From: Actinomycetota bacterium
GTDB taxonomy: Bacteria; Actinomycetota; Acidimicrobiia; Acidimicrobiales; AC-35
Direction of reading: 5' to 3'
NCBI GenBank assembly: GCA_005884125.1
Contig: VAXP01000141.1
Coordinates: 1 to 36,968, forward strand
DNA: 36,968 nt
Shown: in pieces, positions 1-36,968 of the stretch
Position numbering within the stretch: position 1 is the first letter of the stretch
Layout of the letters: each line of letters opens with the position of its first letter
The notes under the pieces: generated by a model
What the model was told of the DNA's origin: nothing
Seen by the model: only the letters and a program-made list of their open reading frames with translations
Databases searched by the model: none
Position numbers and translations under genes: made by a program

Positions 1-1
1 C

Positions 2-637
2 AACGGGGGCGGCTTCAGCGCCACCAGGGCGGAGGGATTCGGTCCCTCCGAAGCCGGTTCCGACGCGGCCTACCCCTACCTCCGGGCCGCGCCCTACCCC
101 ACCGCCGATCCCCTGCCCTGGTCGGTGACGGTGGGGCTGGGCGACGTCGCCTCCCGCCTCGGCTATCCGGGACAGGTGACGGCTGTGACCGTGGCCAAGG
201 CCGGACCCTCCGGTCGGGCCCTGGAGGTGACGCTGGAGGGCAGCGCCGGTCCCCGGCCCGTGGTCGGGGTCGCCTTCGCCGCCGCCCTGGGCCTGCGCTC
301 GACCCTGTTCACCACGCGGATCGGGAGCGCGGCCGCCGCGCCCCCGGCGCCTCCGCCCACCCAGGCCCAGGCCCCGCCCGAGGACGCCGCCGCCATCGCG
401 GCCTCCTCCCTGGCCGTGGGCCCGCCCACCGCGGGGGCCTCGGCGGGGGCCCTGTCCCACCCCGGGCGGGCCCACTCCGGAGGATGGAGCCTGCCCCTGT
501 GGCCCGCCCTGGTCGTGGCCGGCGGGGCCGGGGCCCTGGCCGCGGCAGCCAGGGCCACGGGACGCCGGCCCGTGCTCGCGGCCCGGACCCTGTGGCAGCG
601 TCTGCGCCGTGCCGGCGACAGCGGCATCGCCTCCTGA
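2..637 (+). CDS. SpoIID/LytB-domain cell-wall hydrolase, C-terminal part (5' truncated by the window), with a C-terminal TM anchor
   Basis: The frame is open from base 2: NGGGFSAT...AYPYLRAAPY...W...GPSGRALEVTLEG...ALGLRSTLFT resembles the SpoIID C-terminus. It is followed by a Pro/Ala linker, a hydrophobic helix and a basic tail. Confidence 0.7.
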   Translation, partial: NGGGFSATRAEGFGPSEAGSDAAYPYLRAAPYPTADPLPWSVTVGLGDVASRLGYPGQVTAVTVAKAGPSGRALEVTLEGSAGPRPVVGVAFAAALGLRSTLFTTRIGSAAAAPPAPPPTQAQAPPEDAAAIAASSLAVGPPTAGASAGALSHPGRAHSGGWSLPLWPALVVAGGAGALAAAARATGRRPVLAARTLWQRLRRAGDSGIAS

Positions 638-786
638 CCCACTGGCGGGCTCGCCGGGTCCCGGGCCCTGGCCGCCGTGGCCCGGGCGCCCCGTAAGGCC
701 CCCACACCCCCGACGCCTCACACGCCCTGCACCTGCAGGAGCCCCTCACCGAAGCCCAAGCCCAGCTCTGGCCCGCGAACGCGAAA

Positions 787-851
787 GCGCCGCAGCGCTT
801 TCTCGGCACGAGACCATCGCCGGTCTCGGGCCGAGAGGGGCGCTGCGGCGC
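787..851. terminator. Long GC-rich hairpin between convergent genes; probable groEL or bidirectional terminator
   Basis: The arms are GCGCCGCAGCGC/GCGCTGCGGCGC, TCTCGGC/GCCGAGA and CGAGACC/GGTCTCG around a 6-nt loop. It lies about 25 nt after the groEL stop and is followed by TTT on the minus strand. Confidence 0.7.
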
Positions 852-876
852 CAATCCGGTCTTGGCGTTAGTGGAC

Positions 877-2547
<1,671 letters not shown>

Positions 2548-2574
2548 TTAGCACTCTCAACCCTTGAGTGCTAA
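2548..2574. promoter_or_regulatory. CIRCE element (HrcA operator)
   Basis: Exact TTAGCACTC-N9-GAGTGCTAA about 50 nt upstream of groEL. A candidate -35 TTGCAC lies at 2604-2599. Confidence 0.97.
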
Positions 2575-2674
2575 CAGCAAAGCACGCGCGGGGCAGGCGT
2601 GCAAACCGCGCCGGAAGGGGCGAGGAGGGAGATAGGAGGGGCCGGAGAGGGCGAGGGGGGGCGGGGGGCCCGGC

Positions 2675-3142
2675 TCAGCGGGGCCCGACGCGGGGGCGGC
2701 TGAAGGCGGACTCGAGCCGCTCCAGCAGCTCGGCCTTCTGCAGCTCGGTCTCCCGGCGGGCCTGGAGCTCGTCCAGGCTGGTGTCCAGCAGCTCGCGGAC
2801 CTTGTCGACCAGGTGATCGGGGTCGAAGGGCTTGGTCAGGTACTCGTCGGCCCCCAGCTCCCAGCCCCGCACGTAGTCGCGCTCGGCCGTCTTGGCCGTG
2901 ACGATGAGGATCCGGGTCTCGGGGGCCAGGCCCAGCTGGCGGCGGCTGCGCAGCACCCCGAAGCCGTCCACGCCCGGCATCATCAGGTCGAGGACCAGGC
3001 AGTCGGGGGGCATGGCCCTCAGGGCGGCGATGGCCTCGGCCCCGTCGGCCGCCTCCCGGACCTCGAACCCCGAGTCCTCCAGGGTGAAGGCCAGGATGCC
3101 GCGGATGTCCGGTTCGTCGTCCACGATGAGCACGTTCCGCAC
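2675..3142 (-). CDS. Orphan single-domain response regulator (receiver) with a charged helical C-terminal tail
   Basis: Receiver motifs VLIVDDE, LDLMMP (phosphoacceptor), VTAK and YLTKPF are present, with no DNA-binding domain. GTG at 3142 was chosen because it follows a GCCGATAA -10. Confidence 0.9.
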   Translation of the reverse strand: MRNVLIVDDEPDIRGILAFTLEDSGFEVREAADGAEAIAALRAMPPDCLVLDLMMPGVDGFGVLRSRRQLGLAPETRILIVTAKTAERDYVRGWELGADEYLTKPFDPDHLVDKVRELLDTSLDELQARRETELQKAELLERLESAFSRPRVGPR

Positions 3143-3149
3143 CCTTGCG

Positions 3150-3177
3150 TTATCGGCCGCCACGGAGAGGAGTTGAG
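3150..3177 (-). promoter_or_regulatory. Sigma28 (FliA/WhiG/SigD)-like promoter of the receiver gene
   Basis: TCAA-N15-GCCGATAA, ending 7 nt before the GTG start. Confidence 0.7.
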
Positions 3178-3205
3178 GTTGGGCGCGCGTCACCGCCCCA
3201 GCGGG

Positions 3206-3481
3206 CTAGCCCCCGGCGACGGCGGGCACGATGGAGACGGTCTGGCCCTCGGCCACCGGCGTCTCCAGGCCCTGGAGGAAGCGGACGTCCTCCTCGGCCA
3301 CGAAGACGTTCACGAAGCGGCGCAGCTGGCCGGCGTCGTCGAACAGGCGCCGGCCGAAGCCGGGGTGGGCCGCGTCCAGTCCCTTCAGGACCTCGCCCAC
3401 GGTGGAGCCGTCGACCGACACCTCCCCCGCACCCCCGGTGAGGGTGCGCAGCTGGGTGGGGATGCGGACCTTCACGGGCAT
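3206..3481 (-). CDS. ThiS/MoaD/CysO-family ubiquitin-like sulfur carrier protein
   Basis: 91 aa with VRIPTQLR and LRRFVNVFV, ending in IVPAVAGG (di-glycine). Confidence 0.93.
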   Translation of the reverse strand: MPVKVRIPTQLRTLTGGAGEVSVDGSTVGEVLKGLDAAHPGFGRRLFDDAGQLRRFVNVFVAEEDVRFLQGLETPVAEGQTVSIVPAVAGG

Positions 3482-3511
3482 GGCGACTCCGACCTGGCAG
3501 CCCCGGGGCGG

Positions 3512-4747
3512 TCAGTCGTCGACTTCGACGGCTGACTCGAACGCCTCCAGGGTGGGGGCGATGGTAGCGGTGGGCCCGACGTGGGGGGCCACGGCGTCGA
3601 TGGTCTTGAGCCCGATGCCGGTGACGTAGGCCACCACCCGCTCGTCGCGCCGCACCACGCCGGACGAGGCCAGCTGGGCCAGGGTGGCGATCGTCACCCC
3701 GCCCGCGGTCTCGGTGAAGATGCCCTCGGTCCGGGCCAGGAGGCGGATGCCCTCGACGATCTCGTCGTCGGTGACCGAGCCGATGGCGCCCCCGCTCGAG
3801 CGCACCACGTCCAGGGCGTACCAGCCGTCGGCCGGGTCGCCGATGGCCAGGGACTTGGCGATGGTGTCGGGCTTCACCGGCCTCACGTGATCGGCGCCGG
3901 TGGCGAAGGCGGTGGCGACGGGCGAGCAGCCCTGGGCCTGGGCCCCTGACACCCGCAGGTGGGGCTCCTCGCTCAGCAGGCCGACGCGGTGCAGCTCGCG
4001 GAAGCCCTTGTGGATCTTGGTGAGCTGGCTGCCCGAGGCGATGGGGACGACGACGTGGTCGGGTGTCTGCCAACCGAGCTGCTCGGCCACCTCGAAGGCC
4101 AGGGTCTTGGAGCCCTCGGCGTAGTAGGTGCGCACGTTGACGTTGACGAAGGCCCAACTGGGATGCTCACCGGCCAGCTCGGCGCACAGCCGGTTGACGT
4201 CGTCGTAGGTCCCCTCGACGGCGATGAGGTTGCCGCCGAAGACGGCGGTGGTCACGACCTTGGCCTGCTCCAGGTCGCGAGGGATGAACACGTAGGACTC
4301 CATGCCGGCCCGGGCCGCGTGGGCCGCCACCGAGTTGGCCAGGTTCCCCGTCGAGGCGCAGGCCGCCACCTTGAAGCCGAGCTCGCGGGCCTTGGTCAGG
4401 GCCACGGACACGACCCGGTCCTTGAACGAGCCCGTGGGGTTGAGGGTGTCGTTCTTGAGCCATAGCTCGCCCAGCCCCAGCTGGGCGGCCAGGCGGTCGG
4501 CCCTAACCAGGGGGGTGAAGCCGGCGCCCAGGTCCACCGCCCCCTGGGCCCGAGCGGGCAGGAGGTCGGCGTAGCGCCAGATGGTGTCGGGGCCGGCCGC
4601 GATCCTCTCCCTGGAGGTGGCGGCGGCGATGCCGTCGTAGTCGTAGGCGACCTCGAGGGGCCCGAAGCAGTACTCGCAGACGTGCAGCGCCTCCGCCGGG
4701 TACGTGCGCGCGCACTCCCGACAGCGGAGCCCTTCGACGAACGTCAC
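3512..4747 (-). CDS. Threonine synthase-like PLP enzyme (fold type II); possibly an O-phosphohomoserine sulfhydrylase
   Basis: N-terminal CxxC..CxxC, PLP-lysine motif NPTGSFKDR, CASTGN, EGSKT and VTGIGLKT. The GTG start follows a GGGGAGG RBS. The family call is secure; the reaction is not. Confidence 0.88.
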   Translation of the reverse strand: MTFVEGLRCRECARTYPAEALHVCEYCFGPLEVAYDYDGIAAATSRERIAAGPDTIWRYADLLPARAQGAVDLGAGFTPLVRADRLAAQLGLGELWLKNDTLNPTGSFKDRVVSVALTKARELGFKVAACASTGNLANSVAAHAARAGMESYVFIPRDLEQAKVVTTAVFGGNLIAVEGTYDDVNRLCAELAGEHPSWAFVNVNVRTYYAEGSKTLAFEVAEQLGWQTPDHVVVPIASGSQLTKIHKGFRELHRVGLLSEEPHLRVSGAQAQGCSPVATAFATGADHVRPVKPDTIAKSLAIGDPADGWYALDVVRSSGGAIGSVTDDEIVEGIRLLARTEGIFTETAGGVTIATLAQLASSGVVRRDERVVAYVTGIGLKTIDAVAPHVGPTATIAPTLEAFESAVEVDD

Positions 4748-4754
4748 GGTTCCT

Positions 4755-4850
4755 CCCCATCGATCGGGCATTGGCACCTGACCGGCACATCTGGCCGATC
4801 TGGTTGCCGCGGCGTCAAAGGGCCCGTCCCTCAGCCGCTCTGGATGATGG
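4755..4850 (-). ncRNA. SAM-I (S-box) riboswitch, P4-less variant, probably translational
   Basis: The minus strand reads CATC-CAGAG-CGGCT-GAGGGACGGGCCCTTTGA-CGCCG-CGGCAACC...GGTGCCAATGCCCG-ATC-GATGGGG. This has the SAM-I core motifs, kink-turn GA steps and a CGGG/CCCG pseudoknot. The 3' strand of P1 overlaps the RBS. A candidate promoter TTGACG-N18-CACCAT lies at 4887-4858. Confidence 0.92.
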
Positions 4851-4956
4851 CAACACCATGGTGGACGAGGGCGGACCTGGCCGTCAAAAGGGTTCTGTGG
4901 GGTCCTCGCCTGGTCCCGCGTGAAGCCGGCGGGGCGGTGGGCGAGACTGGGCCCGC

Positions 4957-5862
4957 ATGCCCACACCGATCCTGCGCACCGTGCACCACCGCGACTTCCC
5001 CCCGGAGAGGCTGATGGCGGCCAAGCGGGGCCGCAGGGTGTCGGTCTGCCTTCCCGCCCGGGACGAGGAAGCCACGATCGGCCCCATCGTGGCCGCCGTG
5101 CGCAGAGAGCTGATGGAGCGCGTCGGCCTGGTCGAGGAGATCGTGGTGGTCGACGACGGATCCAGCGACGCCACCGCGGCCGTGGCCCGCGCCGCCGGGG
5201 CGCGGGTGGTGGCGGGCGAGGGCGTGCTCCGAGGCGAGGCACCGGGCGGCGCCGGGGGCAAGGGCGAGGCCATGTGGAAGGCGGTGTACGAGGCCAAGGG
5301 CGATCTCATCGCCTTCCTCGACGCCGACGTGCGCAACTTCGCCCCGTCATTCGTCACCGGTCTGCTCGGTCCGCTCCTCACCGACGACGACGTGGGACTG
5401 GTGAAGGCCCTCTACGACCGGCCTCTGGAGGGCGAGCCGGGCCAGGGGGGCCGCGTCACCGAGCTGGTGGCCCGTCCCCTGATCTCCCTCCTCTTCCCCC
5501 ACCTGGCCGCGGTGGGCCAGCCCCTGGCGGGCGAGTGCGCGGGGCGCCGCGAGGTCTTCGAGCGCGTCCCCTTCGCCCGGGGCTACGGCGTGGAGCTGGC
5601 CTTGCTGGTGGACGTGGCCGCCCGCTTCGGGATCGGCGCCATGGCCCAGGTCGACATAGGCACCAGGGTCCACCGCAACCGGCCCCTGGAGGAGCTCTCG
5701 CCCCAGGCCCTGGCCATCCTGCACACGGCCCTGGCCCGGGCGGGCACGGCCGTGCGCCCCGACCCCCTGCTGGTGCGGCCCGGGGCCGAGCCCAGCACCG
5801 TGGTCACCGGCGACTGCCCGCCTCTCATCGACATCCCCGCCTACCGCCGGCGCACGGCCTGA
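4957..5862 (+). CDS. gpgS: Glucosyl-3-phosphoglycerate synthase (GT81)
   Basis: VSVCLPARDEEATIG, GKGEAMW, FLDAD, GGRVTELVARPL, QPLAGE, GYGVE and RVHRNRPL. Confidence 0.9.
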   Translation: MPTPILRTVHHRDFPPERLMAAKRGRRVSVCLPARDEEATIGPIVAAVRRELMERVGLVEEIVVVDDGSSDATAAVARAAGARVVAGEGVLRGEAPGGAGGKGEAMWKAVYEAKGDLIAFLDADVRNFAPSFVTGLLGPLLTDDDVGLVKALYDRPLEGEPGQGGRVTELVARPLISLLFPHLAAVGQPLAGECAGRREVFERVPFARGYGVELALLVDVAARFGIGAMAQVDIGTRVHRNRPLEELSPQALAILHTALARAGTAVRPDPLLVRPGAEPSTVVTGDCPPLIDIPAYRRRTA

Positions 5863-6851
5863 TCGCCCGGGCGCCGGTCCAGCTCCCCGGCCACCACCTC
5901 CTCGACGCAGCTCAGGGCGTCGTGCATGGCCCGCTCCTCACCGAAGCGGTCGACCAGGGAGACGGCGTCGACCCCGTGCTCGCCCTCCACCTGCCCGGCC
6001 ACGACCACCACGGGCACGCCGTGCTCCCGGGCCAGCCCCACCACCCCGCCGACGGCCTTGCCCTGGAAGGACTGGTCGTCGAGGAAGCCCTCGCCCGTGA
6101 GCACCAGGTCGGCGCCCTCGATGCGCTCGGCCAGACCGATGGCGTCGGCCACCAGGTCGAAGCCGGGCACCAGGCTCGCCCCCACCGCGGCCAGCCCCCC
6201 GGCCAGGCCCCCGGCCGCTCCCGCTCCGGGCAGGGAGCGCACGTCGACGCCGTGGTCCCGCTCGTAGACCTGGGCCAGGCGCTCCAGGCGGTTGGTGAGC
6301 AGGGCCACCTGGGCCGGCGTCGCCCCCTTCTGCGGGGCGAAGAGGGGGGCGGCGTCGACGAAGGGAATGGTCACGTCGCAGGCCACGACCAGCTCGACGC
6401 CCCGGAGCCGGGCCAGGGGCTCGAGGGCCTTGAGGCACCCGAGCCCCCCGTCGGTCGTGGCCGAGCCCCCGGCGCCCACGATCACCGACCGGGCCCCGGC
6501 GGCGATGGCCGCGGCCACGAGCTGGCCCGTCCCCGTGGTCGAGGCCCGCAGGGGGTCGTTGCCCTCGGGCCCCCCGACCAGGCCCAGGCCCGAGGCCCGG
6601 GCCATCTCGATGACGGCCCGGCCGGCCTGCATGCGCCACTCCGCCTCGACGGGCCGGCCCAGGGGCCCCGTGACCAGGGTGCGCCGCACCGAGCCCCCCA
6701 GCGCCTCCAGCAGCCCCTCGCCGCCGTCGGCCACCGGGGCCCGGTCGCAGGTCCAGCCCGCGCCGGCCGCGGCCCTGGCCATGGCCTCGGCCACCTGGGC
6801 GGCCGTGGCCGTCCCCCGGAACTTGTCGGGCGCGGCCACCACGTGCGCCAC
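5841..6851 (-). CDS. glxK: Glycerate kinase (GlxK/GarK family)
   Basis: APDKFRGT, PVADGGEG, GGSATTDGG, GAGAAGG and LTGEGFLDDQSFQGK. Confidence 0.9.
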   Translation of the reverse strand: MAHVVAAPDKFRGTATAAQVAEAMARAAAGAGWTCDRAPVADGGEGLLEALGGSVRRTLVTGPLGRPVEAEWRMQAGRAVIEMARASGLGLVGGPEGNDPLRASTTGTGQLVAAAIAAGARSVIVGAGGSATTDGGLGCLKALEPLARLRGVELVVACDVTIPFVDAAPLFAPQKGATPAQVALLTNRLERLAQVYERDHGVDVRSLPGAGAAGGLAGGLAAVGASLVPGFDLVADAIGLAERIEGADLVLTGEGFLDDQSFQGKAVGGVVGLAREHGVPVVVVAGQVEGEHGVDAVSLVDRFGEERAMHDALSCVEEVVAGELDRRPGDQAVRRR

Positions 6852-6915
6852 GGCCCCGATCCTGCCTCACGGCCCGGCGGGGCGGCCAAGGCAGGACGGT
6901 AGGGTTCGGCCCACC

Positions 6916-8269
6916 GTGGCCGAGTCCCAGCTCAACCAGCTCATCGTGGCCTCCAACCGGGGCCCGCTGGCCTTCGAGCGGGGACCTTCGGGGACCCTGG
7001 TCCCAGGGCGCGGCGGTGGGGGCCTCGTCGCCTCCCTGGGCCCGGCACTGGCCGGGACGGGCGCCACCTGGGCCGCCGGCGCCATCTCCAGGGCTGACCG
7101 TGAGGCCGCCGGGGGCGGCCCCATCGAGGCCGAGGGCTTCCGGGTCCAGCTTCTCGACCTGCCTGCGCCCCAGTACCGCCAGTTCTACAACGTGGTCTCC
7201 AACGCCACGCTCTGGTTCCTCTACCACGGGCTGTTCGACCACGCCCGCCGGCCCCGCTTCGACAAGCACTGGCGGGGCGCGTGGGAGGGCTACCGGGCCA
7301 TCAACTCCCGCTTCGCCGAGGCCGTGGCCACCCTGGCCGCCCCGGGCGCCACCGTCCTCATCCACGACTTCCACCTCTCCCTGGTGCCCGGCGAGCTCGC
7401 CTCCCGCCGCCCCGACCTGCGCACCGTGCACTTCCATCACACGCCCTTCCCCGCCCTCGACGGCCTGCGGGTGCTGCCCGACGCCGTCCGCTCCGAGCTC
7501 ATGTCGAGTCTGGCCGCGGCCTCGGCCTGCGGCTTCCACGCCCGGCGCTGGGCCGCCAACTTCGAGGCCTGCAGCAGCGACGTGCTGGGCTGGACACCCT
7601 CCACCTTCGTGTCGCCCATCAGCCCCGACCACGACGACATCGGGAGCACGGCCGACTCCAAGGAGTGCGCCGACGAGGGAGCCGCCCTCGAGGACCATCG
7701 AGCTGTCCAAGAACCTGCTGCGGGGGTTCCTGGCCTACGACGAGCTGCTCGAGGCCAGGCCCGACCTGCGGGGCCGGGTCGTGTTCGCCGCCCTCGTGTA
7801 TCCCACCCGCCAGGGGCTGCCCGAGTACCAGGCCTACCGCCAGGAGGTCGAGGGCCTGGCCCGCCGGCTGAACCAGCGGTGGGGCGGCTCGGACTGGACC
7901 CCGGTGCTGCTCGACCTGGAGGACAACTACCCGCGCTCGGTGGCCGCCCTGCGCCGGGCCGACGTTCTCCTGGTCAACCCCGTGCGCGACGGGCTCAACC
8001 TGGTGGCCAAGGAGGGGCCGCTGGTGAACGAGCGCCACGGCGTGCTCGTGCTGTCGCGCGAGGCGGGGGTGTGGGACGAGCTGTCGCAGTGGGCCATAGG
8101 CGTGAACCCCTTCGACGTGACCGGGACTGCCGAGGCCATGGGCGCGGCCCTGGACATGGCCCCCGGGGAACGGGCCGAGCGGGCCGAGGCCCTGAGGCGG
8201 GCCGCGGCCCGGCGCTCGCCCGAGGACTGGCTGGCCGACCAGCTGGCCGCGGCCCGCCCCCGCCCCTGA
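6916..8269 (+). pseudogene. otsA: Trehalose-6-phosphate synthase (GT20), frameshifted near 7696 (possibly an assembly artefact)
   Basis: The N-half (IVASNRGP, GGGGLV, LWFLYH, IHDFHL, HFHHTPFP) is in one frame. The C-half (IELSKNLLRG, VNPVRDGLNLVAKEG, VNPFD) is in another. The conserved 'RVDR' segment before IELSK is missing. Confidence 0.88.
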
Positions 8270-8287
8270 GCCCGCGCCCGGGGCCCG

Positions 8288-9115
8288 TCAGGTCGCGGCG
8301 GTAGCAGCCAGCCAGCGCAGCAGCTCGAGGGCTCCCTCGGGCCCGCTCACGACCCCGTCGGCCGCGGCCAAGAGCTCGGGAGGAGCCTCGGGCCCGGCCA
8401 CGGCCACGGCCCGGGTGACCATGCCTTCGGCGCCCAGCCTGCGCAGGGCCGCGAAGGCGGGGAGGTCGCCGACGTCGTCGCCCACGAAGCAGGCCGCGTC
8501 CAGGCCCCGGGCCAGCCCGGCGACGACCGTGCCCTTGTCCGCGTCCACGGGAGGGCGTAGCTCCACCGAGCGCTTGGCCGCATGGACGGCCAGCCCCGTG
8601 CGCTCGGCCTGGGACCGGGCGAAGGCGACGGCCCAGCTCTCGGCCTCGGGCGCGGCCCGCCAGTGCAAGGTGACCGACAGACCCTTGCGCTCGACCACGG
8701 CCCCGGTCGGCGCGACCGCCTCCGCCTCCCGGGCCGCCTGCTCCACCGCCTCGCTCCAGCCCGCGGCGTCGGGGTGGACCTCGACCGACCCGTCGCCCCC
8801 GCGCTCCAGGCCGTAGAGGCCGGCCAGCACGACCCCGGCGCCGACCGCCTCCTGGCCGATGTGGGCCAGGAGGAACGAGGCGGGCCGGCCCGACACCACC
8901 GCCACCCGGGCGTACCTGCGCGCCAGCTCGGCCAGGGCCGCACCCGCTCCCGGCAGCGGGCGGGCCGCGGCCGGATCCTCGACGATGGGCGACAGCGTCC
9001 CGTCGAAGTCGACGAGCACGGCGGCGCGCGCCGCCTGCTCCCGGATGGGGGCGAGGCGCTCCGCCAGTCGCTCGGGGATGCGGTGGGCGCGGTGGGCGGC
9101 GTGGGCGGCATCCAT
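8288..9115 (-). CDS. otsB: Trehalose-6-phosphate phosphatase (HAD)
   Basis: DFDGTLSPI, VVSGR, GLYGLE, ERKGLSVTLHWR, ELRP..DKG and GDDVGDLPAF. Confidence 0.92.
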   Translation of the reverse strand: MDAAHAAHRAHRIPERLAERLAPIREQAARAAVLVDFDGTLSPIVEDPAAARPLPGAGAALAELARRYARVAVVSGRPASFLLAHIGQEAVGAGVVLAGLYGLERGGDGSVEVHPDAAGWSEAVEQAAREAEAVAPTGAVVERKGLSVTLHWRAAPEAESWAVAFARSQAERTGLAVHAAKRSVELRPPVDADKGTVVAGLARGLDAACFVGDDVGDLPAFAALRRLGAEGMVTRAVAVAGPEAPPELLAAADGVVSGPEGALELLRWLAATAAT

Positions 9116-9148
9116 GGAGGCGACGGGTCACGCTACCGTTCCCCGCTC

Positions 9149-9958
9149 GTGCCCGAGCCCGTCATCCGCCCCCGTCCCCGGCCGCGGGCGGCGGGGGCGC
9201 TGGCGGCCGTCGTCGCCGTGGCCATGGCCACGGGCGCCTGCCGCCAGGAGGCGGTGCGCATCGTGTTCAGGCCCAGAGCCGGGGACGCCCTGAGCTACCG
9301 GGTCAAGGTGCGCACGACAAGCGACATCCACCTCACCGGGCAGGAGGCGCAGAGGTCGGTGGACGAGATCACCTTCACCGAACGCCAGCAGGTGCTCGCC
9401 GTCGACGCCGAGGGCACGACCGTGTCCGTGCGCATCAGCGTGCCCGGGACGCAGCGCGACTACGTGGTGCGCCTCGACCGCCAGTTCCAGCTCACCTCGG
9501 TGCAGCAGGTCGAGGGTCTGCCCAGCGCCGAGCTGGGTCGCCTGGGCCTGGCCGAGATCTTCCCCCCCGCCGCGGGCGCGCCCCCGGACAGGCCGCTGCG
9601 GACAGGGAACCGCTGGCGCATCGACCAGGTGGTGGACCTGCCCGGCCTGCAGCGGGCCCGGCTGTAGGGCACGGGCCGCCTGGCCGGGCTGGGCAGCTCC
9701 TCGGGCCGGCGGCTGGCCACCGTGTCGGCCACGCTCGACCTTCCCGTGACCGGCCCCGCGCCCCCGCCCGCGCCCGCGGGGGTGACCCTGACCGGCACCC
9801 AGCGCACCCGGTCCCAGACGACGCGCTCGCTCGGCGACGGGTCGGTGGAGGGCGTGCGGGCCGACAGCGCCGCCGACCTGGTCATCTCCCTGCCCTCGGG
9901 CGGCACCGTGGGCACCCTGCACCTGGAGGTGGGCTCGGTCACCAGCCGGCTGCGGTGA
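9149..9958 (+). pseudogene. Putative lipoprotein of unknown function, interrupted by an in-frame TAG at 9665-9667
   Basis: A basic N-terminus, hydrophobic stretch and ATGA-C lipobox. The same frame continues with normal codon usage after the TAG to the TGA at 9958. A -10 TACCGT lies at 9134-9139. Confidence 0.65.
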
Positions 9959-9991
9959 GGCGACCGGGGTCCCGCACCCGCCCGGTCAGGG

Positions 9992-10618
9992 CTACCTGGT
10001 CGTCGAGGTGGCGTGGACCGTGGTCGTCGTGGAGCGGCCGGGCGCGGTGGTGGCGGGGTGGGAGGTGGAGGTCGAGCCCGGCGCGGTGGTGGGAGCGGTG
10101 GTGCCGGCCAGGTCGGGCCCGATCCACACGACGACGTTGGCTGCCTTGGTGTCGAAGGGAGGCGGGGTGGGCAGGGGCTGCACGGAGGTGGCGGGCAGGT
10201 TGAGCACCACGGCGATGGCCGCGGCGTCGCGGTCGAAGCCGGGCTGGAACAGGACCTCGGTGGACCTGGCCTGCTGGGTCACCGACGCGGCCGCCAGCAC
10301 GTCGTAGCCGGCGGCCTTGAGGGTGTTGCCCACGCGAGCGCCGGCCCCGTTGACCGAGGTGGAGTTGGCCGGAAACACCTTCACGTCATGCGGGGAGCGG
10401 GCCAGCACCGTGGTGGGGGTGGGGAGGGTGGAGACGGTCGCGACGGGGCGGGGGGTCTTGCCCGTCGCCAGCGTGGTCCCTCTGGGGTTGTCGGCGCTGT
10501 TGAGCAGGACGATCCCCAGCACCACGGCCACGGCCAAAAGGACCAGGCCGCGCGCCGTGGCTCCGCCCGCGGAGCGGCCGAAGGAGCCGTCGCCGGCGGC
10601 GTGCCGCCCCTGTCTCAC
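9992..10618 (-). CDS. LytR C-terminal domain membrane protein
   Basis: GRHAA motif, a TM helix, then VKVFPANSTSVNGAGARVGNTLKAAGY...VVVWIGPD and a Thr-rich tail. The GTG overlaps the DUF3263 stop. Confidence 0.8.
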   Translation of the reverse strand: MRQGRHAAGDGSFGRSAGGATARGLVLLAVAVVLGIVLLNSADNPRGTTLATGKTPRPVATVSTLPTPTTVLARSPHDVKVFPANSTSVNGAGARVGNTLKAAGYDVLAAASVTQQARSTEVLFQPGFDRDAAAIAVVLNLPATSVQPLPTPPPFDTKAANVVVWIGPDLAGTTAPTTAPGSTSTSHPATTAPGRSTTTTVHATSTTR

Positions 10619-10875
10619 CGCGAGGGAGGCTCGCTCGCGGGTCGACCCTCGAACCGGGCCCGCCGGCGCCGGTCCCGCATGCGACGCAGGCGGCGAACGA
10701 CCAGGGGGTCGTAGGCCATGGCGTCGCAGGAGTCCAGCAGCTCGTTCAGAACCTGGTAGTAGCGAGTGGGGGACAGGTCGAATCGCTCGCGGATGGCGAG
10801 CTCCTTCGGGCCTGGTTCCGTCCACCACGAGCGCTCGAAGTCGAGGATCGCCTGGTCCCGATCGGAGAGTGCCAT
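10615..10875 (-). CDS. DUF3263 domain protein
   Basis: LSDRDQAILDFERSWW...KELAIRERFDLSPTRYYQVLNELLD...DPLVVRRLRR. Confidence 0.88.
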   Translation of the reverse strand: MALSDRDQAILDFERSWWTEPGPKELAIRERFDLSPTRYYQVLNELLDSCDAMAYDPLVVRRLRRMRDRRRRARFEGRPASEPPSR

Positions 10876-10993
10876 CCCGGGCAGCCTGCCAACCCCGACC
10901 GTCAGAATCAAGGACCCTCGGCCGGGCGGAGAGACGCAGCCGGGATCGGCGCCGAGGACCGCCGCGGCCTCGCCCCTACCATGGCCGCGTCAC

Positions 10994-11067
10994 GCCCGAG
11001 TAGCTCAGCTGGCCAGAGCACCCGCCTTGTAAGCGGGTGGTCGTGGGTTCGAGTCCCACCTCGGGCT
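10994..11067 (+). tRNA. tRNA-Thr (anticodon UGU)
   Basis: Acceptor stem GCCCGAG/CTCGGGC, D-arm, anticodon stem CCCGC/GCGGG with TGT at 11028-11030, and a GTTCGAG T-loop. CCA is not encoded. A -10 TACCAT lies at 10977-10982. Confidence 0.97.
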
Positions 11068-11139
11068 CGGGTCGGGTTGTTCTCCAGCTCCGTGTGCCCG
11101 CCGTGCCCGTCGCCGAGAGGACGGGGCCGGGCCCAGAGG

Positions 11140-11811
11140 TCAAGCCAGGACGATGTCGGGGTCCTCGGTCGCTTCCTCGTGCAGATGCTGGTCGACCTTG
11201 CGCTTGATGCGCTGCAGGGCGTTGTCTATGGACTTGACGTGGCGGCCCAGCTGCTCGCCGATCTCCTGGTAGGACTTGCCCTCCACGTAGAGGCGGAGCA
11301 CGTCCACCTCGAGGCCGGAGAGCATGTCGGCCATGGACTGGCGCATCTGGGCCATGCGCTCGTTGGCCAGCACCGTCTCGGCCGGGTCGGGCGTGTGATG
11401 GGACACGAGCATGTCCTCGATCGAGCGCTCGCCCGGCTCGTCGCCGCCCCGCACACCGGAGATGGAGACGTAGCGGTTGAGGGGCTGGTGCTTCTGGCGG
11501 GTGGCCGTCTTGATGGCGGTGATGACCTGGCGGGTGATGCACAGCTCGGCGAAGGCCCGGAACGAGGCCTGGCGCTCGGGCCTGAAGTCGCGGGCGGCCT
11601 TGAACAGGCCGATCATCCCCTCCTGCTCGATGTCGTCGGCGTCGGCGCCCACGATGAAGTAGCCGCGCGCCTTGGCCCGGGCGAAGCGCCGGTAGCGCTC
11701 CAGCAGCACCTGCAGAGAGGCCTCGTCACCCTGGTGGAAGCGGGCGACCAGCTCGTCGTCGGCCAGCTCGGTGAGGGGGGAACATCCGGACCGGAGCAAC
11801 TGAAGCGCCAT
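11140..11811 (-). CDS. sigH: RNA polymerase sigma factor, Bacillus SigH (Spo0H) type
   Basis: YFIVGADADDIEQEGMIGLFKAARDF, SFRAFAELCITRQVITAIKTATRQKHQPLNRYVS and GKSYQEI..KSIDNALQRIKRK match the Firmicute SigH signature. RBS AGGAG. Confidence 0.9.
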   Translation of the reverse strand: MALQLLRSGCSPLTELADDELVARFHQGDEASLQVLLERYRRFARAKARGYFIVGADADDIEQEGMIGLFKAARDFRPERQASFRAFAELCITRQVITAIKTATRQKHQPLNRYVSISGVRGGDEPGERSIEDMLVSHHTPDPAETVLANERMAQMRQSMADMLSGLEVDVLRLYVEGKSYQEIGEQLGRHVKSIDNALQRIKRKVDQHLHEEATEDPDIVLA

Positions 11812-11906
11812 GTCTGACTCCTGCAGTGGTGTGACGACGCCGCCGGATGCCTGAAGTTGTGGTGGGGGACTAGCCGCCTGGATGACTAGCCGGATAGGAC
11901 TAGTGC

Positions 11907-11935
11907 TTTGTAGCTACTCCCTGGTCAGGTGTCAA
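11907..11935 (-). promoter_or_regulatory. Housekeeping-type promoter of sigH
   Basis: TTGACA (11935-11930)-N17-TACAAA (11912-11907). Confidence 0.55.
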
Positions 11936-12054
11936 CCGTCACAGTGCGCGCGGAAAGGCCAAAGCCCACCAGGCCCGCCACAACGGACAGTGGGCGATTG
12001 CCACGAAACCGACAAGATGGACAAGGGCCGCGGCCGTCAGCCGCGTCGGACCGC

Positions 12055-12897
12055 TCAGCTGCGGCGGCGGGCCACCTCGAAGCAGGCCACCGCGCCCGCG
12101 GCGGCCACGTTGAGGGAGGCGACCGCCCCCCGCATGGGGACGGCGACGAGCACCTCGCAGCGCTGCCTCGTCAGCTTCGACAGGCCCGACCCCTCCGCTC
12201 CCAGCACGAGGGCCACGGCCTGATCGGCCAGGGTCAGCTCGAACAGTGACGAGGGCGCCCCCGGGTCGAGTCCCACCGTCCAGACGCCATGACCGGCCAG
12301 GCTGCGCAGGGCCGACGGCACCCCGGCGACGACGGCCATGGCGATGTGCTCGATGGCGCCGGCCGCGGCCTTGGCCACGCCCGGAGTCACGTGGGCGGCC
12401 CGGTGGCGGGGAAGGATCGCCCCCGTGGCCCCCGCAGCCACGCCGCTGCGCAGGAGGGCGCCCAGGTTGTGGGGGTCGGTGACGCCGTCGAACACGAGCA
12501 GGAACGGCGCCCCGCCGTCGGGGCCGGGCCGGCACAGCTCGTCCAGGTCCACGTCGGGCAGGGCCTCGGCGTGGGCCAGCACCCCCTGGGGGGCCTCGGT
12601 CCGGGCCGCGGCCTCGAGCCGGGCCCGGGGGACGTGGCGCAGGGGCACCCGGCGCTCGTGGGCCAGAAACGCGATCTCTTCGAGCAGCGGCGAGGGATCG
12701 ACGCCCTCGGCCACCCACACCTCCCGGGCCCGGCGCCGGCCCGCGGCCAGGAGCTCGCGCACGGCGCGCCTGCCCTCCACCTGCTCGCCGCCCAGGTCCC
12801 CCCGATCCGAGCCGCGGCGGGAGCCGGGCTGGCGGGATCCGGGTGGCCGGGGCCGGTGGCCCCGGGGACGGTCCCGGGGGGTTCGGGCCGGGCTCAC
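12055..12897 (-). CDS. rlmB: 23S rRNA (G2251-2'-O)-methyltransferase, SpoU family
   Basis: EGRRAVRELL, DGVTDPHNLGALLRS, VLGAEGSGL and SLNVAAAGAV. Confidence 0.92.
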   Translation of the reverse strand: MSPARTPRDRPRGHRPRPPGSRQPGSRRGSDRGDLGGEQVEGRRAVRELLAAGRRRAREVWVAEGVDPSPLLEEIAFLAHERRVPLRHVPRARLEAAARTEAPQGVLAHAEALPDVDLDELCRPGPDGGAPFLLVFDGVTDPHNLGALLRSGVAAGATGAILPRHRAAHVTPGVAKAAAGAIEHIAMAVVAGVPSALRSLAGHGVWTVGLDPGAPSSLFELTLADQAVALVLGAEGSGLSKLTRQRCEVLVAVPMRGAVASLNVAAAGAVACFEVARRRS

Positions 12898-14063
12898 CGG
12901 GGCTGGAGCTGGGCCACGGCCCAGCAGGCCACGCCCTCGCCCCGGCCCAGGGCGCCCAGGCCCTCGGCCCGGGTGGCCTTGACGCTCACGGGCGCGCCCA
13001 GCACGGCGGCCAGACTGCGCTCCAGGTCGGCCCGGTGGGGAGCCAGGCGCGGGGCCTCGAGCACGACCGTGCAGTCGACGTTGGCCGGGCGCAGGCCCGC
13101 CTCCCTCACCATGTCCACGACCCGGGCCAGCAGGGCCAGGCTGTCGGCGTCCCGCCAGCGCTCGTCGCTGTCGGGGAAGTGCGCTCCCAGGTCACCCAGG
13201 CAGGCGCCACCCAGGAGGGCGTCGGCCACGGCGTGGGCGACCACGTCGGCGTCGCTGTGACCGGCCAGGCCCCGCTCCCCCGGGAGCGTCACCCCTCCCA
13301 GGACCAGGGCGCGGCCGGGGTCGTCGGAGAAGGCGTGGACGTCGAAGCCCATACCCACCCGGGCTGCCGGCGCCTGTGCCCGCCCGCCCAGCAGGGTCCG
13401 GGCCAGGGCCAGGTCGTCGGGGGTGGTGACCTTGAGGTTGCGGGGGTCCCCGGCCACGACCTCGACCCTCCCGCCCGCGGCTTCGACCAGGGCGGCGTCG
13501 TCGGTGGCCTCGGGCTCGCCCTGGTGGGCCCGCCTCAGGGCCGAGGCCAGGAAGGCCTGGGGCGTCTGCACGGCCACCAGCCCGGATCGGTCCAGGGTGT
13601 CGACGACGGCCGAGCCCGCGGCGCGCTTGATGGTGTCCGCAGGGCGCACGCCGGGGACGGCGCCGTCGGCCCCCGAGCGCACGGCGGCGATCACGGCCCG
13701 GAACAGGGCGGGCCCGGCCAGGGGACGGCAGCCGTCGTGCACGACCACCACGTGGGCGTCGTCGGGGACCAGGGCCAGCCCGGCCCGCACCGACGCCGAC
13801 CGCGTCGCCCCCCCGGTCACCGTCGTCGTCGGAGGCGGGGTGGGGCCCGGGGATGCCACAGGGTCGGGTGCTTCGCCCGTCCCCGGGGGGAGGACGACGA
13901 CGACGCCGTCGCAGGCGTCCGCGGCCGCGGCCACCGACCAGTCCAGGACGCGACGGTCACCCAGGGCTGCGAACTGCTTGGCCCCGCCGAAGCGCTCCCC
14001 GGCGCCGGCGGCGACGACCACGGCCCACACGCTGGTGGCCCCGCTGCGCTCAGACCCGGACAC
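12894..14063 (-). CDS. ispDF: Bifunctional IspD-IspF (MEP pathway)
   Basis: The IspD part has AAGAGERFG..KQF, GGATRSASV, VHDGCRP, VQTPQ and KVTTPDDL. The IspF part has RVGMGFDVHAF, GHSDADVVAHA and GDLGAHFP. Both are in one ORF. Confidence 0.93.
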   Translation of the reverse strand: MSGSERSGATSVWAVVVAAGAGERFGGAKQFAALGDRRVLDWSVAAAADACDGVVVVLPPGTGEAPDPVASPGPTPPPTTTVTGGATRSASVRAGLALVPDDAHVVVVHDGCRPLAGPALFRAVIAAVRSGADGAVPGVRPADTIKRAAGSAVVDTLDRSGLVAVQTPQAFLASALRRAHQGEPEATDDAALVEAAGGRVEVVAGDPRNLKVTTPDDLALARTLLGGRAQAPAARVGMGFDVHAFSDDPGRALVLGGVTLPGERGLAGHSDADVVAHAVADALLGGACLGDLGAHFPDSDERWRDADSLALLARVVDMVREAGLRPANVDCTVVLEAPRLAPHRADLERSLAAVLGAPVSVKATRAEGLGALGRGEGVACWAVAQLQPR

Positions 14064-14124
14064 GGGCCAACGCTACCGGTGGGGTCGCGCCCCTCCCCGG
14101 CGCCGCGGACTGGGTGTCAGCCCG

Positions 14125-15171
14125 TCAGTCCTCGGCCGCCATGGAGGCGAACAGCATGCGGCCGATCGAGGTCTGCACGTTGCCGGTGACCCGCACGTCT
14201 ATCTCCTGGCCGACCAGGGGGGCGGCGTCCACCACGACGACCATGGTGCCGTCGTCCAGGAAGCCCACGCCCTGGCCCGGCTCCTTGCCCTGGCGCGTGA
14301 TGGGCAGGCGCAGGGTCTCGCCGGGGACGTGGACCTTGCGCAGGCCCTCCGAGAGGCTGTCGATGTTGAGGCAGTGCACGCCCTGGAGCTCGGCGACGCG
14401 CTGCAGGGGGCTGTCGACGGTCAGGAGCTGGACCTGCAGGCGTCGGGCCAGGGCCACGAGCTTGGCGTCCACCTGCTCGTGCTCCAGGACCTCGTCATCG
14501 ATGATGTGGACCTCCACCCCGGAGGTGCGCTGGATGGCGTCGAGGAGGTCGAGGCCCCTGCGCCCCCGGCGCCGGCGCACCGGGTCCTGGGCGTCGGCGA
14601 TGGCCTGCAGCTCGTCGAGGACGAAGTGGGGCACGAGCACCGCGCCCTTGAGGAAGCCGGCCCGGGCCAGCGCCAGCAGGCGCCCGTCGATGACCGCGCT
14701 GGTGTCGAGGAGGGTGGCGCCCTCCTCCACCGTGGCGCCGTAGGGGGAGGCCCGCACCAGGGGGCGGGTCGAGAGACCGGCGATGGCCAGGAGGCCCTCG
14801 GCGTTGTGGCCGGCCAGGGCCGCGCCCCCGTAGACGCCGATCCACACCAGCAGCATGAGGGCGGGCCAGCCGATCATCGGGGGCAGCAGGACGATGAGGG
14901 GGAAGCCCACCAGCAGGGCCAGCCCGCCTGCGCCCACGGCGCCGAAGGTCCCGGCCAGGAGCCGGGCGGGCGAGGCCTGCTCGATGCGGCGCTCCGCCAT
15001 CCCCATGGCCTGGCCCAGCAGGCGGCCCAGGATCCCCCCGGCCACGTAGCCCAGGGCCGCCCCCAGGGTGGCGCCCAGGATGGCGTGGTCCCCCGGGCTC
15101 TGCTGGGCCAGGGTGAAGCCCCCGGCCGTGGCCAGGAACACGATGATCAGGCGGGTGGTCTCGACGAACAT
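14125..15171 (-). CDS. Membrane PIN/TRAM domain protein (YacL family)
   Basis: N-terminal TM helices, then LDTSAVIDGR, FVLDELQAIAD, RGRRGLDLL and a TRAM domain GKEPGQGVGFLDDGTMVVV..QTSIGRMLFA. Confidence 0.9.
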   Translation of the reverse strand: MFVETTRLIIVFLATAGGFTLAQQSPGDHAILGATLGAALGYVAGGILGRLLGQAMGMAERRIEQASPARLLAGTFGAVGAGGLALLVGFPLIVLLPPMIGWPALMLLVWIGVYGGAALAGHNAEGLLAIAGLSTRPLVRASPYGATVEEGATLLDTSAVIDGRLLALARAGFLKGAVLVPHFVLDELQAIADAQDPVRRRRGRRGLDLLDAIQRTSGVEVHIIDDEVLEHEQVDAKLVALARRLQVQLLTVDSPLQRVAELQGVHCLNIDSLSEGLRKVHVPGETLRLPITRQGKEPGQGVGFLDDGTMVVVVDAAPLVGQEIDVRVTGNVQTSIGRMLFASMAAED

Positions 15172-15186
15172 GGGAATTCGTCGCCT

Positions 15187-15215
15187 TTATCGGCATCCGG
15201 GCGCCCGGCCCTGAA
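15187..15215 (-). promoter_or_regulatory. Sigma28-like promoter of the PIN/TRAM gene
   Basis: TCAG-N16-GCCGATAA, ending 15 nt before the ATG. Confidence 0.6.
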
Positions 15216-15383
15216 GGTTCGGGCCCCGGGGGACGCCTGGCCCCGGCAGATCCTCCCCGGCCCCCTGGGGCCCTGGCGCACCGGGGGCCGTCAGGGGCGG
15301 CCGTGTGGGGTCCTCCGGGGGCCCACCCGGGTCCTCTCGGGGGATGCCCGGGGCCCGCCGGCCTGCTCAGCGCTGGACCAGGG

Positions 15384-15863
15384 CTAGGGCAGGGCCTCGT
15401 TGAGCTTCTTCTCGGCCTCCTCCTCGCTCACGCCTATGGCGAAGGTGAGCTCGGAGACCAGGATCTGGCGGGCCCGGGTCAGCATGCGCTTCTCCCCCGC
15501 GGAAAGGCCCTTGTCCTTGTCGCGGATGGAGAGGTTCCTGACCACTTCGGCGACCTGGTAGATGTCGCCCGACTTGAGCTTCTCGACGTGGTTCTTGTAG
15601 CGCCGCGACCAGTTGGTCGGCATTCGCGCCTCCTTCTTGCGAAGGACGGCGAAGACCTCTTCCACCTCCTCGTCGTTGATCACCTCGCGCAGGCCGACCT
15701 CGTCGGTGTTGTCGGCGGGGACCATCAGCGTCAGGTCGCCGTACGCGAGGCGCAGCACCAGGTACTCCCGCGTCTCCCCGAATACCTGCTTCTTCTCGCG
15801 CTTTTCGATCACGGCGGCGCCGTGATGGGGATACACGACCTTGTCACCGACGTCGAAGGACAT
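15384..15863 (-). CDS. carD: CarD family transcription regulator
   Basis: FDVGDKVVYPHHGAAVI, NWSRRYK and LSAGEKRML. RBS GGAG precedes the ATG at 15863. Confidence 0.96.
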   Translation of the reverse strand: MSFDVGDKVVYPHHGAAVIEKREKKQVFGETREYLVLRLAYGDLTLMVPADNTDEVGLREVINDEEVEEVFAVLRKKEARMPTNWSRRYKNHVEKLKSGDIYQVAEVVRNLSIRDKDKGLSAGEKRMLTRARQILVSELTFAIGVSEEEAEKKLNEALP

Positions 15864-16021
15864 AGATCTCCCGGGGGCGAGATGGAGGGGGGTAGCTCTT
15901 AGGGTACGGGTCGCGCCCCCAACGCTCAACTCGGTGCCCGTGTCCGCGCCGGCCGCGCGGCGCGGCCCCGGCGCAAAGCGGTTCGGACCCGCCGCGACCG
16001 TCGCCACTACGCTCGCTCGAG

Positions 16022-16690
16022 GTGCCCGAGGTGGACGTCGTCGAGCTGCTGTCCCGAGCCGAGCTGTTCCGAGCGCTGGACGACCGCGCCCTGGCCGAGC
16101 TGGCCAGCGCGGCCCGGCCGGTCACGCTCCAGCGCAACGCCACCGCCTTCGAGGAGGACGCGCCGGCCGAGGACCTCTACGTCGTGCGCTCGGGGCGCAT
16201 CGCCATCGTCCGTCGCTCCCCGGACGGGCGGGAGTCGGTCGTGGCCCTCATGGAGGAAGGCGACCTCTTCGGGGAGATGTCCATGTTCGACGGCAAGGGC
16301 CGGTCGGCCAACGCCCGGGCCCTGGAACCGTCCGAGCTGGTGGCGGTGCCCTTCCGCGCCGTCCGCGGCGTGCTCGAGGAGCGGCCCCAGCTCCTGTGGC
16401 ACGTGGTCGAGCTGCTCGCGGGCCGCCTCCGGGTCACCGACGTGGCCCTGGGCGACACCGTGTTCCTGGACGTGACCGGGCGCACGGCCAAGCGCCTGCT
16501 GGAGCTGGCCGCGGGAGCCGACGAGTTCATCCTGCCCCTGACCCAGGAGGAGCTGGCGGGAATGGTGGGCGCGTCGCGCGAGCGGGTGAACAAGGCCATC
16601 GCCGCCTTCATCCGCCTCGGGTGGATCGAGCAGACCGACCGCCGTTACCGGATCAAGGACCGCAACCAGCTGTCGCGCCGGGCGACCTGA
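16022..16690 (+). CDS. crp: Crp/Fnr family regulator (actinobacterial Crp/GlxR-like)
   Basis: cNMP-binding motif FGEMSMFD..RSANA and HTH LTQEELAGMVGASRERVNKA. Confidence 0.88.
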   Translation: MPEVDVVELLSRAELFRALDDRALAELASAARPVTLQRNATAFEEDAPAEDLYVVRSGRIAIVRRSPDGRESVVALMEEGDLFGEMSMFDGKGRSANARALEPSELVAVPFRAVRGVLEERPQLLWHVVELLAGRLRVTDVALGDTVFLDVTGRTAKRLLELAAGADEFILPLTQEELAGMVGASRERVNKAIAAFIRLGWIEQTDRRYRIKDRNQLSRRAT

Positions 16691-16736
16691 GCCCGCGGCG
16701 GCGCCGCGGCTGCCTATAGCCCCTCGCCCGACCCTC

Positions 16737-17411
16737 TCAGCCGCCGAGGAACTCGATGGCCCGGCGCCAGGCGTCGGCCGCGTCGTCGGCACGGTGGGCG
16801 GGCCGGGTGGGATCGTGGGCGAAGCCGTGCTCGGCGTCGGGGTAGCGCACGACGCTCACGTGGGGGACCTGCTCCAGTGCGGCGACGTCCTGGGGCGGGG
16901 TCCACTGGTCCCGCCCTCCGATGAGGGCCAGGACGGGGCAGGCGTCGGGCCCACGCAGGGCGTCGAGAGGCTCGGCGTGGCCCGCTCCCCTCCAGTCCTG
17001 GGGCACGCGGATCATCCCGTAGAAGGAGACGGCACGATCGAAGCGCCCCGTTCCCGCCGCCTTCAGCGCGTACATGCCGCCCATGCAGAAGCCGACGACG
17101 GCGGTGCGGGCCGCGCCGGTGCGGTCGGCGGCGGCGACGAGGTCGCCCACCACGCGCTCGTCGGACAGCTTGCCCACCGCACCCAGGCGCTCGGGCACGG
17201 GCATCGACTCGTGTCCCGGGAAAGGCTCGGGGGCGCACACGGCCCACCCGTGCTCGGCCGAGAGGCGGGCGCACAGCTCGTCGAACAGGGGCCGCAGCCC
17301 GCCGATGTCCGGGGCCAGGGCCAGACCCAGCGCGGGCGTTCCCGCGGGCGTGGCCAGCTCGGCGGGCGTTCCGGAAGGAAGGGTCACACGCACGGCCGTG
17401 GATCCTGGCAT
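16737..17411 (-). CDS. Dienelactone hydrolase family protein
   Basis: DIGGL, nucleophile elbow GFCMGG, SFYG, GGRD and YPDAEHGF. Confidence 0.88.
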   Translation of the reverse strand: MPGSTAVRVTLPSGTPAELATPAGTPALGLALAPDIGGLRPLFDELCARLSAEHGWAVCAPEPFPGHESMPVPERLGAVGKLSDERVVGDLVAAADRTGAARTAVVGFCMGGMYALKAAGTGRFDRAVSFYGMIRVPQDWRGAGHAEPLDALRGPDACPVLALIGGRDQWTPPQDVAALEQVPHVSVVRYPDAEHGFAHDPTRPAHRADDAADAWRRAIEFLGG

Positions 17412-17434
17412 CTGCGGGCCCGCGGGCGCACGCG

Positions 17435-18511
17435 TCAGCTGTAGCGGTCCAGGATGCTCGTCTCGGCCAGGCGGGACAGCCCGTCCTTGATGGCGCGGGC
17501 CCGCACCTCGCCCACGCCCTCCACCTCGTCCAGGTCGTCGACGGTGGCGCGCAGGATCTTCTGCAGGGTGCCGAAGCGGGCAACGATCTTCTCGACGATC
17601 GACTCGGGCAGGCGGGGGATCTTCGAGAGCAGGCGGTAGCCCCTGGGCTGGAGGCTGGCGTCCAGCTCGCTGGCGTCCCCGGGCAGGTGCAGCACCGAGG
17701 CCACCGCCTTGAGGTCGAGCAGCTCCTCCTCCGTCGACAGGGCGCCCAGCTTCTCCATGGCCTGATCCAGATGCCAGCTCCGCTCCTCCTGAAGGTAGTC
17801 CTGGATCACCAGGCGCCGGTCGTCCTCGACCCCGCCCATGAGCTCCTCCAGTTGCAGCAGGGCGAGGCGTCCGTCGACGCCGAGCTCGACGATGTAGCCG
17901 TCGATCTCCTCGGCGATGCGTCGCACCATCTCGGCCCTCTGAAGGACGGTGACGACGTCGCGAACCGTCACCAGGTCCTCCACCTCCAGGGCCGACAGCG
18001 CCCCGCTCACGGTGTCGAGGCGGTTCTTGTAGCGCTCCAGGGTCTGCAGGGCCTGGTTGGCCCGAGCTACGAGCCGCTGCGGTGGCTCGAGAGGGTGCTT
18101 GACGTCGTTGCGGTAGACGGCGATCACCGACATGTCCTCCGACACGGAGATGACGGGGACGTCGATGGACCGCGCCACCCGCTCCGCGGTGCGGTGACGG
18201 GTACCGGTCTCGGTGGTGGGGACGTTGGGGCTGGGCACGAGGTGCACGTTGGCCCGGGCGATGCGGCTGGCGTCGGGGGCCAGGATGATGGCGCCGTCCA
18301 TCTTGGCCAGCTCCGACAACCGAGGCGGGGAGAACTCGGCGTCCAGCAGGAAGCCGCCCGAGCAGATGGCCAGCACCTCGGGGCCGTCGCCCACGACGAT
18401 GAGGGCGCCCATGTTGGCCTGGAGTATGCGGTCGAGACCCTCGCGCAACGGAGTGCCCGGGGCCACGGCTGCGAGCGCGTCCATCATGGCCGCACCGCGC
18501 GGAACCAGCAC
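17435..18511 (-). CDS. disA: DNA integrity scanning diadenylate cyclase DisA
   Basis: VAPGTPLREGL, ELAKMDGA, ETGTRHRTAER and a C-terminal HhH (LDEVEGVGE). Confidence 0.96.
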   Translation of the reverse strand: MLVPRGAAMMDALAAVAPGTPLREGLDRILQANMGALIVVGDGPEVLAICSGGFLLDAEFSPPRLSELAKMDGAIILAPDASRIARANVHLVPSPNVPTTETGTRHRTAERVARSIDVPVISVSEDMSVIAVYRNDVKHPLEPPQRLVARANQALQTLERYKNRLDTVSGALSALEVEDLVTVRDVVTVLQRAEMVRRIAEEIDGYIVELGVDGRLALLQLEELMGGVEDDRRLVIQDYLQEERSWHLDQAMEKLGALSTEEELLDLKAVASVLHLPGDASELDASLQPRGYRLLSKIPRLPESIVEKIVARFGTLQKILRATVDDLDEVEGVGEVRARAIKDGLSRLAETSILDRYS

Positions 18512-18612
18512 GGCGTGATCGTACTCTTCACCCCATCTGTGCGACGCGGGTCGCTCCCCTCGCGCGCCTCGCCCGTGGCGCCGTCACCGGCGTGCCGCGG
18601 GCCCGCCGGCCG

Positions 18613-19998
18613 TCAGGGGCGCAGGCCCAGGTCGTCCACGGCCTGAGCCAAAGACGCCACCCTGAGCACCTGGATGGTGCCCGGTCGCGGCGGCGCCGAC
18701 GCCGGCACCAGGGCCTCGCGAAAGCCCAGGCGGGATGCCTCGGCCAGACGGGCATCGAGCCTGGGCACCTGGCGGACCTCGCCGCTCAGGCCCACCTCGC
18801 CGCAGGCCACCACCGTCGCCGGCACGGCAACGCCCGACAGGGCCGAGGCCAGGGCCAGCCCCAGGGCCAGGTCGGCCGCGGGCTCGACCACGCGGACGCC
18901 ACCGACCACGGACGCGTAGACGTCGTCGCCGCCGAAGCGAAGCCCGACGCGGCGCTGGAGCACGGCGACGAGCAGGTCGAGGCGGCCGGTGTCGAGTCCC
19001 TGGGCCGAGCGGCGGGCCGTGTTCACCTTGTTCGGCGCGACCAGAGCCTGGAGCTCGACCAGCAGTGGCCTGTGGCCCTCCATGGCGGGGACCACCACGC
19101 TGCCCGGCACCGCGCCCCGCCGGTCGCCCAGGAACAGGCCGCTGGGATCGGGCACGCCCACCAGGCCCGCCTCCGTCATCTCGAACAGCCCCAGATCGCC
19201 CGTGGGCCCGAAGCGGTGCTTGACGGCGCGCAGCATGCGCAGGGCGTGGTGTCGCTCACCCTCGAAGGTCAGCACCGTGTCGACCAGATGCTCGAGGACG
19301 CGAGGCCCGGCGATCGCCCCTTCCTTGTTGACGTGGCCCACGAGCACGGTGGTGAGTCCACGGTCCTTGGCCATGGCCGCCAGCTGGCGGGCGCACTCCC
19401 TCACCTGGGCCACGGTGCCGGGCGCCGAACCCAGCGCGGGCTCGGCGATGGTCTGTATGGAGTCCACCACGACGACGTCGGGCTCCAGCTCGCCGACCGC
19501 GCCGACGATGGCGGGCAGCGACCCGGCCGGGAACAGCCACAGATCGGGCTCGAGGGCGCCGAGGCGCTCGGCCCGCAGCCTCACCTGCTGGGAGGACTCC
19601 TCGGCCGAGACGAGCAGGCAGCGCGCCCCCGAGCGGGCCAGCGCCCCCAGCATCTGCACCACCAAGGTGGACTTGCCGATGCCGGGCTCCCCGGCGACCA
19701 GGGTGACCGAGCCGGGGACGAGGCCGCCGGCGAGCACCCGGTCCAGCTCGTCCAGCCCCGTCGGCCTGCTCCGCCCGGCCACGCGCTCGACGCACGAGAC
19801 GGGCTGGGGGCCAGGCCGGGCTCCGGCACCAAGGCCACCACCGAGCCCCGTACCGGGTGCCGGCACGGGGACGAGGGGCGGCTCACGGAGCTCCTCGACC
19901 AGGGCGTTCCACGCGCTGCACGTCGGGCAACGGCCCGACCAGCGGGGCGCCTCGGCGCCGCACTCGGCGCAGCGATGGACGGTCCTGGCCCGCGTCAT
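18613..19998 (-). CDS. radA: DNA repair protein RadA/Sms
   Basis: C4 zinc finger, GEPGIGKST, VVDSIQT, AGPRVLEHLVD and KHRFG. ATG 19998 lies 7 nt after a TACGGT -10. Confidence 0.96.
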   Translation of the reverse strand: MTRARTVHRCAECGAEAPRWSGRCPTCSAWNALVEELREPPLVPVPAPGTGLGGGLGAGARPGPQPVSCVERVAGRSRPTGLDELDRVLAGGLVPGSVTLVAGEPGIGKSTLVVQMLGALARSGARCLLVSAEESSQQVRLRAERLGALEPDLWLFPAGSLPAIVGAVGELEPDVVVVDSIQTIAEPALGSAPGTVAQVRECARQLAAMAKDRGLTTVLVGHVNKEGAIAGPRVLEHLVDTVLTFEGERHHALRMLRAVKHRFGPTGDLGLFEMTEAGLVGVPDPSGLFLGDRRGAVPGSVVVPAMEGHRPLLVELQALVAPNKVNTARRSAQGLDTGRLDLLVAVLQRRVGLRFGGDDVYASVVGGVRVVEPAADLALGLALASALSGVAVPATVVACGEVGLSGEVRQVPRLDARLAEASRLGFREALVPASAPPRPGTIQVLRVASLAQAVDDLGLRP

Positions 19999-20040
19999 GC
20001 GACGCACCGTACGCAGGCCCTGTGACGCTCACCCAGCGCG

Positions 20041-20798
20041 TCAGTGGACGTGGAGCCGGGCGTGGCCGCGGGCCCGCACCCGCCGCGTCACGACCACGGC
20101 GGCCGCCAGGAGGAGCACCAGGGCGGCACCGCCGACCATCTCGATGCGCACCCACCGGTACTGGTGGGCCGAGGCCTGCATCGCCTCCGCCGTCCCCAGG
20201 GGGATGCGCCACTCCGTCCCGCCCCGAGGGGCGTTGGAGTGGACCGAGCCCGAGCCGGCCATGTGCAGGCTCACCCGCACGTCGACGACCTTGGCCAGCG
20301 CGATCCCGAGCTGGCGCTCGAGCTCGGCGGGGTCGACGCCGATCGAGCTCCCACCCAGGCGCTGGCGCAGCTGGGCGTCACCGAAGGCCTCGACGCCTGG
20401 GCCCAGGTCGGCCGTGCCCGAGAAGTGGGTGGCGGTGACGAACAAGCCCCGGTGCTGGACGAGACGGAAGTCCCGCAGCGGCCCCGCGGGGCCGGCCAGC
20501 TCGGCCAACAGGGCCGGCACCCGGGCGGGCGAGGGGAAGGCCTTGGACGCCCGCACCAGGACGCTGCCGTCAGCCCGCCTCGCCGGACCGGTGACCACCC
20601 AGCCGGCCCGGGCCAGGTCGGCGACCCGGAGCTGGGAGGCGAGGTCGGGAACCTGGTCGGCCGCGTCCCGGTCGAGGGTGACGGTGGCCTGCACGCTCCC
20701 GCTGCCGTCGGCCCGGCTCTGCAGGCCCACGGCCACGGTGACGTGGCACCCGGCCAGCAGGAGAGGGGCGAGGAGGGCAAGCGCGAGCGCCGGCGCAC
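20041..20798 (-). CDS. Putative lipoprotein with a C-terminal TM anchor (LppM/DUF3153-like); apparent 1-nt frameshift near the start
   Basis: LALALLAPLLLAG-C lipobox, DGSGSVQATVTLD and a C-terminal TM with an Arg tail. There is no in-frame start codon downstream of the clpC stop. Confidence 0.6.
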
Positions 20799-20870
20799 GC
20801 CGGGGGCCGCCGCCCGGGCGGCGGGCCGCGACAAGACCGCCACCAACTGCCCGGTTGCCCTCCTGCGGAG

Positions 20871-23314
<2,444 letters not shown>

Positions 23315-23430
23315 GTGGTCCGCCTCCCGAAACGGCGTTCCTTGATGGCGTCAGTCTACCCGGGGACGGTGGTTCTAAGGCATGTCACCGTGCCCGGTAC
23401 CTCTTGGTTGGGCCCCTTTGCGTTATGGGT

Positions 23431-23459
23431 TGATCGGCTGGGACGCGTATGTTCCTGAG
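23431..23459 (-). promoter_or_regulatory. Sigma28-like promoter upstream of clpC
   Basis: TCAG-N16-GCCGATCA, about 115 nt upstream of the clpC TTG. Confidence 0.45.
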
Positions 23460-23462
23460 ACA

Positions 23463-24479
23463 GTGGACAACGCCGGCCGGCTCCTCGGTCTTCCCCGCCT
23501 GGACGACGATCTGGCCCGGTTGGAGGTCACGCTACGCAGGGCGGTCAGCTCCGAGGACCCCTTTCTGGCCGAGGTGGCCACCCATCTCATCGCCGCCGGG
23601 GGCAAGAGGCTACGCCCCACCCTAACCATTGCCTCTGCGGCCGCGGCCCGGGGGGTGGCCGCCGGCCAGGCCGAGCAGGCCTACCGGGGCGACCAGGACA
23701 TTCTGGACGGGGGGGTGGCGGTGGAGCTCGTCCACCTGGGCTCGCTCTACCACGACGACGTCATCGACGACGCCGCCACCAGACGGGGGGTGGAGACCGT
23801 CAACGCCCGCTGGGGAAATCTGGTGGCCATCGTGGCCGGCGACTTCCTCCTGGCCCGGGCCTCGGAGATCTCGGCCCGGCTGGGCGCCGAGGTGGCCGCC
23901 CTCATGGCCGCCACCATCGGCCGCCTGTGCGAGGGCCAGGTCCTGGAGCTGAAGGCGGCCTACGACACCACCAGGGCCGAGGACGCCTATTTGGCCTCGA
24001 TCGCCGGGAAAACCGCGGCCCTCATGGCCACCTCCTGCCGCATCGGCGCCATGGTGGCCGGCCTCCCCCCCCTGCAGGTGGAGGCCCTGACCGGCTTCGG
24101 CCAGGCATTTGGCATGGTCTTCCAGATCAGGGACGACGTGCTCGACGTGGTGGCCACCGACGCCGAGCTAGGCAAGCCCGCGGGCCAGGACCTGGTGGAG
24201 GGGATCTACACCCTGCCCGTCATCCGGGCCCTGGCCGACCCCGGCGTGGGCGACCCCCTGCGCGACCTCCTCGGCCGTCACCTGGGTCCCGACGAGCGGG
24301 ACCGGGCCCGGGACCTGGTGCGCACCACCGGGGCGGTGGCGGCCGCGCTGGGTGAGGCCCGCCGCTTCGCAGACCAGGCCGCGGCCTCCCTGGAGCCTCT
24401 GGACCCCTCCCCGGTGGTCGAGGGCATGGCCGCCCTGGCCCACCAGCTCCTGGACCCCCTGACCGCCCGGGTGGCCTAG
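23463..24479 (+). CDS. Polyprenyl (trans-isoprenyl) diphosphate synthase
   Basis: GGKRLRP, FARM HDDVIDD..RRG, GKTA and SARM FQIRDDVLD. GTG 23463 follows a TATGTT -10, but the start is uncertain. Confidence 0.92.
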   Translation: MDNAGRLLGLPRLDDDLARLEVTLRRAVSSEDPFLAEVATHLIAAGGKRLRPTLTIASAAAARGVAAGQAEQAYRGDQDILDGGVAVELVHLGSLYHDDVIDDAATRRGVETVNARWGNLVAIVAGDFLLARASEISARLGAEVAALMAATIGRLCEGQVLELKAAYDTTRAEDAYLASIAGKTAALMATSCRIGAMVAGLPPLQVEALTGFGQAFGMVFQIRDDVLDVVATDAELGKPAGQDLVEGIYTLPVIRALADPGVGDPLRDLLGRHLGPDERDRARDLVRTTGAVAAALGEARRFADQAAASLEPLDPSPVVEGMAALAHQLLDPLTARVA

Positions 24480-25939
24480 GCCCCCTCGGCGTCCCCCTGG
24501 GCCGGGGCCGGCCCCTGGGCCTGGTCGCCCTGCTCGGGCCGGAGGGTGGGGAACAGGATCACGTCGCGGATGTGGTGCACGTCGGCCAGGAGCATGACCA
24601 GACGGTCGATGCCGATGCCCAGTCCCCCGGTGGGGGGCATGCCGTGCTCCAGGGCCCGCAGGAAGTCCTCGTCCACGGCCATGGCCTCCTCGTCGCCCGC
24701 CGACCGAGCCCGGGCCTGGGCCTCCAGGACCTGGCGCTGGATCTCGGGGTCGGTGAGCTCGCTGAAGGCGTTGCCCAGCTCCAGGCCGGCCGCTATGGGC
24801 TCGAAGCGCTCGACCAACCCCGGCTTGCTGCGGTGGGGCCGGGCCAGGGGCGAGACCTCCTGGGGGTAGTCGCACACGAACACCGGCCCCCACAGCTCCC
24901 GCTCGGTGGTCTTCTCGTAGATCTCGAGGACGATCTTGCCCGGGCCCCAGCCCTTCTCCACCGGCACCTCCAGCCCGGCGGCGACGCCGGCCAGCTCCTC
25001 CACCGGCATCTGCACGTCGACCCCGACCCCGGCGTGCTCCCCGATGAGGTCGTACATCGTGGCCCGGGGCCAGGGCGGGGTGAGGTCGAGGGGGCGGCCC
25101 CGGTAGACGAGCTTGGCCGAGCCGCACAGCTCCACGGCCAGGTCCGAGACCATGGACTCGGTGAGCTCCATCATGTCGGTGTAGTCCGCGTAGGCCTGGT
25201 AGGCCTCGAGCATGGTGAACTCGGGGTTCCACCGGTAGCCGATCCCTTCGTTGCGGAAGGTGCGGCCGATCTCGAAGACCTTCTCGAAGCCGCCCACGAC
25301 CAGGCGCTTCAGGTAGAGCTCGGTGGCGATGCGCAGATAGAGGTCGAGGTCCAGGGCGTTGTGGTGGGTCACGAAGGGCCGGGCCGTGGCGCCGCCGGGG
25401 ATGGGGTGGAACACGGGCGTCTCCACCTCGACGAAGCCGCGGTCCTCCAGCCACCTGCGCATGGCGCTCACCAGCCTGCTGCGCAGGAGGAACACCCGTC
25501 TGGTCCCGGGGTTGGCCCACAGGTCGACGTAGCGCTGGCGGGAGCGGGTGTCGATGTCGGTGACCCCCCGCCACTTGTCGCCGAAGCCCCGCCTGGCCTC
25601 GGCCAGCAGGGCCCAGGAGCGCACCTTGACGCTCAGCTCCCCCTTGCGGGTCTTGACCACCTCGCCCCCGGCCCCGACCCAGTCGCCCAGCGAGAGGCGG
25701 GAGAAGCGCTCGAAGTCCTCCGTCCACCCCGCCCCGGCGAAGAGCTGGATGGAGCCGCTGGAGTCGCGCAGCTCGGCGAAGGCGAGCTTGCCCTGGGGCC
25801 GGTTCAGCATGAGGCGCCCGGCCACGCTGACCTCGACCCCGCTCTCCTCGCCCTGGGCGATGGAGCCGAACTGGTCCCGCACCGAGGCCGCGTCGTGGGT
25901 GCGCTCGAAGCTGTAGGGGACGGGGCCGGGATCGGTCAC
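24476..25939 (-). CDS. lysS: Lysine--tRNA ligase (class II)
   Basis: VAGRLM, RQRYVDL, GGATARPFVTHHN, FRNEGI..NPEFTMLE and GMPPTGGLGIGIDRL. Confidence 0.97.
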   Translation of the reverse strand: MTDPGPVPYSFERTHDAASVRDQFGSIAQGEESGVEVSVAGRLMLNRPQGKLAFAELRDSSGSIQLFAGAGWTEDFERFSRLSLGDWVGAGGEVVKTRKGELSVKVRSWALLAEARRGFGDKWRGVTDIDTRSRQRYVDLWANPGTRRVFLLRSRLVSAMRRWLEDRGFVEVETPVFHPIPGGATARPFVTHHNALDLDLYLRIATELYLKRLVVGGFEKVFEIGRTFRNEGIGYRWNPEFTMLEAYQAYADYTDMMELTESMVSDLAVELCGSAKLVYRGRPLDLTPPWPRATMYDLIGEHAGVGVDVQMPVEELAGVAAGLEVPVEKGWGPGKIVLEIYEKTTERELWGPVFVCDYPQEVSPLARPHRSKPGLVERFEPIAAGLELGNAFSELTDPEIQRQVLEAQARARSAGDEEAMAVDEDFLRALEHGMPPTGGLGIGIDRLVMLLADVHHIRDVILFPTLRPEQGDQAQGPAPAQGDAEGA

Positions 25940-26730
25940 CGGGGCTGGACGTTGCGCTCGTAGATAAGGCGCAGGCCATGGAGAGTGAGCCAGGGCTCCT
26001 CGTGGTCGATGGTCTCCGACACCGGGGCGATGAGGGCGCCGAAGCCGCCCGTGGCCACCACGGGGCAGTCGCCCAGCTCGGCCTGGAAGCGCCGGCACAG
26101 CCCGTCGACCTGGGCCGCGAAGCCGTACACGACACCAGACTGCACCGACTCGGTGGTGCTGGTGCCGATCACGTTGCCGGGCTCGACCAGCTCCACGCCG
26201 AAGAGCCGGGCGGCCCGCTCGAAGAGGGCGGCCATGCTGATCTCTATGCCGGGCATGATGGCCCCGCCCAGGTACTCGCCCCGCCCCGAGGTGGCGTCGA
26301 CGGTGGTGGCGGTGCCGAAGTCCACGACGATGCAGGGCCCGCCGTAGAGGTCGAAGGCGGCCAGCGCGTTGGCGATGCGGTCGGCCCCCACCTCCTTGGG
26401 GTTGTCGTACAGGATGGGCATGCCCGTGCGTATCCCCGGCTCCACGACCACGGTGGGCACGCGGAACCACTGCTCGGCCATCTCCCTCATCACCGCCGTG
26501 AGGCGGGGCACGGTGGAGGAGATGGAGATGCCGGTGACCACCTCGGTGGGTTCGTAGCCCTGCAGGTCCAGGAGCTGGGACACGAGCACGGCGTGCTCGT
26601 CCGATGTCCTCTCCACGTTGGTGGCGATGCGCCAGTGGTGGAGGAGCTCGCCCGTGTGACCTCCGGACCCGCCGTCGGCGTACAGGCCGATCACCGTCTG
26701 GGTGTTGCCCACGTCGACGACCAGGAGCAC
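25936..26730 (-). CDS. coaX: Type III pantothenate kinase
   Basis: DVGNTQT, EVGADRIAN, VDFGTATT, GGAIMPG and ATGG. Confidence 0.95.
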   Translation of the reverse strand: MLLVVDVGNTQTVIGLYADGGSGGHTGELLHHWRIATNVERTSDEHAVLVSQLLDLQGYEPTEVVTGISISSTVPRLTAVMREMAEQWFRVPTVVVEPGIRTGMPILYDNPKEVGADRIANALAAFDLYGGPCIVVDFGTATTVDATSGRGEYLGGAIMPGIEISMAALFERAARLFGVELVEPGNVIGTSTTESVQSGVVYGFAAQVDGLCRRFQAELGDCPVVATGGFGALIAPVSETIDHEEPWLTLHGLRLIYERNVQPR

Positions 26731-26734
26731 GGGA

Positions 26735-27643
26735 TCAGCCCTCGGGGTCGAGGTCGAGGCCGAGGTCGAGGGCGGGGGCGGAGTGGGTGAGGGCGCCCAC
26801 GGACACGAAGTCGGGGCGGGCCGCGGCGTAGGCGGGCGCCGTGTCCAGGCTCACCCCGCCGGACACCTCCACCGCGACCGGGCGCCGTCCCGGTCCCCGG
26901 CCCCCGGGGTCGGCCAGGGCCACGCAGGCGGCGACCTCCTCCGGGGTCATGTTGTCGAGCAGGACCATGGTCGCCCCGGCCCGCACCGCCTCTTCGACCT
27001 GCTCCCGGCGGTCGCACTCGACCTCCACCATCCGCCCCGGCCACCGGGCCCGGGCCAGGGCGACGGCCTGGGCGATGCCCATGCCGGCCAGGTGGTTGTC
27101 CTTCACCAGGACACCCTCCGAGAGGCTGCCCCGGTGGTTCGTCCCCCCGCCGGCCCGCACGGCCGCCTTCTCCAGGGCCCGCAGCCCGGGCGTGGTCTTG
27201 CGCGTGTCCAGCACGCGCGTCGCCCCGGCGCCGGGCCCGTCCCCGCCTTCGGCGCAGCCTCCCACCGCGGCCACGTAGCGCCCGGTGAGGGTGGCCACCC
27301 CCGACAGGTGGCAGAGGAAGTTCAGCGCCGTGCGCTCGGCGCTGAGGATGCTGCGCAGCGGTCCGCCCACCTCGACCACGACGGAGCCGGGCCCGACCGG
27401 AGCGCCGTCGTCGAGATCCCACTGGAGACGCACGGTGGGGTCGACCTGGTGGAAGGCCTCGGCCGCGGCCATGCGCCCGGCCAGCACGCCCGAGGCCCGG
27501 GAGACGATGGCCCCCCGGGCCACCGTGTGCGGGGGCAGGAGGCCGGCGGTGAGGTCGCCCAGGGGCAGCAGGTCCTCGGCCAGGGCCCGGGCCACGGCCT
27601 CGCGCACCGCGGCCCGCGGAGGGTGGACGTCCGGCCTCGACAC
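26735..27643 (-). CDS. nadC: Nicotinate-nucleotide diphosphorylase (carboxylating)
   Basis: ERTALNFL, DTRKTTPGLR, NHR, VKDNH, EVEC, LLDNM and SVGALTHS. Confidence 0.95.
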   Translation of the reverse strand: MSRPDVHPPRAAVREAVARALAEDLLPLGDLTAGLLPPHTVARGAIVSRASGVLAGRMAAAEAFHQVDPTVRLQWDLDDGAPVGPGSVVVEVGGPLRSILSAERTALNFLCHLSGVATLTGRYVAAVGGCAEGGDGPGAGATRVLDTRKTTPGLRALEKAAVRAGGGTNHRGSLSEGVLVKDNHLAGMGIAQAVALARARWPGRMVEVECDRREQVEEAVRAGATMVLLDNMTPEEVAACVALADPGGRGPGRRPVAVEVSGGVSLDTAPAYAAARPDFVSVGALTHSAPALDLGLDLDPEG

Positions 27644-27647
27644 GCCG

Positions 27648-29215
27648 CTATGCCAGCACAAGCCGGCACCGCCACGCCGGGCTCGTCTCCGGGAAGTCGG
27701 TGCGGCTGTGGGCGCCACGGCTCTCCTGGCGGGCCTCGGCCGCGGCCAGCAGCGCGCCGGCGGCGGTGAGGAGGTTGGTCAGCTCCCAGCCCTGGGGCCC
27801 CTCCTCCGGGGTCGCCAGCTCGTCCAACACCTTGTCCGTCTCGGCCAGCGACGCCGCGCTGCGCAGCACGCCCGCCCCTGCGGTCATGGCCCGCTGCAGG
27901 CGATCCCGGCGCTCGGCGGTGGTGGCCGCGCTGTGCGGGGCGGGGGCCGCGGCCTCTCCCCCCGCCCTCGCCAGAAGGGGCGGCGGGCGGCGGTGGATGC
28001 GGCGGACGGGGACGCTGCCCTCCGCCGGGCTCTCGGCCGCGAGCACGGCCCGCAGTGCCCCCGCGGGCGCGGGCCCCTCCTTACCGCCCACGATGGCCTC
28101 CACCACCCGGGGGGCGAACGCCATGCCCTCCAGCAGCGAGTTGGACGCCAGGCGGTTGGCCCCGTGCACGCCCGTGCACGCGACCTCGCCGCAGGCCCAC
28201 AGCCCGGGCAGGGCCGACGCCCCGTCCAGGTCGGTCACGATCCCTCCCGAGAGGTAGTGGGCCGCGGGAGCGATGGGGAGCCAGTCCCGGGCCGGGTCGA
28301 GGCCGACGGCGCGCACCGAGGCGGCGATGGTCGGGAAGCGGTCGTCGAAGGCGTCGAGGGCGGTGGCGTCCAGCCACAGGTGCTCCACCTCCTGCTCGAG
28401 CATGCGGGCCGTCATGGCCCGGCTGACGACGTCACGGGACAGGAGCTCGTCGACGAAGCGCTCACCCCGGCCGTCGCGCAGGAGGGCGCCGTGGCCCCGC
28501 AGCGCCTCCGACAGCAGGGGGCGGGGCATGGCCGGGTGGTGCAGGGCCGTGGGGTGGAACTGCATGAACTCCACGTCGGCCACGGGGACGCCGGCCCGCA
28601 GGGCCATGGCCAGCCCGTCGCCGGTGGCCTGGGGCGGGTTGGTCGTGACCGCGAAGAGCTGGCCCGCGCCCCCGGTGGCCATCAACACATGGGGGCAGCG
28701 GATGTCGTCCCGGCTTCGACCAGGAGGTCGAGGGCGAACCATCCCTCCATCACCGCGGCCGCCGTCTGGCGCACGGCCTCGACAAGGGCCCGCTCGATCT
28801 CCGCACCCGTGGCCGCGCCCCCGGCGTGGACGACGCGGGCCCGGGAGTGCCCCCCCTCCCGGGCCAGAAGGAGACCGCCCTGGGCGTCCCGATCGAACAC
28901 CGCGCCCATGGCGATGAGCTCGTTCACCCGGCCCGGCCCCTCGGCCACCAGGACGCGCACGGCGTCGACGTCGCACAGCCCGGCCCCGACGGCCAGGGTG
29001 TCGGCCAGGTGGAGGTCGGTCGAGTCCTCGTCCCCGCCCAGGGCCGCGGCCACCCCGCCCTGGGCCCAGCGGGTGGCCGACTGGCTGAGCTCGGCCTTGG
29101 TGAGCACGCCGACGCGCATGCCGGGGTCGCCCGCGGCCCGGATGGCGGCCGAGAGCCCGGCCACCCCGCTGCCCAGGACCAGCAGGTCCAGGGCCGGAGG
29201 GCCCGGGGACGTCAT
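27648..29215 (-). pseudogene. nadB: L-aspartate oxidase, frameshifted near 28710 (possibly an assembly artefact)
   Basis: The N-part has LGSGVAGL, WAQGGVAA and REGGHS. The C-part, in another frame, has ATGGAGQL, EFMQFHPT, SEALRG, AAHY, HGANRLASNSLLEG and ESRGAH. Confidence 0.92.
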
Positions 29216-29218
29216 GAG

Positions 29219-29599
29219 CTATGCCGTCAGCCGGGCGTCAGCCGCCAGCTCCGCCTGGTCCAGGGCCCGGTTGCGGGCGTCGACCTGGACGATGCGGGGT
29301 CCGTAGGAGGCCAGGTCGGCCTCCTCGTAGTCGGCGTAGGTGATGACGATGACCTTGTCGCCCGGCTGCACGAGGCGGGCGGCCGCCCCGTTGAGGCAGA
29401 CCTCGCCCGGACCCCCGGCGATGGCGTAGGTCTCGAAGCGGGCGCCGTTGTCGATGTCGAGCACGGCGACCTGCTCCCACTCGCGGATGTCGGCCAGCTC
29501 CATCAGCCCGGAGTCGAGGGTGATCGAACCCACGTAGTTGAGGTTGGCGTCGGTGACCGTCGCCCGATGGATCTTGGACTTGAGCATGCGCCGGCGCAT
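29219..29599 (-). CDS. panD: Aspartate 1-decarboxylase
   Basis: [18 protein letters not shown] self-cleavage site, NGARFETY and CLNGAAAR. Confidence 0.96.
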
Positions 29600-29624
29600 G
29601 AGCGTCTCCCTGTGGCCTGGTGTC

Positions 29625-30509
29625 TCAGCCGTGGTCGCGGGCGCCGTCTCGAGCCGGTCGGGCCGGAGCGCGAGCACCCAGGTTGTCGATGAGGCGGGTG
29701 GCGCCGATGCGGGCCGCGACCAGGAGGCGCACCTCGCCCTGCACGGTCGCGGGCACCTGGAGGTCGACGGGGTCGACCGCGGCCGCGTAGTCGAGCCGGG
29801 CCCGGGGCTCGGCCCGCACCTCGTCCTCCATGGAGGACACGACCACAGAGGGACCGGGCTCACCGGCCTCGACCGCCTCCCGCCCCGCCCGCAGGGCGCG
29901 GTAGAGCACGGGCGCGGCCGAGCGCTCCTCGGGCGAGAGGTGCACGTTGCGACTGGACAGGGCGAGGCCGTCCGCTTCACGCACCGTGGGGCAGCCGACG
30001 ACCTCGACGGGGAAGGACAGGTCCCTGGCCATGCGGCCGATGACGACGAGCTGCTGGTAGTCCTTCTCGCCGAAGTAGGCCCGGCAGGCACCGGCCAGGG
30101 CGAAGAGCTTGGCCACGACCGTGGCCACCCCCGAGAAGTGGCCGGGGCGGCTGTCGCCCTCCAGTCCCCTGCTCACCCCTTCGACCCGCACCGTCGTCAG
30201 CGTGGGGCCCGGGTACATCTCCTCGGTGGACGGGGCGAAGAGGTAGCGCACGCCGCTGGCGGAGGCCACGGCGATGTCGTGGTCCAGGTCGCGCGGATAG
30301 GACGCCAGGTCCTCGCCCGGGCCGAACTGGAGGGGGTTGACGAACACGCTGGCCGCCACCACGTCACAGTCGGCCGCGGCCCGGCGCATGAGGGAGGCGT
30401 GACCCTCGTGGAGATAGCCCATGGTGGGGACCAGGCCCACCGTGCGCCCGGCGGCCCGGTCGGCCTCGAGCGCCTTGGTGAACCCGGCCACCGAGTCGAT
30501 CACCTGCAC
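29625..30509 (-). CDS. panC: Pantoate--beta-alanine ligase
   Basis: [39 protein letters not shown] and RLIDN. Confidence 0.96.
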
Positions 30510-30635
30510 GGGTGACGACCCCCCGCGCCGCCCGCGCCGGCGCGAGGCGACGCGGGCGTGGACGCAGGCAGACAGGATGCGGACACAGGCCTTCCTCGAC
30601 GTTCCGACCCCCGTGGCGGGGTGCCGTTCGTGCGC

Positions 30636-31100
30636 CTACAGGGTACCCACCCTGCGCACGCGCCCCGCAACCCGGTGCTCCCAACCCTCGAGCACGAGCT
30701 CGGGGGCGAGGTCGGCCAGGGGCTGGACCACGAAGCGCCGCTGCCACATGCGGGGATGGGGCACGACCAGGTCGGGCTCGTCCACGGCCAGGTCACCCAC
30801 CAGGAGAACGTCCACGTCCAGCGTGCGCGGCCCCCAGCGCTCGGCCCGCACCCGGGCCGCCCCGGCCTCCAGGGCCCGGGCTATGTCGAGCAGCTCCCGG
30901 GGGGAGCGCTCGGTCGAGAGCTCGACCACCGCGTTGAGATAGGGCGCCTGACCGGAAGGGCCTCCCACCGGCTCGGTCTCGTACACGGGGGAGACCGCGG
31001 TCACGCCGGGGAGGCCCGCCACCGCGGCCCGCAGCTGGGCCCAGCGGTCGCCGAGGTTCGAGCCCAGGGCCACGAAGGCCCGCCTGCGGGCCTCACCCAC
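30636..31100 (-). CDS. folK: 2-amino-4-hydroxy-6-hydroxymethyldihydropteridine diphosphokinase
   Basis: ALGSNLG, SPVYETEP, YLNAV, WGPRTLDVDVL and PHPRM. Confidence 0.96.
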   Translation of the reverse strand: MGEARRRAFVALGSNLGDRWAQLRAAVAGLPGVTAVSPVYETEPVGGPSGQAPYLNAVVELSTERSPRELLDIARALEAGAARVRAERWGPRTLDVDVLLVGDLAVDEPDLVVPHPRMWQRRFVVQPLADLAPELVLEGWEHRVAGRVRRVGTL

Positions 31101-31515
31101 CGGTCGCGTCCCGGGTGCGGGTGACCCGCACGCCCGCCGAGGCCAGATCGACGGGCACCGGGGGGCGCAGCTTGCGCACGGCCACCGTGACCGAGGAGAC
31201 GCGCCGTTCGCTCAGCACCACCTCGGCGATGCGGGCCGCCAGCCGCTCGAGCAGGTCGCACCGTTCCCCCCCGACGACCTCGACGACCTGGGCGGCCAGG
31301 ACGCCGTAGTCGATGGTCTGGCTCAGGTCGTCGCTGGCGCCTGCCGGTCCCAGGTCGGCCACTACGTCCAGGTCCACCTCAAAGGGCTGGGGCCGGTCCC
31401 GCTCCTCGGCCAGCACGCCGTGGGTGCCGAGGACGCGCAGGCCTCGCAGCTCGATGCGGTCGGGACCGACGGCCCCGTCTCCGCCGGCCGGAGGCGGGGC
31501 CCCGTCCCCCGTCAC
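31093..31515 (-). CDS. folB: Dihydroneopterin aldolase
   Basis: DRIELRGL..GTHGV..E..QPFEVD, TIDY, LLERLA and VRKLRPP. The GTG overlaps the upstream stop. Confidence 0.94.
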   Translation of the reverse strand: MTGDGAPPPAGGDGAVGPDRIELRGLRVLGTHGVLAEERDRPQPFEVDLDVVADLGPAGASDDLSQTIDYGVLAAQVVEVVGGERCDLLERLAARIAEVVLSERRVSSVTVAVRKLRPPVPVDLASAGVRVTRTRDATGG

Positions 31516-32024
31516 GGCTGCGAGTCCACCCCCTCCTCCACCACCACGCCGACGATCTCCCGCCCGGGCGGCCCCATCTGCCGGCCCAGGATGCGCTCCA
31601 GCACGGTGATGGCCTGGGGGCCCGAGGCCAGCTTGCCCGACCACAGGAGATAGCCGGCCATGATCCCCATGAGCCGGTCGCCCAGCTCCTCCTGGTGGAC
31701 GAGGAGCTTCTCGCCCTCGGCCAGCCACTTGCGCAGCTGAGGGTAGAGGTCGGGCAGGACGGTGCGGGGGTCGGTGTGGGAGGCCAGCGGGAAGTGGGCC
31801 CAGGGCACGCCGTACTCGTCGTAGGCGTGCAGGTTGTGGGCCGAGGCCAGCAGGGACACGACCCGGGTGAAGCCCTGCTCCCGCAGCCAGATGATCTCCT
31901 CCATGCGCCTGACCTTGCGGTGGTTGCGGGCGTAGCCCCCGGGGCGCTCGCTCACCGCCAGCTGGTCCTTGAGGACCCAGGCGAAGTTCCGGGGCGGGAT
32001 GCCCGCGGCCCACTTGCCTCTCAT
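31512..32024 (-). CDS. Hypothetical protein with a PTP/dual-specificity phosphatase-like fold lacking the catalytic Cys
   Basis: 170 aa: PRNFAWV..LAVSERPG..WLREQGFTRVVSLL..HFPL..GEKLLVHQEELGDR..AGYL. It has an ATGA overlap with folP and a GTGA overlap with folB. Confidence 0.75.
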   Translation of the reverse strand: MRGKWAAGIPPRNFAWVLKDQLAVSERPGGYARNHRKVRRMEEIIWLREQGFTRVVSLLASAHNLHAYDEYGVPWAHFPLASHTDPRTVLPDLYPQLRKWLAEGEKLLVHQEELGDRLMGIMAGYLLWSGKLASGPQAITVLERILGRQMGPPGREIVGVVVEEGVDSQP

Positions 32025-32806
32025 ACCGGCACCGGCTGGCCCACGATCCTGGCCGCCTGCACCGTGGCGGCCACGTCGTGCACCCGCACCATGGCCGCGC
32101 CCGCGGTCATGGCCCACACCGACGCGGCCAGAGAAGCTTCGCCACGGTCCTCGACCGGAGCCGGGAGGTCGGGGCCGGCGCCCGTCAACCTGCCCAGGAA
32201 GCTCTTGCGGCTGGCGCCCACCACCACGTCGAAGCCGGTGTCGACCAGGGCCCGCAGGTGGCGCAGCAGGGAGAGGTTGTGCTCCGGCGTCTTCCCGAAC
32301 CCGATGCCGGGGTCGATCCACACCTCGCCCACGCCGGCGGAGACGGCGGCGCGGGCACGCTCGAGCAGGAAGTCCCGCACCTCGCCCACCACGTCGACGT
32401 AGCGCGGGTCCTCCTGCATGGTGCGGGGCGCGCCCTGCATGTGCATGGCGATCCACCCCACCCCGCAGGAGGCGGCCACCTCGGCCAGGGAGGCGGACAC
32501 GTCGTTGACGATGGAGGCCCCGGCGTCCACCGCGGCGCGCGCCACCCCGGCCTTGTAGGTGTCGATGGAGACCCGCACGTGGGGGGCGAGGGCCTCGACC
32601 ACGGCCAGCACCCGCCTGCGTTCCTCGGCCTCGTCCACCGGCCCGGCCCCCGGCCGGGTCGACTCGCCGCCCACGTCGAGGACGTCGGCGCCTTCGGCCA
32701 CCAGCTCCAGACCCCGGGCGATGGCCGCCTCCCGGTCGAACCACCTTCCCCCGTCGGAGAAGGAGTCGGGCGTCACGTTGAGGACGCCCATGACCAGGGA
32801 TTGCAT
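32021..32806 (-). CDS. folP: Dihydropteroate synthase
   Basis: MGVLNVTPDSFSDGG, DVGGESTRPG, SIDT, NDVS, DPGIGFGK, SRKSF and RVHDV. Confidence 0.96.
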   Translation of the reverse strand: MQSLVMGVLNVTPDSFSDGGRWFDREAAIARGLELVAEGADVLDVGGESTRPGAGPVDEAEERRRVLAVVEALAPHVRVSIDTYKAGVARAAVDAGASIVNDVSASLAEVAASCGVGWIAMHMQGAPRTMQEDPRYVDVVGEVRDFLLERARAAVSAGVGEVWIDPGIGFGKTPEHNLSLLRHLRALVDTGFDVVVGASRKSFLGRLTGAGPDLPAPVEDRGEASLAASVWAMTAGAAMVRVHDVAATVQAARIVGQPVPV

Positions 32807-32872
32807 CGGGCCTCAGAGTACCGGCCGTCGTCGCCCGGGCCGGGCTGCGCCCCCGGCCCCGGAAGGGCGCCC

Positions 32873-33448
32873 TCAGCGCCGGCGATGGATGAAGGCCATG
32901 GCCTCGGCCCGGGTGCGGGCGTCGTCCCGGAACAGCCCCCGCACGGCCGAGGTGGTCGCCTTGGTCCCCGGCTTCTTGACCCCCCGGATGGTCATGCACA
33001 AGTGCTCGGCCTCTATGACCACGAGCACCCCCCGGGGCTGGAGCACCCTCTCCATGCTGTCGGCGATCTGGGTGGTGAGCCGCTCCTGGACCTGGAGGCG
33101 GCGGGCCAGGGAGTCGACCAGGCGGGCCAGCTTGGACAGGCCGGTGATGCGCCCGTCGGCGCTCGGGATGTAGGCCACGTGGGCCTCGCCCACGAAGGGG
33201 ATGATGTGGTGCTCGCACACGCTGGCGAAGGGGATGGGCGACACCATCACCATCTCGTCGTGACCGGCGTCGAAGGTCACCGTGAGGTGGCGGTCGGGGT
33301 CGTCGTCGACACCGCCCAGGATCTCCTCGTACATGTTGGCCACGCGCTCGGGCGTGCGCTCGAGCCCGTCCCGCCCGGGGTCGTCGCCGATGGCGGACAG
33401 GATGTCGGTCACCGCCGAGGCGATTCGTTCCTTGTCCACTCCCGACAC
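32873..33448 (-). CDS. folE: GTP cyclohydrolase I
   Basis: [32 protein letters not shown] and HLCMTIRG. The start was inferred from a TAGGGT -10 at 33461-33456. Confidence 0.95.
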
Positions 33449-33532
33449 GACGGTCACCCTACCGACGCCCATCTCGGGGATGGCACGGGGGCGCGTCCGA
33501 CGCGAGCGCGCCCACCGCGGGCGCGGTCGGGG

Positions 33533-35497
<1,965 letters not shown>

Positions 35498-35538
35498 GGG
35501 TGCCTAGCGCAGCTCAGCCGTTACCTGCATCTGGCTGC

Positions 35539-36141
35539 CTAGGGTACAGATCCCACCGCTCCCAGGTAGACGTACACGTCCCTGAGGTTGCGGTACCTCT
35601 CGCCCACGTCAAGCCCGTAGCCCACCACGAAGTCGGGCGGGATGCGGAAGCCCACGTAGCGCAGATCGGGGTCGACCCGCTGCAGTCCCTCCTTGACCAG
35701 CAGGGCGCACACCTCGAGGCTGGCCGGATGGCGGGCAAGGAGGTTGCGCCGCAGGTAGGAGAGGGTGAGGCCGCTGTCGACTATGTCCTCCACCACGAGG
35801 ACGTGGCGCCCGCTGAGGTCGAGATCGAGGTCCTTCACGATGCGCACGACCCCGCTCGTCTTGGTCGCGCTGCCGTAGGACGACACAGCCATGAAATCGC
35901 ATTCCACCGGGAGCCTGATGTGGCGGGCCAGGTCGCTCATGAACACGAAGGCGCCCTTGAGCACGCCTATGAGCAAAGGCGCCCGGCCGGAGTAGTCGGA
36001 GGTGATCTGCCTACCGAGCTCGGCGATGCGTCCCTGCAGCTGGGCCTCGGCCACCACCACGGGCCCGAGCAGCGGGTCGCCCGAGACGTCGGCCGCCCGC
36101 CCGGGCTGGGCGCCGGCGCGCCCGGGCGGGGTGGCGCTCAT
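35539..36141 (-). CDS. hpt: Hypoxanthine phosphoribosyltransferase
   Basis: [30 protein letters not shown] and [12 protein letters not shown]. Confidence 0.95.
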
Positions 36142-36152
36142 CGCGCCGCACA

Positions 36153-36968
36153 CTATCGACCGCCGGCACGCTCCAGCAGAAGCCTTCCCCGGCTGCGACG
36201 GACCCGTACGTCCCCGCCCACCTCGCAGGCGCGCACCTCGCCTCGGGCCACGGCGAGGACCCGCTCCACCGCGTCGCGGTCGGGGGGATGGGGCGGGCAG
36301 GCGTCGGCCCGCAGCCAGCGCCGGACGGCCCTGCGGGCCAGCGGGACCGGGGCGGCGGCCAGGGCCCGGGCGTCGGTGGGGTCGACGTCGGCGCAGAGGC
36401 TCTCGAGCAGCTCGGCGTCCTCCCGCATGACCTCGGCCTGGCGGGCCAGCACCAGGGCCACGTCGCGCCGGGCGATGGCCGCCAGAAGGGGCAGGGCCTC
36501 GTGGCGCAGGCGGTTGCGCAGGTGGGCGGGGTCGGCGTTGCTGGGATCGTCGACCGTGTCCAGGCCCAGGTCGCGGCACAGCCCGTGGGTCTCGCTCCGC
36601 CTCAGGGCCAGGATGGGATGGCGGGGCCCGGGCCTCATCCCGGCCAGGCCGTCCAGGGCCGCACCCCGCAGCAGGTTGACCAGCATCGTCTCGGCCTGGT
36701 CGTCGGCCGTGTGCCCGGTCGCGGCGTCGGGGGGCAGGACCGAGGCCCGGGCGGTGCGGGCCCTTGCCTCCAGGTTGGGCCCGGAGGCGACATCGACCCT
36801 CTCGGAGCGGAAGGCGGCGCCGAGACCGAGGCAGGCCTTCTCCACCAGCCCGGCCTCCTGCTCCGAGCCGGGGCGAAGGCCGTGGTCCACGTGCACTGCC
36901 GTGACCAGGCACCCGGCCGCCACGGCCAGGGCCAGGAGGGCCATGGAGTCGGGTCCTCCCGACACGGC
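36153..36968 (-). CDS. tilS: tRNA(Ile)-lysidine synthetase (5' truncated by the window)
   Basis: [27 protein letters not shown] and RNRLRH. Confidence 0.93.

Follow-up and report, generated by a model that had tools for sequence, protein, structure and literature searches.

The window that we analysed is a 36,968-base stretch of an Acidimicrobiales MAG (assembly GCA_005884125.1, contig VAXP01000141.1), and on its minus strand a SAM-I riboswitch, a gene for a threonine synthase (ThrC)-like PLP enzyme and a gene for a ThiS/MoaD carrier follow one another in that order. The riboswitch aptamer (4754..4850) comprises P1, P2 with its kink-turn loop, a pseudoknot between the P2 loop and J3-4, and P3, and is without P4. 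A ribosome-binding site, GGGAGGA (4751..4757, with GGAGGA at 4756-4751), overlaps the final bases of the P1 3′ strand and stands 3 nt before the GTG start codon at 4747 of the metM-like enzyme gene (3512..4747; stop codon 3514-3512; 411 aa). Exactly 30 nt lie between the stop codon of that gene and the ATG at 3481 of the metO-like carrier gene (3206..3481; stop codon 3208-3206; 91 aa ending in GG). The first-pass annotation of this DNA had described the same succession, a SAM-I riboswitch, a ThrC-like enzyme and a GG-ended carrier 30 nt further on, and all three are indeed there on the minus strand. The pair is surrounded by genes for a response regulator, GroEL, a family-2 glycosyltransferase and a glycerate kinase, and at this locus the metM-like gene is not associated with threonine genes such as hom or thrB; the thrC that is linked to hom lies in another part of the genome. 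The metM-metO pair has no NIL-domain partner, the only NIL domain of the genome being found inside a 292-aa frame at C11:650-850.

The enzyme scores 250.4 bits against Pfam PALP and passes both NCBIfam threonine synthase models, NF006050 (305.9 bits, cut-off 303) and TIGR00260 (292.5 bits, cut-off 167.1), so annotation pipelines call the metM-like gene thrC, a mis-annotation that had been foreseen in the first-pass annotation. No CysK or CysM model is among the best 25 of the 44 NCBIfam families that the enzyme matches. The predicted structure (pLDDT 93.8) has the ThrC fold, and the solved structures closest to it are all of true ThrC, with 2zsj, 2d1f, 1uim and 6cgq matching the model at Z 43-44 and an rmsd of 2.2 Å over about 345 residues. 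Canonical ThrC proteins are 35-37% identical to the metM-like enzyme and have the same presumed substrate, but they are without its N-terminal four-cysteine extension, its carrier partner and its SAM control. The housekeeping ThrC of the same genome, encoded by the hom-linked gene, is a paralogue with 39% identity.

In a tree of 50 rows, one clade (SH-aLRT 100), on a stem of 1.2 changes per site, unites the 29 MetM-type rows and a separate one (SH-aLRT 99) the 12 canonical ThrC rows; search score was one of the criteria used to define the groups, and this tilts the result towards a clean split. A phylogeny against bona fide ThrC, as the first-pass annotation had suggested, thus places the two in clearly separated clades. 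The four N-terminal cysteines, C9, C12, C24 and C27 (4667..4723), make up a zinc-ribbon-like extension and are conserved without exception in the 36 aligned MetM-type sequences, with a gap at this place in all 12 canonical ThrC rows. K109 (4421..4423), in the conserved SFKDR motif, does not vary in either the MetM-type or the canonical ThrC rows, and by homology to the solved ThrC structures we take it to be the PLP-binding lysine. Outside the N-terminal extension, 33 positions are fixed differently in the 29 MetM-type and the 12 canonical ThrC rows. All 29 MetM-type rows have STGNLA and NxRxYY where canonical ThrC has a loop reading STGNTS and a segment reading SxNPYR; in Thermus ThrC this loop and this segment presumably touch the phosphate of the substrate.

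The carrier matches Pfam ThiS with 56.6 bits and its C-terminus reads PAVAGG, a tail that is near-invariant among carrier homologues, 50 of 70 complete carriers ending directly in GG. As the carrier at this locus already ends in GG, it would need no C-terminal trimming, and the CysO-like protein of the same genome, to which it is 47% identical, ends in GG-AG and would therefore need to be trimmed.

A scan of genomes with an 11-sequence alignment gave 80 named loci, which span Actinomycetota, Chloroflexota, Nitrospirota, Aquificota and Acidobacteriota. The arrangement of riboswitch, enzyme and carrier is not due to chance, since on the same strand as the enzyme gene the riboswitch lies upstream in 60 of the 80 loci and a carrier gene downstream in 72, and the three elements are conserved as a unit. 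The Nonomuraea gerenzanensis locus also has the riboswitch, and six of the 78 loci with enough downstream DNA (L051, L065, L066, L071, L078 and L091) have no carrier gene within 3 kb. Streptomyces records are found neither among the 80 named loci returned nor among the 120 relatives listed for a Micromonosporaceae homologue, most of which are themselves from Micromonosporaceae. In a plasmid collection the matches were to Nonomuraea and haloarchaeal thrC only, with no Streptomyces, and those in a protein atlas were to clusters of ‘putative threonine synthase’ only.

Within the class, 32 of 101 sampled genomes have a MetM-type gene, with a further ThrC-family match in all but G083. Neither MetX nor MetA was found in 20 of these 32 genomes versus 16 of the 69 without MetM, the genomes being related and hence not independent samples. 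MetX is also found in 12 of the 32, and the MetM gene is therefore no simple replacement of the acyl-homoserine route. The response regulator downstream of the metO-like gene, considered as an operon member, was rejected; it is kept in one of the 80 named loci. For the upstream divergent glycosyltransferase, which 26 of the 80 loci retain, we assume lineage synteny.

Cmscan aligns the leader to RF00162 over model positions 1-108 with 60.5 bits (E 8.9e-12, gathering score 44.4), one of two Rfam matches in the window, the other being a tRNA. In this alignment the P4 region is a 17-position deletion: after the GUGCCA motif, 18 nt are left here compared with 29-56 nt in P4-bearing relatives, and P4 is missing in 38 of 61 related leaders. 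Of the alignment cells of 30 P4-less relatives, 99.5% are paired; compensatory change is seen in 8 of the 20 pairs, three of the four pseudoknot pairs among them, and the covariation score observed for P1, P2 and the pseudoknot in this set was reached by none of 500 shuffles. Minimum-free-energy folding does not give the leader a better fold than shuffled sequences have (z −0.62) and is therefore uninformative for a ligand-dependent, pseudoknotted RNA. The 3′ end of the aptamer (4754) is found 6 nt ahead of the metM-like start codon, and in 24 of the 60 riboswitch-bearing relatives it is found 6-11 nt before the start codon. The same design, a SAM-I riboswitch whose P1 3′ strand holds the ribosome-binding site, is described by Barrick and Breaker 2007 (PMC2258182) and reported there as most frequent in Actinobacteria; unlike the design in that description, the aptamer here has no P4. 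It is also distinct from the SAM-I/IV variants described by Weinberg 2010 (PMC2864571) as being without the P2 internal loop, because it retains that loop. No description of a P4-less, three-helix SAM-I subclass was found in a limited literature search.

Seven nucleotides upstream of the aptamer, the hexamer CACCAT (4858..4863) is, from its position and similarity, a possible −10 promoter element, and relatives have TACCAT, TACAAT or TAACAT at this distance in their 5′ flanks. Scans of positions 2500-5200 gave no promoter-like site for the sigma-70 consensus and no terminator. An extended P1 reaching the start codon was considered and rejected as unsupported, since the pairing of cognate flanks is not superior to that of non-cognate flanks (mean −8.06 versus −7.43 kcal/mol, with 403 of 5000 permutations as low); the apparent complementarity of the flanks more likely reflects the −10-like hexamer. 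A second SAM riboswitch in the genome precedes a GNAT gene, a homologue of which is found in one of 100 sampled genomes of the class at a locus that shows no riboswitch.

The genome as a whole is 93.57% complete in 183 contigs, and its gene content bears on several proposals of the first-pass annotation, which had suggested looking for a second thrC near hom, a MoeZ-type activator and a JAMM peptidase, and for the absence of metX, metY and metB. A second thrC (G000:C183; 325.6 bits on TIGR00260) is found directly after hom (540 bits). IlvA is also found, as is MetH, split across two contig ends, and a thrB-like gene (G000:C107:19700-20434) scores 160.9 bits on TIGR00191, just below the curated cut-off of 168.25. 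The genome has a single ThiF-family gene (G000:C22:8551-9258; 571 bits on NF006444), in which a rhodanese domain (residues 34-125) precedes the ThiF domain (residues 143-378); its match to the NCBIfam MoeZ model comes in two stretches, with the domain order reversed, and scores 379, well below the cut-off of 647. A single JAMM (Prok-JAB) gene (G000:C78:2613-2927) adjoins genes for the CysO-like carrier and a separate CysM (286.5 bits on TIGR01138), not metO. The best match to MetX in this 93.6%-complete genome is 27.6 bits and there is no match to HTS/MetA, and of its Cys/Met-PLP genes only two are strong, with 292 and 215 bits against a cut-off of 495 on the O-acetylhomoserine sulfhydrylase (MetY) model. 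MetX and MetY-type genes were not found, nor was metA, and given the completeness and the number of contigs this is to be read as ‘not found’ and not as proven absence. Because neither a homoserine acyltransferase nor an O-acylhomoserine sulfhydrylase was found, the gene content suggests that MetM/MetO may be the sole homocysteine route in this genome.

A precedent for such a route has been published. GapMind 2026 (Table 2, Appendix 4) lists four Streptomyces proteins, MetO, Mec, MoeZ and MetM, as having experimental evidence, citing Hasebe et al. 2024, and records that Streptomyces MetM depends on the MetO thiocarboxylate and is ‘often misannotated’ as threonine synthase, and that Mec is needed to mature Streptomyces MetO. 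Citing papers give Hasebe, Adachi, Maruyama and Hamano 2024 (Appl Environ Microbiol 90:e0124724) as the source of the S. albulus route from O-phospho-L-homoserine to homocysteine, and a SAM riboswitch upstream of S. albulus metM is described in PMC12172450. On the GapMind record, the MetM/MetO pair that the first-pass annotation mentioned for Streptomyces is real, and its caution that the locus might add to a newly reported pathway and not be entirely novel was well placed. The kind of biology at this locus is not new.

As far as the published descriptions of the S. albulus system go, and orthology to S. albulus MetM (UniProt A0A059WBP2; its carrier MetO is A0A059W7F4) is drawn only indirectly from these, the two systems share a ThrC-homologous enzyme followed by a ThiS/MoaD-type carrier, an upstream SAM riboswitch and a threonine synthase annotation, and in the rest of the genome a separate housekeeping ThrC, a rhodanese-ThiF activator and a JAMM peptidase. 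They differ in that the host here belongs to the Acidimicrobiia and not to the Actinomycetes, the carrier is already GG-ended without trimming whereas Streptomyces MetO is described as requiring Mec, the activator has its rhodanese domain at the N-terminus, and MetX, MetA and MetY were not found. The riboswitch also differs, being P4-less and proposed to act on the ribosome-binding site directly.

Published precedent, genome content and a clade separate from ThrC together support the original proposal that in the reaction of this enzyme sulfur from the carrier takes the place of the phosphate of O-phosphohomoserine, yielding homocysteine. We consider it highly probable that the locus is a metM-metO operon under translational control by a SAM-I riboswitch and serves a thiocarboxylate route from O-phosphohomoserine to homocysteine. 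The ‘threonine synthase’ and carrier pair most likely makes homocysteine by the Streptomyces route published in 2024, a known pathway that is often mislabelled. We infer the substrate, sulfur donor, product and switching mechanism here, and the chemistry is taken from the Streptomyces system. The homoserine kinase of the genome would provide O-phosphohomoserine, and the rhodanese-ThiF fusion, as the only ThiF-family enzyme of the genome, would adenylate the C-terminal glycine of MetO and bring about its conversion to the thiocarboxylate. MetM would then remove the phosphate from O-phosphohomoserine and the sulfur of the carrier would be added at the gamma carbon, with release of homocysteine for methylation to methionine by MetH. 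When SAM is bound and P1 is closed, the ribosome-binding site in and next to the P1 3′ strand would be blocked and ribosomes would not load on metM.

A MetM-type homocysteine synthase might instead draw on free sulfide or another small donor, with the carrier dispensable or otherwise employed. The loci that have no carrier gene within 3 kb would fit such an enzyme, and a study of cyanobacteria reports trying Na2S as the sulfur source in a reaction that mimics that of MetM. We consider this very unlikely, as the carrier is directly downstream in nine-tenths of the named loci across several phyla and keeps its PAVAGG tail nearly unchanged, and the Streptomyces enzyme is recorded as MetO-thiocarboxylate-dependent (GapMind 2026). 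Less probable again is a true second threonine synthase or a synthase/deaminase, with SAM tuning the use of O-phosphohomoserine between threonine and methionine. Both NCBIfam threonine synthase models and the closest solved structures do point to ThrC, and a MetM homologue from the cyanobacterium Microcystis is reported to have threonine synthase and threonine deaminase activities in vitro, with no rise in methionine in cells. The genome, however, already has a canonical thrC beside hom, the clade of the protein is far from canonical ThrC, and the pair is conserved although threonine synthase requires no sulfur carrier. An off-switch operated by SAM would make little regulatory sense for threonine synthesis, and the enzyme carries substitutions at the very positions that we take to bind the substrate phosphate in Thermus ThrC.

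In Mycobacterium tuberculosis, CysM, CysO, Mec and MoeZ make up a system in which a fold-type II PLP enzyme uses a protein thiocarboxylate on O-phosphoserine to form cysteine. The route proposed for our locus has in common with it a PLP enzyme of fold-type II, a phosphorylated amino acid and a protein thiocarboxylate, and fold-type II PLP enzymes are versatile, so a different gamma- or beta-replacement could be imagined: formation of cysteine from O-phosphoserine and the carrier, as by CysM/CysO, or of cystathionine from O-phosphohomoserine and cysteine, as in plants, where O-phosphohomoserine is reported to serve methionine synthesis. The resemblance of the carrier to the CysO-like protein of the genome fits the former. 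These replacements are nevertheless the least probable of the alternatives considered. For cysteine, a separate JAMM-CysO-CysM cluster exists in the genome, and the enzyme is related to ThrC and not to CysM, which differs in family, substrate and product; plant-type cystathionine synthesis is carried out by another enzyme family with no carrier, and control by SAM indicates methionine. Another related system is HcyS/MetY of Wolinella succinogenes, in which the sulfur of homocysteine comes from the thiocarboxylate of a ubiquitin-like carrier. That system shares the use of carrier-thiocarboxylate sulfur for homocysteine, but it acts on O-acetylhomoserine with a MetY-family enzyme, and such an enzyme was not found in the genome studied here.

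A further reading, which we consider somewhat less likely than not, is that MetM/MetO is the sole homocysteine route of this lineage, the acyl-homoserine branch being wholly absent, and that its leader represents a natural, minimal three-helix SAM-I subclass without P4 that retains the kink-turn and pseudoknot, still binds SAM and closes directly over the ribosome-binding site. Among the matches listed in two listings of 120, all the relatives that carry a name from their source are called ‘threonine synthase’, and metabolic reconstructions would for this reason mis-score Acidimicrobiia and other soil and water lineages as methionine auxotrophs with two threonine synthases. The Streptomyces route of 2024 would be widespread, extending over the five phyla of the named loci, and 20 of the 32 sampled Acidimicrobiia that carry it show no homoserine acyltransferase alongside. 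MetM can be told from ThrC by sequence, from the N-terminal four-cysteine motif and from STGNLA and NxRxYY where ThrC has STGNTS and SxNPYR, and by context, from the GG carrier gene downstream and the SAM leader upstream.

On the minus strand of the window, a SAM-I riboswitch (4850-4754; Rfam 60.5 bits, E 8.9e-12; gathering score 44.4) ends six bases before a 411-codon gene for a PALP-family PLP enzyme (250 bits; GTG at 4747 to the stop at 3514-3512), and a 91-codon gene starting with ATG at 3481 encodes a ThiS/MoaD protein (56.6 bits) whose tail, ...PAVAGG, abuts the stop. The first-pass annotation had described this layout, and Rfam, the reading frames and the family matches confirm it completely, down to the 30 nt between the enzyme stop and the carrier ATG. 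Its interpretation, that a mislabelled threonine synthase uses the carrier thiocarboxylate to convert O-phosphohomoserine to homocysteine as MetM/MetO do in Streptomyces, is supported, and we consider a MetM/MetO function of the locus very likely. The locus is a predicted further member of a pathway that was published in 2024 and that an annotation tool already covers: Table 2 of GapMind 2026 (PMC13759103) cites Hasebe et al. 2024 for Streptomyces MetO, Mec, MoeZ and MetM, which it enters as alternate enzymes of methionine synthesis supported by experiment, and a Microcystis paper places a SAM riboswitch upstream of S. albulus metM (PMC12172450). GapMind also notes that MetM frequently carries the wrong label of threonine synthase.

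The surroundings are housekeeping genes unrelated to the leader and two-gene unit, with a response regulator and GroEL downstream of the carrier and, divergently upstream, family-2 glycosyltransferase, glycerate kinase and trehalose-phosphate genes. The window has a G+C content of 73%, its only other Rfam match is one tRNA, and consensus scans of 2500-5200 returned no promoter or terminator. The contig belongs to a 3.74-Mb assembly of 183 contigs (completeness 93.57%, contamination 2.91%).

The enzyme scores above the cut-offs of two NCBIfam models for threonine synthase (ThrC), NF006050 (305.9 vs 303) and TIGR00260 (292.5 vs 167.1), and the fold predicted by AlphaFold (pLDDT 93.8, pTM 0.92) is that of ThrC. 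The best Foldseek match is Aquifex ThrC (2zsj, E 2e-30), and in a second structural aligner bacterial ThrC scored Z 43-44 (residues 51-409) and Arabidopsis ThrC (2c2b) Z 50.4 (residues 1-411), so that the plant N-terminal domain overlays the four-cysteine extension (residues 1-50) of the model; no structure labelled MetM appears in either match list. Arabidopsis threonine synthase is activated by SAM. A cyanobacterial homologue 51.6% identical to MetM is described in the Microcystis paper as acting as threonine synthase and deaminase with no rise of methionine in cells (PMC12172450). A 2026 preprint terms B. subtilis ThrC (33% identity) "a distant MetM homolog".

A phylogeny against bona fide ThrC, as proposed in the first-pass annotation, places the window enzyme apart from it. 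The tree has 50 rows: 29 MetM-type (the window protein, a Nonomuraea homologue and 27 loci picked for taxonomic spread from the 80 analysed below), 12 canonical (the ThrC encoded in this genome plus 11 canonical-type matches found in sampled genomes of the class) and nine other ThrC-like matches bearing an N-terminal extension. The MetM-type rows are all united in a single clade (SH-aLRT 100, stem 1.2) and the canonical rows all in another (SH-aLRT 99), and the nine others fall into two more long-branched clades. Because long branches meet (a tool warning) and groups were picked partly by score, we read the MetM-type proteins as a discrete subfamily and the tree not as a rooted history. The two extra clades (genomes G077, G018, G065, G053 and G028, G093, G041, G007; loci L112-L120) hold proteins 30-42% identical to the window protein, which are the sole ThrC-family match in some genomes. 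The MetM-type and canonical rows are differently fixed at 44 positions, eleven of them in the N-terminal extension, including its four cysteines, which are invariant in 36/36 aligned sequences. Elsewhere, canonical STGNTS becomes STGNLA and SxNPYR becomes NxRxYY, at sites where, in Thermus ThrC, the canonical residues presumably bind the phosphate of the substrate.

The genome also encodes a separate ThrC. Three ThrC-family matches to the window enzyme are present in the assembly: itself, a gene at C183:31581-32537 (39% identity; TIGR00260 325.6 bits) that immediately follows the homoserine dehydrogenase gene (540 bits) and precedes rho, and a C82 match (27%) that is IlvA. Homoserine kinase, on C107, scores 160.9 bits, slightly below the cut-off of 168.25. 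Neither MetX (best match 27.6 bits) nor MetA/HTS was found in the assembly. One of two strong Cys/Met-PLP family members passes the PRK07811 model and adjoins cystathionine beta-synthase, with which it looks like a reverse-transsulfuration pair; the second is below all cut-offs, and with 292 and 215 bits both fall far short of the 495-bit cut-off for O-acetylhomoserine sulfhydrylase. MetH is present, divided between two contig ends, MetE was not found in the genome, and the only NIL domain lies inside a longer frame on C11.

A single ThiF-family gene (C22:8551-9258) carries an N-terminal rhodanese domain, the reverse of the MoeZ model order, and this lone enzyme would have to serve all the carriers, MoaD, ThiS, CysO-like and MetO-like. 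The 5' part of metH is on its contig as well, ~7 kb away. Genes for a CysO-like carrier and CysM come after the single JAMM peptidase gene (C78:2613-4300, locus L012), a cluster that is the protein-thiocarboxylate cysteine route. The two carriers are 47% identical; the CysO-like tail, GG-AG, would need trimming, and the MetO-like carrier ends in GG. With MetM-like, MetO-like, ThiF-rhodanese and JAMM genes found, all four published components are encoded. The genome thus holds what the first-pass annotation had proposed to look for, namely a second thrC near hom, one MoeZ-type activator and one JAMM peptidase, and the acyl-homoserine route it expected to be missing was not detected, which in a 93.6%-complete assembly is to be read as "not found" and not as "absent". 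Slightly unusual points here are that no alternative homocysteine route is apparent, that the carrier needs no trimming, that the activator domains are reversed and that the aptamer is P4-less.

We compared this pattern with 101 genomes from the class, all with completeness of at least 85%, counting a gene as MetM-type when its match, whether full length or split, had ≥63% identity. Such a gene occurs in 32/101, and every one of these but G083 (31/32) has a further ThrC-family match. MetX is found in 61/101 and MetA in four, none MetM-type. Among the 32 genomes with the gene, 12 have MetX or MetA and 20 neither; for the 69 lacking it the numbers are 53 and 16. This trend fits a MetM/MetO route able to stand alone, the sampled genomes being related and not independent; the MetM-type gene is not a strict replacement of the acyl-homoserine route, because 12 genomes have both. 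In G087, which has MetX, the gene is found as two pieces that overlap (residues 3-267 and 264-408; G087:C8:476553-477768), which suggests a frameshift, and in G075 it is split across two contigs.

The enzyme family is very large. A word-based protein search returned at least 8000 proteins at E ≤ 1e-20; among the 120 matches listed, identity is 82-100%, every source-named protein is called threonine synthase, and the nearest are from Acidimicrobiales metagenome bins. An exhaustive search of 50%-identity representatives gave 16,163 proteins at E ≤ 0.001, of which 2,213 reached E ≤ 1e-30. A scan of named genomes confirmed 596/600 candidate stretches, the best 80 of which were analysed (Acidimicrobiia, Solirubrobacterales, Frankiaceae, Mycobacteriales, Chloroflexota, Nitrospirota, Aquificaceae and one Acidobacteria bin). 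The conserved unit in these best 80 of 596 is the leader plus two genes: a same-strand upstream SAM-I riboswitch is present in 60/80 (20/20, 13/20, 17/20 and 10/20 by batch), the 20 without it being mostly Nitrospirota and Chloroflexota, and a same-strand downstream MetO-like gene in 72/80, within 400 nt in 70. Two of the eight loci lacking the carrier are short of downstream sequence and six have 3 kb free of it. Within the same 80, the response regulator comes next after the carrier gene in just one locus and the glycosyltransferase is retained in 26 loci, always on the opposite strand. Carriers end exactly in GG in 50/70 complete frames; the other 20 have residues beyond GG or, in one case, a long fusion. 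The Nonomuraea gerenzanensis homologue is likewise preceded by a riboswitch.

In the window leader, GGAGGA occupies 4756-4751 (minus strand) and the aptamer ends inside it at 4754, so the ribosome-binding site overlaps the P1 3' strand, and no space is left for a terminator. By our own start-codon rule, the aptamer ends 6-11 nt before the start codon in 24/60 riboswitch-bearing loci; several Solirubrobacterales relatives instead have a GC-rich hairpin followed by a T run. The overlap is a known design, described for SAM-I as commonest in Actinobacteria by Barrick and Breaker 2007 (PMC2258182). The idea of a P1 reaching as far as the start codon did not pass its control, cognate flanks pairing no better than non-cognate ones.

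The window aptamer is without P4, a 17-position deletion in the cmscan alignment that is plain when aligned with P4-bearing relatives. P4 is missing from 38/61 leaders (60 loci and Nonomuraea), including all close Acidimicrobiia leaders and nine from Solirubrobacterales/Thermoleophilaceae. Besides the window aptamer (4754-4850, minus strand), the form occurs in L023-L046, L048, L053, L057, L060-L063, L068, L072, L074, L076, L077, L079, L082 and L083. These aptamers keep the P2 kink-turn loop and pseudoknot. In an alignment of 30 P4-less leaders, 99.5% of the cells of helices P1, P2 and P3 and of the pseudoknot are paired, slid controls dropping to 29-48%, and compensatory changes occur in 8/20 pairs, including 3/4 pseudoknot pairs, with a covariation score reached by 0/500 shuffles. 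The fold is thus conserved without P4, a form for which a small literature search found no description.

A second SAM-I riboswitch (C39:15-101, plus strand, 58 bits) lies at the extreme start of its contig, directly upstream of a 187-aa GNAT acetyltransferase (PF00583; ORF L022:111-674), an unusual SAM-I target. A homologue occurs in only 1/100 sampled class genomes (54% identity), at a locus with no riboswitch. Chloroflexota loci have one more small ORF between the enzyme and carrier genes, 80 aa long in L052 (4278-4520), with intergenic gaps of 300-420 nt in L055, L059, L067, L069, L081, L088, L093 and L094; the window has no such ORF.
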